From: a virus | Taxonomy: Duplodnaviria; Caudoviricetes | Virus record (IMG/VR): IMGVR_UViG_3300025005_000009 | Location: 1,515 to 65,514 of that record | Direction: 5' to 3' (one strand) | Length of the DNA stretch: 64,000 bases | In this document: positions 1 to 64,000 of the stretch, piece after piece | Layout of the letters: each line of letters starts with the position of its first letter | Position numbering within the stretch: position 1 is the first letter of the stretch | Position numbers and translations under genes: made by a program | Notes under the pieces: model-generated | Seen by the model: only the letters and a program-made list of their open reading frames with translations | Databases searched by the model: none | What the model was told of the DNA's origin: nothing

Positions 1-244
1 TCAGCGGGATGGCTGAGAGGTCCGCTGCATCTTCCCGAGAGACCTTCGTGAGTTTGCTGCTGAGCAAGTCTTCAAACTTCAACCTCGCCGCAAGCTTCCG
101 GTCTTGCTCATCCAGAATCTTTTTCCATTCCGCACCGGTTCCCGGTGTTTCGTGTAACTTGACCGGCCAATGGATACGCTCTTCCGTGTTCTGCAGGAGA
201 ATCGTCGCATCGTACATATACCAGACTGGTTCTTTCATGTCCAT
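1..244 (-). CDS. hypothetical protein, 3'-truncated by window edge
   Basis: Own translation MDMKEPVWYMYDATILL..., open to position 1; GGGGAG SD upstream. Confidence 0.6.
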   Translation of the reverse strand, partial: MDMKEPVWYMYDATILLQNTEERIHWPVKLHETPGTGAEWKKILDEQDRKLAARLKFEDLLSSKLTKVSREDAADLSAIPL

Positions 245-537
245 CTCCCCATTCGTTTAAATTCCGCCTGCAAGGACGTGGCACATTGCTCCAGATGATC
301 AATGCAGGCTTCCATGGCTTCTTCCTTGCTGCTGTAATATCGGTCTGCAACCCTCTTTCCTTGATTCCCAATCCACACCGACGCGTCCCACTGCTGAGCT
401 GTCTGCTGAAACAAATCAAGCCGTACCGTATAATGCATGGGCTTGAAGTGCATCGTCAGTGTGTCAATCTCAATCGTAAAGGTCCATTGCCCATGCTTCG
501 TCAGTGGGTCTTTCGGATCTGTGGTATCTTTCCACAT
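235..537 (-). CDS. hypothetical phage protein
   Basis: 100-aa ORF in tightly packed minus-strand run. Confidence 0.6.
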   Translation of the reverse strand: MWKDTTDPKDPLTKHGQWTFTIEIDTLTMHFKPMHYTVRLDLFQQTAQQWDASVWIGNQGKRVADRYYSSKEEAMEACIDHLEQCATSLQAEFKRMGRWT

Positions 538-542
538 CGACG

Positions 543-773
543 TTAGCCTTTCTTTTTCAGGAGTTGGTACGCTCTCCGCATATTGTTCAAGTCCCTGATG
601 AAGGTCTGGTCATACTTCGGACCCACAGGGTTGCGGTCTTTGACCAGTGTTCCGGTATCGTGGTACAGCCAATTCATCGCCGACAGGAACCCGGATTCTA
701 GGGTTTTGGCGATCTGCTGCAGCTGGAGATTATCCAGCTCGTGTTCTTCCCTCGTGTTCCGTTGATTCTCCAT
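543..773 (-). CDS. hypothetical phage protein
   Basis: 76-aa ORF with AGGAG SD, packed between neighbours. Confidence 0.6.
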   Translation of the reverse strand: MENQRNTREEHELDNLQLQQIAKTLESGFLSAMNWLYHDTGTLVKDRNPVGPKYDQTFIRDLNNMRRAYQLLKKKG

Positions 774-783
774 TCTCTTCTCC

Positions 784-1032
784 TTATCCCCAATTCATCG
801 ACCGTAGCACCAATGTTACCTGTCCCTCAGGGACGATGGCTTCACAGGTGGAGTACGCGGGATCTCTCCAGATCCGTGAGCATTCATCGCCTTTATGGTT
901 CTCTGCGACTTTCCTGGCGTCCTCTTCCGTCAAGGCTCGAACCACGAGACCATCCATTTCATCGTACCACGGCACTTCAGCTCTATCCCTCCGTTTCAGT
1001 AACCAGAGCATCGGTTGACTCCTTTTTCTCAA
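784..1032 (-). CDS. hypothetical phage protein
   Basis: ORF track; resembles common small phage proteins with 'VVRALTEEDARKVA' motif; true start may be internal. Confidence 0.55.
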   Translation of the reverse strand: MRKRSQPMLWLLKRRDRAEVPWYDEMDGLVVRALTEEDARKVAENHKGDECSRIWRDPAYSTCEAIVPEGQVTLVLRSMNWG

Positions 1033-1570
1033 ATTTCACTTTCCCTGCTGCATAGTTCAGGCATTTCGTATGGTACGCAATGTCTTCAGTCGCTTTCTTA
1101 ATTGCCCTCCGGTGATAGGCTGCGTTCGCGTTCCAAGACTTATTCCGGTTCACCTTGTTCTTGTAGTGATTCGCTTCCCTCTCCTTCTCTGCTGCATCCA
1201 GCTCTGCAATCTTCGCACGGCAGGCCTCTTCCGTTCCAAATAAGGAGTCTTCCTGCTGCAGATAGTAACTGCCTTCATGTCCAAACTCTTCCTGTACCCT
1301 GTATTGGACTTCATTCTTCTTGTTCACTTCCACACCAACCACGATCATCGGGACAGGGTAGACCGTAGGGATATGGCGAATCAGATACCCAGTGGACTCT
1401 TGGTACCCAGGTCCGCATTCATCGCATTTAATCGAGTGCGTGTCTCCATTCCCTAATGTCAGTATGAGAAACCGTTCTCCATTGCAGTCTGGACAGGTTT
1501 CTTTTTGTGTGGTCTCTGAGGTCCGTACGTTCCAGACCTGTTGACCAAGCGAGTATTGTGTCTCAATCAT
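983..1570 (-). CDS. hypothetical protein with CxxC...CxxC zinc finger
   Basis: CPDC and CDEC motifs in 195-aa ORF. Confidence 0.65.
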   Translation of the reverse strand: MIETQYSLGQQVWNVRTSETTQKETCPDCNGERFLILTLGNGDTHSIKCDECGPGYQESTGYLIRHIPTVYPVPMIVVGVEVNKKNEVQYRVQEEFGHEGSYYLQQEDSLFGTEEACRAKIAELDAAEKEREANHYKNKVNRNKSWNANAAYHRRAIKKATEDIAYHTKCLNYAAGKVKFEKKESTDALVTETEG

Positions 1571-1870
1571 ATTGTGCCTTTCATCGGACTAAATGATACC
1601 ACAGTCCGCCAAGTCCATAGAAGTATATGGCGACATCAATCACAATCGCCGCCAAGACAAGGAGAATCGTTCCTGGTGATGCCTTCATGTCGTTCATAAT
1701 CAGAAACAGTAGGCCGGTCATCGTTCAACTCCTTTCATGTTCCAAACACGTAAGAGAGTGTGACTCCCAGGCCTATGCACCAAAAGCCAAGGTCTGCAAT
1801 CACTCCGGCCACCACAATCGCTCGCTCGAACAGTTCGCCAGGGAGAGACCGGATTCGTGTCTCAATGTTC

Positions 1871-2104
1871 TCATTCAGAAGTAGATCCAGAATTTGCTCT
1901 CGTGTCATGCTGTCCCCTTTGTCTCCGGTAATGGTTGTGCAATGCTCGGCACCGAAAGCATGTTTTCATGGCAACCGGTGTTTTCCTCGGTCCTTCACAC
2001 ATGAGAAATTGACAGGCAACCCGTTCCAGACACTGTATCAGATCGTCATAGATGGCTTGCTCGGTCTTATTCATCGCATCAGTTCCTTTGCTGAGTGGAC
2101 CCAT
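1871..2104 (-). CDS. hypothetical Cys-containing protein
   Basis: 77-aa ORF with CFRC motif; overlaps neighbours. Confidence 0.4.
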   Translation of the reverse strand: MGPLSKGTDAMNKTEQAIYDDLIQCLERVACQFLMCEGPRKTPVAMKTCFRCRALHNHYRRQRGQHDTRANSGSTSE

Positions 2105-2322
2105 GCCCCGGCACCATTCCAGGGATATTCCCCGGTATCAGTCGCATAGTCGTATTGGTCTTCAATCTTCTGCACCATCTGAGACAGTAAGGGAGTGGCA
2201 TCAGACCGGCACTTCAAGGTAGACTCCATTTCCGCCGCCCAATCGACAACATCTTCCCGGTAATCCGAGTCAATGAGAATTTCTTCAATGAGTAATTCAA
2301 TCGCCTGTGTACGATGTACCAT
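2071..2322 (-). CDS. hypothetical acidic protein
   Basis: 83-aa ORF directly downstream of a consensus sigma70 promoter and GAGGG SD. Confidence 0.65.
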   Translation of the reverse strand: MVHRTQAIELLIEEILIDSDYREDVVDWAAEMESTLKCRSDATPLLSQMVQKIEDQYDYATDTGEYPWNGAGAWVHSAKELMR

Positions 2323-2352
2323 TATTCCCTCACCATTTGCACCATAAGCCAG

Positions 2353-2381
2353 AGTATACTGAGTGAAAATGAGACTGTCAA
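2353..2381 (-). promoter_or_regulatory. sigma70-type promoter
   Basis: Minus strand TTGACA-17 nt-TATACT upstream of ORF starting at 2322. Confidence 0.8.
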
Positions 2382-2417
2382 GACTTCCATTGTTCTTTTG
2401 CTCCTATTCTATAAGAG

Positions 2418-2513
2418 TGACAGAGAAAGGAATCGAACCTTTCAAGCCAAAGGTAGCGAACCCTTGTTGTCAAGTGTTTCTTAGCTCTTGACGCTCGGCA
2501 ACCAGCCCCCACC
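2418..2513 (-). ncRNA. tRNA-like structured RNA (class II-like, degenerate)
   Basis: Canonical T arm AAAGG-TTCGATT-CCTTT; GTCAAG/CTTGAC stem with 12-nt loop; extra AAGG/CCTT hairpin; wobble-rich acceptor; no CCA. Confidence 0.4.
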
Positions 2514-2559
2514 GTATTTTTCTCTCAACGCTCAACCCCTTTATCGTCATCCCTCAGGA

Positions 2560-2751
2560 TTACTTGACAGGTCCCCTCAAAAATATTTGACTGACTTGTT
2601 CCGGTAACATCCCATATTCGCTTTTGAAGATCCGCAAGGCATGGGCTTTGTCTGCTGCCTTGACTTCCTGGTCAAACTCCATCCCCTGGAACCTGTACAC
2701 TATTAAGAACGTACCCCTTTCTCCGGTTGCGTCCCTAGACCCATCGCCCAT
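2560..2751 (-). CDS. hypothetical protein
   Basis: 63-aa ORF; true start probably internal. Confidence 0.5.
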   Translation of the reverse strand: MGDGSRDATGERGTFLIVYRFQGMEFDQEVKAADKAHALRIFKSEYGMLPEQVSQIFLRGPVK

Positions 2752-2936
2752 ACAACATCATCCAGGAAATAGACTGTTTCCCCGCTGAATAAATACATGA
2801 CCAAACCAACCAGGTTTTCCCCTTCATACACGTTATACAATTGCCTATACACCTTCGTAGGAACAAGTACAGGTTTCCAGATACTTTTTGCTTGGCCTGC
2901 TGCTGCAATATACTCTTGTTCGGTGACCGGTCTCAT
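2703..2936 (-). CDS. hypothetical protein
   Basis: 77-aa ORF with AGGAGG SD, downstream of sigma28-like promoter. Confidence 0.65.
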   Translation of the reverse strand: MRPVTEQEYIAAAGQAKSIWKPVLVPTKVYRQLYNVYEGENLVGLVMYLFSGETVYFLDDVVWAMGLGTQPEKGVRS

Positions 2937-2969
2937 GTTTTAACCCTCCTTATGAACTATATAACACCT

Positions 2970-2996
2970 TTATCGGCCTGCTGCTGGAAAACTTGA
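2970..2996 (-). promoter_or_regulatory. sigma28 (FliA)-like promoter 1
   Basis: TCAAGTTT-N11-GCCGATAA. Confidence 0.75.
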
Positions 2997-3089
2997 CAAC
3001 CCTGCCGATGTACGTAGTTACCATTACGCAAAAACCTTGACTTCAAGGTAAGGTCGCTGCTGCTGCTGAGTCCCGTTTAGGACCTGGAA

Positions 3090-3545
3090 GTCTGTTACGC
3101 TGTAACAAAATGGGCATATACCCTGTTACAACTATATTTACTGTTTTCTCCGGGTTACTACGTAGCGTAAAAATGACACGTTACAAAGCCTGCTGTTACA
3201 CTTTTAGAAAGTCGTTTAAAATCCCCTACTTACATAGGTGAGTGTAACGGTATAGGTGTTACACCTAGGGTCAACTACTTACTGCCTTTATTTCCCTTTG
3301 GAATCAAGAGGAATGCCAAGGGGACAGTAGGGACAGTAGGGAAGTTGAGCCATAATTACATAGAAATTATTTCTGTTTGTAACACCGTTACACGATTTTT
3401 ACAAATGAAAATATGACACTCTTAAATATTTAATATGTCTATATGCGTAACAGTGTTACAAAGTAACAAACTACTATAGGCAAAATGGCGCAAGCTTCGG
3501 ACCCTGTTTTAACACCCGGTTAAAGAGGTCAAGGTTACCCGGTAA
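3090..3545. repeat. cluster of GTAAC/GTTAC short inverted repeats (iteron-like)
   Basis: About a dozen or more copies, often as palindromic pairs, e.g. TGTTACGCTGTAACA, TGTAACACCGTTACA, GTAACAGTGTTAC. Confidence 0.65.
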
Positions 3546-3634
3546 ATTTCTACAAACTTGTCGAAGTGATAGACTGCAGCAACCAAGGATAGTAGGAAAT
3601 AGGTATACAATACAATTTTGGCTAATTTTAACAT
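3509..3634 (-). CDS. 41-aa membrane peptide (below ORF-track cutoff)
   Basis: MLKLAKIVLYTYFLLSLVAAVYHFDKFVEIYRVTLTSLTGC; GGAAAGGA SD; one hydrophobic helix. Confidence 0.5.
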   Translation of the reverse strand: MLKLAKIVLYTYFLLSLVAAVYHFDKFVEIYRVTLTSLTGC

Positions 3635-4336
3635 GGTGACGATTCCTTTCCAGTAAAAATTTAAACGGTAGTGTTTCAAATTTTAAAAATTTTCCGTCTC
3701 TGCTGCTGAGTACCTTAGGCTTGCATACCTGCTGCTGCAGGGAAGTTATGCAAGTCTGCTGCTGCAGATATCCCGGTACGTTGATCTTACATAAATTACA
3801 TTAGTAAAAATTCCTTACATGAAAGTTCTTAGTGAGAAACCTTTACCTTAAACTCCCTAATGAAAATGATCTAGTGTGAAATACTTAACCCATATAATTT
3901 CTCCTTTCTTTTCAGTAGGTAATACATTTGACCCTTAATTTCACTGTAAAGGCCTATTCCTTGAGACTTCCCTATAACCCTTGCCTTGATACCTGTTTCC
4001 TGTTTCTCATGCCTTAAAACCTATCCTTGTTGAGAATTTCCGGGTTCAATCCCCGACATACTGCAGACCTTTACACTGTACACAACCAAGGAAATACCTA
4101 GTCAATTTCATCTAAGTATTTTTCATTGTGTGCAAACTGGTCTACAAGGTCCCTTTCCTTTACGTGATTATACTTATCCCATTTTTCGTGTTTGTCTGGT
4201 CTTTTTTGGTAAAGCGTACCTATCCCTCTTGATAGGCTTGACTGACTACCTTTTTACCCTTGTAGCATCGTATCAGGGAAAGGAAAGCAAACCCTATTTA
4301 TTTCCTTTTGGTCTTTTGTCATGGTCAACCCTTTCC

Positions 4337-4591
4337 TTAGTCAATCGCATAAATTTTATAAGCTTCGCATTCTCTGAGAATTTGATAATTTAAATGGATG
4401 TTTCCTTTTCCCTTGTCCACTACAATATAAATTTTTCCGGTTTCCTGAAGTCCACACCTTACGCGTATTAATTCCTCTTCAATCCTTGCTTTGTAGTTCG
4501 GTATCCCTTCAATGTTTTCTATCAATACACTCCCACGTAACAGACCTTTTCCCTTGAGATACTTTTTCCCTTTGCTTAGTGTTTCCTTCAT
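4337..4591 (-). CDS. hypothetical basic protein
   Basis: 84-aa ORF, ATGA overlap with upstream gene stop. Confidence 0.6.
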   Translation of the reverse strand: MKETLSKGKKYLKGKGLLRGSVLIENIEGIPNYKARIEEELIRVRCGLQETGKIYIVVDKGKGNIHLNYQILRECEAYKIYAID

Positions 4592-5421
4592 TGTGCAACC
4601 CTTTCAATCTGGACAAGGAAAGTTGATTGAATAACCTTTCTCTGCCGATGCCCTTTGACTCTCAAGCCCACAATGTAACCCTTTCTATCCTTAAACCTAA
4701 GGTCTGTTAGATCCCCGTCTAATACCGGTTTCCCCATGAATTTTTTCGGTAAAGCTTTTCCCTTGCCTATCCCTGCAAAAGGTACCGCAATATTAATGCC
4801 TCTTGCTCCTATAACTTCGCATGACTCTTGATTATTGCCAGACCATGAAAAGGTAACATCATAATTTTTTATTTCATGGGATTCTAAGGCAATTATCGGG
4901 TTTTTTGTATAGTCATAAAATTGAAGCTTAGGAAACCATGCGAAAATGTTTTGACCTTGATACTTGAGTTTTGACCATCGTATATCAGAGGTACCATTCA
5001 GGCGAATACATAAAGTCAAATTCAATTTTGTAGCAAGCTTTTCATAAGAAACAATTTCTTGCATCATGCAGTAAAGAAAATTTACCCTGTCCGATAAAAA
5101 TCTATCGGTTTTCTTTATCCTTGCCTTTTTGACACTTGGTAATACATCGGACAATCCGCTAGAATTCAAACAATAATCCCTACACTCTGCAGAGGAAAAC
5201 GGGCAAAGGTCTACACCTTGTGAATTCAACGTGCTAGGCGATAAATGGAGAATGAGTGTCAAGTATCCTTTCTTTTCTCCCTTAAGTGTTTTCGTGTTTC
5301 CCCGTGAAAAGATACCATGTCTTTTTGGTTGTATCTCCATTAAGGTTTTTTCCTTTCTACCTCTGAGAAAATACATTCCTTCAATGTTCCACCTTTTGTA
5401 TACATATACATAATTTCCCAC
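4588..5421 (-). CDS. GP88-family phage protein (Cys-triad, putative Fe-S)
   Basis: CPFSSAECRDYC, RLNGTSDI, FYDYTK, DGDLTDLRF motifs; true start may be internal. Confidence 0.7.
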   Translation of the reverse strand: MGNYVYVYKRWNIEGMYFLRGRKEKTLMEIQPKRHGIFSRGNTKTLKGEKKGYLTLILHLSPSTLNSQGVDLCPFSSAECRDYCLNSSGLSDVLPSVKKARIKKTDRFLSDRVNFLYCMMQEIVSYEKLATKLNLTLCIRLNGTSDIRWSKLKYQGQNIFAWFPKLQFYDYTKNPIIALESHEIKNYDVTFSWSGNNQESCEVIGARGINIAVPFAGIGKGKALPKKFMGKPVLDGDLTDLRFKDRKGYIVGLRVKGHRQRKVIQSTFLVQIERVAQ

Positions 5422-5549
5422 TTTGTACCCTGATCTTCATAGAAGATATTTAGACCATTAAACAGATCTAGCATTCTGTTTCTAAAATCTGTTTCACTCT
5501 CATTTGAAGTCCTGGATTTTACCACTCTTGAATATTTCTTTTTTATCAT
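5340..5549 (-). CDS. hypothetical protein
   Basis: 69-aa ORF, translationally coupled to upstream ORF. Confidence 0.5.
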   Translation of the reverse strand: MIKKKYSRVVKSRTSNESETDFRNRMLDLFNGLNIFYEDQGTKWEIMYMYTKGGTLKECIFSEVERKKP

Positions 5550-5758
5550 TCTCCGGTTGTCCCTTCATATGACAAGGTGATTTTATATCTCAGTAGATTT
5601 TTTGTCAGATCATACACATTAAATTTTTTCTTGATATTATCCATTACAATCCAGTTTCTTTTCATTCTTGAAGGTCTGATAAAGTCAAGCTTTAAGAGTA
5701 CCTTATTATCGGTTTCCACTTTAAAACAGTAGTGAAATTTGATTGATTTTTTCCTCAT
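5546..5758 (-). CDS. hypothetical basic protein
   Basis: 70-aa ORF with GGGG SD. Confidence 0.55.
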   Translation of the reverse strand: MRKKSIKFHYCFKVETDNKVLLKLDFIRPSRMKRNWIVMDNIKKKFNVYDLTKNLLRYKITLSYEGTTGE

Positions 5759-5767
5759 ATCATCCCC

Positions 5768-5908
5768 TTACTTGTATAAAGAATCATACCCTGATCGACC
5801 ATAGCCTTTATCTGGATTTTCAGGCGATGGCCATTTCATAACCTTGACTTTTTCAATTTCTCCATTTGACTTTTTTATTTCTTTGACTTCGTAGTTTTGT
5901 TTTTCCAT
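5768..5908 (-). CDS. 46-aa hypothetical protein
   Basis: Own translation MEKQNYEVKEIKKSNGEIEKVKVMKWPSPENPDKGYGRSGYDSLYK; GGAG SD; downstream of promoter 2. Confidence 0.5.
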   Translation of the reverse strand: MEKQNYEVKEIKKSNGEIEKVKVMKWPSPENPDKGYGRSGYDSLYK

Positions 5909-5951
5909 TGTAGTTTCTCCCTTGTGTGAGTGGTTGCCTTTCATGTTTATA

Positions 5952-5978
5952 TTATTGGCATGTTTCCATTTTACTTGA
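5952..5978 (-). promoter_or_regulatory. sigma28-like promoter 2
   Basis: TCAAGTAA-N11-GCCAATAA. Confidence 0.65.
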
Positions 5979-6297
5979 CAAAGGGAAAGGGTAAAATTGA
6001 ATTGATTCTTTTTTGAATGATTTTTTCAACGTCTGAGTAAGTATAACTCGGATCACCATAACAAGGAAACTCAAGAATGCTATGGTGGAATCGGTCAATC
6101 CTTTCTCCGGTTGAAAATTTCTCATGATAAAACCCGTTTTTATTGTAGTGAGCAATGAACCCGAACATCATAGAAAGTCTTACGTAGAACCACTTATAGA
6201 AAAGTGTTTCTTTACATCCTGACTTGATGAACCTTTCAAAGTGCTTTAAGAATTTTTCTTTATCTTCTACGGTACTCCATTGCGTAGCAGTTAACAT
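5971..6297 (-). CDS. hypothetical phage protein
   Basis: 108-aa ORF with aromatic-rich 'MFGFIAHYNKNGFY' motif. Confidence 0.65.
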   Translation of the reverse strand: MLTATQWSTVEDKEKFLKHFERFIKSGCKETLFYKWFYVRLSMMFGFIAHYNKNGFYHEKFSTGERIDRFHHSILEFPCYGDPSYTYSDVEKIIQKRINSILPFPFVK

Positions 6298-6470
6298 TTT
6301 TTATTTTCCTTTTCAACCTTGAGTATGTAAAATTGACTCAAGCTTTCATTGTCGTTAAAAGTATCTCGCAAGTGTTCATAACAACCGGTTCCTAGGTCTT
6401 TTGCTTCGCTTTCATTCTCTGCCTTAACAAGAAATTGAAGATTGATAATATAGTTTTTCATTTTTCCCTT

Positions 6471-6671
6471 TCACGATACTTTTTTGATCAAGTCGTTTTC
6501 CATTGTAACCGTAGCATACCACGTTCTTTTGGTATAGGGACAGGGACCAACAACCGGAAATTTTCCATTGCTCTGATACTCTGCATTGAATAGACTGGTT
6601 TCCACATAACGTAAGCTTTTTCCAATACTGTTTTTCAGGTCTTTTTTAGTTTGATAACTTGCCCCCATCAT
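6471..6671 (-). CDS. conserved small phage protein
   Basis: 'YQTKKDLKNSIGKSLRYVETSLF...RTWYATVTM' resembles a widespread early phage protein of unknown function. Confidence 0.65.
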   Translation of the reverse strand: MMGASYQTKKDLKNSIGKSLRYVETSLFNAEYQSNGKFPVVGPCPYTKRTWYATVTMENDLIKKVS

Positions 6672-6982
6672 AGCGTTATATCCTTTCTTGATAAGTGATT
6701 AGATAGGCACTGCATTCAAAATAAGATCCCTCAAAAACCTTTTCCCCTGTACGCGTATCGACTACTTTATGGTTTGCTTCAAGGTCTGATATCAGGGAAA
6801 ATTTAAACCTTCGTTTAATGTACATTTTTTCCTATCTCCATTGCCCGTTGATAAGAATCAAACCTTTTGCTTTTCCTTGTCGGAGATTGATTGCTAACCG
6901 GATCAAGAAAACTGCTTTGTCAAGGTTTGAATAATCCATTTTCATTTCTCCCTTTTTGTTTATCCCCTCTTGCATACTTATA

Positions 6983-7009
6983 TTATCGGCAAGCTTAGAA
7001 AAACCTTGA
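6983..7009 (-). promoter_or_regulatory. sigma28-like promoter 3
   Basis: TCAAGGTT-N11-GCCGATAA. Confidence 0.75.
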
Positions 7010-7573
7010 GTATTCTTTTTTCTTTCTTTTTTGAAATTTTCTAGCCCATGCCTTTGACAATTCTTGAGAAGATCCTACGATATCAGTCAATATCAAATTT
7101 CCCTTATTATCTACCATTACGTTACGCTTGCAGAGGTCAAGGAAAATATCATCGGTGTAGTTTGCCATCATGTCTATAAGGGTTTTCAAGCTTTCCTTGA
7201 GGTCTTCTGATAAGTCTTCACTCTTTTCAATGGCATTGATACAGGTAGGGAAACAGTCATATTTTCTCAGACTGAGATACTTAAGGGTTTTTTCTACTGC
7301 TTTGTAATCTTCCCATGCCCTGGAATGTTTTTTCATGAGTTTTTGATATAAGGGCATCTTATACGCTTGATATTCGCCGATATCACTCAATCTTTCCATT
7401 TTTGGGATATGTTTTTCCCCTTGGCAAAATGCCCCCATACACTCCTTCGCATTGTCGTTAGTCAGTATTATAACTTCAGTTTCCGATACCTTGAAGACTT
7501 TAGAAAATAATCCCTGTCCAATCTGGTTTTTCTTGTCAAGTCTTATATGGTCTTCTACTGTCCAGTATGGCAT
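6995..7573 (-). CDS. protein kinase-like, T7 gp0.7 catalytic-domain-like
   Basis: Gly loop IGQGLFSKVF, catalytic loop DLCKRNVM, metal-binding LTDIV. Confidence 0.6.
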   Translation of the reverse strand: MPYWTVEDHIRLDKKNQIGQGLFSKVFKVSETEVIILTNDNAKECMGAFCQGEKHIPKMERLSDIGEYQAYKMPLYQKLMKKHSRAWEDYKAVEKTLKYLSLRKYDCFPTCINAIEKSEDLSEDLKESLKTLIDMMANYTDDIFLDLCKRNVMVDNKGNLILTDIVGSSQELSKAWARKFQKRKKKEYSRFF

Positions 7574-7603
7574 GGTGTTTTTCTCCTTTCCTTGTTGCGT
7601 ATA

Positions 7604-7630
7604 TTATCGGCAGTCAACCGGATAACTTGA
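7604..7630 (-). promoter_or_regulatory. sigma28-like promoter 4 (upstream of kinase)
   Basis: TCAAGTTA-N11-GCCGATAA. Confidence 0.75.
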
Positions 7631-7794
7631 CTTAGTATTCAATGTTTATTGAATAATGCCCTATTACATTCCCGTTAAGGTCCCAAACCTTACCATCAAG
7701 CTTTCCTTTCTTCATAAGCTTGATAATTGATTCAACGGTTTCTATAGCAGTTTCAACCGGAGTATTTAAAAAATAATCATTCCCCATAGAAAAC

Positions 7795-8037
7795 TCAATT
7801 TTTAACATCGTTATTTTCTCCCTTCATTTCACTGTCAAATAAATAAAGCTTTGAAGAAATTTCTTGCAGGTTGACACCTTCAAAAACCCTGTATTTATGA
7901 TCGTATTTTGTGCTAGCTTGCCATCCCCTGTTATACTTTTGGATCTTCCAAACCTTACCGGCACTATATCCCACGTAATCCCCTGGATTGAAATAACTTT
8001 TGTCAATGTTCGGATAATTTCTCATTCTGTATCCCAT
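7795..8037 (-). CDS. hypothetical protein
   Basis: 80-aa ORF with AGGAG SD, first gene of leftward module. Confidence 0.6.
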   Translation of the reverse strand: MGYRMRNYPNIDKSYFNPGDYVGYSAGKVWKIQKYNRGWQASTKYDHKYRVFEGVNLQEISSKLYLFDSEMKGENNDVKN

Positions 8038-8075
8038 GGTGTTTTTCTCCTTTTGTTTTTTCCTTGTTGTTTATC

Positions 8076-8102
8076 TTATCGGTATCCTACGGAAAACCTT
8101 GA
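8076..8102 (-). promoter_or_regulatory. sigma28-like promoter 5
   Basis: TCAAGGTT-N11-ACCGATAA; overlapped by minus-strand TTGACA-17-TAGGAT (8084-8112). Confidence 0.7.
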
Positions 8103-8895
8103 CAGGTGTCAAGAGTTATTTTTAAATTATTTTTTCCTTGACCTTTAATAATGATAGCAAGAATCGTGCCTATGGTGCGCGCCTTCCTACTGCAGCGAAT
8201 TTGCAAAACAACCTTACTGTCTTCTACTTACGTATTTCATACTACATACTTCATACTACGTATTTCCCTATTACATATAACTACATACGCCATAATTTCA
8301 TAACGAGTCTTCGCTTGCAAGTCCTGTGCCTATCTTCCCATGCAAGACTTATGCCCGGTTCTAACCTACTGTCTTCTACTTACATAATCTTCCCTACGTA
8401 TTTACCCTATCTACTTAAGTAGTTTACTCTATGAGCGTTTCCGCTCTATGCAACAACTATACCATGTGGTAATTTCGTGTAACATGTAACAACGTGATGC
8501 AAGTACACAACAGTAGGTGCGGTATCGCTCAGTGTCGATTATCCTTACTGGCGTTTACTGGCATGAATAGTGCATTAGAATAACAACGTACACTAACTTA
8601 CATGATGAATATCATATAATATCATATATATCAATACATTATGACATAACGTATAATAATGGAGATCATTATTATGTAGTCGGATTATTATATAGGTGTT
8701 ATTATATAGTTTTGTATGGTAATATACACGAATACACAACATAATGTAGTAACGTGCATCAACGTACATTAACAGAGGGGAAGGGAGTGTTCAAAATTCC
8801 GACAGGTACCCCCTATCACCTATACCTGCCTCCTTGCCAAACTACCGAAAAATTAAAAGGTTTTTGTGTTTACAAGAAAGTACCTACGTGGATAC

Positions 8896-8924
8896 TTGAC
8901 TTTTCATTGTAGTAGACTTATCTT
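8896..8924 (+). promoter_or_regulatory. sigma70-type promoter for HNH gene
   Basis: TTGACT-17-TATCTT followed by TATAGG; similar copy TTGACT...TATCTATATAGG at 9652-9685. Confidence 0.55.
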
Positions 8925-8952
8925 TATAGGGTACAAAAATTAAGGAGGAAGT

Positions 8953-9405
8953 ATGGCAAGCGTATTGGAAAGATTTTTAAGAAAAGTTGTAAAAGGGGGT
9001 AATGAAGACGACTGTTGGGGTTGGACAGCATGCAAGAACGACTATGGACATGGGCTACTGTTTGCATGGGGAAGAACAGAAGGTGCCCACAGAGTATCGT
9101 ATAGGCTCTTTAACGGCCACATCCCTACTGGCGCATGTGTTAGGCACACCTGCGACAATGGGCCTTGCTCAAACCCAAAGCATTTGATATTGGGGACATC
9201 TCATCAAAATGTCCAAGACAGAGTAGAAAGAGGAAGATCAAAGGGCGCAACAAGGAAGTCCTCAGGAAATGTAGAGAAGATAACAAAAGAGCAAAAAAGA
9301 GTTATCTTTGAAGAGTTTAGACATGGTACATCGCTCTTCAGGTTAACAAAGAAATTCAACTTAACAGAGTGTGAGGTTATTGATATAGTTCACGAGACGG
9401 CGTAA
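8953..9405 (+). CDS. HNH endonuclease (HNH_3-like)
   Basis: CWGWTA...AHRVSYRLFNGHIP...VRHTCDNGPCSNPKHLILGT..N; AGGAGG SD. Confidence 0.9.
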   Translation: MASVLERFLRKVVKGGNEDDCWGWTACKNDYGHGLLFAWGRTEGAHRVSYRLFNGHIPTGACVRHTCDNGPCSNPKHLILGTSHQNVQDRVERGRSKGATRKSSGNVEKITKEQKRVIFEEFRHGTSLFRLTKKFNLTECEVIDIVHETA

Positions 9406-9792
9406 GTAACAACCTCAGGTTGTCAAATCAGGATAAATTTAAACCAGGCATCATAAGCTAAAAACGACTGAGCCGATTAAGCTAATTATTCGGCTCACCC
9501 CCTACTGATCTTACTGACTCCTGCGGAGTTTGGGTGATGTCTTAGCTATTTAGACGTATATTTCACCATAACTATGCGTTATAACGTATAAAACGACAGT
9601 ATGCGGCAAACCGTATAACTACGTAGTAGAGAAAATAATTCACTAAGGGTATTGACTTAGGAAAAATCATCACTATCTATATAGGTACGGACAAATTTGC
9701 CCGGAGATGAATATATTGTACACGATACATTCTTGGACAAAAAAGTATCGTTTACGATAACAGAAAATTGCACAGTAACTTTCGAAATGTTA

Positions 9793-9821
9793 TTGACAAC
9801 GTCCGAACATTGTGGTATACT
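9793..9821 (+). promoter_or_regulatory. sigma70-type promoter of terminase/structural operon
   Basis: TTGACA-17-TATACT with TGn extended -10. Confidence 0.8.
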
Positions 9822-9828
9822 TTATGCA

Positions 9829-9940
9829 TGCGTTGTGAACCTCAGCATTTCTGGATGAAGGAATAGGGGTAAACATTGTGATACACCAGCCGAGTTTGGT
9901 TCCATCTACAGTCTCTGTAGATGGTGAGCTTCGCAACGCA
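9829..9940 (+). ncRNA. candidate structured leader / small RNA
   Basis: 11-bp closing stem TGCGTTGTGAA/TTCGCAACGCA starting at predicted TSS; internal perfect hairpin CCATCTACAG-TCT-CTGTAGATGG. Confidence 0.4.
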
Positions 9941-9974
9941 CCATATCTGAAAAGAATAACGTGAGGGGAACATT

Positions 9975-10655
9975 GTGGGAAAACGTGGGCCAGATCTACA
10001 GCCGCGAAAAAAGAGAACAGACATCACGTCAAAGAAGGAGTCGCTCACCGACAAGAACGCCTTGATGAAGGTGCTCCTTGACCTTCCGTCGAAACGATCA
10101 CCGGAAGAAGAACAATTAGAGGAAGAGTTAGACGATCTATACAACGTCAGGCTTGAGACAGAAGAGATGACAGATACGACCCTGACGAAGAGGGATCGGG
10201 ATATGATACTCCGCATGGCGTCCTACCAACTGACGGCACGAGAAATTCAATCCATCCTGCAAATCCCGCAGGCGAAGTGGGATAACAGTTTACTGATACA
10301 AGATGCGTTTCAAAGGGGACAGGAAATCGGAAAAGCGACACTGAGACGATTACAATGGGCTACCGCTCAACGGAATCCTATTATGCAGATCTTCCTGGGC
10401 AAACAGTATTTAGGACAGGCGGATCGTCACGAAGTGACAAAACCTGTGGGGGAACCGGTTGATGACCGACAAGGATTCGCGGATAAACTCAAGAACATTA
10501 TTGACGTTACGCCAACGAGAGACGTTCCTGGAATCCCTGACACCGGGGGAGAGGGAAGTCGCCAGATATTGCTGGCACCTGTGGGCGAGGGACAGTCAGA
10601 TAGCCCCGACGAGGGAGGAATGGCTCAATCTCGAGACGACAATCAAACTAATTAG
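9975..10655 (+). CDS. terS: terminase small subunit
   Basis: Position before TerL; MGKRGP start; 'NPIMQIFLGKQYLGQAD' motif typical of TerS-like proteins. Confidence 0.75.
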   Translation: MGKRGPDLQPRKKRTDITSKKESLTDKNALMKVLLDLPSKRSPEEEQLEEELDDLYNVRLETEEMTDTTLTKRDRDMILRMASYQLTAREIQSILQIPQAKWDNSLLIQDAFQRGQEIGKATLRRLQWATAQRNPIMQIFLGKQYLGQADRHEVTKPVGEPVDDRQGFADKLKNIIDVTPTRDVPGIPDTGGEGSRQILLAPVGEGQSDSPDEGGMAQSRDDNQTN

Positions 10656-11853
10656 AGAATGGCACGAAGACCCACTGCATAAAGGCCAACGGTTCGAAGA
10701 ATCGTGGAGAACATGGCTGTTTATGGCTGGTCGAGGATCTGGAAAGACTCGCTCAGGCGCGGAGTGGTGCAGAGAACAAGTGGAAGAACACGGTATCTCG
10801 AGAATCGCTCTGGTCGCACCGACCGCAGCGGACATTCGCGATACGATGGTCGAAGGAGAATCAGGAATTCTGGCTTGTAGCCCATCATGGAACATGCCGG
10901 TCTATCTCAGTTCGAAACGAAAAGTGGAATGGCCGAATGGAGCCACCGCCATGATGTACTCAGCAGAGGAAGCGGATCGTCTCCGTGGACCTCAGCACGA
11001 GAAAGCTTGGTGCGATGAGTTGACCTCGTGGGCAGATCCCGGAACATGGGACATGCTTCTGTTCGGATTACGATTAGGCAAGAATCCGCAATCGATGGTC
11101 ACGACGACGTCGAAAATCGGGCATCGCCTCCTGAAGAACATTCTGCAAGATCCCTGGACCGTTCGCACGAAAGGGCACACGTTTGACAATGCCGCAAACC
11201 TCTCCTCACAATTTATCGAACATATCCGTAAAAAATATGAAGGTACGAGACTCGGACGGCAAGAGCTTGAGGGAGAGTACTTGGATGAAGGCACAGGCGT
11301 TCTCTGGTCTGATGAGATGTTCATCCGAACGGACGCGAAAGACCTCGATATGGACAAGATTGTCCGTGTGGTGGTCGCAATTGACCCAAGTATTACCACT
11401 GGAGCCGAAGGAGCCGAAACTGGGCTTGTGGTTGTCGGAAGAGATGACGACATGCATGGGTATGTCCTCGCAGATCACAGTGGACACTACTCACCGAACG
11501 GGTGGGCAGAAAAAGCCATTGACCTCTATAAAGCATACAACGCGAATAAGATCGTGGCAGAGGTGAACAACGGGGGAGACATGGTGCTCAACACCATTCG
11601 CAATATTGATCCTGGAGTTGCCTGCAAGAAAGTCGTGGCGACACGAGGCAAACGCATTCGTGCCGAGCCGATCAGCATGCTCTACGAACAAGCCAGAGTC
11701 ACACATGTTGGGAACCTGAAGAAACTGGAAACCCAACAAATCGACTTCAACCCTGAAGAAGCGAACAACCTGATGGACAGGGTCGATGCGCTTGTGTGGG
11801 GTCTGACAGAATTGATTATTAACTCATCAGAGGTCAGGATACGATCCATATGA
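10459..11853 (+). CDS. terL: terminase large subunit
   Basis: Walker A AGRGSGKTR, Walker B WCDE, LGRQELEG, nuclease VVAIDP, C-terminal DRVDALVW. Confidence 0.95.
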   Translation: MMTDKDSRINSRTLLTLRQRETFLESLTPGEREVARYCWHLWARDSQIAPTREEWLNLETTIKLIREWHEDPLHKGQRFEESWRTWLFMAGRGSGKTRSGAEWCREQVEEHGISRIALVAPTAADIRDTMVEGESGILACSPSWNMPVYLSSKRKVEWPNGATAMMYSAEEADRLRGPQHEKAWCDELTSWADPGTWDMLLFGLRLGKNPQSMVTTTSKIGHRLLKNILQDPWTVRTKGHTFDNAANLSSQFIEHIRKKYEGTRLGRQELEGEYLDEGTGVLWSDEMFIRTDAKDLDMDKIVRVVVAIDPSITTGAEGAETGLVVVGRDDDMHGYVLADHSGHYSPNGWAEKAIDLYKAYNANKIVAEVNNGGDMVLNTIRNIDPGVACKKVVATRGKRIRAEPISMLYEQARVTHVGNLKKLETQQIDFNPEEANNLMDRVDALVWGLTELIINSSEVRIRSI

Positions 11854-13592
11854 ACATCCTTAGAACAGGATTGCAGAATGCCCTGACGGTATTCAAAAAG
11901 ATCCCGACAGTCTTCCGCATGTCCGATAATGAATTTGCAACCGGTGGCGGACGTGTCGCACGAATTTTTGGTGGCGCAGCCGGGAATGTGGAAGATTACT
12001 CAGAAGTCTACTCCACGCATGTATGGGTGTTCGCAGCGGTCAACGCCATCTCGCGAAACATCTCAGGTGTGCCGTTCGTGTTTCAGACAGCGAAAGGAAC
12101 CGCGAAAGATAGCCATACGTTCACGGACCTGTTCGAACGACCGAATCGATGGCAAGGGTTCGGACAATTCATGGAATCATTGATTTCCTGGTGGCACATG
12201 AACGGGGAAGTGATGATCGTCATGCGCCGGAACAGTTCCAGCGAAGTGCCGAAGGAAATGGCTGCAGTGGACAGCTCACAGTTTACGCCGATCCTGAGTG
12301 AAAGCACCGGAAGACTCCTGGGATGGAAAGTCGAGAACGAAACTGGTATGCCGACGATCTACCAGCTCCATGAGTGCATCAAGATTAAATTTTGGAATCC
12401 GAATGATGAGTGGTTGGGCCTGAGTCCCATATCTGCCGCATCGCAAGGGATTAAGCAAGATTTCGTGGCCAACACGTACAACACCGAATTTTTCAGAAAT
12501 TCAGGATCTCCGAGCGGAGTGATTGAAATCGAACAGAACTTGACCGACACAGAATTCGAACGTCTGGTCAGACAATACGAAGATCGACACGGTGGAGCGC
12601 AAAACGCTCACAAGATGTTGATCCTGGAAGGTGGGGCACAATTTAAACCTACCGTCTTCACGCAGAAGGATATGGAGTTCCTCGAACAAAAGAAATGGAA
12701 CAGAGACGAAGTCCTCGCTGCCTACGGGATTCCAAAATTAGAAGTTGGAATTATCGAAGAAGGGGCGAACCTCGCAGTTATTAAAGTGCAGTCCAGAGAA
12801 TTCTGGCTCAAGAATCTCATCCCGAAGATGAAGATGATTGAGTGGGCACTCTGGTCACAGTTGTTCTCGCAGATCAATGGCGGTCGAGTGTGGGCAGAAT
12901 TCGATACGAGTTCTATTGCCGCACTGCAAGATGAATTTCACGAGAAGGTCAAGACTGCAAGATCCTTGCTTGAATTAGGGTATCCGGCGAACCAGATCAA
13001 TAAGCGACTGGATCTTGGGATGCCAACAAATCCCTGGCAAGATGCCGCGTTTATGCAAGTGAACATGTCAAGCATCAGTGTGGATGAGGATGGAACAGTC
13101 ATTCCGATCAACATGCTGACCCCGGTGCAAGATCCATTCAATAAACCCGCAACTGGAAAGGTGAGGGAAGAATCACCAGGTGCAGCCGTGAAACCGGCTC
13201 CAGCTCCAAAACCGGTTACTGTCGCTACTGACACGACCTCGAAAGATTTGGAACTGCTTGAAACCAAGTTGAGTGCGTTTCTCTTCCGGCAACGCGTGAG
13301 ACAACTCAAAGCCCTTGAGAAAAATGGCACAGCTGTCTTGGACAATCTCACAGAGCAAATCAAGTTAAAGAACTATCTCAGTGAGCGAGGGGTTCAGGTC
13401 AATGCCTCGGACCTCCAGAATCTCCTGTACAACGAAGTCACGAGGATTGCGGTTGTCCATCGAGGTCAGAAAGATCTGATTATCAACGAAACGAAAAAGT
13501 TGTATAACAAGGTCGGCAAGGCCCTGCCTGAATTGGTGAAAGCGTTACACAAACGTCACATTTCTAAAGAACATGAGGATATGAATGCCTAA
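11850..13592 (+). CDS. portal protein (HK97 family) with C-terminal extension
   Basis: VWVFAAVNAISRNIS, NPNDEWLGLSPI, FFRNSGSPSGVI, ILEGGAQF, AAYGIP motifs. Confidence 0.92.
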   Translation: MNILRTGLQNALTVFKKIPTVFRMSDNEFATGGGRVARIFGGAAGNVEDYSEVYSTHVWVFAAVNAISRNISGVPFVFQTAKGTAKDSHTFTDLFERPNRWQGFGQFMESLISWWHMNGEVMIVMRRNSSSEVPKEMAAVDSSQFTPILSESTGRLLGWKVENETGMPTIYQLHECIKIKFWNPNDEWLGLSPISAASQGIKQDFVANTYNTEFFRNSGSPSGVIEIEQNLTDTEFERLVRQYEDRHGGAQNAHKMLILEGGAQFKPTVFTQKDMEFLEQKKWNRDEVLAAYGIPKLEVGIIEEGANLAVIKVQSREFWLKNLIPKMKMIEWALWSQLFSQINGGRVWAEFDTSSIAALQDEFHEKVKTARSLLELGYPANQINKRLDLGMPTNPWQDAAFMQVNMSSISVDEDGTVIPINMLTPVQDPFNKPATGKVREESPGAAVKPAPAPKPVTVATDTTSKDLELLETKLSAFLFRQRVRQLKALEKNGTAVLDNLTEQIKLKNYLSERGVQVNASDLQNLLYNEVTRIAVVHRGQKDLIINETKKLYNKVGKALPELVKALHKRHISKEHEDMNA

Positions 13593-14523
13593 CCTTTTTA
13601 ACCAACCTGTACAATCCGTGTTCACGGCGACCATGAAGAAAATGGGAGACGAGTCCAGGATTATCCGTTTTACTGGAACCCTGTCGTCTACTGACAGAAT
13701 GGGTGATGTGATTGAGACCGCTGGATGGGATCTCAAGAATTTCGTCAAGAACCCGGTATTCCTGTGGGATCACAACCCCAGTATGCCTCCCATCGGAAAA
13801 GTGTTGAAAGTCGAACATACCTCGACTGCGCTCGTTTTCGACGTCGAATTTGCGAGAGCGGACATTAATCCGTTCGCCGATACGATTTTTAAATCCTACG
13901 AACAAGGGTTCCTCTCCGCAGTCTCTGTGGGGTTTATCCCGAAGAAAGTCGAACTCATTAAGTCGGCTGAAGGGGAAATGACTGGATTCCGGGTTTCGGA
14001 ACAAGAGCTACTCGAATTGAGTGCCGTCTCCATTCCCGCACACCAAGACGCCCTGGCCGCAAGTCTCTTCAAGAAATCTCTTGATGAAGAGATGAGGAAA
14101 GTCCTGATGCAGAAAGTGTCAGCAAAAGAACAAACTGCGATGGTAGGACTAGACCAGTATTTCGAAACCTTAGAGAAAGACCTAGATTTAACGACTGTGG
14201 TAAATGAAGAGGATGACCCTATCATGAAAGAACAATTGGAAGCCTTGCAAAAGCAAGTTGATGCATTGACAGCAGAAGTGAAAACACTCATTTCCCTTCG
14301 GGAGACTGTGGAACTCTCAAGGGGAGTGGTTGATACGCTCAACAAATCCATTGTGGCGATGTTGAGCAAAACAGATTCGAACCCTGATCTCAAGTCAATC
14401 GTTGATGGTCTTGGCGATAAGCCGAAAGACGGTCCTGATATGACTCCTGTGAACAAGGCCATCGAAGCACTCATGGGCAAATTAAATGGAACGACAGTAT
14501 TCACACCTAAAGGAGATAAGTAA
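13585..14523 (+). CDS. prohead protease (HK97/S78 family)
   Basis: DRMGDVI, KNPVFLWDHN, AVSVGF, LLELSAVSIPA. Confidence 0.92.
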   Translation: MPNLFNQPVQSVFTATMKKMGDESRIIRFTGTLSSTDRMGDVIETAGWDLKNFVKNPVFLWDHNPSMPPIGKVLKVEHTSTALVFDVEFARADINPFADTIFKSYEQGFLSAVSVGFIPKKVELIKSAEGEMTGFRVSEQELLELSAVSIPAHQDALAASLFKKSLDEEMRKVLMQKVSAKEQTAMVGLDQYFETLEKDLDLTTVVNEEDDPIMKEQLEALQKQVDALTAEVKTLISLRETVELSRGVVDTLNKSIVAMLSKTDSNPDLKSIVDGLGDKPKDGPDMTPVNKAIEALMGKLNGTTVFTPKGDK

Positions 14524-14524
14524 G

Positions 14525-15790
14525 ATGGACGAGAAAGTACTAGCTAAATTGGCTGAGATTTCTGAAGCAATTGAAAAGAAACTCGCCGAAGGCGAAAAAG
14601 TGTTCAAAGATGCCGACGGTCGAGTGAAGACCTTGGAAGATCAATTGGCTGAAGTGAAAGCCAAGTATAAAGAACTCGATGAGTCGATTACCGCGAACAA
14701 ATGGCGGAACGTGCCTGGTGTCAACGACGGGAAAGACAAAGACAAGTTCAGCCTCTGCAAGACGATCAACGCGATTGCGACGAAGTCTTGGAAAGATGCC
14801 GGATACGAGAAAGAAGTCATTGACGCGGCCATGAAGCAGAAAGATATGTCCGCTGGCGTGGATACAGCCGGTGGGTATTTGATTCCTGCTCAAGCGATCC
14901 AATCCGTGATTGAATTGCTCCGGGCCGACCTGGTACTCGAAGCCCTCGGCGCAACGATGCTGATGGATCTCCGTGGCATTCCTGTCGAAATTCCGAAACA
15001 CACTGGCGGATCCAGCACCTTTTGGGTGGATGAGAACGCCACAATCGATTCCAGTGACTTGACGCTCGGTCAAGTGTCCTTGAATCCCAAAGGTCTCGGT
15101 TCCATCGTGAAGTTGAGCAACCGACTCCTGAAACTCTCCGTGCCCTCCGCGGAAGCTCTGATTCGTCAGGACATGGCCCGTTCGATGGCAGAAGCCCTCG
15201 ATCTAGCCGGTCTCCGTGGAACAGGCGTGGCTGGTCAACCGCTCGGGATTGCCAATCAAGTTGGGATCTCCACAGTGGACTTCGCCGCGACAACTGCCGC
15301 AGCCGGGTACCTGACTAATCCAGGTTGGGAACAAATCTACGACATGGAAGGGAAGTTGGCTGATGCCAATGCCTTACGTGGCAAGGTTGGATTTGCCTTC
15401 CATCCGAACTTCAAACGGAATCTCTCCAAGGTTCGTGTCGCGGCTCATACCGCTGATGTGAACGATGGGAATTTCGTGTTACATCCGGTGACTGATGCTC
15501 AGCTTACCGCCCTGTTGGGCTATTCCTTCAAGACGACCACACAGATTCCTGTGACATTGGGCGGGTCCAGTAATAAGACAGAAGTGTACATGGGCAACTG
15601 GGCCGATATGATCATTGCTCAATGGGCTGGGATGACCCTGCTGGCTTCACAGGAAGCTGGAACGGCCTTCGCCACCAACCAAACATGGGTGCGGATGATC
15701 ACGGATGTTGATATCGCTGTTCGCCATCCTGAAAGCTTCGTGCTTGGGACAAATGTGGCCACAGTGATTGAAGCGAACCCTGCCAGCTAA
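14525..15790 (+). CDS. major capsid protein (HK97 fold)
   Basis: Coiled-coil delta domain, AGGYLIP, ALDLAGLRGTG, GNW; start reassigned to ATG 14525 after AAGGAG. Confidence 0.93.
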   Translation: MDEKVLAKLAEISEAIEKKLAEGEKVFKDADGRVKTLEDQLAEVKAKYKELDESITANKWRNVPGVNDGKDKDKFSLCKTINAIATKSWKDAGYEKEVIDAAMKQKDMSAGVDTAGGYLIPAQAIQSVIELLRADLVLEALGATMLMDLRGIPVEIPKHTGGSSTFWVDENATIDSSDLTLGQVSLNPKGLGSIVKLSNRLLKLSVPSAEALIRQDMARSMAEALDLAGLRGTGVAGQPLGIANQVGISTVDFAATTAAAGYLTNPGWEQIYDMEGKLADANALRGKVGFAFHPNFKRNLSKVRVAAHTADVNDGNFVLHPVTDAQLTALLGYSFKTTTQIPVTLGGSSNKTEVYMGNWADMIIAQWAGMTLLASQEAGTAFATNQTWVRMITDVDIAVRHPESFVLGTNVATVIEANPAS

Positions 15791-15816
15791 TAGTAGCTGA
15801 CATCACAAATATACTT

Positions 15817-15852
15817 GTGTACGACCAAAACGAAAATTTTTTGGTCGTACAC
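15817..15852 (+). terminator. 14-bp hairpin after capsid gene (terminator or mRNA-stabilising)
   Basis: GTGTACGACCAAAA/TTTTGGTCGTACAC; no clear U-tract. Confidence 0.5.
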
Positions 15853-15887
15853 TATTACACGAAAACAACTCTTAAGGAGATTTCTTA

Positions 15888-16322
15888 ATGGCTAAGTATG
15901 ACGATATTCAAAACCTGTACAAAGTGACAGCGCTTGCCGGGGACGCCATTTCAGCTGGAAAATCCAGCCCTGGCGTGGACTGCAAAGCCTACGAGCAGGC
16001 GATGGTCATTCTCAAAACTGGGACATTGGCCCTGAATAACGTGACCACATTGACCCTTCAACATTCTGATGATAATGGCGGTGCCGATGCCTACGCCAAC
16101 ATCACAGGGGCTTCTATTGTTCTTGCTGACTCAGATGATGACGCGATCTTCTACGGGAAACTTCGACTGAATGTGGCCGCCATCAAACGCTGGGTGCGGA
16201 TCCACGTGGTCTCAGCGACGGCTGCGGGCGAATATGGAGCGGTCTTGCTTGTCGGGAACAAATCCGGTGAATACCCGGTTGACGTGAAGACGTTATCCTT
16301 TAACGTTCTGAACGTGGCGTAA
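15888..16322 (+). CDS. putative capsid decoration/cement protein
   Basis: Directly follows MCP; beta-rich, 'LQHSDDN', 'YPV' near C-terminus. Confidence 0.55.
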   Translation: MAKYDDIQNLYKVTALAGDAISAGKSSPGVDCKAYEQAMVILKTGTLALNNVTTLTLQHSDDNGGADAYANITGASIVLADSDDDAIFYGKLRLNVAAIKRWVRIHVVSATAAGEYGAVLLVGNKSGEYPVDVKTLSFNVLNVA

Positions 16323-16386
16323 GTAATAGTGTGGGTATGGGCCTCTCAATTGTGGGAGGCCCTCTACAATTTACTGCAGGTGACAT

Positions 16387-16707
16387 ATGGCTGTTCAACC
16401 ACCTTTTACCGCCACCATCACGGGTGAAGGTATTCACGAAATTAGACCTGATATTTCTCATACAGACTTTGAATATCAGATTGTCTCTATGAACGTCACG
16501 AATAAAGATAAGCCAGTTCGACTCTCCCTGTTAGAAGGAACTCAGCGTCGATGGTCAGGCGATCTTCCAAGGAACTCATCAATCGAGATTGATTTTGGAC
16601 CTCTGGCGTGGCGGTTAAAAGGAGGGGTTGCGTTGAATGCTGAAATAGAAGGTAAAAAAGCTATTACCACTATCAACCTACTTAACTATTCGACAATACG
16701 GTCATAA
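16387..16707 (+). CDS. hypothetical virion-region protein
   Basis: 106-aa ORF in structural operon. Confidence 0.55.
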   Translation: MAVQPPFTATITGEGIHEIRPDISHTDFEYQIVSMNVTNKDKPVRLSLLEGTQRRWSGDLPRNSSIEIDFGPLAWRLKGGVALNAEIEGKKAITTINLLNYSTIRS

Positions 16708-16723
16708 CAAATAAGGTAGCCAA

Positions 16724-17152
16724 ATGAACATATTTAAATTATCCCTACTGTCCTTACTGTTATCACTACTCTCACTCCCTGTTCTCGCGAATGCTCAACA
16801 AACCGTGGAGAATACGGTCTGCAACGAACGATCATCGCTTATGTGGGCAATGGGAACCGAAGACGACTTGGACATGTACAGAGTTTATATGTCGACCTCT
16901 CCGATAACAGAGAAACTCACAGAGAATATTTTCCACGAACTTAAGGTTGCTGATCTTGATGTGGTCATTGATTCAGAAGGCAATGCCTCCGTCACAGAGT
17001 CCTTACCGGCAATGCCTCATGAAGGTCCGTCCTATTTTCGACTAACTGCAATCGACGTCTCTGGAAATGAGAGTGACATGAGCAACGAAATCGGCTGTAC
17101 CTTTGACATGATTCCAAATGCCCCGGTGATTCAGCTCCACTTATCGAAGTAA
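16724..17152 (+). CDS. exported fibronectin type III-like protein
   Basis: Signal peptide (LLSLLLSLLSLPVLANA); 'DLDMYRVY' and 'YFRLTAIDVSGNESDMSNEI' FN3 signatures. Confidence 0.6.
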   Translation: MNIFKLSLLSLLLSLLSLPVLANAQQTVENTVCNERSSLMWAMGTEDDLDMYRVYMSTSPITEKLTENIFHELKVADLDVVIDSEGNASVTESLPAMPHEGPSYFRLTAIDVSGNESDMSNEIGCTFDMIPNAPVIQLHLSK

Positions 17153-17163
17153 GGAACGACAGG

Positions 17164-17562
17164 ATGCGACTCTACGATATCGAATCAAAGTTCACCACGA
17201 CAGAGTTCGCATGCCCATGCGGATGCGGATTTGGCACCAAGCCAGAAGACATTGACCGGAGATTGGTTGACAGGCTAAACATCATGAGAATGCTTGTCGC
17301 CCGGCCATTGACGATTACCTCAGGAGCCAGATGTGCGGCATATAACGCATCGGTAGGGGGAAAACCGTTGTCTGCACATCTTCCTCATCATGATACGAGA
17401 CAATGTCGTGCAGCCGATATCCTTGTTAGAAGCAGCGAAGAGCGAACTGAAATGGTTCAACTCGCTTATGCGGTCGGGTTTACAAGACTAGGGTTCGGTC
17501 CAAATTTTTTACACGTCGACGTGGCCTGGGATCTTCCATCCCCTGTCGCGTTTATGTACTGA
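17164..17562 (+). CDS. endolysin, peptidase M15 family
   Basis: EFACPCGCG, ITSGARC..YN..VGG...SAHL, AADI, HVDV zinc ligands. Confidence 0.88.
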   Translation: MRLYDIESKFTTTEFACPCGCGFGTKPEDIDRRLVDRLNIMRMLVARPLTITSGARCAAYNASVGGKPLSAHLPHHDTRQCRAADILVRSSEERTEMVQLAYAVGFTRLGFGPNFLHVDVAWDLPSPVAFMY

Positions 17563-17571
17563 GGGGGAAAT

Positions 17572-17754
17572 ATGGTTCCTGTATGGGCGATTCCAATTAT
17601 CGTGCAGATCGGTTCTAAGCTCATCGATCTCGCTTTTAAGAAGATCGAAAAAATTGATTGTCCCGAGAAACAAGCGAAGGTCATGGATAAGATTGAAAAG
17701 AATGATAAGAAAGCGCAATTGAAAAAAGAGGAGGCCGATCACGATGGGTACTAA
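17572..17754 (+). CDS. small membrane protein (holin or spanin candidate)
   Basis: Hydrophobic N-terminus, charged C-terminus, follows endolysin. Confidence 0.45.
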   Translation: MVPVWAIPIIVQIGSKLIDLAFKKIEKIDCPEKQAKVMDKIEKNDKKAQLKKEEADHDGY

Positions 17755-18220
17755 ATTATTTGGGCTTCTGTGCAGTGCAGTACTCGCATTTGCACTCACA
17801 CTCCCTGGATGTATGACAATGCCGGATGGGTCAAGTGAGCCGGATTACACCATGATTGAGTTTGGAGCCGTTGCAGTATTTACCGTGCTTATTAATGAAA
17901 CAAAGGTGTCAGATGAGAAGGTTTTGGAGGCATACCGTGGTCTCTCTAATCTTGAGAGCACTTTGCAGTCGATGATTGATTCTGGTGAGCCATTAGATTT
18001 GGCCATCGTTGATCAGATGTTGGCAAACGCGGTTCCGGTTGAATATCAGGCACTCACAGCCATGGGTAGTAAATTGATCCGGCAACGGGCCAAATTATAC
18101 CTTGGAGAAAGTATGCCCGATGTCGATCTTGGGAAATATGCACTTGTCGGAAAGATTGCACAGTCGGTTGTCTCGGGGGCGAAGGCCGCGATTGAACCGA
18201 AAGCCTTCACGATTAAATAA
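17744..18220 (+). CDS. lipoprotein (lysis-associated, o-spanin-like candidate)
   Basis: Signal peptide with lipobox LPGC. Confidence 0.55.
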   Translation: MGTKLFGLLCSAVLAFALTLPGCMTMPDGSSEPDYTMIEFGAVAVFTVLINETKVSDEKVLEAYRGLSNLESTLQSMIDSGEPLDLAIVDQMLANAVPVEYQALTAMGSKLIRQRAKLYLGESMPDVDLGKYALVGKIAQSVVSGAKAAIEPKAFTIK

Positions 18221-18240
18221 CGGAAGTAGGGGGAAAGATC

Positions 18241-18522
18241 ATGAAAAAATTTCTAGTCAAAAATTACAGCTATGTGGACGAAAAAGGGAAAGTGCATCCA
18301 AGTGGAACGGAACTCACACTCTCTGAGACGTCTAAATATGTGAAGCAGCAGATGTATAAATTGAGTCCTGTTGTCGAAGGCGATAAGATGTCCAAGACAA
18401 CCATCGCAGATTTAATGATTACAAAAGCATTGGCAGATTCGGTCAACGCTCCAGCGGAACTCCCAAAGGGGTCGATACGCGACCGTGTCGCCGCCATGGT
18501 GAAAGAAACGCAGGGAAAATAA
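18241..18522 (+). CDS. hypothetical head-associated protein
   Basis: 93-aa ORF before head-tail connector. Confidence 0.5.
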   Translation: MKKFLVKNYSYVDEKGKVHPSGTELTLSETSKYVKQQMYKLSPVVEGDKMSKTTIADLMITKALADSVNAPAELPKGSIRDRVAAMVKETQGK

Positions 18523-18525
18523 CCG

Positions 18526-19098
18526 ATGATCAATCTTACAACACTCGCCGCAGTGAAATCTCTTCTTGAAGAAGTTGGAGCATCATTCGATGATCAGCTT
18601 CTACAAAGAATTGAAGAGGTCTCATTCAGGGTTCAAACCGTGTACGATGTCGATCTTGAAATGAAGACACATATCGAGGTTCACGATGGCGGAACACGAA
18701 GATTGTATGTTCGTAATCCACCGATTATCTCTATTACATCTATTAAACATGATACAACATTCCAGTATGATGATGGAGAACTTCTTGATCCTCTGAATTA
18801 TGCGATTGTGAACAATGGATGGGACGTGGCCTATTCCCCGTGTTTTCCATTCGGTCAGAACAGTATACAAATCGAATATATCTCCGGATACGTCGACGCG
18901 CTTGATGTCAATACCACTGTACCACTTTGGCTACAGAGTGTTGTGGCAAAGCAAGTCGCATACGAATTCCAGCACAGGAAATCAGAAGGGCTTTCCAATG
19001 TCGATTTTCCTGATGGGGCGATTGTGAAAGAGAATAGAGATTTCCTTCGATCTGTCGTCACCTCGCTGAACACCTTAAGGAAATATAAAATTGGCTAA
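18526..19098 (+). CDS. head-tail connector protein (gp6/gp15-like)
   Basis: LTTLAAVKSLL start, YISGY, VPLWLQSVVAKQVAYEF. Confidence 0.75.
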   Translation: MINLTTLAAVKSLLEEVGASFDDQLLQRIEEVSFRVQTVYDVDLEMKTHIEVHDGGTRRLYVRNPPIISITSIKHDTTFQYDDGELLDPLNYAIVNNGWDVAYSPCFPFGQNSIQIEYISGYVDALDVNTTVPLWLQSVVAKQVAYEFQHRKSEGLSNVDFPDGAIVKENRDFLRSVVTSLNTLRKYKIG

Positions 19099-19711
19099 AC
19101 GACCATTGACGCCGAAACAGTATGCAAGAGTCCTGAGGACCAGAATCAAGAGGATTGACAAACTGAAACTCACGGCGATGGATAAGACGGTCAGAGAGTT
19201 GCGAAAGCGAGTCATTACTAGGCACTTATCTGGACCAACCACTGCTCATTCTGTTAGAAAACAATCAGGAACACTGATTAAATCGATCATAACCACGAAG
19301 GCCACGCTCTCCAAAGGATTCTTTCGAGGAATCTTTGGAGGATCTGACTCAGCTGTAGCCACATTCACGTTCCAAGACCCGAAGGCCCATGTCCACATTG
19401 GGAAGCGTGGTCGTCGAACGAAAATACGACCGGTCAGGGGTACGTTCCTGGCGATTCCGACGAGTTTCGCAAGAAACAAAGCTGGAGTTCCGCAAGGTGG
19501 TCCATTATCAGGGAAGTGGAAAAATACTTTTGTCGCTGGTGATATTATTTTCGGATCGAAAAGCCGTGGCCGAAAGGTCTTGCCGCTTTTTACGCTTCGA
19601 GATGAAGTCATTGTGCCTCAACGAGTAGACATTAAACTTGATATCGTCAGACCTGGAGAAGTCATTTACATGAGACATATCCGGGCCGGATTAGACAGGA
19701 TACTGAAGTAA
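19091..19711 (+). CDS. neck/tail-completion protein (HK97 gp10-like)
   Basis: Basic protein; SGTLIKSI, IRPVRGTFLAIP, LPLFTLRDEVIVPQR. Confidence 0.65.
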   Translation: MAKRPLTPKQYARVLRTRIKRIDKLKLTAMDKTVRELRKRVITRHLSGPTTAHSVRKQSGTLIKSIITTKATLSKGFFRGIFGGSDSAVATFTFQDPKAHVHIGKRGRRTKIRPVRGTFLAIPTSFARNKAGVPQGGPLSGKWKNTFVAGDIIFGSKSRGRKVLPLFTLRDEVIVPQRVDIKLDIVRPGEVIYMRHIRAGLDRILK

Positions 19712-20169
19712 TGCCAACACCAATCAGAACACAAGTCATCGCAGCGATACAGACCGCGTTGAGTACGATTAGTGAACTGGCCACAGTCGAGAGGTTTCAG
19801 CCGAGACCAGTTGACCTCGGACTGACTCCGACACCAGCCTGCTTCATTTACGACTCATCAGTCGAACAACTGTCTAGGCAAAACCGGTATCTGCAAGGGG
19901 AGCTAGAACTTGCACTGGCGGTATTTATCTCACTGACGAACACCGATGAGTCCACAGGCGGAATGGAGTTCAGTGATTCAGCAGACATTATTCAAGCGGA
20001 GATTCATGCCGCACTACAGACGCTCCCAAACACAGGACTGATCCTGCAGGTGGTGGAAGTCAGCTCTGAAAGAGAAATCACCAACCCGTCTTGGGGAGTG
20101 CTCACATACACGATCACTGTAACGTACCGACATCAATTCGGGAACGGCTACACTTTAAATGATGAATAG
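19711..20169 (+). CDS. tail terminator protein
   Basis: 'IRTQVIAAIQTAL' start, acidic, ends 'ITVTYRH'; precedes tail tube gene. Confidence 0.65.
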   Translation: MPTPIRTQVIAAIQTALSTISELATVERFQPRPVDLGLTPTPACFIYDSSVEQLSRQNRYLQGELELALAVFISLTNTDESTGGMEFSDSADIIQAEIHAALQTLPNTGLILQVVEVSSEREITNPSWGVLTYTITVTYRHQFGNGYTLNDE

Positions 20170-20180
20170 GAGGAGAGTTC

Positions 20181-21353
20181 ATGGCTACAGCTTCTGACGA
20201 CATTACCGTTGTTGGTGGAGTGAAAGTTTTCTTCACTGAGGAAGGCGGAGTTGAGCGTGACTTGGGGAATATCGTTGGAGACAGTGTGTCCATCGCCCGA
20301 GACACAGAAGAATTAGAGCATTTTACGAATCGATCCGGGCAACGCCGGAAAGATAAAGTCATCACAGTTTCTGAATCGGCTCAGATCGATTTCGAACTTG
20401 ATGAGATCAATGTCGATAACCTTCGATACTTTTTCAAAGGTGGGCCTATCTCGAACGAAGGCGCAGGTACCGACGCCATTGTTGATCAGAAAGAAATATT
20501 GACAGGTGAAGTCTATGTCAGTGTGGAAAAACCAGGTCTGTCGGCCGTATCAGTTCGACAGTTCCTGGACTATGTGTTCCTGTTTGACGGTGCGGCCTTT
20601 GCTGATCACTCAGTTGAAGCTGACACTGCCGCAGGCACGCCCTTCGCCATCAATGGTGACGCAGATGATATCCTGTACGCGGGGAAGAATACGCAGTTTA
20701 AGGAAGTGGCCATTGATGTGAGTGTGGCCTCTGTCGGATATACATCTCCACTATGGGAATACTGGGATGGCACAGCGTGGCAGACCTTGGCCATGACCGG
20801 GACAGCTGATTTCTCCGCTGATGCGACGATCACCTTCACCGTCCCTGGTGATTGGGCACAAACCACAATCAACGGTGTGACGGCATACTTCATTCGCTTT
20901 TCCCAGGCCGCAGCCGCGCCGACTGCCGCGACGCTGTTGTCGCTTGGTCGTCAAGCCTTAGTCGAACATACCGACTATGATGTGGATCCTGGACAGGCAT
21001 CAACATCGACATCCACGAAGAACGGCTCCGTGAGACGAGTGGCGGCAGGGTCGTTGGTCGATGGAGAAGAAGTGAAAACCAGCTTTACGTATGTCACCTT
21101 TACGTCTCAGACCTTCGGCATTGCCGAGAAAAGCACTCTGGAAGGATCGGCGAGATTTGAAGCATTCCCTGGCACTGGACGGGGCCGGAAATGGTCGATG
21201 ACTATTCCGAAATGCCAGTTAATCAATAACGGGTCGATGGATCTGGACGACACACTGTTTGAAACCATCCCGCTTTCACTGGCGGTCTTGGACAACTTCG
21301 ATGTCAGTGCCTTGAATCCGTTCGGTACCGTGACGGTATTTCCTCATTCATAA
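20181..21353 (+). CDS. major tail tube protein with inserted accessory domain
   Basis: GGVKVFF..RDLGN..LEHFTNRSG, FELDEIN, C-terminal IPKCQLI; position before chaperone and TMP. Confidence 0.8.
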   Translation: MATASDDITVVGGVKVFFTEEGGVERDLGNIVGDSVSIARDTEELEHFTNRSGQRRKDKVITVSESAQIDFELDEINVDNLRYFFKGGPISNEGAGTDAIVDQKEILTGEVYVSVEKPGLSAVSVRQFLDYVFLFDGAAFADHSVEADTAAGTPFAINGDADDILYAGKNTQFKEVAIDVSVASVGYTSPLWEYWDGTAWQTLAMTGTADFSADATITFTVPGDWAQTTINGVTAYFIRFSQAAAAPTAATLLSLGRQALVEHTDYDVDPGQASTSTSTKNGSVRRVAAGSLVDGEEVKTSFTYVTFTSQTFGIAEKSTLEGSARFEAFPGTGRGRKWSMTIPKCQLINNGSMDLDDTLFETIPLSLAVLDNFDVSALNPFGTVTVFPHS

Positions 21354-21365
21354 AGAATGGGAAGA

Positions 21366-21399
21366 GTGGGGAGCTATATGCTCCCCACAACACTTTTTT
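21366..21399 (+). terminator. rho-independent terminator
   Basis: GTGGGGAGC-TATAT-GCTCCCCAC then T-tract after short spacer. Confidence 0.6.
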
Positions 21400-21427
21400 C
21401 TAACACAAGATTCTTTAGGGGGATGAT

Positions 21428-21850
21428 ATGGATCAAGAGAAAATTTCTTCAACATTAAACGGGCTGGCCTCTTTCATGGATGCGTCTGAAGCACATGGTT
21501 TCAAGATCCAAGAGTGGAGCACGACTCGTTTTACCCGCCTGTACCCGTATCTCAGTCAAGTGATCGACGCCTTAATCCAAGGTGGAGCGACACTTGATAA
21601 TATTCAAACCTACCTGACCTCCAATATTCCAAAGCTTGTTGATGCCGTGGTTCCACATATGGACCGAATTATTCTGTTGTCATGCCCCGGCAAAACCGAG
21701 GAAGATATTGAAAACCTTCCTTGGACACATGGCTTGGAAATCGTTATCTTGATTTTCAAAAAGAATATGGAGCACGTAGCCGATTTTTTCGCCCAAAAGT
21801 CCGCAAGTCTAAAAGACATGCTGCCAGCGGACACGAAGACCAGTTTCTAA
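21428..21850 (+). CDS. tail assembly chaperone (gpG-like)
   Basis: Between tube and TMP; in-frame slippery T TTT TTC at 21784-21790. Confidence 0.75.
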   Translation: MDQEKISSTLNGLASFMDASEAHGFKIQEWSTTRFTRLYPYLSQVIDALIQGGATLDNIQTYLTSNIPKLVDAVVPHMDRIILLSCPGKTEEDIENLPWTHGLEIVILIFKKNMEHVADFFAQKSASLKDMLPADTKTSF

Positions 21851-22161
21851 ATTCTATCGAGCTAATGGTCGCGAGGGGCCACTCTCTGTCCGACCTACTC
21901 GACGTGTACCCGATTTCAACACTTCGTGATTTAATGCAAGCTGCGAATTACAACCAACGTGAGAGCTTAGCAAGTCACACACAAGGGACAGCTGTGGCAG
22001 TTCTCCATGGTCTTGATTGTGGATTTAATAAGGGCAAACAAAAACTTTTGACGAAATTTATGAATACCTTACTTGGTAAGAATAAACGTCAGAAGGAAAA
22101 GACCAAGGACCTTCAAGAGGTTGAGTCTCAATTATTCTCATTATTCGCTCCAAGGAAATAG
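21784..22161 (+). CDS. tail assembly chaperone -1 frameshift extension (gpT-like)
   Basis: -1 frame open across slippery site up to TMP start (ORF track 21721-22161). Confidence 0.7.
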   Translation, partial: FFRPKVRKSKRHAASGHEDQFLNSIELMVARGHSLSDLLDVYPISTLRDLMQAANYNQRESLASHTQGTAVAVLHGLDCGFNKGKQKLLTKFMNTLLGKNKRQKEKTKDLQEVESQLFSLFAPRK

Positions 22162-22164
22162 ATC

Positions 22165-25032
22165 ATGGCTGATGAAATCGTTATTAGGCTAAGAGGATCA
22201 ACCGCTCAGCTTGAAGCCGCACTGAATCAAGTTCGGACTCAAATGACACAGCTCGGCGTTCAGTCGAAGCAAGTCAGTACGAGAATGCAGGCTCACAACC
22301 GGCGAACGGCGAAATCTATTGATGATCAAAATAGATCATTCACACTGATGGTTGCCAAACTCGCCTTGGTTGCTTTCGCTGTGCAGACAGTTGCGAATAT
22401 CTTCAACAGTAGCTTCGGGGCCATCCTTCGCAACATCGATGAATTTAATCTAGCTGCAATCGGTACAGCCGCCGCTGTGACAGGAATTACAGATGAAACG
22501 AATCGTCCAATTGGGGATGTGTTCAATCAAAACTTGGCTGCAGCCTTGGCGACATTTGAGAAACTAGAAATTGTCTCAGCTAATTTCTTCGCGACAGGTC
22601 AAGAATTACAGCTGGCATTTAACACACTCGCTCAACGAGGCGTCGTCATCAGGGAAGATGAATTCCAGACATTAGGTAAAATTACTGATCAGATTAAACT
22701 ACTGACAGGCGGTCAGAATACACAGATTCAGATTCAACAGGAACTTCGAGCGATCCTCGATGGAAACGTCCGAACAACAACAGCCTTTGGAAAAGCCTTA
22801 CAGGCTCGTGGTATCGACGTTGCTCAACTGTCAAGGGAAGTCAGGGCAACCGGATCTCTTGCGCCGTTTGAGCCGTTTTTGACAGGATTAGATGCCGCCA
22901 GTGGAGCCGTTCGACGTACACTCTCATCGGTGACCGCGACATTCTCATCCCTGTTCAACATCCTGGCGAGAAATATTTTTCAAGACACATTCGATGGAGT
23001 CGTGAGCCGTATCACAACCATCAATAATCTTCTGATCGATAATCGTGATCAGATTATCCAAGTTGGGCAAGTCTTGCTCGACAATGTGTTCTTCGCGTTT
23101 CAACAGATCAACAAAGTCGCCACAACCCTGTTCAACATCATTGGAGACATTGCTTCATCAGGTGTTGGGCAATTCCTCATTCTAGTGAAAGCCATCTCAT
23201 TACTGGCATCTGGTCCTTTTAAGACCTTCATTATTCTTGGAGCGGTCGTCTTTCAGTTGACAGGAAGTTTAGAATCCGCAGCTGACGCACTGGACGCATT
23301 CTTTAAAGTATTCAGAATCGGTCTGGATGTTATTGAAAAAGGAATTACCGCACTTTTCGACCTGAATGGACTACTGACGAATTTAAAACTGACCCTTGAC
23401 GGATTACAAAATATCTCATTACTGTCGAAAGAGGCTGCACTTGAAGAACAAATTGCTTCACTGACACCTGAACAATTAGCTGGAAGCCGTGGACAAAGAT
23501 TAACAAGAGAGTTAGAAAGAGTTAGAAAGCAGATCATCGATAACGTTGCGGAGATGAAGCAAACGGTCGCTCAATCAACTGCAGAAGCCGGTGAAAAATC
23601 CGGTGAAAATTTCATTGAGGGTCTCGGGAAGAGTTTCTCAGAGGGTCTCAAAACACTCAATAAGGATCTAGATGCTGCGTCAGCTGAACTGGGATTGACC
23701 TCAGGAACAGATAGGCTTAAGGCTCAATTTGAGGACTTGGTCAAGCAGGCGAAAGAACTGTCGAAACCTGGAGCCACAGAGTTTGCGGGAACGAAAGAGC
23801 CAATTATTGCCGACTCGCGCATTGAGGAAGCAGAATTAAAACGTTCACGGAATCTCCTTGACACCTTACTGTCACAACAGGATCGAGCACGTCAAGGATT
23901 TTTTAATCAAGAGATTTCACGTATTCAAAAACTGGCCGCAGAGAGATCCATTACCGGGCAGCAGGCGTTCGAGAATGAGTTTCAAGCCAAGCAAGACAGC
24001 TTGCGGCTTGATCTGACTGCTCTAGAGAATCAAAAACGATTGGTCAAGGAACGTGCCAAAGAAGATCTGGCTATTGCCAATAGAAACCTTGCAGCCACAG
24101 AAGGTCTGACGAAGTTACAACAAGACCAGGCTCAGTTGAAGGTCATCGCGATTCTCCAGAAAGCCAACACGGACGAAGCCGCTATTCAACTTCAGATTGA
24201 TGAAGCTGGTCGAAAACAAGTTGAGGCTAGACTTCAAGCTGAGAAACAGATCGCTATTGAGACACGGAAGGTCAACCGTCTCCTGGAAGATAGGGCAATA
24301 TCCCTTGAACAGATAGGTGGGATTACGAATGTCGAGAGAGCCAATCAGGTTGCGACAGAGTCGGCTAGGGCAAGGCAAGATTTCGCCGCAGAGAATCTCG
24401 CAGACCCTGAAGCGGTTGCTGAGTTTAATGCTCAACAAGATCGATTGGACTTTTTTAGATCGGTGCAGCCACAGATTGATGCGTTCACGAAAGCGGTCGA
24501 TGAGACGTTCAACACATTGATCAATGGTGTGGTCGAAGGATCATTTGAATTTCGAGACCTCGCACAAACCTTATCTAAAGACTTGATCAAATCTGGTCTA
24601 CAAGATCTCATTGCCCAAGCCAAGGATGCCGTGACGGAAGGTCTTGAATCCCTGTTCTCAGGATTCAGTGACGTGGCCGCACAGCAGGCCGCACAAGCAT
24701 TGGCTCTTGGAATTGGACTCTTACTGGCTGTCTTATCCAGAATCGGAAACGACGGCGAATTCACAGCCACTGGTGGATCTGGAGGATCTAGCGTCACCGG
24801 ATCACGTCAGGTACAAGGAATTATTGGTGGAGACACGGCATTGCCGATTGCCGAAATCAATAACGGTCTACAGGAAGCCTTGATCCCGACGAACAATCTC
24901 CTATCACAAATTGAACGGAACACACGATCACTGGCAGAACTCAATGTGAACCTTGACCAGAGTGCTCTACAAGGCGCTCTCTCATCTCAGCTGAATGCAT
25001 TCTTTCAGCAAATGGTTCTGCAAAACCCATAA
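22165..25032 (+). CDS. tail tape measure protein
   Basis: 955 aa, Ala/Gln/Leu-rich helical, 'ADEIVIRLRG' start, follows chaperone pair. Confidence 0.9.
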   Translation: MADEIVIRLRGSTAQLEAALNQVRTQMTQLGVQSKQVSTRMQAHNRRTAKSIDDQNRSFTLMVAKLALVAFAVQTVANIFNSSFGAILRNIDEFNLAAIGTAAAVTGITDETNRPIGDVFNQNLAAALATFEKLEIVSANFFATGQELQLAFNTLAQRGVVIREDEFQTLGKITDQIKLLTGGQNTQIQIQQELRAILDGNVRTTTAFGKALQARGIDVAQLSREVRATGSLAPFEPFLTGLDAASGAVRRTLSSVTATFSSLFNILARNIFQDTFDGVVSRITTINNLLIDNRDQIIQVGQVLLDNVFFAFQQINKVATTLFNIIGDIASSGVGQFLILVKAISLLASGPFKTFIILGAVVFQLTGSLESAADALDAFFKVFRIGLDVIEKGITALFDLNGLLTNLKLTLDGLQNISLLSKEAALEEQIASLTPEQLAGSRGQRLTRELERVRKQIIDNVAEMKQTVAQSTAEAGEKSGENFIEGLGKSFSEGLKTLNKDLDAASAELGLTSGTDRLKAQFEDLVKQAKELSKPGATEFAGTKEPIIADSRIEEAELKRSRNLLDTLLSQQDRARQGFFNQEISRIQKLAAERSITGQQAFENEFQAKQDSLRLDLTALENQKRLVKERAKEDLAIANRNLAATEGLTKLQQDQAQLKVIAILQKANTDEAAIQLQIDEAGRKQVEARLQAEKQIAIETRKVNRLLEDRAISLEQIGGITNVERANQVATESARARQDFAAENLADPEAVAEFNAQQDRLDFFRSVQPQIDAFTKAVDETFNTLINGVVEGSFEFRDLAQTLSKDLIKSGLQDLIAQAKDAVTEGLESLFSGFSDVAAQQAAQALALGIGLLLAVLSRIGNDGEFTATGGSGGSSVTGSRQVQGIIGGDTALPIAEINNGLQEALIPTNNLLSQIERNTRSLAELNVNLDQSALQGALSSQLNAFFQQMVLQNP

Positions 25033-25044
25033 AGGATTGAAGAC

Positions 25045-25305
25045 ATGCCAACCGTGAGCGTTCCGAATCAGAATGTCTATGTAGATGGAGGTACCTTGGT
25101 CACGTATCAGGGTACCCCACATGTCTGCACCTACTGGGAAGTCGTGGGAGTCATCGCAGGCGTTGAAGTAGATCCTGTCGGATCCATGATTGAAAAGATT
25201 ATCATGACTGATGCGAATGGTTTTGCGGTAAATCAGTATATCGGATCATCGAATGATGCAGACGGAGGCAAAACCGAACGGATAAAGGTGAGAGAACGTG
25301 CTTAA
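25045..25305 (+). CDS. small tail-associated protein
   Basis: 86-aa ORF, overlaps next gene. Confidence 0.55.
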   Translation: MPTVSVPNQNVYVDGGTLVTYQGTPHVCTYWEVVGVIAGVEVDPVGSMIEKIIMTDANGFAVNQYIGSSNDADGGKTERIKVRERA

Positions 25306-26311
25306 AAATCTCTACAACAGCATCAACACGGTTTCAAATCTTCAAGGATCATCCATCGGGTATTGGATTCCAAACTCCGATGCGATGTTTATTACCTTGA
25401 CGACAGAGTCAATGCAATCTGTACGCGTCTACCGAGATGGGACAGAGGTCCATATTTCACGAGTCTCGAATACCGAATCACTCAAGTATGATCAAGCCCC
25501 GGAATATAATGGTCTGATAATTCATCGGACAAGCGGTCTCGCATATCAACTTCATCCGATGACCTGGACGATCAATCTCCAGAAGCCGTTCGTGACTGGG
25601 GTCGCGTTCAGTGTGACCGGTAACGGAGTCTATCTGAGGAATCGTGATGGGGTCATGAAGTATTATGCGCGATTTGCGAGAGGGTATCGTATATACGATG
25701 TCTCAACTGGAGTTCTTGAATCCACGGTGGAAGTCTTCGCCTCTGGTGTGAACATCGAAAACCCAATTCAATGGGTGAAGGATCAAATCCTGGCATTTTT
25801 TCGTGATAGCGGGGAAGTCGCATTATGGGATGTCGATGCAGGTGAGTTAGTCCTCTCATCATTTATCGATGCACCAAGTATCGCGGTGGTTGACCAACAG
25901 TATCAGAATATTGTCTCAGTGCGAAACAGCGATAAGATTGTACAAGTATGGGATCTGCAAGTTGAGCCGGACCACTTCTCCGCTCTGTCAGCAGATCCTG
26001 GAAATTATCTTCGATACAATAAAGAAGAACTCTCCATTACGGTCCTCGGTGATCAGGATGAGCCGGTAGCCAATACAGAGGTCATCTGGAGTTTGAAAGC
26101 CTATATCCCAACTGGAGCCGCTGTGAATGAACAGGCGGTCAATGAGGGAAATGTTGGAGGTGGGTCAACTGTCTCAGCCCCACTCGGAAAACTTTCACCG
26201 ACGATATCACTGACAGATGAAAACGGTGTAGCTCGTGTCATGTACTGTCCCCCAGGAAATGACTGGGTATCGGGCATGCAAGAGATCATCACGGCAAGGG
26301 TATTTCTATGA
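25298..26311 (+). CDS. virion protein, propeller-like N-terminus and Ig-like C-terminus
   Basis: 'ITVLGDQDEPVANTEVIW' and 'TDENGVARVMY' resemble Big_1 domains. Confidence 0.55.
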   Translation: MLKNLYNSINTVSNLQGSSIGYWIPNSDAMFITLTTESMQSVRVYRDGTEVHISRVSNTESLKYDQAPEYNGLIIHRTSGLAYQLHPMTWTINLQKPFVTGVAFSVTGNGVYLRNRDGVMKYYARFARGYRIYDVSTGVLESTVEVFASGVNIENPIQWVKDQILAFFRDSGEVALWDVDAGELVLSSFIDAPSIAVVDQQYQNIVSVRNSDKIVQVWDLQVEPDHFSALSADPGNYLRYNKEELSITVLGDQDEPVANTEVIWSLKAYIPTGAAVNEQAVNEGNVGGGSTVSAPLGKLSPTISLTDENGVARVMYCPPGNDWVSGMQEIITARVFL

Positions 26312-27396
26312 GCCTGACACTTGTGCAACAAACAGCCCCCTTGACATATGAGCCATGTCAACCTGGTGATGGTGTGATCTATAATCCGTATCTCTGTACA
26401 CCTCCACGGATGTTTCGTGAAGAGTTGAACCACGGAAGGACTGGAATAAGCGGGTTCTATTATGACCCAAATAAAGATCGATACATTCTGATTTCTAGTC
26501 TATCCGTGGCGTATTGGCCGAGCTGGGAAATCTCAGCTTATACGATTCATCCTGTCACAGGACGTGTTGAATCACGAACAAATATCCCTTCGATTTTTGG
26601 AATAGCGTATGATCGGTACCAAGAGACAGGAGAATTTAAACGACCGTATGCGAATCACTTCGCCGGTCCAAATTCAAATTCCATTGTCACCATCGATCCG
26701 GTGACCTTCGTCGCAAATTGGAACGATCTGATTGTGACTTCTGCCGATGTTGGAGGATTCCAAATCCAACGATTTTTATTGAATCGGTCCAATCATATTG
26801 TTGCACTTCAAGATGTCGGACGTATACGTCGATATAACTATGGAACGCAGGTTCGCCTGGATGACTTACTTATGCCAGAAGCGGCCATTACAGATCTTGC
26901 TTATGAAGACCTGAATCGAGGCTGGGTTCTCTTAAATAATCCCACTCATGGGCTATCCACGGTCAAAATTGACTATGTCAATGCCAAGATCGAACTCCTC
27001 AGCAAGATTCAAAGTGAGCCGGATGATATTAACTCGTCAATTGCCTATGATTCAAGACGTAAAATGATTGCGGTATTCAGACAGAGAGAGGAAGCTGTCG
27101 ACGGATCTGCGACTCACTTATTAGATATTTATAAGCCGGTCATTGTTCCAACGAACATTACCGCTCCGGTTCCCGTTGAACCACTTGTTCAAGGCAAGAC
27201 GATTACGATGGTGGCTCATCTCATTGGAGATCGGGGAGAAGCCGGATCACTGAGACCTGTGACGATTACGAATACAGGGGACGGAGTGATTCTTCAACCG
27301 ACTGTGACACCACGATCAAATGGAACCGTGACGTTTCAATACCGAGTAGGAAACAACCCAGGTACAGACACTATTACACTAGAGGTAGAAATCTAA
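26308..27396 (+). CDS. virion protein, beta-propeller-like plus Ig-like C-terminus
   Basis: Repeated blade-like motifs (GFYYDP, DLAYED, SIAYDS); 'TVTFQYRVGNNPGTDTITLEV'. Confidence 0.5.
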   Translation: MSLTLVQQTAPLTYEPCQPGDGVIYNPYLCTPPRMFREELNHGRTGISGFYYDPNKDRYILISSLSVAYWPSWEISAYTIHPVTGRVESRTNIPSIFGIAYDRYQETGEFKRPYANHFAGPNSNSIVTIDPVTFVANWNDLIVTSADVGGFQIQRFLLNRSNHIVALQDVGRIRRYNYGTQVRLDDLLMPEAAITDLAYEDLNRGWVLLNNPTHGLSTVKIDYVNAKIELLSKIQSEPDDINSSIAYDSRRKMIAVFRQREEAVDGSATHLLDIYKPVIVPTNITAPVPVEPLVQGKTITMVAHLIGDRGEAGSLRPVTITNTGDGVILQPTVTPRSNGTVTFQYRVGNNPGTDTITLEVEI

Positions 27397-27944
27397 TGCC
27401 CCTCATTACTTCAGAAACACTCGTGACCATTGGAGACGCATCTGCGGCAACCGTTTCAACGGATCTCGTGTTACAGCCCTCCAGTTTTGGGACCGGTGCA
27501 CTTCGAAAACTTGTCTACCCTGATGGAACACTCGCGCCAATTGTGTACGAGAAGAACCCTGATGATTGGACAAACTTTGATGTCTCCCCAATGGTGAAGC
27601 GTCCTCGTATTGGTGTCCTGCAAACACTGGAAGGCAACAAGCTGACAGGATGGCAAGGCTACGCACGAGATGCCTCGATCACTGAGACCTGGAAAGGCTC
27701 TGAGACTGAAGCGCCAATCACTGTCGACTTTCTACGAGAACTGTATGCGTATTTCGAAAATCCTCCACTGGTCAATTTTATCCAGTGGTATCCTCGTGAC
27801 CGAACAGAGACCGGATACAACATTATGATTGAAAGCCTGACGGTTGGGGGAGGTGACATTCGTATGAATTATGTCGCCGCGATTGCGGGATATGTCGTTG
27901 GAGATGTTAACCTACGATTTAAAATAGTGAGTGAGGTCGCATGA
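27396..27944 (+). CDS. distal tail (Dit-like) protein
   Basis: Size and position before large hub protein. Confidence 0.5.
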   Translation: MPLITSETLVTIGDASAATVSTDLVLQPSSFGTGALRKLVYPDGTLAPIVYEKNPDDWTNFDVSPMVKRPRIGVLQTLEGNKLTGWQGYARDASITETWKGSETEAPITVDFLRELYAYFENPPLVNFIQWYPRDRTETGYNIMIESLTVGGGDIRMNYVAAIAGYVVGDVNLRFKIVSEVA

Positions 27945-29488
27945 TAACCACATCAGAATCCATGAACACGGCGATTGACTCAGCTGTGCAGAGACCGCTG
28001 TACAAGCTACTCAGCTACGATGTCTCGCAAGCCACAGGGGAGACGTGGGGGTCCATCATCGATGGCACAGCCACACAGATCCCGGTTGATCTCACCGAGT
28101 TTGTCGATCAGATCTTGTGGAGTTATAGCCGTCTCACCATTACCCTCGCAGATGATAGCTTGCGGTTTCACCCGGATACCGGGGATCTTCGATGCATCAT
28201 AGGACCCAATAGAGGTATCAGGCTTCTTGAAGGTGCAGAGTCTGTACCAGAAGATCAATGGATTCCCATTTTCTCCGGGCCAATACAAGGTCCATATGCG
28301 TGGAGCATTTCGCGTGGAAACGTGCCTACGGCTGTTGTGAATGTGTTCACACGAGATACCGATCAGGCGTGGAATCGTAGATCCATTACCTCGAAAGAAT
28401 TTACGGTCGGTGCGGATTGGGCGAATATGTTCTTCAATTTGTCTCAAGATATTATGGGACTGGAGGATAGTGAAGTCAATGTCCCCGCAACGTGGAATGT
28501 GGCCTTCGATAAGAATTCCAATCAGATTGTCAACATCTCCCCATGGGAAGCGATGACGAGTTTGTCACAAGGAAATTTTCTCAGGCTTTGGTTCAACGGA
28601 AAAGGACAACTGTCAAGCTACCCGATTACCTTGGACCGAATCACGAAACGACTGACGGACAATACCTGTATCAATAATTATGCTCAACCCGGAAACAACA
28701 CAGAGGTCATTAATAAGGTGGTCGTCACCTACTTGGATAACCAATTGACGAAAGTCGTGGGAGCGAAACAATCTCTCGGGACCGCGAACATCACAACCGG
28801 GTTCTTTGATTTCGAAACCAAGTTGGATGTATTCTTTTCAGAAGATAAGAAACAACGAGCAGAGGGTGTCCAACTGGTTGTGAAGCAGTCGATTAATCAA
28901 AATGATCTTGGAATCTCAATTGGATCTGAGAGATTGGATATTGACGATGAGTTTGGTGGGAAGTTGGTCGTCACGGTTGATGCATGGGTATCAGCGTTAG
29001 CAACAGCTGGAATCGCTGCGATATTGTCCTCTGCAGCCGTCCCTGATGGAGTGGGCATCTCTACAACCATTCCTGTGGGGCGAATCGCAGAAGCCGCAGG
29101 CATTGTCGCCGTGCTCTTGGCCATGATGATACTTGGAACCGGTGTGTATGAAATTGTGGGATTCCCTGTCGACTATGCATTCCTGGAAAAGCAAGCGATT
29201 GCGATGTTGGACAATCTTCCGTTTTGGGAAGAGAAGCAAAAGGAAATACGAAATGATTTTATTTCAACAGAAGACCACGCCAACCAATTGGCCGTTAATG
29301 AATTGTTATATGAACAATCACTTGGCAAACCTCGGACGTTGGTGCTACAGAATGACCCTCGCATTGAGAAAGGCGATGTCATAGAACTCCCTACTGGCGC
29401 GAAATTCTTTGTCCTGGAAGCCTCCAAGACGATTACGCGTGGAGGGACGTCACAACTTAACCTAGCCGGATTTAAAAGCGTGGTATAA
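27941..29488 (+). CDS. baseplate hub / Tal-like protein
   Basis: 515 aa; INKVVVTY and C-terminal 'NDPRIEKGDVIEL' hub signature. Confidence 0.65.
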   Translation: MITTSESMNTAIDSAVQRPLYKLLSYDVSQATGETWGSIIDGTATQIPVDLTEFVDQILWSYSRLTITLADDSLRFHPDTGDLRCIIGPNRGIRLLEGAESVPEDQWIPIFSGPIQGPYAWSISRGNVPTAVVNVFTRDTDQAWNRRSITSKEFTVGADWANMFFNLSQDIMGLEDSEVNVPATWNVAFDKNSNQIVNISPWEAMTSLSQGNFLRLWFNGKGQLSSYPITLDRITKRLTDNTCINNYAQPGNNTEVINKVVVTYLDNQLTKVVGAKQSLGTANITTGFFDFETKLDVFFSEDKKQRAEGVQLVVKQSINQNDLGISIGSERLDIDDEFGGKLVVTVDAWVSALATAGIAAILSSAAVPDGVGISTTIPVGRIAEAAGIVAVLLAMMILGTGVYEIVGFPVDYAFLEKQAIAMLDNLPFWEEKQKEIRNDFISTEDHANQLAVNELLYEQSLGKPRTLVLQNDPRIEKGDVIELPTGAKFFVLEASKTITRGGTSQLNLAGFKSVV

Positions 29489-29491
29489 CCG

Positions 29492-30022
29492 ATGAGTCTA
29501 TTAAATGTCATTCGAGTACAGATGGATCGCTTCAACACTGAAGAGATTGGCATCGTCGCGAGCACCGTGTATCAGCGGTACGATAATGGTCTCGATGCGT
29601 TTATTTGGGTGGTTGATGTCGAACTCGAAACCGCATCAAGCAACCCGAACGCGGCAGGGCTTGAGACATTAAAAGCGGTCCCGATTGATGATCCCTCTCG
29701 TGCAGTGTTTAGCGCAGATATCGGAACACAAGTGAAACTCTCACGCAGGCCTCAAGATAATCGATATGTGGTCACCGGTCTTGCGAAGTACGCACCAGGA
29801 ACCATCTCTATCTCATTGGTGACACTCTCTGGATGCAATGACGGGATCACCAGCATCGGTGTACCGGTTGTGTTTGGCTCATCGATTCGACTCCTGACCT
29901 ACGATGAAATTGGGGATCCACTTCTGAATGGTGGATTCGTGTACGGGCAATTGCCGTACGGGACAGCAGGGAAGTTTGACAACAGTGACAATCTCATAAA
30001 ACTTTTACCACCTACGACATAA
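29492..30022 (+). CDS. baseplate/tail tip protein
   Basis: OB-fold-like N-terminus; position after hub. Confidence 0.45.
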   Translation: MSLLNVIRVQMDRFNTEEIGIVASTVYQRYDNGLDAFIWVVDVELETASSNPNAAGLETLKAVPIDDPSRAVFSADIGTQVKLSRRPQDNRYVVTGLAKYAPGTISISLVTLSGCNDGITSIGVPVVFGSSIRLLTYDEIGDPLLNGGFVYGQLPYGTAGKFDNSDNLIKLLPPTT

Positions 30023-30034
30023 GGTACATCATTC

Positions 30035-31897
30035 ATGGCTATTACACTGACGAAGATATTTGCAGGGATCAGCGATTACGTGTCAAAGCACGAGTCGAAC
30101 TATACGGCAATTGAAACGGCCATCAATGATCTCTTATTGACCGCAGGCAGTGCAGGAGCCTCGCTGAGTGTTCCAACTGGTCTGAGGGAAATTTTTGACA
30201 GGAACGGTGTGATTGGCATAGGATCATATCGGCTCATTGATCAAACGGTAGTCGGTGACTCGTTGACGATACCTGCTGGAGCGGCATGGATCGATCTCTC
30301 GTTCAGAACGAAAGCGGATGCCACGATACTCAATACCTCGTCTCTGACAACCGGAACACGATACATTGATATCGACTCTGCAGGGATTCCAAGTTTATCT
30401 AACAGCCAGACAACGAATTCGATTTATAGCTTCTCATGGGACTCTGGAACCGCTGTTATATCTAATACCACGTTACTTGTTGACATATTATTTGATGGTG
30501 ATGACTACCAAGATATTCTGGATTCAAATGCTCTCAGTCTGTCATTTACGTCTGCAGCGGATCGCTTTGAAAATCTCGAAAGCCAATTGGGTCCATTAGG
30601 TGGATATTATGCCCAGGACACAATAACAACCTCGGGATTGACTTTTGGGTTTCAAGCCGGTGTGGTACGTAACGACAATGTTGTGGTAGATACTGCCGCT
30701 GGGACTATCACTCTCGTAGATAATGCAACAAATTATGTTGAAGTCAATCCGAATACCGGAGTGGTCTCAACGAACACGACAGGCTTTACTACACTGCTAG
30801 TTCCACTGTTCGTGGTGACGACGGTATCAGGAGCGATCACCGATGTTGATGATCGACGGACATGGGCAGCTCTAGCCGGAGCCGGGGGAGGCGGACACTC
30901 GCAGAACACCGATGTTGGCACGAGTTCAGATGTGTTCACACTGAATCGTCTCGAAGCAGGGACACCATCTTTGAATGCCACCTTCGCCGTTGAACGGGGA
31001 ACCAGTCCCAACGTTGGCATTCGGTGGAATGAAGCCACCGATACCTGGGAGCAAACGACGGACGGGACCGTCTGGACGCCACTCGGTGCGCCGGATCTTG
31101 GTCAACAAGAAATTACGAAGACAACGATGTTCGAAGATCCTCCGGCTGTTGTCTCAATATCTGGCATGTCCAGTGACGTTAATTACGTTCAAGTTGATCT
31201 GACGAGTGACCCCAACTTCTCTGGAATCCTGAGTGGTCTACAGGGGATGCTACTGAGAGTCCAATTGGATGACTCAAGCCCCGATGCCAATACGCAGATC
31301 CTGATCAGAAAGATTGAAAACTTCCAGGCTGCGCCGACAGAATCCATGCGCGTCTACGCACGAGATACATCTCTATACAAGCATGATGAGGGAACCGTTC
31401 TCGTGACACCGGGCGAAGGCCGGACCATGGCAAATGAACTGAAGATTGGATTCGAATATAAGGTCACGGCATCGGGTCCGGGAACAGCCAATTTGAAAAT
31501 TTTTGTGCTTGGATATTGGGAGAAAGTCACCGGAGTCGGGACACAGGATATCGTGTTTCAGTCCGCAGGAAACTCAGCAGCGGTCTCGACCACGACGCAA
31601 TTTAACACGGTGGGATTCGCCAATCGAGCCCTCGCCCATAAGATCACGATTAATGAGACCAGCGGAAACCCCAGTGCCTTTTATCATGTGAAACTCTATA
31701 AGCACGATACGTTCCTCGAAGCGGATCTCTTGTACCATGTTCAGAACATCGTCCCTGGAACTCCGTTCGTGGATTACTTACCGGTGTGGTTATCTGATGG
31801 AGACCTGACCGCAGAACTCCATATGGCTGTCACAAATGACGACGGTGGAAATGAGGCGGTTGTATCAATCACCATAGAATCAGAGAGGTTCGCCTAA
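30035..31897 (+). CDS. tail fibre / baseplate protein
   Basis: 620 aa, Thr/Ser/Gly-rich; 'VERGTSPNVGIRWNEATDTWE' fibre motif. Confidence 0.7.
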   Translation: MAITLTKIFAGISDYVSKHESNYTAIETAINDLLLTAGSAGASLSVPTGLREIFDRNGVIGIGSYRLIDQTVVGDSLTIPAGAAWIDLSFRTKADATILNTSSLTTGTRYIDIDSAGIPSLSNSQTTNSIYSFSWDSGTAVISNTTLLVDILFDGDDYQDILDSNALSLSFTSAADRFENLESQLGPLGGYYAQDTITTSGLTFGFQAGVVRNDNVVVDTAAGTITLVDNATNYVEVNPNTGVVSTNTTGFTTLLVPLFVVTTVSGAITDVDDRRTWAALAGAGGGGHSQNTDVGTSSDVFTLNRLEAGTPSLNATFAVERGTSPNVGIRWNEATDTWEQTTDGTVWTPLGAPDLGQQEITKTTMFEDPPAVVSISGMSSDVNYVQVDLTSDPNFSGILSGLQGMLLRVQLDDSSPDANTQILIRKIENFQAAPTESMRVYARDTSLYKHDEGTVLVTPGEGRTMANELKIGFEYKVTASGPGTANLKIFVLGYWEKVTGVGTQDIVFQSAGNSAAVSTTTQFNTVGFANRALAHKITINETSGNPSAFYHVKLYKHDTFLEADLLYHVQNIVPGTPFVDYLPVWLSDGDLTAELHMAVTNDDGGNEAVVSITIESERFA

Positions 31898-31900
31898 ATC

Positions 31901-32932
31901 ATGTTGATCTATATTGATGGGTTCGACACCTATAACACAGCAGATATTGGACAGAGGCTGGTGATCAGCGCAGGGACGCCAACGATTGTCACGACAAGCC
32001 CAAGGACAGGGGCACAAGTCATACAGGATGGAAATCCAGGCTTTACGGGTTGGGGTCGAGTTGTGCCATCGAATGGGACTTATATTCATGGTAGGGCGAT
32101 ATTCCGTACAGCCGGAAACCCTGGAATAGCAGAATTCAGAGAAGGCACCACGACACATGTTCGGGTCGTGTTCAACTCTGCGTCAAGTGAGTTGAAGGTC
32201 TATCGAGGGCCGTCGACCACACTACTCGGTTCTGTGGTCATCTCATTTCCTACGAGTACGTGGACCTATTTCGAAACGAAATGCACGGTGCACGATTCAA
32301 CTGGAGTCGTCGAAGTCCGCCTGAATGGATCAACAACACCTGTAATTAATCTGACAGGTCAAGACACCCGTAATGGGAGAACAGGGATTATTGATAACAT
32401 TAGGCACGTCAGTATATCAGGAGTATCTATTCACCGGGAGGATGATTGGTATATCTGCGATACGACAGGCACCGTCAATAATGATTTCTTAGGTGATGTA
32501 CGAGTGAATACCCTGGTCCCCAATGGCGATGGAGCCCTCACGCAACTCGCCACGACATTTCCGGCAACACCGACCACGCATTTTGATAAAGTTGATGATA
32601 TCTTGCATGATGGAGATGCCACCTATAATGAAGGATCGGTCGATAACGCTATTGATCTCTTTACCCTTGACGATCTTCCCGTTTTTGGAGCGCCAACAAC
32701 CATTCATGGAATTCAAACACAAATTGTAGCCAAGAAACTTGATGCGGGCGCGAAATCCTTACAAGAACGGTTCAGGGTGGACACAACAGATTTTACTGGG
32801 GCTTCTCAGGCACTTTCAACCTCATATGCGGCACTGTTACAGACCAGAGAAGTCAATCCAGTGACTGGAGTCAAATTTACGGAAAGTGACATCAATACGG
32901 CTATTCAAGTGGGCTATGAGGTGCTTCCATGA
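31901..32932 (+). CDS. virion protein, concanavalin/LamG-like
   Basis: 'IDGFDTY' start, 'WTYFETKCTVHDSTGVVEVRLNG', 'DDWYICDTTG..NNDFLGD'. Confidence 0.6.
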   Translation: MLIYIDGFDTYNTADIGQRLVISAGTPTIVTTSPRTGAQVIQDGNPGFTGWGRVVPSNGTYIHGRAIFRTAGNPGIAEFREGTTTHVRVVFNSASSELKVYRGPSTTLLGSVVISFPTSTWTYFETKCTVHDSTGVVEVRLNGSTTPVINLTGQDTRNGRTGIIDNIRHVSISGVSIHREDDWYICDTTGTVNNDFLGDVRVNTLVPNGDGALTQLATTFPATPTTHFDKVDDILHDGDATYNEGSVDNAIDLFTLDDLPVFGAPTTIHGIQTQIVAKKLDAGAKSLQERFRVDTTDFTGASQALSTSYAALLQTREVNPVTGVKFTESDINTAIQVGYEVLP

Positions 32933-33174
32933 CCATCGCCCGCGTGACACAGGAGGTTACAGAAGTCTTGGGGCAAGGGCAAGTGATTCCTGCCCGAGTG
33001 ACCCATGTTTCGACAGAAGTCCTGGGACAAGGGCAAGTAATTCCTGCGCGGGTGACGCAGGTGGCCATGGAAGTGCTCAGTGGAAATGCCCTCTTAGGCG
33101 TGCGGATATTTCCAACGATCTCTTCACAACGAGTCACGAGTCTGGGTTCAGGACAACGGATATTTCCCTTATAA
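32929..33174 (+). CDS. small virion protein with 18-aa repeats
   Basis: ARVTxxxxEVLGQGQVIP repeated about 2.7 times. Confidence 0.6.
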   Translation: MTIARVTQEVTEVLGQGQVIPARVTHVSTEVLGQGQVIPARVTQVAMEVLSGNALLGVRIFPTISSQRVTSLGSGQRIFPL

Positions 33175-33189
33175 ACAGAAAGATCTATC

Positions 33190-34401
33190 ATGCCACAACA
33201 ATTATTTACCAATCAAGCATCAACGCTCCTGGCTATAGATATCTTGGCTGCCGATGTTTCATTAACCGTGGCAGCGGGTGAAGGGGTTAAATTTCCCAAT
33301 CCCTCAGGCGGTGATTGGTTCAATGTGAATATTCAATCTGGACTGAATTATGAAATCGTGAAAGTTACGGCTCGGTCTGGTGATGTCTTCACGATTGTCA
33401 GAGCGCAAGACGGCACCCTCGCGCAAGATTGGTCTGCAGGGGCCACGATTGAGCTGAGACTACATGCCGAATGGCTCGGGAAAGTGCACACCACGGACAG
33501 TCTTCCCACCGCCACGATTGGGGATGTGGTTGGGCCAGCGTCAGCAGTAGATACCAATATTGCCGTCTATGATTTGGCCAGTGGCAAACTTATTAAAGAC
33601 GGTGGACAGACCATCCCGCAAGTCATCGCAGCAGGCGCAGCCGCAGCCCCTCAAGGGGATGTGGTTGGGCCAGCGTCAGCAGTAGATACCAATATTGCCG
33701 TCTATGATTTGGCCAGTGGCAAACTTATTAAAGACGGTGGACAGACCATCCCGCAAGTCATCGCCGCAGGAGCAGCCGCAGCCCCTCAAGGGGATGTGGT
33801 CGGACCAGCGTCAGCCACTGATGGCCGAGTCGTGGCCTTCGATGGGACAACAGGGAAATTGATTAAGCAAGACACGAGACTTGCCGCAGATCTCATTGCA
33901 GGACCGGCCTCGGTCACTGATGAGCATATTCCTCTATTCGATGGGACAACTGGGAAACTCTTGAAGTCAGCCGGAGTCCTGCTTTCCTCTAAAGCGGGAG
34001 TGGTTCGAGGGACATATGAAGTTGTTTTGTCATTTGGAGGAGGATCGACCGGGATTGTCTATGTGGCCAGGACGTTACGGTACACACGGATTGACGATCT
34101 GGTGTTCATCGCCGGGAAGTTTCAGATTAGTGATAGCGGAACGTCAACAGGGAATATGAGAATGACTTTACCGTTTACATCTCATGCCACTGATGTTTCA
34201 AATGGAGGTCTCATCATTGGAGGCGCGTTTGGAATGGCAGGATTGACTTCCCCTCCAACTTCATTGACACAATCCAATTCAAATATCACGGAGTTTTTAG
34301 ATTGGGGAGCAACAGGGCATGCAGCTTTGACAGATGCCAATATTACCGATACATTCCAGTGTTGGTTATCTGGTTGGTACAGGGCAGCAACGTCAGTATA
34401 A
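33190..34401 (+). CDS. tail fibre protein
   Basis: N-terminal 'GVKFP...EIVKVTARSGDVFTIVRAQDGT' anchor; GDVVGPASA..DG.TGKLIK repeats; C-terminal receptor-binding-like domain. Confidence 0.8.
   Translation: MPQQLFTNQASTLLAIDILAADVSLTVAAGEGVKFPNPSGGDWFNVNIQSGLNYEIVKVTARSGDVFTIVRAQDGTLAQDWSAGATIELRLHAEWLGKVHTTDSLPTATIGDVVGPASAVDTNIAVYDLASGKLIKDGGQTIPQVIAAGAAAAPQGDVVGPASAVDTNIAVYDLASGKLIKDGGQTIPQVIAAGAAAAPQGDVVGPASATDGRVVAFDGTTGKLIKQDTRLAADLIAGPASVTDEHIPLFDGTTGKLLKSAGVLLSSKAGVVRGTYEVVLSFGGGSTGIVYVARTLRYTRIDDLVFIAGKFQISDSGTSTGNMRMTLPFTSHATDVSNGGLIIGGAFGMAGLTSPPTSLTQSNSNITEFLDWGATGHAALTDANITDTFQCWLSGWYRAATSV
33520..33815 (+). repeat. 135-nt near-identical tandem duplication in tail fibre
   Basis: Units start at 33520 and 33655 and encode the same 45 aa; partial third unit from 33790. 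Confidence 0.9.
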
Positions 34402-34412
34402 AGGAATCAATC

Positions 34413-34733
34413 ATGGTCAATGCACGAAAATTACGAAACGATACGACAGTGGTTGTTGATGAAAGAGGGGAGAAGTATACTGTCCTCTCAGAGAGGGAAG
34501 GTCTCGTGTGGGCTAGACACACTGAAGATGGGACCTACCACACGTTCAATCAAGTACAGCTTGATGATATGAGTGTCGAAGATACTCGTCAAGATGTCAC
34601 TGAGCAGTGCAATCATGTGTTTGAAAATGGGCAGTGGGTTTTGTATCATGGGATGCAAAGAGTCGGCGATGTGGCTGCGGACTATCAAGTCGCAGGCATG
34701 AAGGTGTTTCAGATGCCAACAAAGGAAGCGTAA
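34413..34733 (+). CDS. hypothetical protein
   Basis: Start reassigned to ATG 34413 after AAGGA SD. Confidence 0.5.
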   Translation: MVNARKLRNDTTVVVDERGEKYTVLSEREGLVWARHTEDGTYHTFNQVQLDDMSVEDTRQDVTEQCNHVFENGQWVLYHGMQRVGDVAADYQVAGMKVFQMPTKEA

Positions 34734-34829
34734 ATCAGTATATTTATCTCTCACCCCCACCTGTAAGACCGCAGCCAGCGATCCCCCTCGCTGTCTGTGG
34801 CATGGTGTATCCGATTGAGGAATACGTGA

Positions 34830-35138
34830 ATGGACAATAACGGTACCAACAGAGAAGTTGTGAAGGCGATCCATGAATTAGAAATCGCCCTGCTTGGTAG
34901 GATTCATCTGCATACTACAGCCCTTGAGTTAAATAGTCAGAGGCTGAAAGACTTGATGAAAAAAGTTGAGGATCAGCATATCGCGGTCTTCGGCTCTCAT
35001 GCTGATGGTCGAGCGGGTCTGCTGCAGAGAATGGATACGCTTGAGGGCACGGAGGCAGAAAGGAAGTGGACTGTCCGTACAGTCTCAGCTTCCTTCCTGG
35101 GGTTGGTGGGAAAATTTATGTGGGATATGTGGCAGTAA
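34830..35138 (+). CDS. holin-like / XhlA-like membrane protein
   Basis: Coiled-coil with C-terminal hydrophobic segment; last gene of structural arm. Confidence 0.5.
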   Translation: MDNNGTNREVVKAIHELEIALLGRIHLHTTALELNSQRLKDLMKKVEDQHIAVFGSHADGRAGLLQRMDTLEGTEAERKWTVRTVSASFLGLVGKFMWDMWQ

Positions 35139-35151
35139 AGAGCTGAAGTGA

Positions 35152-35553
35152 TTAGTGCCGCCAGCCAGTTAAAGGATGTTTGAGGACCGCTCTGGCATCT
35201 GAGATTTTCTGGTCCTCATACTTCTTCCTGAGCGTGTTGTATGCGTCACGTTGCTGCTGGAACAGCCCTTCCAACTCATTCTTCTCCCGATTGAGTTTTG
35301 CATGGCTCACTTCCAACCGATGATAGCAATCTGCTAACGAGTCTACAAGACCTTTCAAGTATTTTGCTTTTCGTTCAAGTTCGTCAATCTCGTCCTGCCC
35401 GGACACAAGTACGTAATGAATACTACTGAGTTTCGCATGCTCCAACTCACCAACTAAGTCCGCAATACGGTGATCTTTTTCCTTCATGACATCCATGAAT
35501 CTACGTAGATCTTCGTAGCCAATCCTCAGGTTGTCTGGATCAATACCTTTCAT
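35152..35553 (-). CDS. coiled-coil hypothetical protein
   Basis: 133-aa ORF, end of leftward arm. Confidence 0.6.
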   Translation of the reverse strand: MKGIDPDNLRIGYEDLRRFMDVMKEKDHRIADLVGELEHAKLSSIHYVLVSGQDEIDELERKAKYLKGLVDSLADCYHRLEVSHAKLNREKNELEGLFQQQRDAYNTLRKKYEDQKISDARAVLKHPLTGWRH

Positions 35554-36098
35554 CGTTTACCCCTCTTTTTAGTTATTGCCGACGATTTCGAACGCTTTGG
35601 CCTATTAGGGCCGAGGTCGGTCCTTTCCGTAGTAAGGCTCTCCCAAAGATCTAAAGGACATCCTATGGGCATCCTCGACCTCTTTTTCCTCTGAATTTTA
35701 AGCTGGCTGATACTCCACTTCGTTTCTGGCCCAATCACAGCTCTCCAACCTCCAAAAATGATTTCGTCCTTCTTAAGCACTTCCCATTCATATTGCGGCC
35801 ACCGATCAGTCCATTTTTGTTTGTCAAGAGCCAGGCCGATACCAAGTTCAGGGACCGGGTTGTGGTGTGAACTTCCGAGATACGATTCCACCATCATCGC
35901 AGCATCATCCCATTGCTCCTCAGCTAAACGCTCTGCGACAAACTTCAACGTCGGCGCATCCTTAGGAATGATGATATGCTTCTCTAATAATTCACGTACA
36001 GGATGAGAAAGAAGGAGTCCACGTTCGGTTACAGGTCCTTCCCATACACAGACGGTTCCTTTTTCTTTTTGGTACACCCGATAGATATACAGTTTCAT
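35550..36098 (-). CDS. hypothetical protein
   Basis: 182-aa ORF, ATGA coupling. Confidence 0.6.
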   Translation of the reverse strand: MKLYIYRVYQKEKGTVCVWEGPVTERGLLLSHPVRELLEKHIIIPKDAPTLKFVAERLAEEQWDDAAMMVESYLGSSHHNPVPELGIGLALDKQKWTDRWPQYEWEVLKKDEIIFGGWRAVIGPETKWSISQLKIQRKKRSRMPIGCPLDLWESLTTERTDLGPNRPKRSKSSAITKKRGKR

Positions 36099-36101
36099 GA
36101 C

Positions 36102-36968
36102 TCACTCCGGCAGTGGTATCTGTGTATAGGGCTTCTTCGGATTCGGATACTTGTCGGAGATGCTCGCTGCACCTTCGTTCGCTTGCTGCATCCAATCCGG
36201 GTTAATGACTTTAATCGGTCGATCATCCGTGAACTTCCCATTGATCATCGCATCCCTCAGCACGAACAAACTCGAAATCGCTTTCGTGATATGTGAGAGT
36301 CCAGAATCTGGATCCATATCCTCGCCTTCCCACCAGCTCATCAGATGCCTCATCGTGGCATCGTAGTAAATCGAGAAAGCCACTCCGGCGTCACGATAAT
36401 TATGTCGACCATACTTGCACCCGCCTTCCATGAGACCGAGTGCGACTTCCATCAGAACCGCACACGAGAGCACACTGAGAGGCACCTTCCGCACTCCGAC
36501 AAGATCTTTTGGATTCGTCGGTTTCCTGTTCTCCCAATACCCCATCGGATTCTCCGATCGTGCTGGAGATGAAAAGACGCGGTTGGAAACGTCGATATAC
36601 TCCGTGTTGTCGTGTGTCACGTCAATCTTAGCGTGAGGGGCCTTAGGCATCTTCGACCAGCCCATTAGACTGTATTTATTCCACACCTTAATCTCACCAT
36701 CGCTGCCAAGCTTTCCTTTGTACTCTGCCACAACAGTATTTCCACGTATCATCAAGATTTCCCACGGAGCGCCTGTCGATTTACCATGTAGAATATCCCC
36801 AGGCTGTAAGCTATCAAAGAATGCATTGTGGCGATCATACGCATCGTCCTTACTTCCCGGATCTGGCATCTTGTCAAATTCTTTGTCCAATTTCTCCTGC
36901 CTTTCTTTGTACTGCCGTGAGTGATGTTCCCACGCTTCCTTCAATTCCTCTTCACTCCAATTTGACAT
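36102..36968 (-). CDS. dATP/dGTP diphosphohydrolase domain protein (DUF5664-like) with N-terminal extension
   Basis: NPKDLVGVRKVPL, GGCKYGRHNYR, YDATMRHLMSWWEGEDMDPDSGLSH. Confidence 0.8.
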   Translation of the reverse strand: MSNWSEEELKEAWEHHSRQYKERQEKLDKEFDKMPDPGSKDDAYDRHNAFFDSLQPGDILHGKSTGAPWEILMIRGNTVVAEYKGKLGSDGEIKVWNKYSLMGWSKMPKAPHAKIDVTHDNTEYIDVSNRVFSSPARSENPMGYWENRKPTNPKDLVGVRKVPLSVLSCAVLMEVALGLMEGGCKYGRHNYRDAGVAFSIYYDATMRHLMSWWEGEDMDPDSGLSHITKAISSLFVLRDAMINGKFTDDRPIKVINPDWMQQANEGAASISDKYPNPKKPYTQIPLPE

Positions 36969-36985
36969 ACGCTTCTGTCTCCTTG

Positions 36986-37351
36986 TTAGAACCGATCATT
37001 CTTTGCCAAGTCATAGACCTCAAGAGCGGTGATGATTCCTCGCCAGTTGGCAATTTCCCTGCTGACTTGCGGTGTCTCATGTCTCGGATGGCCGAGGAAC
37101 ATAATCTTTTGAAAGGACTCCACTCCTTGGTAAGACAGCCCAGTTGCGGCTGATGCCGCCTGAACATATCCCGGCACATTACTCGCCCTCTGCAGGATCA
37201 GAGCATCAAGTACACTTGGCCTCGTATTGATCTTCGTGACCCACATCCCATTGTAGGGCTCCATGTCAACCCATCGAATGTTGATGGCCGGAGACATCTC
37301 TGCCTGCCAATCTTTCGCGATCATATAGATTTCTTCTGAAGAGATGGTCAT
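36986..37351 (-). CDS. hypothetical protein
   Basis: 121-aa ORF with AGGAGG SD. Confidence 0.55.
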   Translation of the reverse strand: MTISSEEIYMIAKDWQAEMSPAINIRWVDMEPYNGMWVTKINTRPSVLDALILQRASNVPGYVQAASAATGLSYQGVESFQKIMFLGHPRHETPQVSREIANWRGIITALEVYDLAKNDRF

Positions 37352-37457
37352 GCTTCCTCCTGTTCCAAGACTTCAAGCAAGGTGGTCAACACTGCTGCTC
37401 CGTGTGGTGGTGTCCCTTCAGGGTATGCTACACCACAGTAAACACATGTTAAAGTGC

Positions 37458-37697
37458 TCATGCGATCCTCCTTTTTCGACGCACTGTCCGCCAGTTGCCA
37501 ATCTCCATCCTCCAACTACAATTGACACACTTCGCATACCGAAGCCAGACCCCTTCCACTTCTCCCACGTCACAGAACACGTCTTCCTGCATCAGGAACC
37601 CCTTTGAGGTTTCGTTGCTGCAGCGTGGACAGTGTGAGACTTCTGTCTTCGTGACTGATCCGAATTTCCGGTTCAAGTTCTCAGTAAATTCTCCCAT
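37458..37697 (-). CDS. zinc-ribbon protein
   Basis: CPRC...CVNC. Confidence 0.55.
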   Translation of the reverse strand: MGEFTENLNRKFGSVTKTEVSHCPRCSNETSKGFLMQEDVFCDVGEVEGVWLRYAKCVNCSWRMEIGNWRTVRRKRRIA

Positions 37698-38113
37698 GTC
37701 ACCCGATCCTCTCGTATATCAACCGCGTAAATATATCCGTCGTAGTCCGCCATACTGTAGAGTGCTGATCCGCCTTTTGTTCCCACCAAGACAAAGTTCG
37801 CCGCTCCGATCTCTGCCCACTTCAGCAAATACTCCTGCTGAGAATCTTTCAGTGGGATCTTCCGTTTGCTCTTCACCACACAAGACAGATACTTGACCTC
37901 AACCGGGAAGACCACTGGAAGTCCACCGGTTGGAATCCCTACTGTCAAGTCTGCGATACCATGATTGAACCGGTCAGAGTGTTTCGTCATCATGACCTTC
38001 GGGTAGTGTCGTTTCGCGTATTCCCGAAATCGATTCGTATAGCGTGTCTCCGGGTTCATGATCACGCCACCGACTCGATAAATCGTTTCATTCGATCCCA
38101 CATAAAAGACCAC
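37673..38113 (-). CDS. VRR-NUC / resolvase-like nuclease
   Basis: 'GIADL..' and 'VEVK' PD-(D/E)XK-type motifs, 'SQQEYL'. Confidence 0.65.
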   Translation of the reverse strand: MVFYVGSNETIYRVGGVIMNPETRYTNRFREYAKRHYPKVMMTKHSDRFNHGIADLTVGIPTGGLPVVFPVEVKYLSCVVKSKRKIPLKDSQQEYLLKWAEIGAANFVLVGTKGGSALYSMADYDGYIYAVDIREDRVTWENLLRT

Positions 38114-38295
38114 ACCGACTGAGACCTCATCTGTTCGACCTCTCTATCTAGATCTTCAATAATCTTATTGGCCTCTATCAATAGCGCTTTATACTTCACC
38201 CTCAACGGTTTATTCTTCTCTCGTTCTTCCACATAGTTGTCCGCAGAAAAATCATTCATTCCGCTCATACATCCCCCTTTTTTGTGTGATACCAA
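38062..38295 (-). CDS. hypothetical coiled-coil protein
   Basis: 77-aa ORF. Confidence 0.45.
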   Translation of the reverse strand: MVSHKKGGCMSGMNDFSADNYVEEREKNKPLRVKYKALLIEANKIIEDLDREVEQMRSQSVWSFMWDRMKRFIESVA

Positions 38296-38489
38296 TTAAA
38301 AAACCGTCGAACAAGATATGTCCTAATGATACTGATGGCAGTAAACGACAGGATGATAATCAGATCCTGTGAGAATGAAGTCTTGATCCCCAGTAACGGA
38401 AAGATGACCTGCTGAGCCAGCATGGCGACCACCAGGCCGAGCGTCATGTTCACGGTTGACTCAAACAGGCTTTGTAGTTTCGTCTGCAT
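38265..38489 (-). CDS. small two-helix membrane protein
   Basis: MQTKLQSLFESTVN...ISIIRTYLVRRFFN; start reassigned. Confidence 0.65.
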   Translation of the reverse strand: MQTKLQSLFESTVNMTLGLVVAMLAQQVIFPLLGIKTSFSQDLIIILSFTAISIIRTYLVRRFFNWYHTKKGDV

Positions 38490-39066
38490 GCGAGGCCCCT
38501 TTCCAATAGCTGTACTTGATCGGTCCATCTTCCGTGGCGTATGCTTCCAGCCAATTCAGAATATCATAATGAGCATCGACAGAGTACTGGATCTCTGTAT
38601 CCATTGCAGGACCATGCTCCCTTAAGAGTTTGTCGAACCGCTCCACGAACCACCGATCTCTCTTTTTCGATCCTCCCTTGAAGCCTCCTGCTGCTTTCGG
38701 GTCTCGCTTCATGAGAATGTTCACATGCTCGAACTGACTCATGAGTTTTGCGATGAGCGCCTTCATCTCTACATGATACGGCTGATGGTAGATCACTCCG
38801 TACACGTCGTTCAGGCCAATCGGTGCGTCGGTAATCACCGCTTCAACACCGATCTGCTGCAGCCTCCACAAGCGATGATACTGATTCCCCAACAAGTAGA
38901 CTTGGTTCTTCAGATTTTCTCTGGCTTGCTCGAAGCACAGATCCGTCGCAAACTCCGTCACCAATTCTAAGTTGAGATGCCAATCATGACGCAAGGCATT
39001 AAACAATCCCGCTGCGGTCGTTGTCTTTCCGGCTCCAGGGCCACCCCATAAGTTGATCACCAACAT
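38461..39066 (-). CDS. P-loop kinase/ATPase (AAA_28/NadR-like)
   Basis: INLWGGPGAGKTT, EFA, ITDAPI. Confidence 0.8.
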   Translation of the reverse strand: MLVINLWGGPGAGKTTTAAGLFNALRHDWHLNLELVTEFATDLCFEQARENLKNQVYLLGNQYHRLWRLQQIGVEAVITDAPIGLNDVYGVIYHQPYHVEMKALIAKLMSQFEHVNILMKRDPKAAGGFKGGSKKRDRWFVERFDKLLREHGPAMDTEIQYSVDAHYDILNWLEAYATEDGPIKYSYWKGASHADETTKPV

Positions 39067-39071
39067 AAGCG

Positions 39072-39962
39072 TTATTTCTCCATGACTAGAAACAGGTTAA
39101 TCTCAAGTGGCTCATGTTCCACACGGCAGTTATAGTGTACGTCTTTCGGCCAGATTCCATTGATCACCAGATTGGATAACTCTATCCTATTCCGGTAATG
39201 AAGATCCCATCCGAGCAGCTCCATCAGCGGCTCCGAATCATGGTTCGTGAGATTCCCAACGATGATCATGTCTGGATCGTAATGCCTCTGTACCCGCTGC
39301 AGCAGCCGTGTCCCGAGAACCTCAGGGAGGTAGTCGAACAACCCGGCGCTCACCACAATATCTGCATCGCAATCCGGGAGGTCTTTCAAGGCGTTCACGA
39401 CTTCATAATATTCTCGACGCCCGGTATTTTTCTTCGCTTCCTCAATCGCCATCGGTTCAGAGTCAATCCCCACAACTTGGATGTGAGGGTACTTCTCCAG
39501 GAGTTTCTTCATCAATCGACCATTGCCACAAGCAATATCCAACACCGATAAGGCTCCGGTCTTCTCAATGCATTGTCCAATCCTCTTCAACAGGTACGCT
39601 TCCCGGTTAAACAGGGATTGTGAGCATGGAAGGCTTAACACGTAGGCATCCCAATCTGACGCGGTCAAATCATACTTCGACCGAAGACCAAGATGATACT
39701 TATCATAGGCATCATAAAACTTGGCCAGCAATTCGAAGTCACCCATGCATCGGTATGGACGAAAATAAATATGAGGGATCAATCCGTAGAACGGATAATG
39801 TCCGATCTGATCAGACTGAATCTCTCTCACCATCCACTCAATAAACTGAGGGTGGACATGTCCAACCACCCGCTTGAACGCTGCAGTCAGGTTCGCATAA
39901 TGGATCTGGTTTGGCCCTCTAGCTTTCACACAGTGGGCAATGAGGTCAACATTCTGCTGCAT
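39072..39962 (-). CDS. class I SAM-dependent methyltransferase, PhcB-like family
   Basis: VLDIACGNG motif I, GIDSE, SAGLFDYL; family-like 'RPYRCMGDFELL', 'SLFNR', 'VGN..MELLGWDLHYR', 'EPLEINLFL'. Confidence 0.75.
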   Translation of the reverse strand: MQQNVDLIAHCVKARGPNQIHYANLTAAFKRVVGHVHPQFIEWMVREIQSDQIGHYPFYGLIPHIYFRPYRCMGDFELLAKFYDAYDKYHLGLRSKYDLTASDWDAYVLSLPCSQSLFNREAYLLKRIGQCIEKTGALSVLDIACGNGRLMKKLLEKYPHIQVVGIDSEPMAIEEAKKNTGRREYYEVVNALKDLPDCDADIVVSAGLFDYLPEVLGTRLLQRVQRHYDPDMIIVGNLTNHDSEPLMELLGWDLHYRNRIELSNLVINGIWPKDVHYNCRVEHEPLEINLFLVMEK

Positions 39963-39965
39963 GTC

Positions 39966-40196
39966 TTACATCTCCTTGTAGACAGTTTTCCCGTCGATGA
40001 TCCCAATGTTCTTATACTGCTTCACTTTCAAATGCACACCGATAAAATCTAACGCAGCTTTCCTAAAGTCTGCCCCTTCCACTTCACTGTGGAATCGGAC
40101 TTCTGGAAAGGTTGCCACCGGGATCTGTAGAAACGGAGTATCAGATTCCCCTTGCACCAATCGCACCGTCTGGTCTTTTTCCATGAGAATAATCAT
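39966..40196 (-). CDS. hypothetical protein
   Basis: 76-aa ORF, coupled. Confidence 0.5.
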   Translation of the reverse strand: MIILMEKDQTVRLVQGESDTPFLQIPVATFPEVRFHSEVEGADFRKAALDFIGVHLKVKQYKNIGIIDGKTVYKEM

Positions 40197-40456
40197 TCGT
40201 GGCGTTTCTCCCGTTCCAATCTCAGTAACGTGTTCATGACGTTTCGCGTCACCGTCTCATCACTCACCCACAGGAGTAAGGATTCAATCGCTTGCTCCAG
40301 TGGCGTGTTGTCCGTGTCGTTCCTCAGCTGCAGAATCGTGTGAGGCCTCCGACCCATCTGTGGATCTGCAGGGACACTTGGGTTAAATATGCATGGTCCC
40401 TTCGGCTTCGGTGTTCGATCCGGGCCAAACTCCAATTCTTCCTTTTTCGATATCAT
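40193..40456 (-). CDS. hypothetical protein
   Basis: 87-aa ORF, coupled. Confidence 0.5.
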   Translation of the reverse strand: MISKKEELEFGPDRTPKPKGPCIFNPSVPADPQMGRRPHTILQLRNDTDNTPLEQAIESLLLWVSDETVTRNVMNTLLRLEREKRHE

Positions 40457-40704
40457 TGAAAATCCTCCTCACGATACACGATACGATTGTCTTCGACCGT
40501 CGGTGTGCGGAGGAAGATCCGGGTACAAATAATACCCGGATCAGCCAGCACGTCACATTGGAGACGGTCAGGTAACAGGTCCAGCTCGAAGTCCATGTTG
40601 AACTTCTGCTGCTCTTCAGTGATCAGTACGACCTTATAGTTCACAGGTTTCTCCATCACACCCGCTCGGAGCCAATGCATCGGCTCCGGCTTGGTTAAAA
40701 TCAA
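40453..40704 (-). CDS. hypothetical protein
   Basis: 83-aa ORF overlapping RNR 3' end. Confidence 0.45.
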   Translation of the reverse strand: MILTKPEPMHWLRAGVMEKPVNYKVVLITEEQQKFNMDFELDLLPDRLQCDVLADPGIICTRIFLRTPTVEDNRIVYREEDFQ

Positions 40705-42553
40705 TCGGTCTCAAGCTGCCAGCATACTTCGCATACTGATCTTCCGTCACCGCCTGGTAGGGAGCCTGCTTGTAAAACCCGTCAGTCTTCGGAAGGAAGC
40801 TGACCGCTTTCAGTCGGTTCTCATACATCTCCAAGGCAATCGGAATGTCCTTCGCTTCTTTCTTGTCAAACTTAATCGTGGTGCTCACTTGATTGTCAGC
40901 CCAATACCGCTGCATCGCTGCTGCGTTCTCCATTTGCTCCCACATACTGACATCGGCTTCTCCCTTCACGAAGTTCTGTTCGTGGACCGGGAAGTAGGCT
41001 ACCATGGTCTCGTTGCCTCCGTAGGCATTCGGTTCGATCCGATACCCTGCAGCCGCCAATGCATCCAAGATTGGGTTGTTGGCTGCGATCCGAATGGTGC
41101 GGTAATAGAATTCCGCTATCGGATAATTGAGAGCGCCAGTTTCACCAGGTAGTAAAGGCACTGTCCCCGAGGGTTTGATAGAAGTACGCTTAATGGACCG
41201 ATGAACACCAAACCAGCAACTGTAATCGGCGTCCAGACCAGTAAGAAAGTCGTAACACTTGTCAGACCAGTCAAGAACCCTCGCACGACCGAATTTGTTG
41301 AACGATCTGATAATACCAGATTGACTACAGCCAATTCTTCGATTGTTCTCGATAATCTCATCGGTCTCTCCAAACCCGGTCTTCATCAGTGTGACCGTCT
41401 TCGAATACAAGTAGGCTTTCTTCAGGGTCCGCATGTAGTCATGCAGATTGCCATGACGGGCCATATAGGTTTCAACCAGGTTGCACAGTTCCTTATCCCA
41501 CAAGGTTTGCTCGACACAAGGGTTCGCGCCTTCCGCGTTCATGTCCAGCGCATCCATGATCCCGTTCATTCTCCCATACCGCTGAGCGTTTGTCAACCAG
41601 AACACGCTCGGTTCTCCGTTGAGTGCGATCAGTTCAGCGATCTCCCCATAGCTGCATCCAGGTAGACACTTGACCGTGTTATTGGACATATACCGATGGC
41701 TTTCGACCAGGGACTTATCAAACTTTAGGGCATAAAAATCTTTGTCTCCATATTCTCCAATCGCGATTTCTGCGCTACGACGGATATTCCCGGACTCCGT
41801 ACACTTTCCAATGAAGTTCATGATATCGACAATGAATGTGGAGTCTACTCTCCTGCCAATATAGACCTCACAGCATTTCGTAATGTACTCATGAAGCCTC
41901 AAGAGAGGTTCCGGGCCAGAAGCCACTCCACCAAATGTTTTCAGGACCGCGCCTTTCGTTCGCACCCCGCTATAATCGAACACCGGTCTTGGTGTGCCGT
42001 AGAAGTACGAGGACAGTAAGGCATCCATGCTGTCGACCCACCCCTCTCGACTGTCGGCGATCTTGTGAGAAATTTCACCATTCCCAGGACGTTGAATCAC
42101 TCTCGATCCGGCTCCCAATGTATCAAACCCGCACCCGACGCCAAGCATACTGAAATGCATCACCATCTTGAATGGCTTCGTGGTGAGACTCTTCGTACTG
42201 AAGAATCCGCAATTGTTCAAGACTCCCCCGCCATGCGTCCACATGGCTTTGGTTCCCATGGCCCACAAACCTCTCCCTGGAGGGGTAAACTTAAAGTTAT
42301 AAATCAAATCAAACATCGAATGAGCGTCACGGACAGCCTTATCATTATTGAATGGCCGGTCGTTCGTTTCACAGTGCCACTTTTGAATATCGTACACACC
42401 TTGCACGACTCTCGCACAAGTATCAACCCAATCTTCTTTATACCCGTTGTCCTTCATCCGTGAATAGAAAATGAGGAACGTCACGAGACCGAGAGGACCC
42501 CAATCTGGAGTCCTCTGCTTATACGATTCAAGAAACGCGGAATTCAGAATCAT
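40634..42553 (-). CDS. nrdJ: class II (adenosylcobalamin-dependent) ribonucleotide reductase, monomeric RTPR type
   Basis: PPGRGLW, LNNC, GVGCGF, IRRSAEI, ANPCVEQ, TSIKPSGT, C-terminal GCDGETCEL; no NrdB in window. Confidence 0.92.
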   Translation of the reverse strand: MILNSAFLESYKQRTPDWGPLGLVTFLIFYSRMKDNGYKEDWVDTCARVVQGVYDIQKWHCETNDRPFNNDKAVRDAHSMFDLIYNFKFTPPGRGLWAMGTKAMWTHGGGVLNNCGFFSTKSLTTKPFKMVMHFSMLGVGCGFDTLGAGSRVIQRPGNGEISHKIADSREGWVDSMDALLSSYFYGTPRPVFDYSGVRTKGAVLKTFGGVASGPEPLLRLHEYITKCCEVYIGRRVDSTFIVDIMNFIGKCTESGNIRRSAEIAIGEYGDKDFYALKFDKSLVESHRYMSNNTVKCLPGCSYGEIAELIALNGEPSVFWLTNAQRYGRMNGIMDALDMNAEGANPCVEQTLWDKELCNLVETYMARHGNLHDYMRTLKKAYLYSKTVTLMKTGFGETDEIIENNRRIGCSQSGIIRSFNKFGRARVLDWSDKCYDFLTGLDADYSCWFGVHRSIKRTSIKPSGTVPLLPGETGALNYPIAEFYYRTIRIAANNPILDALAAAGYRIEPNAYGGNETMVAYFPVHEQNFVKGEADVSMWEQMENAAAMQRYWADNQVSTTIKFDKKEAKDIPIALEMYENRLKAVSFLPKTDGFYKQAPYQAVTEDQYAKYAGSLRPIDFNQAGADALAPSGCDGETCEL

Positions 42554-42557
42554 GCAC

Positions 42558-42914
42558 TTATTCCCTTTCTGCTTCAGCTTCGTTTTTCCGTTTGGCGATG
42601 TAATAGTCGTTCGACTTTCTCACATAATACTCAATGGAATTCTCACCGCCATACACCAGACTCCCATCACGTCCACCCAAGGCATGCAAGAACTGCATGA
42701 TCATCTCTGGTTCGTCAATCGTGAATTCGTTTGTGTCAGTCGTATAGATCACCAAGCGAATATCGAAAATATCGCCACGACTTAACTCCGTTGAGATTTC
42801 CGTCTTCGTAAAATCCCAAGACGCGATGTTTTCCAAATTGATAAACGCATGATCTCCTAAATGAAACGGTCTCATAGATCCCCCTTTGTTAAGATGTTGG
42901 CCGAGGCCATTCAA
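42558..42914 (-). CDS. hypothetical protein
   Basis: 118-aa ORF; true start probably MRPFHL. Confidence 0.5.
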   Translation of the reverse strand: MNGLGQHLNKGGSMRPFHLGDHAFINLENIASWDFTKTEISTELSRGDIFDIRLVIYTTDTNEFTIDEPEMIMQFLHALGGRDGSLVYGGENSIEYYVRKSNDYYIAKRKNEAEAERE

Positions 42915-43260
42915 TCACAATCACTGACTTCTGTTTCACACCCCACTCTCTTGCATCCTCAATATCTTCGAAGTACAAATCCAAATGCACCCCATTGACG
43001 AAGGCCGGGTTCCCGGTATCCTCGACTCGACAATTTCCATACCCTGGAATATGGAGCACAGCACCTTTTGGAAACACTTTCCAATTGGCCGCACAGACTC
43101 CACGTCTCGCAATCGTGTTTGACGCGGTTCGACCGTCAGCCCATTTCTTATCTACACAAGGAGGATGAGCACAATACCCGGTTGTCTTTACATTCTCGAT
43201 CACAGGATTCAGGAGTAGTGCAATGAATAGTAATTCGATCATCCGTGTTGTCTCTCCCAT
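42889..43260 (-). CDS. 3D-domain protein (cell-wall hydrolase-like)
   Basis: TGY, TAS, AAN..VFPKG, IPGYG..VEDTG, LDLYF; hydrophobic N-terminus. Confidence 0.8.
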   Translation of the reverse strand: MGETTRMIELLFIALLLNPVIENVKTTGYCAHPPCVDKKWADGRTASNTIARRGVCAANWKVFPKGAVLHIPGYGNCRVEDTGNPAFVNGVHLDLYFEDIEDAREWGVKQKSVIVIEWPRPTS

Positions 43261-43598
43261 ACATAATGGTCAACAAAAATATTCTCTGATGCGACCCCGG
43301 CCATCAATGCGATAGGATGATGAAGCACAATCCGGTCGTCATAGGCTTTGTACGAAATGAGCCTCATCATTCGCCCATCGATTTCAATGTCTCGTGTTCC
43401 GGCGAATGTCTTGGCATCGTGCCGGAGAGACTTAATCAAATGCATCGTATAACTAAATTGACAGCTGTCATGAAGGATCACACTGACATTATGAAGATCC
43501 TGCATCCTGACGATGGCTCGTAGCAGCATCTTCGTCGTTCGACCGGTCTGCCGGTTACCTTGATAGATTGGTGTTCGAATCAATTCAGTCAAAGTCAT
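43239..43598 (-). CDS. small P-loop protein resembling a terminase ATPase fragment
   Basis: GNRQTGRTTKML; C-terminal IFVDHY. Confidence 0.5.
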   Translation of the reverse strand: MTLTELIRTPIYQGNRQTGRTTKMLLRAIVRMQDLHNVSVILHDSCQFSYTMHLIKSLRHDAKTFAGTRDIEIDGRMMRLISYKAYDDRIVLHHPIALMAGVASENIFVDHYVWERQHG

Positions 43599-44434
43599 GA
43601 TGCTCTCCTTTGCCTTTGCCTTAAGAGTTTTTCAACAGCTTCGTCGTCAGAGATATCTGACGAAAGAAGTTCTCTCACTGATGGCAGTATGCTGAGCATC
43701 GACTCATAATCTTTCCACGACTGCTGACTGTCCAACCAACCAGATATAGCGATAGGAACAATCGGCCTGATCAATCCAAGTATTGCCTCTGCGTAAACAC
43801 GGATCTCATATTGAGCATGAGGATGAAGCCTCAGGCCCAAGAAGTGAAACAGGTTGTGGAGGTTCAACGTCGTAAACATCTTGGAGTAAATCGCGAACGG
43901 AAGAACCATTCTCGCCAACTCCCGAGGCCATCCGAACGTCCCGATCAGCCGCTTGTAGGCATCATACGAATTACGAATACTGGCTTCGTACACGGCCAAG
44001 CTTCTCTCCAGGTGGTATCGGTCATCCTGTGATAACTCCCCTATCGTTCTGACTTGCTTATTCCACGTACACTGCTTTCCAATCATCTCAATCTCAGGGA
44101 TGTACATTTCATCAGGTAACTCCGTGTACCGTGCTGAGACCTCGTTGTATGATTGTGTCCGGTGCCGGTGCCATTGCCTGAACACAAAAATCGGTGCCTT
44201 GACTTCAAATGTGAACACCACAGACTCCAGCGGAGTGTTGTGTCTGTTCTTCAACAGGTACCGGAGAAGCTTCTCATCCTTCCCGGCGTCTTCCCCGGTT
44301 CTCCAGACAGCATCGTGTGACACCCTGGCGGATCTCACAATGGACAAATCACTACCCATATGGTCAACGAGCTGTACGTACCCATGGTCGAGGACTCTCC
44401 GCCAATTTGTCATATCCGGCCTTTCGTGTTCCAT
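43595..44434 (-). CDS. thyX: FAD-dependent thymidylate synthase
   Basis: GSDLSIVRSARVS, HNTPLE, RQWHRHR, NEVSARY, ELARMVLP, HAQYEIR. Confidence 0.95.
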   Translation of the reverse strand: MEHERPDMTNWRRVLDHGYVQLVDHMGSDLSIVRSARVSHDAVWRTGEDAGKDEKLLRYLLKNRHNTPLESVVFTFEVKAPIFVFRQWHRHRTQSYNEVSARYTELPDEMYIPEIEMIGKQCTWNKQVRTIGELSQDDRYHLERSLAVYEASIRNSYDAYKRLIGTFGWPRELARMVLPFAIYSKMFTTLNLHNLFHFLGLRLHPHAQYEIRVYAEAILGLIRPIVPIAISGWLDSQQSWKDYESMLSILPSVRELLSSDISDDEAVEKLLRQRQRRAS

Positions 44435-44643
44435 AAAATGTTTTCTCTTGACATCGTTCCTGATCCTCAGCGGTTGCCTCTGTGACCATCAAGAATTGTG
44501 TCTTTTGCAGTGGGCAAAAGTCCCTCCGGTTGAACAACTGTCTGGTATAACGATTAGCCATACCAAACCCGGTTGCCCACATAACCAATTCTAGCACATG
44601 GTAGAAGGGGTTCCCTTCATTAAACATCCTCACGAGAAATGGT

Positions 44644-45168
44644 CTAGGTCCCTGCATCGTATTCTACCTCCGTTTTCGGTCCTGAGACACTTAAATCATC
44701 TTGATATCTTCCATGATAGAGACCGCCTCCAGCGGTTTCCATGAATATCAGCTGCCCTATTGGCATCCCATTATAAAGAGGCAGTGAACGCATCTGCCGA
44801 GAATTGGTCACTTCCATCGTTAAGATCCCATGCCATCCTGGATCAACCCATCCGGCGAAGGCATGCTGAAACCCCATTCGTGCTGACGTAGACTTCAGAA
44901 GAAACATGCAGGAGACATCTTGTGGCAGTCTGGTTTCCTCCAGCATTTCGATCAAGAGAAATTCCCCGGAGTGCATGAAGTATGGGTTGTCTTTCGTATA
45001 CTCGTATAGGCGGATCTCAAGGCCTTCCTCATCCAGAGCCTTCAATCCAACACGGACATCGACCGACGCTGCTCCTATTTTCTCGGGATGAATCCCAGGA
45101 AAGAATTGATCAACCCTATTCTTTAATTCTTGGTGTCCGAGTATCATAGGTTGTAGTAGACCTCCCAA
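44644..45168 (-). CDS. dcd: dCTP deaminase
   Basis: AASVDVRVG, LKSTSAR, AGWVDPGWHGILTME, IGQLIF, YHGRY. Confidence 0.9.
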   Translation of the reverse strand: MGGLLQPMILGHQELKNRVDQFFPGIHPEKIGAASVDVRVGLKALDEEGLEIRLYEYTKDNPYFMHSGEFLLIEMLEETRLPQDVSCMFLLKSTSARMGFQHAFAGWVDPGWHGILTMEVTNSRQMRSLPLYNGMPIGQLIFMETAGGGLYHGRYQDDLSVSGPKTEVEYDAGT

Positions 45169-45404
45169 TTTTTATGGAAAGAATTGTTCATATCGATACA
45201 AAATCCTCGGTGAACCTTGTTCACATCGTACTTCCCAATCTTTGCCTCTACCGGAGCTGGATTCTCTTTCACACGTCTATTCATCTCATCCAATTTGACT
45301 TGGCACTGTTCATACGACACTGATGGACCCTGCTTATCGTGATAGATCTCGCATTGACCAACAAGTGAGCAAAATAGAATGTGTGCAACATACATCGTTC
45401 CCAT
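45144..45404 (-). CDS. hypothetical Cys-containing protein
   Basis: 86-aa ORF with hydrophobic N-terminus. Confidence 0.5.
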   Translation of the reverse strand: MGTMYVAHILFCSLVGQCEIYHDKQGPSVSYEQCQVKLDEMNRRVKENPAPVEAKIGKYDVNKVHRGFCIDMNNSFHKNWEVYYNL

Positions 45405-45553
45405 AATATCATTCTCCTAGATCAGGTTTCCCAATGTCCACCCGAATTTTAAGGCCTCCCACAGGATGCGAAAGGCGAAGGCTCCCACAAATAATGACGC
45501 GGCTGAGAGTCCTATCAGTATACCCCATGAGATAAAATTTGTCAAATACGTCT

Positions 45554-45823
45554 TCATAATGCAACCTCCGGTAAGTAGTCATCGATGACGATCTTCGTAC
45601 AGACCGCTCGAACCTTCCACCGGTTTTCGTTATACAATGGCAGCTGCAGTTTGATTGCGTCTTGGGCTTCCTTCGTCTTGAGGTAATCATATTCCTGCTT
45701 GAGATAGAAATCACATTGTGACTCTAGCTCAAACTTCACAACCGCCGCACCTGGAATACAATTGTCTCCAATATAGTCATTGATTGGAGAAACCAGACAT
45801 ATCAGTAATAGTGCTGCGAACAT
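45554..45823 (-). CDS. putative exported small protein
   Basis: Hydrophobic N-terminus, four Cys. Confidence 0.5.
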   Translation of the reverse strand: MFAALLLICLVSPINDYIGDNCIPGAAVVKFELESQCDFYLKQEYDYLKTKEAQDAIKLQLPLYNENRWKVRAVCTKIVIDDYLPEVAL

Positions 45824-45838
45824 AAGTGTGATTCCTTT

Positions 45839-47701
45839 CTACCGAATCGTCACGGTCGACGGATCGGTCATGGCCCAGGTTTTTCCACATTGGAGTTCCC
45901 ACCGGATTGGTACACGGAGTCCGTGTACATCGTTCAGCAATTCCACAATCTCTTTCCCTTTTTCTCGATGCCCATCACCGACCAGCTCATCGTGAACCGT
46001 CAGTCTCAACTTGTCCATGAGTCCAGCTCGGTACATCTTGATCATGGCTTCCTTCATCAAGTCCCCTGCCGATCCTTGGATCAATCGAGATAAGGCGATA
46101 TGCGTCTTACTGCCCCTACTGAATTCAAAGAGGCGACCCCGTAGCGTTCGAATTTCGCCGAAGATCTTCGCCCTCGACTCATAGAACTGGCTGGTCTGCT
46201 TTAGTTCTGGAAACTCTTTCTCGAACACGTCGTACATCTCATTCGCTTCGGCCAATGAGACATCGAACTTCCGTGAGAATAACGCTCGACCCATCCCATA
46301 CATTTTCCCGAAGTTAATATTCTTCGCTTTTCTCCGAGGCATTTTCCCTTTGAGAATATCTTCCGCAACGACAGTATGGTAGTCGGTGAACGCATCTTTA
46401 TTATACGCGTCCGCAATCCGGTCTGTCTTCGCGTAGTGCGCCAGTAACCGGAATTCCTCTTGTGACGCATCGACCGCTAGGAAATCACTGTTCGGGTTGC
46501 TCGGAATGAACAGCTCTCGTAAGATGTATTCATCGCCGAGTTCTTCAATTTGATTTCCAACCTTCCAAATCTGCTGAGGCTGTGCCCCGCCTTCTCGCAT
46601 ACTGGCGCTGAATCGTCCAGTGACGGTTCCTTTCGTGGCTCCATCGAACGCCCTATCCCTGAGTTGGTTCAGCTCGAACGGTAAAATACGTCCCCTTTTT
46701 ATCTGCTTCGACCAGGGAATCAAGAACGCATCCCTCAACCGTGACATCGCTTTCAGCGTTGTGACTGACTTCGGAAACGGATGATCAATCCGCTTCATCA
46801 GTTCTTTTCCGAAATGCGGAGAGCCTGGTTGAACCTCTTGGTGACAGTAGGGACAGGATTGTGGAGCGAACCCTTCCCACGCAATTACACGATTCTGTTT
46901 CTCAGAACACTTCTCACATTTAAAGTTCCATGGATGGTGAATTCCGAGACGATCAAACTCAACTTTCAACTGCTTCCCGGAGTTCGGGTTAATGGCTCCG
47001 AACTTTTTCTCTAGCTTCTTGACTTTGACATCAACCTCTTTAATCCATTTTTCAAGCTTCAGCGTGTCGATGATCAGCCCGTTATTCTGCATCTCAACTG
47101 TAGGCGAGATACAGTCGCACTCCAATCGGTAAATCTCATTTAAATTTTTCTTCTCACGCTGCAGTCTCATCGCTGTGTTGAGATGAGCCGTCATGCGTAC
47201 GTCTTGCTCTGCGTACTCACCAACCATATGTGAAGGGACAAACTCCAATTCGCTTTTATCGAATGGTAGTTTGATCTTCTGGACGCCAGCATCGACATAA
47301 TGCCCATACATGAAATCTAAGCTGTAGATGGATTCAGGGTTGACCAAGATCCCGGAGAACATTGTGTCTTCCAGAATGTTTCCGTACGCTCTCAGATCTA
47401 CTCCATCCTGCAAGAGCATCAGTGTGTCGAACGTCCCGTTATGGGTAATAATGGTCTTGTCTCGAAGTTCGGTATTCAACCAGGAAACCACGTCCCCTCG
47501 TGTATACTGTGCCCCGCCATCATGCCCATACGGATAATAATGACAGTCTACGTGTCCATCGTCTTTGACGAGTCCGAGAGCCACACCGACCGTTCGGTGA
47601 CCCTCCCATATGTCAAGACCGCTGGTCTCCGTGTCAACCGTGATCTCTTTGTATCGAGACAGGTCTTTCATCTTTGGTAGCCGCCATTGTGTATTATCCA
47701 T
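45839..47701 (-). CDS. polA: DNA polymerase family A with 3'-5' exonuclease
   Basis: ExoI DTET, TVTGRFS, motif A DASQEEFR, motif B RKAKNINFGKMYG, motif C VHDEL. Confidence 0.95.
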   Translation of the reverse strand: MDNTQWRLPKMKDLSRYKEITVDTETSGLDIWEGHRTVGVALGLVKDDGHVDCHYYPYGHDGGAQYTRGDVVSWLNTELRDKTIITHNGTFDTLMLLQDGVDLRAYGNILEDTMFSGILVNPESIYSLDFMYGHYVDAGVQKIKLPFDKSELEFVPSHMVGEYAEQDVRMTAHLNTAMRLQREKKNLNEIYRLECDCISPTVEMQNNGLIIDTLKLEKWIKEVDVKVKKLEKKFGAINPNSGKQLKVEFDRLGIHHPWNFKCEKCSEKQNRVIAWEGFAPQSCPYCHQEVQPGSPHFGKELMKRIDHPFPKSVTTLKAMSRLRDAFLIPWSKQIKRGRILPFELNQLRDRAFDGATKGTVTGRFSASMREGGAQPQQIWKVGNQIEELGDEYILRELFIPSNPNSDFLAVDASQEEFRLLAHYAKTDRIADAYNKDAFTDYHTVVAEDILKGKMPRRKAKNINFGKMYGMGRALFSRKFDVSLAEANEMYDVFEKEFPELKQTSQFYESRAKIFGEIRTLRGRLFEFSRGSKTHIALSRLIQGSAGDLMKEAMIKMYRAGLMDKLRLTVHDELVGDGHREKGKEIVELLNDVHGLRVPIRWELQCGKTWAMTDPSTVTIR

Positions 47702-47985
47702 TATCGTACCTTCGCTTGAAAATCCTCAGTGCATTTGTGTGTATACTTGTATGTAAATTCCCCGCTGCCTTCTTCGGCAATTCGTATTGCCATGGCTGCT
47801 ACTTGGATCGCTTCAGCGTACACTTGTGAAGCCGTCTGCTTATCGCGGTCATGATCAATCAACGCCTGAGCCAGTTCTCCAACTTCCTCAACAAGTGCGG
47901 CCAGCTGCTGATGGTTGCCAAGATGGATCGCTCGTGCTGCCGACAACTCTGCTCCAACATCGTACCCGGTATTTAGTGATATCAT
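47701..47985 (-). CDS. MazG-like nucleotide pyrophosphohydrolase
   Basis: LVEEVGELAQAL...EAIQVAAMA. Confidence 0.7.
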   Translation of the reverse strand: MISLNTGYDVGAELSAARAIHLGNHQQLAALVEEVGELAQALIDHDRDKQTASQVYAEAIQVAAMAIRIAEEGSGEFTYKYTHKCTEDFQAKVR

Positions 47986-47996
47986 CGTGCCCCCTT

Positions 47997-48236
47997 TTAT
48001 TTACAGTGTGCAGAAACGGCTTGAGTCCACACTAATCCACCTGATGGGTCTGTACAAACACTGACACCACCTTGCGGGTTCCATCCATCCAAGAGTTTGA
48101 GGTTGACCAACGCAACCAGTTCGCCTAAGGAACCTGCCACCATAATTTTGTATTCTGGATATTGAGATTGTGCCATTAGGACTCCCATCCTCTGTAACGG
48201 TTTTTCTTCAGTGCGTCTTCTCCATTCATCTTCCAA
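47997..48236 (-). CDS. DUF1737-like small protein
   Basis: 'LVNLKLLDGWNPQGGVSV...TQAV'; true start probably internal. Confidence 0.5.
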   Translation of the reverse strand: MEDEWRRRTEEKPLQRMGVLMAQSQYPEYKIMVAGSLGELVALVNLKLLDGWNPQGGVSVCTDPSGGLVWTQAVSAHCK

Positions 48237-48361
48237 TCGCGCCTACGGGCCTTACTGTTCTGCCTCTTCAAGTATCTCCGCATCGCTGGAGAGGCTGGAC
48301 AAAATGGGGGATTGTCCAACTGCTCTACCATCTTTTGTTTTCTCGCTTTGCGTTTCCCCAT
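48176..48361 (-). CDS. small basic protein
   Basis: 60 aa, Arg/Lys-rich. Confidence 0.45.
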   Translation of the reverse strand: MGKRKARKQKMVEQLDNPPFCPASPAMRRYLKRQNSKARRRDWKMNGEDALKKNRYRGWES

Positions 48362-48371
48362 TATCTTCTCC

Positions 48372-48635
48372 TTATCTCACTGGAGGTTCAACATCGAAAC
48401 CTGGATGTGTCCGTGCTGCAAGCATCACGGTAGGGACTTCTCCCTGTAATTGTGCCCGATCAACATCGAGCCAATACGTCGGAGCCTCTTTCGCTCCGGC
48501 AACGACACGGCCAACCAGGAGCACTTGATGACACCCTGTCAAATACTGCACCACTCCGGTTGCGACTCCACAAAACCCGGTCACCACATCCTCATATGTC
48601 CGACCTAGTTCAATCCCGCTGACGACATTATTCAT
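48372..48635 (-). CDS. conserved small phage protein
   Basis: IELGRTYEDVVTGFCGVATG..YLTGC motif; start reassigned. Confidence 0.6.
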   Translation of the reverse strand: MNNVVSGIELGRTYEDVVTGFCGVATGVVQYLTGCHQVLLVGRVVAGAKEAPTYWLDVDRAQLQGEVPTVMLAARTHPGFDVEPPVR

Positions 48636-49368
48636 GTTCTTCATGATCCTTCTGTGTTTGAATGTAGGTACAAAATTCACAATCCACGCTCGGCTTGGGT
48701 CGATACTGCATGGCTTCCATACTGACAGCAGGAAGCATGTTGGCAATCGTGTTCAGCCTTTCAATCGTGGCTTCCGGGTTGACGGTCATGGTCAGGATTT
48801 TATTCCCGAATTCCATTTTCCCGTTTTCGTCTACACCTTTCGGCCACCAATACCAGAGACGTGCCGTCTTCGAGACTTTCATCCCCTGCTGCTGCAGCAT
48901 GTACGCATACGTATCCAACGTATGCTGGTAATACTTTTCTCCATAATCCGCAGCGGGTTCATCCTTCTTCGTTTTAAAATCCAAAATCTCAACCTGATCA
49001 CAGTCATCATACAAGAGGTCATCGATCCCGCCAGTCACAATCAAGCTGTGTGAAATCTTCCGAGAGGGAAGATTTTTTGTGGGTCGATCCACTAACACAT
49101 CATGCGTACATCGGAGACCATTCCATTGTCGATACGTATTGATCAAGGTTTGATCCTCAACAAATCGTCGACCTTCCAAATGACTTAGTTCAGGGGGAAG
49201 TGTTCCCCGAAATCTGTCGGCATACTGCTTCAGAATTTCATCCATCCCATTCGGCAAGGTTGGATAAGGACCTCGTGGTCTTTTCAACTTCATGACCATC
49301 TGATCATAAGCGCAGCGTGGACATTGCCGTGCTGTATCCATCAGGGTTGGACTGAGAAATACTTTCAT
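48628..49368 (-). CDS. PD-(D/E)XK exonuclease (Cas4/RecB-like)
   Basis: CPRC, GGIDD, ILDFKT, YAY, C-terminal CEFC. Confidence 0.85.
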   Translation of the reverse strand: MKVFLSPTLMDTARQCPRCAYDQMVMKLKRPRGPYPTLPNGMDEILKQYADRFRGTLPPELSHLEGRRFVEDQTLINTYRQWNGLRCTHDVLVDRPTKNLPSRKISHSLIVTGGIDDLLYDDCDQVEILDFKTKKDEPAADYGEKYYQHTLDTYAYMLQQQGMKVSKTARLWYWWPKGVDENGKMEFGNKILTMTVNPEATIERLNTIANMLPAVSMEAMQYRPKPSVDCEFCTYIQTQKDHEEHE

Positions 49369-50825
49369 GAGAGTTCCTCCATTGGGTAATACTTCGTGGT
49401 CTGCGGTCGCACAATCTGCAACTCATGCCTCGCTCGTGTGGTTGCGACATACCACACACGATGTTCTTCGTCTCGATGCTTCTCCGTGCCTTGCGTAAAC
49501 TGCTTATACGTGGCTGCTGACATGTCCGTCATGAGAATGACTTTATCCCACTCTCCACCTTTCGATTGATGAATCGTCGTTACGATCACCGTTGGCTCAG
49601 CCAGCAGGTATGGGAGTCCATGCTTATCTTGTACATTCATGTAGACCGTCTTGAACGGGACCTCCAGAATGTTTTGCCAGGGGACAGTAGGGAATGGGCA
49701 TGGCATCGCCTTCGCCCTTCTGCCTGTCTCCAGGTATTTCGTCTTATCAAGGTCAATCGTATCCGGGATGTACTGCATGATCACTTTCATGGCATTCCCG
49801 AACACAGTTTCCCCGGATCTCCACTCTTCCCATAGCCTGATCGCCTTGAGGGGAGATTTCAAATAGAATGGCGACCCTTTGCCTCCGTACGTGACACCCC
49901 GCTCATCCAGTGCGGCTTTGATCCGATTGGCTAGGTAGCCATTTCTGTGCAAAATCACACAGGTATCATGAGACATCGTGTCGAGGACCGGGTCGAAATC
50001 ATTCGTCAACTTGACTCGGCTCTCCCCGGAACGAGGTTGATACTCTTTTTCCATCCTGGTCTTAATCCTCTTCAAGACCGTTTTAGAATAATCCAACACG
50101 TCTTTCCCGAGACGATGAGAATAATTCAATACCACCGTCTCTTGCGTTTTCCAGTTAATAAAGTCTTCAGCGTCTGTGCCAGCGAAGCTGTATATACACT
50201 GGTCATCGTCACCCACGGTATAATAGTACCTCGCTGATCCAAACATTTTATCCACGCAAGCCCACTGAAGGCGAGAGAGGTCTTGTGCTTCGTCCACCAA
50301 TGCCGCATCATAGTCAAGTGCATCTCCCTTTTTTAAATAATTCACCAGTACGTCGTTATAGTCCAAAAGGCTCTCACGGAACTTATAATGCTCAAACTCT
50401 TGTATATACGCTTCGATTGTCTGTAATGACAATCCCGGAGGCAGTGGAAGAATCCCTGGTCTCACCATCCGGCTCCGTGAGACTTGATAATAAGCTATCG
50501 AAAGTTCCAGCGGAGTTTTCGCCGACATGATATGTTGATCCTGCATCATGTTGCAGTGTTGGCCGATTGACTTCGCAAAATGGCGAAGTGTGTTCACCAT
50601 ATACCGTCTTGCATATTCCATGTACTCAAATAACTCACCGTGAATCGTGGCGAATGTCGTTCTCACATGAGACTTACATCTCCGCTTCGCATCGTCCTTT
50701 GCTGCAACGGTAAAGGAACAAAAGATAATTTTCTTGATCGTCTCATCATCCTGAAATTGCTTAATATATGACAAGACCGTCGTCGTCTTCCCCGTTCCCG
50801 GTGGACCTAAAATCTTTAAACGCAT
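49365..50825 (-). CDS. UvrD/Rep family SF1 helicase
   Basis: GPPGTGKTT, VDEAQDLS, VGDDDQCIY, TIHQSKGGEW, YVATTRAR. Confidence 0.92.
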   Translation of the reverse strand: MRLKILGPPGTGKTTTVLSYIKQFQDDETIKKIIFCSFTVAAKDDAKRRCKSHVRTTFATIHGELFEYMEYARRYMVNTLRHFAKSIGQHCNMMQDQHIMSAKTPLELSIAYYQVSRSRMVRPGILPLPPGLSLQTIEAYIQEFEHYKFRESLLDYNDVLVNYLKKGDALDYDAALVDEAQDLSRLQWACVDKMFGSARYYYTVGDDDQCIYSFAGTDAEDFINWKTQETVVLNYSHRLGKDVLDYSKTVLKRIKTRMEKEYQPRSGESRVKLTNDFDPVLDTMSHDTCVILHRNGYLANRIKAALDERGVTYGGKGSPFYLKSPLKAIRLWEEWRSGETVFGNAMKVIMQYIPDTIDLDKTKYLETGRRAKAMPCPFPTVPWQNILEVPFKTVYMNVQDKHGLPYLLAEPTVIVTTIHQSKGGEWDKVILMTDMSAATYKQFTQGTEKHRDEEHRVWYVATTRARHELQIVRPQTTKYYPMEELS

Positions 50826-51081
50826 TGGGGTAGTCTCTCAATAGCTTGTGAATTTTCCGATGGTGACCAAGCAAGAGGAACGCAAGCCCCTCTTGCTCGA
50901 TAGGATCTTCTATGACCGTCTTCGCAATCCTCTGAGCGAGAGGCTCAGAGGGTCTACGATGGTCGTGAATAATCAGATTCACCATGAATCGAGAACATCC
51001 AACTGTCTTTGCGAGATTACTCTGAGATATCCTTGCCCTCATCATATACATGTTCAACAACTGTCCGACTGAGAGCTTCAT
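50761..51081 (-). CDS. XRE-family HTH regulator
   Basis: ISQSNLAKTVGCSRFMVNLI. Confidence 0.75.
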   Translation of the reverse strand: MKLSVGQLLNMYMMRARISQSNLAKTVGCSRFMVNLIIHDHRRPSEPLAQRIAKTVIEDPIEQEGLAFLLLGHHRKIHKLLRDYPNAFKDFRSTGNGEDDDGLVIY

Positions 51082-52687
51082 CGACTGTTTCTCCTGTGGG
51101 TTCGTCAGTGAACTTTGGTTGAAGACCTGGATAAAATTTAAACCACGCCCGTTTCACCACGCCGCCGAATCGCCCAATCTTACTCTCCCAACCACTCTGT
51201 TTCAGTAAGAGAGCTAACCGGGCCACAGGGATATTATTGATTTTCATCCCCATGAGGTATTCGCGAATTGATTTCGTGGTAATGTAGGCCACACTGCCTT
51301 TCTCTTCTTCATCCCACTTCAGATACGCACACTGTGAATCAAGCATGCGTTCATTCGCCGATCCGTTATTCACAAACTCTGCGATCATCTCAGTCATCAA
51401 CTGCAGATCCCCGGAGTCTTCTGAGACCTCAACTACCTCAGCGTTATCGATAAGACTTTTCAATTTGATCTCCCAAATATCCGGTTTGATATTTGGTGGA
51501 ACCATCATCAAGTGCTCCAAGAGATACTTCCTCAACTGTGCATAGCACAAGAGTTCTGCGGAATTGACGTTGATAATCCGGTGTGCGACTTTTAAGCCCC
51601 ATGTTACCGGGTCCGTCAGATATTTAATCAATCCATCGATGGGGATCTCAATCCTTGCGGCTTTATCCCTCAACCGCTCTTCTGCAGTTTTGATCCCGTA
51701 AAGCCTGGTCTTACAGAGTTCGGCTTCGCACACACTTTTAATTGGATCATCCTTACACTTGTACTGATAATCCTTCCTACCTACTGACTTGCTGATCGTG
51801 TCCAGTTCCTTTGCAGATAATGGCTGATCCAGGTATTTTAGATTGTACGCCTGCAGAAGATCTTTCCAAGTATCAGGTTCTGCTTTTTTAAAGTAGACGC
51901 CAACATTATACATACCGAGGTTGCGATGTCCTGGAGGTATCCCCTGCTGCTGCAGGGTTTCAAGACAAGGCGGACCTTGCTCAAATCCCACGGTTCGCAA
52001 GGCAATGGGAAGCGGTGTTTTTTCATCCCACTGTTCAACCGTACTGACAAACTCTTGAATCCCGACGAATCGACCGTCCGGTGTGACATGTTGTCCTTTA
52101 TGATCATCAGGGGAAACACCTTTTGCGAACGTATTGAAAAATGGAAGGTTAATAAAATTCCCGACAGATCCGGGTTGATCAATATCTTTCTGCTTTGGAA
52201 AGATTTCGTGACCGGCATAACCAAGCGCCACTGACCAATCAGTCATACGCTTCATCACAGGTCCGGCAGGTTTGCCCTGCCCACTGATAAACAGGAATGC
52301 ATGAGCGTCTCCAGATCGAGACACGAACACATGCAGAGGAAGTCCGAGATTTTTAATCTTCTTGACAAGAGCAAGATGATCAATTCCCTTTTGGTCAATA
52401 TCGATAGCTGCGAAATTGACATTTCCTGATGCTTGAATCGGGATGAGGCCCAGGCCAAGCACTTTGTTAAAGTGTGCGTGGAAATGGTCATCCGTCAATG
52501 GGAGAGGGGGAAGATTGCTTCCTCCCTCATCCTTCAAGAATTTTCCATCTGGTCCCCTCGCACCTTCGACCCACTGTGAATTGGTCTTGAAGTCCCGGCA
52601 TCCGTACCAGTCGGTACGTCCGTGAAACAGCTCACGAAATCTCTCCAGAGTCTTTTGATCGACTCTTTCAAGATTAGGCATCGGCAA
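51017..52687 (-). CDS. primase (AEP-like domain plus PriCT)
   Basis: AIDID, SRSGDAH, EIFPKQ, NFINLPF; GPPCLE...GHRNLGMYN PriCT motif; no P-loop. Confidence 0.8.
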   Translation of the reverse strand: MPMPNLERVDQKTLERFRELFHGRTDWYGCRDFKTNSQWVEGARGPDGKFLKDEGGSNLPPLPLTDDHFHAHFNKVLGLGLIPIQASGNVNFAAIDIDQKGIDHLALVKKIKNLGLPLHVFVSRSGDAHAFLFISGQGKPAGPVMKRMTDWSVALGYAGHEIFPKQKDIDQPGSVGNFINLPFFNTFAKGVSPDDHKGQHVTPDGRFVGIQEFVSTVEQWDEKTPLPIALRTVGFEQGPPCLETLQQQGIPPGHRNLGMYNVGVYFKKAEPDTWKDLLQAYNLKYLDQPLSAKELDTISKSVGRKDYQYKCKDDPIKSVCEAELCKTRLYGIKTAEERLRDKAARIEIPIDGLIKYLTDPVTWGLKVAHRIINVNSAELLCYAQLRKYLLEHLMMVPPNIKPDIWEIKLKSLIDNAEVVEVSEDSGDLQLMTEMIAEFVNNGSANERMLDSQCAYLKWDEEEKGSVAYITTKSIREYLMGMKINNIPVARLALLLKQSGWESKIGRFGGVVKRAWFKFYPGLQPKFTDEPTGETVDEALSRTVVEHVYDEGKDISE

Positions 52688-53456
52688 CCTCCGCAGTTCC
52701 AGTGATTTTCACTTCGGCATCTTTGAATGACTTGTGTGTCTTCCGGGTAAACGCCCGAAGCTTTTTGTCTTCTTCGGTCTTGCTGGGAATCGATCCCGCA
52801 TTGTTGACACCCCAGGCATAGAACGCTCCGGCATCGCCTTCTTTGGCTGACGCGTTCAACGTGTAGTACCCGTATTCCATCGGCATCTGTACGATATCGC
52901 CCTTGGCAGTTTTCACCTTCCGGGCTTCAATCATGTTGAGCCATTTTTTCGCAGTCCCTGTGGACGTGGACTTCATGGACACTGAAGCCAATTCCGGCAC
53001 ACCATTTTCATCAAAGACGAGAACGGCGAAATTGCGAAATTCTGTACACGCAAAACCTTTGTCATTTTTCCCGGTTCCCCACTTCGAGAATTCACAGGAT
53101 TCGCAGGAGTCAGGGGAAATCGTCCCGCCTGAGATTCCATCCGGGGATGAGCATTCAATTTTAAATTCCTTGTCGAACAAGATCCGGTTTTTCGAATACC
53201 AGACCGGAACCACCTTCACCGATTCACCATAGATCTTCCCGGTAACTGTGTTGAAAATGTCCCCTTGGCTGAGACCCTTGATGTACTTGTCGTGGCCCTT
53301 CATGACCTGTTTACTGGTCCCTGCCGCGATCTGCAAGCGAGGAACGATGTTATCTTCAGCGGTCATGTTCTCAAGTCCGGTTCCGCCTTCTTCCCCTTCG
53401 TCAAGGACCATCAATTCCGTCTCATCAGTGTTCAGCACGGTTAATTCTTTACTCAT
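52674..53456 (-). CDS. putative ssDNA-binding protein
   Basis: Position in replication module; acidic; 'IVPRLQI...GDIFNTVTG' family-like motif. Confidence 0.45.
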   Translation of the reverse strand: MSKELTVLNTDETELMVLDEGEEGGTGLENMTAEDNIVPRLQIAAGTSKQVMKGHDKYIKGLSQGDIFNTVTGKIYGESVKVVPVWYSKNRILFDKEFKIECSSPDGISGGTISPDSCESCEFSKWGTGKNDKGFACTEFRNFAVLVFDENGVPELASVSMKSTSTGTAKKWLNMIEARKVKTAKGDIVQMPMEYGYYTLNASAKEGDAGAFYAWGVNNAGSIPSKTEEDKKLRAFTRKTHKSFKDAEVKITGTAEVADA

Positions 53457-53940
53457 CAGATTCCTCCTTGGTGGTTGATTGACTCGCCCGTATCCGGGAC
53501 TTCGTGAAAATTTCTACGCTCTCTGGTAAGGCAGCACCCTCTGTCAGAAGGTCTTTGATGAGTGTCGTCAATGATTTATTATTGACGGCTTCCTTCACCA
53601 TGTCGATGACGCCATTCTCTAAGGCCCAGGCTTTAAATTCCTCCAGGTCTTTGATCGTCGTATAAATGTCATCGATCCGGGATAAGGTCCCTACTGAATC
53701 TCGCTTGATTTGCTGCGTGTTCCCGTTGGCTTCCCATCGCTTCAGAAGTACCGCTGTAGACGCGTCAAGATTGATCTGGTTATCTTTCTTCGCCGCTTCC
53801 AAGGTCTTCCGTTTCTGATCAAACTCCGAGACCATCGTCTCCAATTCGTCGGTCGTCTTGAGTTCATACTCTGAGACTTTATCGTGCAAGGCAAATTCCC
53901 GAGCTGGGTATTTTCCTCGTAGATGCGACCATTTTCCCAT
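53449..53940 (-). CDS. replication-module hypothetical protein
   Basis: Coiled coil then 'NNKSLTTLIKD...LPESVEIF'. Confidence 0.5.
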   Translation of the reverse strand: MGKWSHLRGKYPAREFALHDKVSEYELKTTDELETMVSEFDQKRKTLEAAKKDNQINLDASTAVLLKRWEANGNTQQIKRDSVGTLSRIDDIYTTIKDLEEFKAWALENGVIDMVKEAVNNKSLTTLIKDLLTEGAALPESVEIFTKSRIRASQSTTKEESDE

Positions 53941-53951
53941 GGCGTGCCTTT

Positions 53952-55412
53952 CTACAGTGTCGCCAAGAATGCTTCAAGGTCAGGTTGTGTTTTAATCAAC
54001 AGCTGAGCCAATGATTCTTTCTTGTACACATTGTCTAAAATTTTGTGATCCACTGTGCGAATACCTTTGTTGGTCGACAAGAGGTCGACGTATGTCACAG
54101 ATTTGTACTGCCCCATTCTGTGTGCTCGATCCTCAGCCTGTGCTCGGTAATCCCATCCATCGGCATTGCTGAAGAACACCACGAGGTCAGCCGCTGTGAG
54201 ATTGATTCCGATACCGCCTGTCAACTGCTGACAGAGCACAACCTTTCGCTCTCCGGCCTGAAACCCGTCAATGATGCCCTTTCGTAATTTAATAGGAACT
54301 TCACCATGTAATTCGTAGTATGGAATCTCCGCTTTGTTGAACCCTTCAATCAGCATGTGGCACTCTGCATGCTGCTGAAAGAAAATAATTGTCGACCCTT
54401 CATGCATGCTGACCAACTCAACGGCTTCCTGGACCTTCGGAGATTTCAATGTGGTAATCACATCGTTTCCGTCTTCGTCCTTCGACCGGATAAACCCGGC
54501 TGAGATTTGTGAAAGTCTGAGCTGAACCGTCAGTGCGATAGAAGCTGTGATCTTTTGACCACCAAATTCGGCGACCAATTTTTCCTTCATCTGCTTGTAC
54601 AGCTTCTGCTGATCCTCATTCATCGGAACCTCGCGCCTGGTGTAGACCTTCGGAGGAAGATCCATACAGGTTTTCTTTTCGACTCTTCGATAGAACGGCG
54701 AAATACGCTGCAGGATCTTATCGATGTTCTTGTACTCCTTTACATCAACCGGTTTTCCGTTAACCTTATATCCATACGGATCAAACACGACAATGTCTTG
54801 TTTGTAGGACGTGAAATTCCTATACCCAAGAATCTCCCAATCCAGGAACCGGTATTGAGCGTAGATATCCAAGGGACATTTCGTGACCGGGGTTCCTGAC
54901 ATAATATACCGACGCTTCGCAAACTCCCCAAGTCGGATACACCCTCTGGTTCGATTACTCCCCGGATTTTTAATCCAGTGGGCTTCGTCAAGTGCCATAG
55001 CTGCTTTAAACAGCTTGAGGAAATTTCTGAGCCAGAGTTCGGTTTTCGTTCTCCACACAATGTCATAATTGACCACTACCCATTGTAATTGGCCTTTGCC
55101 GAGTTTGTCAAGTGGGAACAACTTCTGACCAGCAGAAAGTTCATACACGCTGTGATCGATGCAGTCCCAACCGTGTTTCGCAATTTCCCCTTTTAAGGGA
55201 TCTGGATCGGTCCAGTTTGATTTCACCGTGTTCGGACACACAATCACGGCAGCGTTGATCTTTCCTTCCAAGGCCAGGATACAAATCGCATCGATCAAAG
55301 TTTTGCTCTTACCTGTACCCATGTCATCGAATAACCCGAACACAGGGGACTCAACTAAGAGAGGCGTCCCGGTCTTCTGGTGCTCCAGCTGAGCAGTTTT
55401 GCAACTCATCAT
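53952..55412 (-). CDS. SNF2/SF2 DEAD-like helicase
   Basis: DDMGTGKSK, LDEAH, MSGTP, TGGIGINL, QAEDRAHRMGQ. Confidence 0.92.
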   Translation of the reverse strand: MMSCKTAQLEHQKTGTPLLVESPVFGLFDDMGTGKSKTLIDAICILALEGKINAAVIVCPNTVKSNWTDPDPLKGEIAKHGWDCIDHSVYELSAGQKLFPLDKLGKGQLQWVVVNYDIVWRTKTELWLRNFLKLFKAAMALDEAHWIKNPGSNRTRGCIRLGEFAKRRYIMSGTPVTKCPLDIYAQYRFLDWEILGYRNFTSYKQDIVVFDPYGYKVNGKPVDVKEYKNIDKILQRISPFYRRVEKKTCMDLPPKVYTRREVPMNEDQQKLYKQMKEKLVAEFGGQKITASIALTVQLRLSQISAGFIRSKDEDGNDVITTLKSPKVQEAVELVSMHEGSTIIFFQQHAECHMLIEGFNKAEIPYYELHGEVPIKLRKGIIDGFQAGERKVVLCQQLTGGIGINLTAADLVVFFSNADGWDYRAQAEDRAHRMGQYKSVTYVDLLSTNKGIRTVDHKILDNVYKKESLAQLLIKTQPDLEAFLATL

Positions 55413-55707
55413 TGTTGATTAAATTCCTCCTGTATGTTCGTTTCGCATGGCAGTTTGCACACACGAGTTCACATTTGGCAATCTCTCGGTTAATTCGATC
55501 CATGCTGCAAACACTGTCTCCGGCTCTCCAGAGGTCAAATTCTTTCATTCCCCGGACATGATCAAACTGCATCACATAAAACGGATACCTCACCCCACAA
55601 TCCTGACAGGGTTGCGAGGATTTGATATCAATCACATAGTTTTTAATTTTCTGCCGGTACTGGCGCTTCTTCAACTTTCGTTGGGACTGGCTTTGGTTGT
55701 TCTTCAT
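55351..55707 (-). CDS. HNH-like zinc-finger endonuclease
   Basis: PCQDC...FDH...EIAKCELVCANCHAKRT. Confidence 0.8.
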   Translation of the reverse strand: MKNNQSQSQRKLKKRQYRQKIKNYVIDIKSSQPCQDCGVRYPFYVMQFDHVRGMKEFDLWRAGDSVCSMDRINREIAKCELVCANCHAKRTYRRNLINNDELQNCSAGAPEDRDASLS

Positions 55708-55993
55708 AAGGCCGATAAATACCTATTGCGAAGGTTTTTGCCAGGAAGAATTTTGCATCGGTCCAGCTGTATGATTTGTGCTTCGACATGGTTTCCTTGA
55801 TCATGTCCTTTTGGAACCTAAATCCAATCGGAAGCCTCAAGCCAACCCGTTCACGAAGTAACCCGCCGATGACAGTCGGGCGCATCGATTCGGTCCACTT
55901 CTTAATCTTCCCGGCTCGTGTGGAGACCAGGACTTGTGCTTTTGGATGACGCTCATCGTGTGTAAATTCGACTCCAACGTACGTGTGCCTCAT
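55643..55993 (-). CDS. hypothetical protein
   Basis: 116-aa ORF. Confidence 0.5.
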   Translation of the reverse strand: MRHTYVGVEFTHDERHPKAQVLVSTRAGKIKKWTESMRPTVIGGLLRERVGLRLPIGFRFQKDMIKETMSKHKSYSWTDAKFFLAKTFAIGIYRPYEEQPKPVPTKVEEAPVPAEN

Positions 55994-56226
55994 AACATTC
56001 TCCTTGCTTGTGATTGTGGCAGCGCAATTTCTAGCACTTCCTCCGTATTCACAAAGGAAGAAAAGTCTTCAACGTACTCATCATTGATGGTTTCAATGTA
56101 GGATTTCTTCACCCATTTTCGCATGTCTTCATCAGGGGAATCATACCAATCTTCGTATGTTCCGTAGGGTTCGATCAAAACTTTCTCTTCGGTTTCTTCG
56201 AGAATTCGACCCATTAAAATTACCAC
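55990..56226 (-). CDS. hypothetical acidic protein
   Basis: 78-aa ORF, coupled. Confidence 0.45.
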   Translation of the reverse strand: MVILMGRILEETEEKVLIEPYGTYEDWYDSPDEDMRKWVKKSYIETINDEYVEDFSSFVNTEEVLEIALPQSQARRML

Positions 56227-56508
56227 GTTCGACCCTTTCTAAATGGCTCATCTTCAGGGGTTGCAACAGCGCAAAAGATGGTATCTTTGCATTCGCAGTA
56301 CGCTTCCCACTGATTTCGTTTACTATTAAAATTCCATGTCATATAGTGGACAATCTGCCTTGGCCTTTGTATTGGTTGTCCTTCGCTGTGGTCGATGAGC
56401 CTTCTCGCAATGAGTGTGCCGGGCAATTCGATGTGACGATGCACAAGGAGTTTTTGATCCGGCTTTTTCTCGACCAGTTTGAAAATTGACATCTGCCGTT
56501 CTTTCCTT

Positions 56509-56778
56509 TCACTTGTCGAAGGTAAAAATTTCAATCGCGTCGATATCGTACCCTTGGCTTTGCAAGTGAACACTAATTAACTGAACCTGAGGCTGACAGG
56601 GGGCAGGAATCCCCTCTAGATAGATCAACCATGCGGCATCGCCGGATAGACTGACCGTATACTTAATGTCTCCAACCTCGGCGAGTTGAGGTGTCATCCC
56701 TGCTGTGTAAAGTGACAGTAGGGCATTTTCGACATCGTTTTTCAAGGCTTCAAAACTTTCAACACTTGGTATCGTCAT
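56509..56778 (-). CDS. hypothetical protein
   Basis: 89-aa ORF with GAGGA SD. Confidence 0.55.
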   Translation of the reverse strand: MTIPSVESFEALKNDVENALLSLYTAGMTPQLAEVGDIKYTVSLSGDAAWLIYLEGIPAPCQPQVQLISVHLQSQGYDIDAIEIFTFDK

Positions 56779-56796
56779 CGCTCATTCCTCGCAATC

Positions 56797-57372
56797 TTAC
56801 ATTATAACACGTTGTGGATAGTCCTGCAATAGAGGCATTTGCCTAAGAACTTCTACTGATACTGGTTGATATCCCCATACATCGCAACCAACATTGATCT
56901 GATTCGCCCGTTGTACCCAGGTCTCGTGAACATGTCCATGCAGCAACCGAACATCGTCACGTCGTGGGCAGGCATGGCACACCAGGTATTCCCGGTGATC
57001 GTACTCATATAGCGACTCCCTCCAGGGAAGATGGGTCATCACAAAATCGGCGTTGTAAGGAATCACCTTACCGTGACGTGGGTCGTGAACCTCATCAAAC
57101 AGTTGTCCCCACCACTCAACGGACTTGTTCGTATCGTGGTTTCCAATCACCAGGACCTTGCGACCATGGAGCCTGCTGACATACTCCAGTGTTTTGGTCT
57201 TAGAGGCAAACGAGATGTCGCCTAGGAAGTATGTCGTATCATCTGGCGTCACCACTCCATTGAACAAGAGAATAAGTCCCTCATTCATTTCATCGACCGT
57301 ATTCCATGGACGGTTGCAGAACGAGAGAATGTTCTTATGTCCGAAATGCAAGTCTGCTGTAAAGAAATCCAT
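56797..57372 (-). CDS. calcineurin-like metallophosphoesterase
   Basis: DLHFGH, LGD, GNHD, TH, HGHVH; start reassigned to MDFFT. Confidence 0.9.
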   Translation of the reverse strand: MDFFTADLHFGHKNILSFCNRPWNTVDEMNEGLILLFNGVVTPDDTTYFLGDISFASKTKTLEYVSRLHGRKVLVIGNHDTNKSVEWWGQLFDEVHDPRHGKVIPYNADFVMTHLPWRESLYEYDHREYLVCHACPRRDDVRLLHGHVHETWVQRANQINVGCDVWGYQPVSVEVLRQMPLLQDYPQRVIM

Positions 57373-57385
57373 GAAATCTTTCTCC

Positions 57386-57886
57386 TTAGTCGTGATAACA
57401 CTCTTCTGATTCAAGGCCTTCTTTTGAAGCCGTGATTGTATATCCATCACCAAATACCTGCTGAACAACGTCCTCCAAATAGACGACTTCGCGGAACGCT
57501 TTCATCGCGTCATTGACCATCTTTAACCCTTCAGGGTCCTTCTTAGAGTCGTGGCCATAGAAACCTCCATCGGTCCACAATGCACCTTCCGGGTACTGTC
57601 CATCATCGCCTTCCTCTGCTGCAGGGTCTTCCTCATTAAACAACACTGGATGAGCCTTGCCAAATTCAGAGGTAAGTTTTATATGCTCAGAAGTCACATG
57701 AAAGACACAAGGATTTCCGTCGTTGAATGAGGGAGTATACTGTGTCCATCGAACTTTGTCAACGTACGGAAATTTCTCAAAGAAATCTTTGAAGAAATCT
57801 ACAAAGACTTCCGTCCCGAATTCCTGGATCTTTTTTTCGTACATGTCTTTCAAGTCAGTAAATTCTTTGAACAATTCTTTTCCCAT
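57386..57886 (-). CDS. conserved acidic phage protein (partner of DUF6915-like gene)
   Basis: 'FFEKFP...VRWTQYTPSFNDGNPCVF' motif. Confidence 0.65.
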   Translation of the reverse strand: MGKELFKEFTDLKDMYEKKIQEFGTEVFVDFFKDFFEKFPYVDKVRWTQYTPSFNDGNPCVFHVTSEHIKLTSEFGKAHPVLFNEEDPAAEEGDDGQYPEGALWTDGGFYGHDSKKDPEGLKMVNDAMKAFREVVYLEDVVQQVFGDGYTITASKEGLESEECYHD

Positions 57887-57899
57887 CGAAACTTTCTCC

Positions 57900-58298
57900 T
57901 TAATCCACAAAAACAGTTTTTGGTGTGAAGGTGATTGTCACCTTCTCTCTCTTGCGTCCTCCCAGCCAATCATACATCGGCATGCCTTGAAGATAGTCTT
58001 GCACTGTTGGAATGGTGCCCATGTCTTGTAGGATGTGCTTCTCGGCAATGTCTCTCACGGAAACCAGTGTCCAGAAGTCGGCGTTCGGATCTGGATCGTG
58101 ATTTTCAACCCTGATGTTGGTCCCGAACACCCTCTCAGCTAGATAGATCCCGAATGAGCTATGCAGAATGGCTCGATGCCTCATGTCCGGGAAGTGGGCC
58201 TTGCTGCTGTCCAGGAAGTCATGGATAGGGAGGTAATCCTCAGGTGAGCCAGCTCTAAAAATCTTCACACTCAGTTTCGCGTGTTCGTATGGCTTCAT
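57900..58298 (-). CDS. DUF6915-like His-rich protein
   Basis: PYEHA..SVK, YLPIHDFLDSSK, HRAILHSSFG, VRDIAEKHI. Confidence 0.7.
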   Translation of the reverse strand: MKPYEHAKLSVKIFRAGSPEDYLPIHDFLDSSKAHFPDMRHRAILHSSFGIYLAERVFGTNIRVENHDPDPNADFWTLVSVRDIAEKHILQDMGTIPTVQDYLQGMPMYDWLGGRKREKVTITFTPKTVFVD

Positions 58299-58304
58299 CG
58301 GTTG

Positions 58305-58619
58305 TTACCCTTTCTGTTCAGGCTTCACTTCAACCACTTCATAAAATTCCGTGATTGGATCGTAGTCATTGGCGTCTTCATTCCAATGGCTTGAATGCAT
58401 GGGATGGCCACTACTGACATTTTTCTCTTGAGCCTCTTTGTTCATGCGTTTGCATTCTTGTTCAGCAATCGATTTGCTGGTGTACACCGCTCTTGGTTTC
58501 CCACCTTCTGTTTCTGTGCGGTAGTAGTCCTCATCGTTATATTCCCATCCAATTTCGCAAATGACATAAGCATGGTCGATCCTGAACGCGTTATCGGGAA
58601 GTGTGTTTAAGTTTTTCAT
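58305..58619 (-). CDS. hypothetical acidic protein
   Basis: 104-aa ORF. Confidence 0.55.
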   Translation of the reverse strand: MKNLNTLPDNAFRIDHAYVICEIGWEYNDEDYYRTETEGGKPRAVYTSKSIAEQECKRMNKEAQEKNVSSGHPMHSSHWNEDANDYDPITEFYEVVEVKPEQKG

Positions 58620-59540
58620 AGAGTTTCCAGTTTTCCTCTTTTTGTAAGACTGAAATTAAAAATTCGTCCCAAAATTTTCGATCAACTTTCTCAGGAAGTG
58701 GACTGAGCCTGCTGAGTCCTTCCAGCTCGTCGATCAAGTCTTCCAGTGCTGGAGCCACTACATTGATGTAGCTCAGCTCCCCAAGCTTCACCTTCATGAG
58801 GAAGTCGGTTTCCGGGAGTGGATAGCTGAATCCTCCTACGGCGAAAATATGTCTGGTCTGATACCCAGCTCTCAGCGCATGACTGACAGCTTTCCAATCG
58901 ACGCCTTCATTCTTCTCGGCCAATCGTGCCCGGTCTCCGTAGGATTCGTAGTACTTTTTAAACGTGTACACATACTCGCTGGCTTTGGCGGTCATGGTGA
59001 CGCCTTTTCCGCATACGATCCACAAATCCCGTTCTTTATCAATACGGCAATGTTCATCCTCCCATAATTCGTCTTTAAAGAACCATATAGGCGAATCCCC
59101 TTGGCGACCAGTAAGGCTAGGACCTGGCGGACAGTTTCCAACCTTGACCCCTTTATGCCGTATTTTGCGGCCTGTTTTCGAGCATACCCGACAAATGCCT
59201 TCATGGATTTCGTATAAAACAGGTTCCGGTGCTCCTTAAGGAATTCCCAGTAGGGAGAACTACTTATCTCCATATTTCCATGCAGCATGTCAATGGCGAC
59301 CGACTGACCTTCACAGGCCAGCTGCAGGAAGTAGTGCAGAGAGTACATGTCTTCGTCAAGATCCTCAGGACCGTTTTTTGAGTGCTCCGGGCCTGCGTGG
59401 ATCTTCACTGTCTCAGGAATACGATTCAGGAGAACATCCCTCATCGAAGGAATAAATACGCCTTTGAAGTCTTTGTCTGACTTCGGTGTATTCAATCCGT
59501 ACATGTGTGAGCCAAACACGGTTTTAACGATGGTGTTCAT
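58591..59540 (-). CDS. Pol-beta-superfamily nucleotidyltransferase (T4 NrdC.11-like), split by a -1 frameshift
   Basis: N-part GSHMYGLNTPKSDKD (ORF 58992-59540); C-part VDWKAVSHALR (ORF 58591-59025); frames overlap at in-frame T TTA AAG 59079-59073. Confidence 0.8.
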
Positions 59541-59748
59541 CTGTTACCTCATGTGCCCAAAAGACCGTCACAAAATCCTGGATGCAGTTCTCCAGGGATA
59601 TTTTCTTCCAAATTCCAGTCTTCCCGGATCTGCCCATCAGGAAACACCACTGAATGAAGTGTCTCCTGATGATCTGCCTATCCGTGATCCGTTCGATGAT
59701 ATGCTCACCATTTGGTCCTGGAGAGCTGTACTCCCACGTTCTATTCAT
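59524..59748 (-). CDS. hypothetical protein
   Basis: 74-aa ORF, coupled to ligase stop. Confidence 0.45.
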   Translation of the reverse strand: MNRTWEYSSPGPNGEHIIERITDRQIIRRHFIQWCFLMGRSGKTGIWKKISLENCIQDFVTVFWAHEVTDEHHR

Positions 59749-60818
59749 GCGAATAACCTTTTCAGTTTTTCATACTCATACACTGCCTCTGGACTCATCT
59801 CTTCAAGTCCGTCATTCTCTGCGATGCTTCTCAGTTCGTGGTACCTCGCCCGTTGACCAGCCTCCATACGTTGATCCCCTCCAGAAAATCCTTCTGCGTC
59901 TGATCCATCCGGGTACTCTGGTCCGTTGAATTGCTGATCCAGGAGTCTCTTCTTGTACCACTCCGGTAATCCAGCAACTACCGCTCTTCCAAGATGCTTT
60001 GAGAAATACTTCCAGAGTTTTTGCTTGATCTCTTCTTCACATTCCGCTACAACATCAGGCCAGACTTCCTTGATCAGTTTTCCGATGTCCCGAGGATCGT
60101 TCTCCAGCTTCCCGGCATCACGAAGACGGTACACCGCTTTCTCCCAACGTGCTGGAGTCTTGTACGTGTCTACCAGCTGCTGCAGGATATCTTTCTGTGT
60201 GGGGTTGTCATCCTTCCAGGATTTGTTATGCACTTCCTTGAAGGCTTCAGAGACATACTTCCCCATCAACACATGCCCGGTCTTCTGGCAAAATTGAGTG
60301 TAGTTTTTCACGACCACACCCTCAATTTTCTGTCCACCGAGAAAACTTTCTGTGTTCAAAATATTCTGCATGTCTTCCGCCTTCATCTCACCAAAGAAAA
60401 ACGAAGGCACCACATCAATACCGAGTTTCTCCGCTTCAAGTTTCAGGGTTCCCAATGTTGCATAGGTTTCCTGTCCGGTCAGGATATCAAATAGAGCAAT
60501 GTGTCCACTTGGTACCCGGTTATATGCCAGAGCGTTATGCTTTGGACGTTGCAGATATTCCCCTCGATACACCCAATCAGGGACAAGCATGTGGGCAATT
60601 TTCGTGACATGCTCAACACCGGCCTTGAACATCCCCTCAGGTGCTTCTTTGAAAATCTGTTGACCTTTGGAGCGGATCATCAGATTTCCATCAAAGATTC
60701 CAAAAGAAAATTGAGACCCATCAACTTTTTCCTGCACAACCACTTTACCATCGAAAATATTCCCGATGGCTGGATGCCCGAGACTGTAAATCTTCGGGTA
60801 TGAAGGTAATATATCCAT
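59745..60818 (-). CDS. ATP-dependent RNA ligase (Rnl2-like)
   Basis: Motif I EKVDGSQ, GE, FD, EGVVVK, KYVSEAFKE. Confidence 0.82.
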   Translation of the reverse strand: MDILPSYPKIYSLGHPAIGNIFDGKVVVQEKVDGSQFSFGIFDGNLMIRSKGQQIFKEAPEGMFKAGVEHVTKIAHMLVPDWVYRGEYLQRPKHNALAYNRVPSGHIALFDILTGQETYATLGTLKLEAEKLGIDVVPSFFFGEMKAEDMQNILNTESFLGGQKIEGVVVKNYTQFCQKTGHVLMGKYVSEAFKEVHNKSWKDDNPTQKDILQQLVDTYKTPARWEKAVYRLRDAGKLENDPRDIGKLIKEVWPDVVAECEEEIKQKLWKYFSKHLGRAVVAGLPEWYKKRLLDQQFNGPEYPDGSDAEGFSGGDQRMEAGQRARYHELRSIAENDGLEEMSPEAVYEYEKLKRLFA

Positions 60819-60926
60819 AGCCTCTTTCCTTTCAATTAAACATCAATTGCATGATGAGGAACAGCCCTACGCACACAGCTTCAAACGCCAGTAGGGATAG
60901 TATGGCTCCTATCGAGTGCCACATGA

Positions 60927-62384
60927 TCAATCCTGCAAAGGGTGTTTTTCACCCCACTGCACATGCGCTCTGACCAGATCCAGATTCGTGACGTTGTACA
61001 ACCGGCCATCACTGAACACTCTCCTGAGAATCCCTTCCCGTTCTTGTTCCGGTGTCTGCTTCTGATACGTTTTAAAGTTCCCCTTCTTCCGGTCAAGTCT
61101 CAGTAGACCCTTGTGAGACCGCTTCCCCTTGTCCGTAATTGGGTCTTTAAAAATCTGCCTTGGCTTCCCATCGACTTCGCAGTAGGTCGCTTTAAATGCA
61201 AAGCCAAGGTCATCCCGGCTGTGTTGCTGCAAGAGTAGCCCACCGACGCCAATCACCAGGTTGGAGCTAGCAAACCCTAGATCCTCCATTCGGCTCAACA
61301 TCTCTTCGTACCTCTGCAGGTACATCCCATCACCATAGATGAGTCCAACTTTCGGGTTCAGAACCTTGTACCCTTTCGCATTGAGTGTACTTCCGAAAAC
61401 CTTCTCCAATAATCGTAAGGCTCCAACCTGTTCTGGAGTCTCATGATTCATGTACCGTGTTCCACAAATAATGTCGACCGGGTTGCCTGAGTCTGGCCGG
61501 AACACCACTTTCCCGGATCGAGCCAGGATTTTTTCCTTCAACCGTGGCGCAAAATTCGTCAAGACATTCCAGAGATTATATGTGTCGGAGACGATAGAAA
61601 TAATCGCACTCTCCGGGTACACATCCAACATCCGTTCAAACGCTTTGTATTCATTCAGTTTCCCATGGACACACATCACGCAATGCTCCGTAGCAGGAAC
61701 AGATAGTCCAACCGGGTCTTTCCCCAAGTAATATTTCTTCGCCAAGGCGACAGCAGGGACAGTATCGGTTCCCATGAAGTTCAGCAAGTGTGCTGAGCCT
61801 GAGAGTGCTGCTGTTTCTTCCGAGGATGCCCCTCGATAACCGAAATCATGGACCGCGAACGGAAGATGACCCTCATCATCGCAGGTCAGCTGTGCGTACC
61901 TGAGAGCGATTTTCTTGTACTCTGCTGAAGCCGTCGCGACTGTGCAGGTATTCCAGACCTTCAACAAGAGGCTTTCGAAAAATCCAACCAGGAATGCGTA
62001 GTCAGGGTCTGTGTTCGTGACGGTCATCAGGACTTGATTTGTTCCAATCCGGGTTCCTTCTGGAATGGCTTTAATCTCCAATGGGAAATACCCCATGTCG
62101 ACAAGGCGGTAGAGCCTGTCCTCCAGCTCTTGAGAAAGGCTCATCCCGAGAATACTGTACCGGAGTGCCAAGAATTCATCAACATCCTCGACGGTCAAGC
62201 GATGTTGCATGTATTGACAGAGGTAGTATTGAAGCCCGTAGAACAAGAGTGATCCGTATTTTTTATCGCTCCGTGCCATGAGGTACGAGTAAATCTTATT
62301 CGTGCCTTCCGGGTATTGCTCCATGTGGCCCATTTTATAGACATCGGTACACAGTAATGGATTCATCTGACTTCCCCCTTCCAC
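60927..62384 (-). CDS. nadV: nicotinamide phosphoribosyltransferase family (Nampt/Namat)
   Basis: TDVYKMGH, HDFGYRG, PATEH, SIVSDTY, RPDSG, GLIYGDG, GFAFKAT. Confidence 0.9.
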   Translation of the reverse strand: MEGGSQMNPLLCTDVYKMGHMEQYPEGTNKIYSYLMARSDKKYGSLLFYGLQYYLCQYMQHRLTVEDVDEFLALRYSILGMSLSQELEDRLYRLVDMGYFPLEIKAIPEGTRIGTNQVLMTVTNTDPDYAFLVGFFESLLLKVWNTCTVATASAEYKKIALRYAQLTCDDEGHLPFAVHDFGYRGASSEETAALSGSAHLLNFMGTDTVPAVALAKKYYLGKDPVGLSVPATEHCVMCVHGKLNEYKAFERMLDVYPESAIISIVSDTYNLWNVLTNFAPRLKEKILARSGKVVFRPDSGNPVDIICGTRYMNHETPEQVGALRLLEKVFGSTLNAKGYKVLNPKVGLIYGDGMYLQRYEEMLSRMEDLGFASSNLVIGVGGLLLQQHSRDDLGFAFKATYCEVDGKPRQIFKDPITDKGKRSHKGLLRLDRKKGNFKTYQKQTPEQEREGILRRVFSDGRLYNVTNLDLVRAHVQWGEKHPLQD

Positions 62385-63160
62385 GTAAAGATTCGTGTAA
62401 TCCCCGCTGCCCGTAAGACTTCGAGGCCTTTGCTGAAGATCCCATGCGTGACATACAGGTGGATCTCTGCTGCAGGGTTGTGTTTCCTGATCAGGTTCGC
62501 AAGTCCGGTGAATGTTCGACCGCCATCACAAATATCGTCGACAATGAGGATAGGGCTTTCGATATGAAAATCAAATTCATCAGTGCCGATGAGTCCAACA
62601 TGGAGGATCTCCCCGGACTCACTGTCTCTCAACTTCTCTGCATGGTACACCTTGACCTGATCTTCTGCAACCCTTTTCTGAAAGATCTCTGCGTACCTGT
62701 CTCTTGCTCCTTTATCAGGGAACAGGATCGACTTGGCTTTCACATTCCTTGCTGCATAGAGGATCTCAGCCGTTGCAGGGATGTTACGAAAACGCTCAAT
62801 CAACCTCCCAGCTACGAGGCTATGGGTATCATACGACTCTACCCGAGTCAAAGACATGTCGTTCAAAATTTTCGCAAATGAGTACAGACCAAACGTCTGA
62901 TTGTTCGAGACTTCTTTGTCCTGCCTGCCATATGGGAGGTACGGCATAATCAATTGAATCTTTGCGAAGCGGCTTTCAATCGATGTTCTTACCAAGTCGA
63001 CCAGCTGCCTCAGCTGCAGGATTTCACCGTCATGCTCATATTCCCAATAGATAATATTCTCGCCGCCCATGTCGATAGTGCCTTCGACAAGTTTCCAAAC
63101 TTGATGGGTCTTGTCTGGAAACTTTGTGGCCTCAATCAGGTTACCGTTTAGCTTCAGCAT
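62363..63160 (-). CDS. prs: ribose-phosphate pyrophosphokinase family (Prs/Adps-like)
   Basis: MPYLPYGRQD, DTHS, FPDKGA, AEKLRD, IVDDICDGGRTF, VTHGIFS. Confidence 0.9.
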   Translation of the reverse strand: MLKLNGNLIEATKFPDKTHQVWKLVEGTIDMGGENIIYWEYEHDGEILQLRQLVDLVRTSIESRFAKIQLIMPYLPYGRQDKEVSNNQTFGLYSFAKILNDMSLTRVESYDTHSLVAGRLIERFRNIPATAEILYAARNVKAKSILFPDKGARDRYAEIFQKRVAEDQVKVYHAEKLRDSESGEILHVGLIGTDEFDFHIESPILIVDDICDGGRTFTGLANLIRKHNPAAEIHLYVTHGIFSKGLEVLRAAGITRIFTWKGEVR

Positions 63161-63175
63161 TGTGTTCCTTTCAAA

Positions 63176-63326
63176 TGGTCGGGAAGACAGGTAGTTTTAG
63201 GGATTTCACCAATTTTCATCGAGACCGGGTTGTCCGGGTTTGCCGGGAACGGTCTGGATATCTCTCCTATATCAAGCTGTATCTCCGGCTCCTATAGCCG
63301 TTGTGCTGCTCTTACACCACTCCCCG
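63176..63326 (-). tRNA. tRNA-Pro-like RNA with about 75-nt insertion in the T loop
   Basis: Acceptor CGGGGAG/CTTCCCG-A-CCA, D stem GTGT/GCAC, anticodon arm ACGGC-TATAGGA-GCCGG, T stem ACAG/CTGT separated by a long structured insert. Confidence 0.55.
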
Positions 63327-63343
63327 AGACCAGTCGGTAAATA

Positions 63344-63415
63344 TAACCTCAAGAGGATTCGAACCTCTATCACCAGTTCCGCGCCTGTTGTATTGCCTTA
63401 TTAGACGACGAGGCT
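63344..63415 (-). tRNA. atypical tRNA (anticodon CGG or GCG; non-U33)
   Basis: Acceptor AGCCTCG/TGAGGTT, T arm AGAGG-TTCGAAT-CCTCT; mismatched anticodon stem; no CCA. Confidence 0.5.
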
Positions 63416-63702
63416 GTAGTTGATAACAGTGTGGGTTTTAACCGCGGCGCATAACATCGCCCCTTCCCGGTTTTTATGCTGCGGTCCGTTCCGAGGCCCT
63501 TCTCCGGGCCAGGCGATTCTCCGGGTCCAGATATCACGATCTCTTTATCCCCGGATTCTGGTTCGGTCATTTCATATCGTAAATTTTTCTTCGCCATGTC
63601 TTCGTAATCCTTAATTTTCACGACGTTCCAGACAACCATTTCATCATCTTCAATCTCGAAGATTGTATTGGTGTTTGGTCCTCTTATAACAAATTCCTTC
63701 AT
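63370..63702 (-). CDS. hypothetical protein within the tRNA-like cluster
   Basis: AAGGGG SD; 3' end overlaps tRNA-like element, so C-terminal half is uncertain. Confidence 0.4.
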   Translation of the reverse strand: MKEFVIRGPNTNTIFEIEDDEMVVWNVVKIKDYEDMAKKNLRYEMTEPESGDKEIVISGPGESPGPEKGLGTDRSIKTGKGRCYAPRLKPTLLSTTASSSNKAIQQARNW

Positions 63703-63718
63703 AAGATTTTCCCCTTAT

Positions 63719-63791
63719 TGGTGGAGGCTTAGGAATCAAACCTAATCACCCTACCGGGCCTTGCTTCCCTCGGATGCCGTTCAGGTCCCCC
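63719..63791 (-). ncRNA. tRNA-like RNA with 3' ACCA and aberrant core
   Basis: T arm TTAGG-TTTGATT-CCTAA, ends GCCTCCACCA; 5' GGGGG; no canonical D or anticodon arm. Confidence 0.45.
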
Positions 63792-63799
63792 ACATCATT

Positions 63800-63867
63800 T
63801 GGTGAAGGGGGCAGGAATTGAACCTGCCATCGTCATACCTATCAGGCAACGCTCACCATGCCCCCTC
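63800..63867 (-). ncRNA. short (68-nt) tRNA-like RNA with 3' ACCA
   Basis: Acceptor GAGGGGG/CCCCTTC, T arm GCAGG-TTCAATT-CCTGC; only 33 nt between acceptor and T stem. Confidence 0.55.
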
Positions 63868-63871
63868 ATTT

Positions 63872-64000
63872 TTACACCAATTCGGCTTTCGTCCATACGC
63901 TGATGAACCGGCCTTTGTTCGATGGCACAGTCGACCGAACGAATCCGATCTTTTTGAACCGGCGATCTGCGAACACATAAGCCAAGGCATGACCAGAGAT
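63872..64000 (-). CDS. C-terminal fragment of a gene entering from outside the window
   Basis: Open frame ...KGRFISVWTKAELV*. Confidence 0.5.
   Translation of the reverse strand: MSGHALAYVFADRRFKKIGFVRSTVPSNKGRFISVWTKAELV

Follow-up and report, generated by a model that had tools for sequence, protein, structure and literature searches.

Sigma-28-type sites in a small-gene block of a groundwater phage and their possible reading by a host flagellar sigma factor

Lytic phages of the textbook kind start transcription on the housekeeping sigma factor of the host, and modify or replace this factor later. A groundwater phage of lytic type, uncultured and known from a whole genome record of 65,514 bp (a linear contig with an estimated completeness of ~91%), raises the question of which form of RNA polymerase reads its small genes. 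The window, i.e., the stretch of 64,000 nucleotides analyzed here, contains an AT-rich block of 5.6 kb with ~16 small genes on the minus strand, which is located between two long arms and includes genes for a T7 gp0.7-like kinase and a GP88-family protein. Cultured relatives of the block were not found using blastn, and with the DNA polymerase and portal as tblastn queries the best identity among cultured relatives was at most 28%. For host identification the portal alignment was compared with 185,579 species genomes, where no relative was found. A MazZ-like domain prompted the idea of a Z-genome, which was rejected as PurZ/adenylosuccinate synthetase was not found. The features of the block and its borders are as follows (window coordinates).

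9793..9821, plus strand: sigma-70 consensus promoter, TTGACA-17-TGgTATACT, facing the packaging/structural arm
8097..8114, no strand assigned: palindrome CTTGACA-nn-TGTCAAG with T-runs after it on both strands, a terminator-like hairpin that contains both -35 boxes of the P1 region (sigma-70 and sigma-28)
8084..8112, minus strand: sigma-70-type promoter overlapping P1, TTGACA-17-TAGGAT, 10/12 matches
8076..8102, minus strand: P1, predicted sigma-28-type promoter TCAAGGTT-N11-ACCGATAA, before the 80-aa first gene
7795..8037, minus strand: 80-aa first gene of the block, no assigned function
7632..7808, minus strand: 58-aa gene, no assigned function
7604..7630, minus strand: P2, predicted sigma-28-type promoter TCAAGTTA-N11-GCCGATAA, before the kinase-like gene
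6995..7573, minus strand: mini protein kinase-like gene (T7 gp0.7 type), 192 aa, PHROG matches
6983..7009, minus strand: P3, predicted sigma-28-type promoter TCAAGGTT-N11-GCCGATAA, overlapping the stop codon of the kinase-like gene and preceding the ATG at 6939
5971..6939, minus strand: P3 unit, five small genes of ~35, 49, 66, 56 and 108 aa, no assigned functions
5952..5978, minus strand: P4, predicted sigma-28-type promoter TCAAGTAA-N11-GCCAATAA, weakest of the five, overlapping the stop of the 108-aa gene
4337..5908, minus strand: P4 unit, genes of 46, 70, 69, 250 (GP88 family, PF17338) and 84 aa
2997..4336, minus strand: 1.3-kb stretch downstream of the P4 unit, no convincing ORF, carrying CTGCTGCTG and GTAACA/TGTTAC repeats and closed by a terminator-like hairpin at 3034-3049; no Rfam families found in it
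2970..2996, minus strand: P5, predicted sigma-28-type promoter TCAAGTTT-N11-GCCGATAA, before the 77-aa gene
2703..2936, minus strand: 77-aa gene of the P5 unit, no assigned function
2541..2567, minus strand: weak sixth candidate TCAAGTAA-N11-GACGATAA, no ORF directly behind it
2353..2381, minus strand: sigma-70 consensus promoter, TTGACA-17-TATACT, heading the higher-GC replication/nucleotide-metabolism arm

A preliminary description of this DNA had noted five minus-strand copies of TCAAGKWW-N11-RCCRATAA, each a few tens of nucleotides before an SD and ATG, including that of the kinase gene. An exact pattern search returns these five sites (P1 to P5), while none of 100 dinucleotide shuffles contained any match (chance expectation 0). 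The distance from the end of the motif to an SD-preceded ATG is 38 (P1), 30 (P2), 43 (P3), 43 (P4) and 33 nt (P5), and every strong site is co-oriented with its gene. An independent test pattern was provided by the a priori literature consensus of FliA, TAAAGTTT-N11-GCCGATAA, with at most three mismatches allowed. This consensus (PMC7286023) recovers four of the five sites, with 1, 2, 2 and 3 mismatches, at an expectation of 0.44, and no shuffle reached four. The best site is P5, which agrees at 15/16 positions with the E. coli consensus. A FliA motif has also been obtained by ChIP-seq (PMC4183435). When a matrix was scanned over all 65,514 bp, only the five sites and one weaker sixth were found, all of them on the minus strand and confined to window positions 2537-8104. 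The claim that GCCGATA words in the structural arm lack the upstream box holds for all other GCCGATA or CCGATAA words of the genome as well. An RNA gene behind the weak sixth site, suggested by the T-loop-like GGTTCGATTCC, was rejected because the predicted fold is no better than that of shuffles (z -0.69).

The motif is also found in a related phage, where the preliminary description had proposed to look for it. L006, a single contig obtained from a metagenome scan, shows 66% protein identity and keeps five copies at syntenic positions. The counterparts of P1 are found at 21-47 and 319-345, and the sites orthologous to P2 and P3 at 1136-1162 and 1759-1785, respectively. Between L006 and the window the boxes are 90-93% identical, and the spacers and flanks 61-64%; in the two independent orthologous pairs the boxes agree at 14/16 and 16/16 positions, as against 4/11 and 3/11 in the spacers. 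The gene order of the P3 unit is identical, the 80-aa first gene has three counterparts there (paralogs or orthologs), and the P1 hairpin has kept its arms with a changed loop. Two more relatives, P0003 and P0004, show 51% identity; no further relatives of the block were found in IMG/VR, where the kinase-like protein and its alignment served as queries. A promoter-like match in L137 is located inside a coding region and was taken as chance.

In sequence and placement the sites show the complete architecture of promoters of the sigma-28 (FliA/SigD/WhiG) class. The -35 element TCAAG(G/T)(T/A)(T/A), common to all sites, falls among the accepted variants of TAAA(G)TTT. The spacer between the two 8-mers is exactly 11 nt in the five window sites, the weak sixth and the five L006 sites, equivalent to the 15 nt from TAAA to GCCGATAA that define the class. 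The extended -10 is GCCGATAA at three of the window sites, ACCGATAA and GCCAATAA at one each, and GCCGATAA in 5/5 of those in L006. Position and orientation agree with the class as well. The class 3 flagellar and chemotaxis promoters (E. coli/Salmonella FliA, Pseudomonas FliA, Bacillus SigD, Streptomyces WhiG) share this bipartite architecture, exact 11-nt spacer and extended -10 GCCGATAA. In contrast to these promoters, the phage sites precede small phage genes rather than motility genes, form a cluster with five to six members in 5.6 kb, and have a predicted sigma-28 dependence.

A TCAAG wording of the FliA consensus has been ascribed to Pseudomonas putida; a literature search for this P. 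putida wording found no report. TCAAG variants had been claimed to occur in other FliA regulons, and in bacterial genomes they are indeed found upstream of flagellar genes: the exact TCAAGGTTT-N10-GCCGATAA precedes fliD, flagellin, MCP, cheW and fliJ genes in Nitrospira, Fibrobacteria, Gammaproteobacteria and Thermoleophilia. Among 100 ORFs downstream of this sequence are 5 MCP and 3 FliD genes, plus genes for PAS, EAL and HDOD proteins.

Which factor would read these sites? The preliminary description had proposed either the host flagellar sigma factor or a sigma-28-like factor encoded by the phage outside the window; the sigma-28 architecture supports the general idea, while the 1.5 kb of contig outside the window contains no sigma gene. 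A search of the whole ~91% complete contig in six frames with five models for Sigma70_r2, r4, r4_2, FliA_WhiG and ECF (PF04542, PF04545, PF08281, TIGR02479 and TIGR02937) gave no match at E ≤ 10, and neither did FlgM and AsiA in the same frames at the same threshold. Among 40 ORFs scanned against Pfam and PHROG, no sigma factor was identified. Because the sites match flagellar promoters and the phage has no sigma gene of its own on this contig, the block probably depends on the motility sigma of the host.

The phage could nevertheless supply a sigma-28-type factor, full-length or cut down, from the missing ~9% of the genome or from the virion, a possibility that counts against reading by the host. 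We consider it unlikely, although a precedent for it is seen in an unrelated jumbo phage, G001 (IMGVR_UViG_3300029288_000078, 182.7 kb), which has nine sites in 7 kb on one strand and encodes a 99-aa mini-sigma consisting of FliA region 4 only (TIGR02479 E 7e-8, Sigma70_r4 26 bits). A second phage, G002 (IMGVR_UViG_3300018432_000013, 112.9 kb), carries 5+1 sites in 4 kb, also on one strand; a weak Sigma70_r2 stretch in it (17.5 bits) found no confirmation when the ORF was compared with Pfam. In both phages the motif is TAAAG/TCAAG-N14-RCCGATA, with TAAAG and TCAAG alternating inside the G001 cluster; each site precedes a small gene, with ~35-50 nt to its SD and ATG, and a terminator-like hairpin comes before some of the sites. 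No sequence relationship of either phage to the present one was found. Unlike G001, the present phage has no FliA region-4-only protein according to a search of its contig, where no relative of the G001 mini-sigma was found either. A reader of the FliA consensus should, furthermore, resemble FliA enough to be detected, and genes that head a program require a factor present in the cell beforehand.

A still less likely alternative is that the sigma-70 holoenzyme uses GATAAT as a -10 element and the TCAAG box binds a phage activator made from the first unit, as in the T4 MotA/AsiA system. GATAAT is a fair sigma-70 -10 element and is found at three of the five window sites, which counts against reading by host sigma-28, as well as at three of the five L006 sites. 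At P1, the sigma-70-type TTGACA-17-TAGGAT, with TATGAT in L006, is kept in both phages and could supply an early activator. However, the T at -7 needed by sigma-70 is missing from 4/9 distinct sites, which read GATAAG or GATAAA, and the invariant GCC before GATAA plays no part in sigma-70 recognition. For an extended -10, the TG is one base off register. If GATAAT is taken as the -10 element, the corresponding -35 reads GTCAAG or TCAAGG (2/6), and a TTGACA-like box is lacking at four of the five window sites, P1 being the exception; the sites thus do not show the sigma-70 combination of a TTGACA-like box, 16-18 nt, and a TATAAT-like box with A at -11 and T at -7. That a 16-base bipartite consensus with an exact 11-nt spacer equals that of FliA would otherwise be a remarkable accident. 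A homologue of AsiA (PF09010), which T4-type appropriation would require along with a MotA-like activator, was not found in the contig, and no recognizable DNA-binding family was found among the proteins of the block.

That the repeats are not promoters at all, i.e., that they are repressor operators or terminator/recombination cassettes spread by duplication, is very improbable: the P1 -35 box does form one arm of a terminator-like hairpin, a similar hairpin at 3034-3049 contains TCAAGGTTTTT, and L006 has the duplicated P1 cassette, but the motif is asymmetric and non-palindromic, is always co-oriented with a gene at a fixed promoter-like distance from SD and ATG, has both boxes conserved across diverged spacers, and is identical to the promoter class at flagellar genes.

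On balance the sequence evidence favors, with modest confidence, real promoters of the sigma-28 class that are read by the host sigma-28. The sites would then split the block into five transcription units, read by the host RNA polymerase with the host's own sigma-28-family factor. Region 4 of sigma-28 would bind TCAAG(G/T)TT, and regions 2.4 and 3 the extended -10 (G/A)CCGATAA. With the predicted starts ~6-9 nt downstream, the leaders would be ~22-36 nt long and carry a strong SD. Both the identity of the sigma factor at the sites and the start sites are inferred. Because a sigma-70 promoter overlaps P1, the block would depend on sigma-28 in part and not entirely, and the first unit could be fired by either holoenzyme. 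The plain sigma-70 promoter that had been assigned to the structural arm was found at 9793-9821, and the two long arms, which have four TTGACA-N17-TATACT promoters in all, would use these. Since P1 appears to be dual and the arms to run on sigma-70, the expression of most of the block would track the free sigma-28 in the infected cell. The consensus sigma-70 promoters before both long arms count against a clear temporal logic.

An early, host-takeover role of the block is suggested by analogy, from its small genes, its gp0.7-like kinase and its position between the arms. The 192-aa product matches phrog_15752 (E 6e-9) and phrog_11084 (E 2e-19) and gives a weak Pkinase match; in the alignment, the Gly-loop, D146, N151 and D164 are invariant. 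No PDB sequence match was found, and the AlphaFold model is of low quality (pLDDT 61), with many weak Foldseek rows that are kinase-fold proteins, none below E 0.2. The terminal redundancy of SPO1 and the class I genes of T7, with A1-A3 and the gp0.7 kinase, are host-takeover modules with many close early promoters, which run on the housekeeping sigma (sigma-70 or sigma-A). The phage block is likewise AT-rich, has many small genes heading one arm, a gp0.7-like kinase among them, and contains several strong promoters at intervals of a few hundred bases. In contrast to these modules, a housekeeping-type signal is seen only at its first promoter. Another comparison is offered by flxA in the Qin prophage of E. 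coli (mentioned in PMC4183435), which depends on FliA. As predicted for the genes of the block, it is phage-borne and located behind a FliA promoter, but it is a single gene of a defective prophage, whereas here sigma-28-type sites are the class of promoters around which a block of phage genes is organized.

We tentatively suggest a broader scheme, which is possible rather than probable: a lytic phage may wire most of its takeover block to the host flagellar sigma, and a product of the first unit may raise free sigma-28 (e.g., by countering FlgM), gating or boosting the program in motile cells. Such wiring may recur in unrelated lineages, some of which add a region-4-only protein, and may represent a general, undescribed strategy; in the literature searched, no report was found that describes sigma-28 promoters in front of the early genes of lytic phages. 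Any connection with motility, or with flagellum-mediated adsorption, is purely speculative.

If the host reading is true, infection would be tied to the physiological state of the host, i.e., to motility and to the FliA that is free after hook completion, and the phage would have a transcription channel that outlasts any sigma-70 shut-off. The presence of sigma-28-like fragments in some large phages would thereby find an explanation too, and the promoter set, strong, compact and orthogonal to sigma-70, could be of practical use.

The preliminary description had reported five minus-strand copies of a motif resembling promoters of the flagellar sigma factor FliA (sigma-28), and all five (P1−P5) are present exactly as reported:

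8076-8102, minus strand: P1
7604-7630, minus strand: P2
6983-7009, minus strand: P3
5952-5978, minus strand: P4
2970-2996, minus strand: P5
2541-2567, minus strand: a weaker sixth site, GACGATAA, from the matrix scan

The pattern used in that description gave zero matches in dinucleotide shuffles. Because it was written after the sites were seen, the published FliA consensus, TAAAGTTT-N11-GCCGATAA (PMC7286023), was also tried. With at most three mismatches allowed, a scan with this consensus recovered four of the five sites (1, 2, 2 and 3 mismatches), i.e., four matches observed vs 0.44 expected, a number reached by none of the shuffles; P5 matches the sigma-28 consensus at 15 of 16 positions. 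When the whole genome was scanned with a matrix derived from the sites themselves, only these five and the weaker sixth were found, all on the minus strand within a 5.6-kb stretch of small early-type genes (2537-8104, here the block), where the G+C content is 37% compared to 48% elsewhere. The GCCGATA words noted earlier in the structural arm lack the upstream box, and the same is true of the genome's other CCGATAA words. The distance from each strong site to the ATG downstream, which has a good SD, is 30-43 nt, consistent with the few tens of nucleotides first described, and P3 and P4 each overlap the stop codon of the gene before. The observation of the sites is solid, and their promoter class is well supported.

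Sigma-28 promoters have these two boxes and the same exact 11-nt spacer. That TCAAG variants of the −35 box occur in FliA regulons is borne out by species genomes, in which the exact TCAAGGTTT-N10-GCCGATAA precedes several genes for motility: fliD (in one Nitrospira and one gammaproteobacterial MAG), flagellin (in a Fibrobacteria MAG), as well as MCP, cheW and fliJ genes, with a Thermoleophilia MAG among the sources. The first ORFs behind 100 such matches include 5 MCPs, 3 FliD and several PAS, EAL, HDOD and GGDEF proteins, the latter being typical of FliA regulons; an SMC group among these matches is a coding-sequence coincidence.

The sites were originally attributed either to the host flagellar sigma factor or to a phage sigma factor encoded outside the window. 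The second option, a phage-supplied sigma-28-type factor, is a live though unlikely rival: six-frame searches of the entire contig (~91% complete), and Pfam and PHROG scans covering 40 ORFs, revealed nothing recognisable as a sigma, FlgM or AsiA gene. Also live, but quite unlikely, is a scheme in which sigma-70 and an activator read the sites. Here, GATAAT taken as the −10 box would put GTCAAG at −35, the T at −7 is missing from four of nine distinct sites, which end in GATAAG or GATAAA, and the invariant GCC plays no sigma-70 role. Because of the sigma-28 boxes and spacer, the TCAAG variants at motility genes, this poor sigma-70 fit and the lack of a phage sigma, FlgM or AsiA gene, the host option is favoured, i.e., the host sigma-28 holoenzyme would transcribe the block from P1−P5. 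Such dependence on host FliA is the most likely mechanism, at somewhat better than even probability; we infer it, as ~9% of the genome is perhaps missing.

The sole relative of the block that was retrieved, a 2.5-kb JGI contig (L006) with a kinase-like protein 66% identical to that of the phage, has five copies of the motif on the coding strand, at matching positions with respect to orthologous genes. Two more distant relatives, P0003 and P0004, are 51% identical; the relatives derive from IMG 3300009504 / Ga0114946. Identity across orthologous pairs is 90% and 93% for the two boxes, 62% for the spacer and 61-64% for the 20-nt flanks; the two pairs that are fully independent agree at 14/16 and 16/16 box positions and at only 4/11 and 3/11 spacer positions. 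Judged from the conserved boxes over diverged spacers in these alignments, the asymmetry of the motif and its orientation, which is always into genes, the pattern is that of a promoter footprint, and an operator is very unlikely.

P1 is a double promoter, where TTGACA is found 4 nt upstream of TCAAG and 17 nt from TAGGAT (10/12); in the L006 counterpart the sigma-70-type −10 box is TATGAT. The two −35 boxes of P1 are the two arms of one palindrome, followed by T-runs, and P1 therefore lies inside a terminator-like hairpin. The block is flanked by two outward-facing consensus sigma-70 promoters, members of a second, sigma-70-type family of four sites with identical hexamers (TTGACA-N17-TATACT):

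2381-2353, minus strand: sigma-70 promoter
9793-9821, plus strand: sigma-70 promoter, in line with the plain sigma-70 promoter proposed for the structural arm
45545 and 57762 (minus strand): sigma-70 promoters inside the replication arm

The phage thus has two promoter classes, with the sigma-28 class restricted to the AT-rich block.

The record is a single linear virus contig of 65,514 bp (completeness 91%, CheckV estimate), of which the window covers bases 1515-65514, and the genes in the window are arranged in two arms:

~9975-35100, plus strand: arm with terminase (Walker A motif), portal and long structural genes
8953-9405, plus strand: isolated HNH endonuclease gene (phrog_1872, E 1e-29), shortly before the terminase region
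from 8037 to base 1, then (permuted map) from 64000 to 35152, minus strand: second arm
36102-36968, minus strand: protein with a MazZ-type dATP/dGTP diphosphohydrolase N-terminal domain (PF18909, E 8e-23)
52674-53940, minus strand: two adjoining genes of families named after cyanophage Pam3 gp34 and gp33 (PF23977, E 4e-34; PF23984, E 2e-9)

The HNH gene is placed as in HNH-assisted packaging systems. It is separated from the block by 0.8 kb of non-coding DNA (8150-8950) with direct repeats (TACTGTCTTCTACTTAC..., TACGTATTT...) and a very AT-rich core at 8600-8720, possibly an origin or packaging region. The minus-strand arm encodes a family A DNA polymerase, an AEP primase, SNF2 and UvrD helicases and an RNA ligase, together with a class II RNR, ThyX, dCTP deaminase, a Nampt/Prs pair and the MazZ-like domain. 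This domain raised the idea of a 2-aminoadenine (Z-genome) phage, which is probably incorrect because PurZ and adenylosuccinate synthetase are absent from the genome. No cultured close phage was found by blastn, and the polymerase and portal are ≤28% identical to those of cultured phages.

Within the block, P2 is followed by a 192-aa gene with a match (E 6e-9) to the PHROG family that contains the T7 gp0.7 kinase/host-transcription inhibitor. Its predicted product retains a glycine-rich loop and D, N and D residues resembling those of a catalytic loop; an AlphaFold model of it reaches a pLDDT of only 61 and has no Foldseek match below E 0.2, and many of the weak matches are kinase-fold proteins. 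This kinase-like gene is the sole direct support for labelling the block "early" or "host takeover". Several leaders, after P1 (~8050-8065), after P2 (~7585-7597) and in L006, share a conserved CA-rich word, ACAACAAGG, located 7-15 nt beyond the −10 box. This word recurs at ~2470 and may serve as an initial-transcribed element or as an enhancer of translation. The P4 unit is separated from P5 by 1.3 kb without a convincing ORF (2997-4336), in which CTGCTGCTG(AG) words recur and GTAACA/TGTTAC words are numerous, ending in a leftward terminator-like hairpin (3034-3049; 3′ arm TCAAGGTTTTT). This stretch could give rise to a long untranslated RNA, act as an origin or form an array of protein-binding sites.

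The strict form of the motif is found in only 11 IMG/VR contigs, two of which, both unrelated to this phage, hold one-strand clusters. IMGVR_UViG_3300029288_000078 (G001; 182.7 kb, 36% G+C) has 9 sites within 7 kb, where TAAAG and TCAAG alternate and each site precedes an SD and ATG by 43-50 nt; its promoters are followed by AACAACTAACAA leaders, similar to the CA-rich word above. IMGVR_UViG_3300018432_000013 (112.9 kb, 63% G+C, terminal repeats) has 5+1 sites, each preceded by a terminator-like hairpin. G001 also encodes a 99-aa protein (L142; G001:C1:130711-130935, minus strand) consisting of FliA-type sigma region 4 only, which could be a partial sigma or a decoy for the anti-sigma factor FlgM; the phage of the window encodes nothing related to it.

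No paper describing early-type phage genes wired to sigma-28-type promoters turned up in literature searches. As a matter of speculation, such wiring may couple infection to motility or to flagellar adsorption.

Follow-up and report, generated by a model that had tools for sequence, protein, structure and literature searches.

The window analysed here is a stretch of 64,000 nucleotides that corresponds to bases 1515-65514 of a 65.5-kb IMG/VR virus record, which is estimated to be 91% complete; the end of the window is also the end of the contig. The sequence was recovered from groundwater metagenomes and belongs to an uncultured tailed phage encoding a terminase, a portal protein, an HK97-type capsid and its own replication genes. 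Its capsid is less than 30% identical to the capsid of any isolated phage. Towards its end, the window carries a minus-strand cluster of tRNA and tRNA-like genes, and at the 3' end of this cluster, co-oriented with all neighbouring genes, a tRNA-shaped element of 151 nt is found directly in front of a gene for a Prs/Adps-like protein. A homologue of the element is carried by a 1845-bp JGI metagenome contig (hereafter L013), which was found by a scan with the Prs-like protein. In minus-strand order, the locus is composed as follows:

63867-63800 and about 63792-63718, minus strand: two CCA-ending elements consisting of acceptor and T arms only
Next in order, minus strand: a small ORF
63524-63420, minus strand: a conserved non-coding block
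63415-63344, minus strand: a weak tRNA-Pro(CGG), 30.4 bits
63326-63176, minus strand: the tRNA-shaped element
63175-63158, minus strand: a spacer of 15 nt (20 nt in L013) containing the Shine-Dalgarno sequence AAGGAA, followed by the start codon ATG of the Prs/Adps-like gene
63160-62363, minus strand: the Prs/Adps-like gene, starting 15 nt past the element
Onwards to about 56800, minus strand: genes for a Nampt-like protein, an RNA ligase, a split RlaP nucleotidyltransferase, a DUF6915 protein and a phosphoesterase

A search of the minus strand found nothing resembling a promoter or a terminator that would separate the tRNA cluster, the element and the downstream genes. The RNA ligase, RlaP nucleotidyltransferase and phosphoesterase genes are located 2.4-6 kb downstream of the element. 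Members of the RlaP family add 1-2 nt to damaged RNA 3' ends (PMC12776372), and phage RNA-repair and NAD+ modules have been read as counter-defence (PMC7824862). The RlaP-family nucleotidyltransferase of this phage (58591-59540, minus strand) is represented by two overlapping ORFs matching the N- and C-terminal parts of phrog_388, a split that could reflect a frameshift, programmed or not. No CCA-adding enzyme is encoded in the 65.5-kb record. The sole tRNA called in the region, tRNA-Pro(CGG) at 63344-63415, is marginal (30.4 bits against a cut-off of 29), has G33 and a mismatched anticodon stem, and is overlapped by a 110-aa ORF; related strains carry a diverged copy of it together with a tandem duplication with a 38-nt spacer, in which the joint goes back 67 positions.

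The anatomy of the element is given below, where idx denotes the position within the element and the window coordinate equals 63327 minus idx:

63176-63326, minus strand: the whole element, a tRNA-shaped structured RNA of 151 nt from C1 to the encoded ACCA, supported by its sequence and by the homologue L013:357-509
63320-63326, minus strand: 5' strand of P1, CGGGGAG (idx 1-7), acceptor-type, pairing with 63180-63186
63303-63319, minus strand: D-type hairpin, U8 and G9 followed by GUGU/GCAC with the 7-nt loop AAGAGCA; two registers are possible
63285-63301, minus strand: anticodon-type hairpin, CGGC/GCCG with the loop UAUAGGA (UUCGGU in L013); the stem is kept, the loop is not
63277-63284, minus strand: linker AGAU and 5' strand of P4, ACAG (idx 47-50), at the T-stem position, with its partner at 63187-63190
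63260-63279, minus strand: conserved block 1, CAGCUUGAUAUAGGAGAGAU, covering the end of P4, an internal loop, the 5' strand of P5 and the junction; identical in L013
63210-63259, minus strand: variable apex of 50 nt (52 nt in L013), in which the sequence is replaced and pairing is kept
63194-63209, minus strand: conserved block 2, GUGAAAUCCCUAAAAC, covering the junction, the 3' strand of P5 and the internal loop; identical in L013
63187-63190, minus strand: 3' strand of P4, CUGU (idx 137-140), directly abutting the 3' strand of P1, as a T stem does
63180-63186, minus strand: 3' strand of P1, CUUCCCG (idx 141-147), pyrimidine-rich
63176-63179, minus strand: the ACCA tail (GCCA in L013)

The acceptor-type helix P1 has 7 bp, including one G-U pair, and is followed by ACCA. 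The acceptor helix with C1-G72, A73 and an encoded CCA, which the first-pass annotation of this DNA had read as tRNA-Pro identity features, is present in the window copy, and so is the anticodon-type loop TATAGGA with A33 that it described, on a stem of about 4-5 bp. Its description of an intact D arm holds in part: both homologues can adopt a tRNA register of 4 bp, one of them a U-G pair in the window copy, but RNAfold prefers the longer second register in both. The third arm departs from that of a tRNA. Here the 4-bp P4, a T-type stem, encloses 86 nt (idx 51-136) in place of a T loop, and the position equivalent to 53:61 is a C-C mismatch, not G53-C61. The T loop is indeed replaced, as had been proposed, but by more than the insert of about 75 nt given at that time, the part closed by TAGG(A)GA/TCCCTA amounting to 72 nt. 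The arm that takes the place of the T hairpin comprises 94 nt in all and consists of P4, the C-C mismatch, a short second helix, a conserved 3x3 internal loop, the 6-bp helix P5 with a bulged A, a purine-rich junction and two fast-evolving hairpins as its variable tips. All the inner helices listed for the window copy in the earlier description are found in the sequence, namely AGACCG/CGGTCT with its enclosed hairpin (inner CCGG/CCGG), CGAT-GAAA-ATTG and TAGG/CCTA.

Two tertiary contacts suggested by short motifs were considered. UAUAGG/CCUAAA resembles the 11-nt GAAA-tetraloop receptor but differs from it by an extra A that forms ordinary pairs, and L013 does not retain the GAAA loop; the resemblance is no more than a lead. 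Kissing of the anticodon-type loop with the apical loops was abandoned, since the loops are complementary in L013 (UUCG/CGAA) and not in the window.

The main support for the element comes from comparison of the two copies. The homologue at L013:357-509 is 153 nt long and ends 20 nt before the start codon of the L013 Prs protein, which is 61% identical to the Prs/Adps-like protein of the window, while the DNA upstream of the element differs between the two phages. Both CAGCUUGAUAUAGGAGAGAU (20 nt) and GUGAAAUCCCUAAAAC (16 nt) are 100% identical in the two copies, the adjoining coding DNA being 62-76% identical. None of the 26 core pairs is lost, and 98% of cells are paired, compared with 36-48% when the partners are slid. 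Among the stem changes from the window to L013, two are double compensatory and two are one-sided, and every stem substitution preserves pairing. In P1, pair 5 changes from G-U to A-U and pair 6 from A-U to G-C; the first P4 pair changes from A-U to C-G with both sides altered; U13-G of the D-type stem becomes C13-G; C-G replaces an A-G mismatch at the base of the anticodon-type stem; and a 1-nt insertion in L013 adds a pair in the longer D-type register. Compensatory changes in P1 and P4, seen against this one homologue, bear out the covariation among homologous loci that had been set as a check on the first reading. The apex has turned over completely: 52 unrelated nt in L013 again form a long and a short hairpin, the long one being AGACCG..CGGUCU in the window and CGAGUAC..GUACUCG in L013, accompanied by either the short hairpin or a 3-4 bp extension across a C-C mismatch. 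The G-U pairs fit the minus strand only, which assigns the element to that strand.

On its own, the window copy is not exceptional in its folding (z = -0.94, with 33 of 200 shuffles folding equally well). The minimum-energy fold of L013 has the same architecture, with z = -2.91. The covariation score of the two sequences was reached by 132 of 500 shuffles, a statistic that is thin because the family has two known members; shuffle statistics of two sequences carry no weight, and the case rests on the pattern of change. Judged by that pattern, the comparison of the two sequences demonstrates an element that exists, is conserved, has covarying helices and is devoid of tRNA decoding features. The invariant internal loops of the arm look like a putative binding site.

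An assembly artefact had been named as a possible source of the insert. DNA contigs from three other groundwater runs extend colinearly through the element and differ from it at 0 (X3), 1 (X4) and 0 (X5) positions; no joint was found inside the element in any of them. The one substitution, 63214 T>G in run X4, is located in the GAAA loop. With the same sequence recovered independently in the assemblies of three groundwater runs, the element is not an assembly artefact. No insert-free allele was found in four runs. No RNA run was found among the sequencing runs listed as carrying the sequence. The surroundings of the element are more fluid. In run X3, one contig joins 63524 directly to 63874, leaving out both of the CCA-ending elements together with the beginning of the small ORF, and L013 has an ordinary tRNA-Asp at the place corresponding to window 63525-63873. 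Taken together, these two observations indicate that 63525-63873 was gained or lost between strains and that the element at 63176-63326 stayed.

Searches for known relatives of the element returned nothing convincing. ARAGORN, run with default and lowered thresholds and in intron, mitochondrial and tmRNA modes, made no call at 63176-63326, and Rfam 15, with gathering and lax E-value thresholds, gave nothing but chance-level hits that differed between the two homologues; these scans, which had been recommended with the tRNA-Pro reading, did not support it. No match to the 1.1-kb region was found by blastn in 50,697 phage records, and the element is absent from 80 other phage Prs loci. Prs-like and Nampt-like relatives in IMG/VR are 41-58% identical and are without the element, and capsid relatives there are short fragments that do not reach the element region. 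Six contigs hold the identical Prs protein, and many contigs hold relatives with 43-48% identity. Exact-pattern scans of viral and genome contigs yielded nothing, or chance hits that were rejected by R1, a covariance model built from the window and L013 copies, which gives 190.6 and 197.4 bits for the two sequences it was trained on. Over about 0.9 Mb of loci and 151 Patescibacteria genomes, R1 recovered just the window and L013 members. Two hits of 12-13 bits in the 151 genomes, with no tRNA nearby, were taken as chance, including the 13-bit local match at L166:1501-1572 (AGAUUCAGCUUGAGAUGG...).

The element resembles a tRNA in considerable detail. Its layout of 7 bp, 2 nt, 4 bp, 1 nt, 5 bp, 4 nt and then a stem abutting the acceptor strand matches the tRNA core, with linkers of 2, 1, 4 and 0 nt between the helices, at D-arm and anticodon-arm spacing. 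The tRNA-like positions include U8, G10, Y11-R24, a 13-22 wobble pair, A14, A21, A15 opposite U48 and a 4-nt variable loop. Such detail, as far as the sequence can tell, exceeds what an unrelated four-way junction should share with a tRNA. At the end of the molecule, a 7-bp acceptor stem, a discriminator and CCA are present, although the tail may instead pair with a leader: a conserved 5' leader, GGUC, can pair with G72-R73-C74-C75, and the change from A73 to G73 keeps this pairing, so that the "CCA end" may belong to a longer closing helix and not to a tRNA 3' end. The parts of a tRNA that decode and that form the elbow are missing. Where a conserved 7-nt anticodon loop with U33 would be expected, A33 is found in the window and the 6-nt UUCGGU in L013, and the 7-nt T loop (T54-Psi55-C56 ... 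A58) has given way to the 86 nt within P4. Identity as tRNA-Pro, proposed from C1-G72 and A73, is weak; C1-G72 is kept in both copies, but their discriminators differ, with A in the window copy and G in L013.

These results do not support the idea that an intervening sequence is removed from the T loop and the nearby ligase joins the halves into a tRNA-Pro of about 76 nt. A functional tRNA (Pro or Leu) restored in this way would make sense of the RNA ligase, RlaP nucleotidyltransferase and phosphoesterase genes downstream and of the intact acceptor stem and CCA. It is scarcely credible, however, in view of the unconserved anticodon loop and of 16 in-silico splice variants (8 per homologue), none of which ARAGORN recognised as a tRNA, even when its threshold was lowered. 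The insert has no T-loop consensus at its flanks, and a T loop cannot be rebuilt from them; the element matches no group I intron, other intron or ribozyme family in Rfam; and inspection of the insert junctions revealed no bulge-helix-bulge (3-4-3) motif. Furthermore, the "insert" contains the most conserved nucleotides of the element, a distribution contrary to that expected for an intron. We conclude that the "insert" is no intron and that the element is no decoding tRNA. A small protein-less mobile insertion in the T loop of a tRNA gene is another proposal, for which it can be said that the insert is itself a three-helix module. We regard it as very improbable, given that the element occurs as a single copy in the 65.5-kb record, that R1 finds nothing convincing in the Patescibacteria genomes and that all four runs are free of an insert-free allele. 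Nor is there a flanking duplicate of the neighbouring tRNA 3' end, the tail of tRNA-Pro differing from that of the element, and full D-type and anticodon-type hairpins are present rather than a bare minihelix. It is also improbable, to a slightly lesser degree, that the element is a decaying tRNA pseudogene with a T-loop insertion, passively carried and conserved-looking merely through the relatedness of the phages. Its neighbours are aberrant as well (the tRNA-Pro with G33 and the two elements reduced to acceptor and T arms), its anticodon loop is degenerate and only two members are known, all of which would be in keeping with decay. On the other hand, decay does not account for conserved blocks that are identical next to clearly diverged coding DNA, for stem substitutions that all keep pairing, two of them double changes, for apical hairpins that still pair after complete turnover, or for an element that stays in place while the neighbouring tRNA-like elements and the small ORF come and go between strains.

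A more serious competitor is a cis-acting leader or riboswitch-like element of the adps-namat operon, although we still consider it unlikely. According to this proposal, the "acceptor" is P1 of a four-way-junction aptamer, the conserved internal loops and junction bind a ligand or a protein, and P1 gates the ribosome-binding site 10-15 nt downstream. The element always stands right before the start codon, by 15 nt in the window and 20 nt in L013, even though the upstream DNA differs; this fixed position fits a cis-acting role equally well as a role in trans. Conservation is concentrated in junctions and internal loops and the peripheral hairpins are variable, as in an aptamer, and pairing between leader and trailer could lengthen P1. 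In addition, the 3' strand of P1 (CUUCC in the window, CCUCC in L013) is complementary to the Shine-Dalgarno sequence (GGAA in the window, GAGG in L013). The resulting hairpins are weak (-1.0 and -5.7 kcal/mol), however, compared with a 7-bp, G+C-rich P1 that forms first, and a switch that sequesters the Shine-Dalgarno sequence was rejected on the ground that these alternative hairpins are too weak. The leader proposal is further disfavoured by the lack of a match of either copy to a riboswitch or leader family in Rfam, by the lack of a terminator, and by the 80 other phage Prs loci that do without the element. The linker lengths and the conserved U8, A14, A21 and R15-Y48 also match a tRNA core beyond what an unrelated aptamer would be expected to do.

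We therefore favour, as on balance probable, a structured-RNA gene that descended from a tRNA gene and gives rise to a processed tRNA mimic with a partner-docking arm; the tRNA ancestry, the processing and the action in trans are all inferred. The suggestion in the first-pass annotation that the locus might encode a tRNA-derived decoy or scaffold RNA has fared best of its proposals, as it fits the conserved tRNA-like core geometry together with the conserved arm. Under this model, the element would be transcribed together with the phage tRNA cluster, adps/namat and the RNA-repair genes, and would be excised by host tRNA-end enzymes, with RNase P cutting at C1 and 3' trimming proceeding back to RCCA. 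In an RNA that lacks the T loop, it is uncertain that RNase P would recognise the tRNA elbow. The same excision would also make the 5' end of the adps mRNA, 15-20 nt before the start codon. The released RNA would persist as a tRNA mimic, and its conserved irregular arm would serve as the docking site for a partner. This partner might come from the phage, as an RNA-repair protein, or from the host, as a factor sensing or attacking tRNA. Ro60 and a CCA-adding enzyme were discarded as candidate partners, since the record encodes neither.

Several known RNAs invite comparison with the element. Like canonical tRNA (RF00005), it has a 7-bp acceptor stem with RCCA, two hairpins at D and anticodon spacing, a third stem abutting the acceptor 3' strand, the nucleotides U8, A14, A21, G10 and Y11-R24, a 4-nt variable loop and a location in a tRNA cluster. 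It differs from RF00005 in the 86-nt conserved stretch that stands for the T loop and in its non-canonical, unconserved anticodon loop, and it is detected neither by ARAGORN nor by the tRNA covariance model, lax thresholds included. RNAC and RNAD (species 1 and 2) of phage T4 are small RNAs from the T4 tRNA region whose role is unknown (PMC3014915). The element is likewise a small non-tRNA RNA inside a phage tRNA gene cluster; it has no blastn similarity to them in the 50,697 phage records, which should include T4, and the likeness noted is one of location. Y RNAs of the YrlA type are tRNA mimics that RNase P can cleave and that have been linked to loci for RNA repair (PMC4201824). A non-decoding tRNA mimic is what bacterial and phage Y RNAs have in common with the element, but the ends of YrlA form a Ro60-binding stem at the place of the anticodon stem and its T arm is present, whereas the ends of the element form an acceptor helix and its T loop is replaced. 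With this difference in topology, no Rfam match and no Ro60/TROVE domain encoded in the 65.5-kb record (91% complete), a Y RNA of the YrlA kind was rejected. The tRNA-like domain of tmRNA also has an acceptor stem and ACCA closing a much larger RNA, but tmRNA keeps its T arm and has a tag reading frame and pseudoknots; the tmRNA search of ARAGORN and the tmRNA models of Rfam find nothing at the element, and this candidate was dismissed as well. Neither Rfam nor the literature searched yielded a tRNA-shaped RNA with a conserved arm in place of the T loop.

A bolder proposal, which we put forward tentatively and consider rather doubtful, is that the element represents a previously undescribed class of phage tRNA mimics, in which the T loop, part of the tRNA elbow, has been turned into a conserved binding arm. 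Such an RNA might work by titration of a host factor that detects or attacks tRNA; alternatively, it might be a sensor of a metabolite or protein that thereby switches on adps-namat and the RNA-repair genes. Either action, if true, would tie the tRNA scaffold directly to counter-defence. Phage tRNA clusters are increasingly read as counter-defence equipment, and odd tRNA-like genes within them are usually ignored because tRNA finders skip them. Here, the operon for NAD+ reconstitution and RNA repair is headed by a conserved and clearly non-decoding element. Action as a decoy, scaffold or sensor would amount to a new phage use of the tRNA fold, and in that case the element, a 151-nt RNA with clear mutational targets, would also be a tractable subject. 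A role as no more than a processing signal or leader would make it a minor curiosity.

A second conserved non-coding block is located upstream of the element at 63420-63524 on the minus strand and is 78% identical to L013:173-290. Its hairpin GGCCC-GGAGAA-GGGCC changes to GGACC-AGAGAA-GGUCC in L013, which is a compensatory change. In the window, the block lies inside the 110-aa ORF (63702-63370); in L013, the frame is not kept and no ORF start is possible there. The block is probably an RNA and not a protein, and a YUAAAAC motif is common to it and the element. Elsewhere in the window, positions 2000-9000 have a G+C content of 36-42%, compared with about 48% in the rest, and few ORFs of at least 100 aa; this region may consist of small early genes or foreign DNA. 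On an unrelated phage contig, a 93-nt tRNA-Ile(UAU) at L007:1877-1969 adjoins a Nampt gene.
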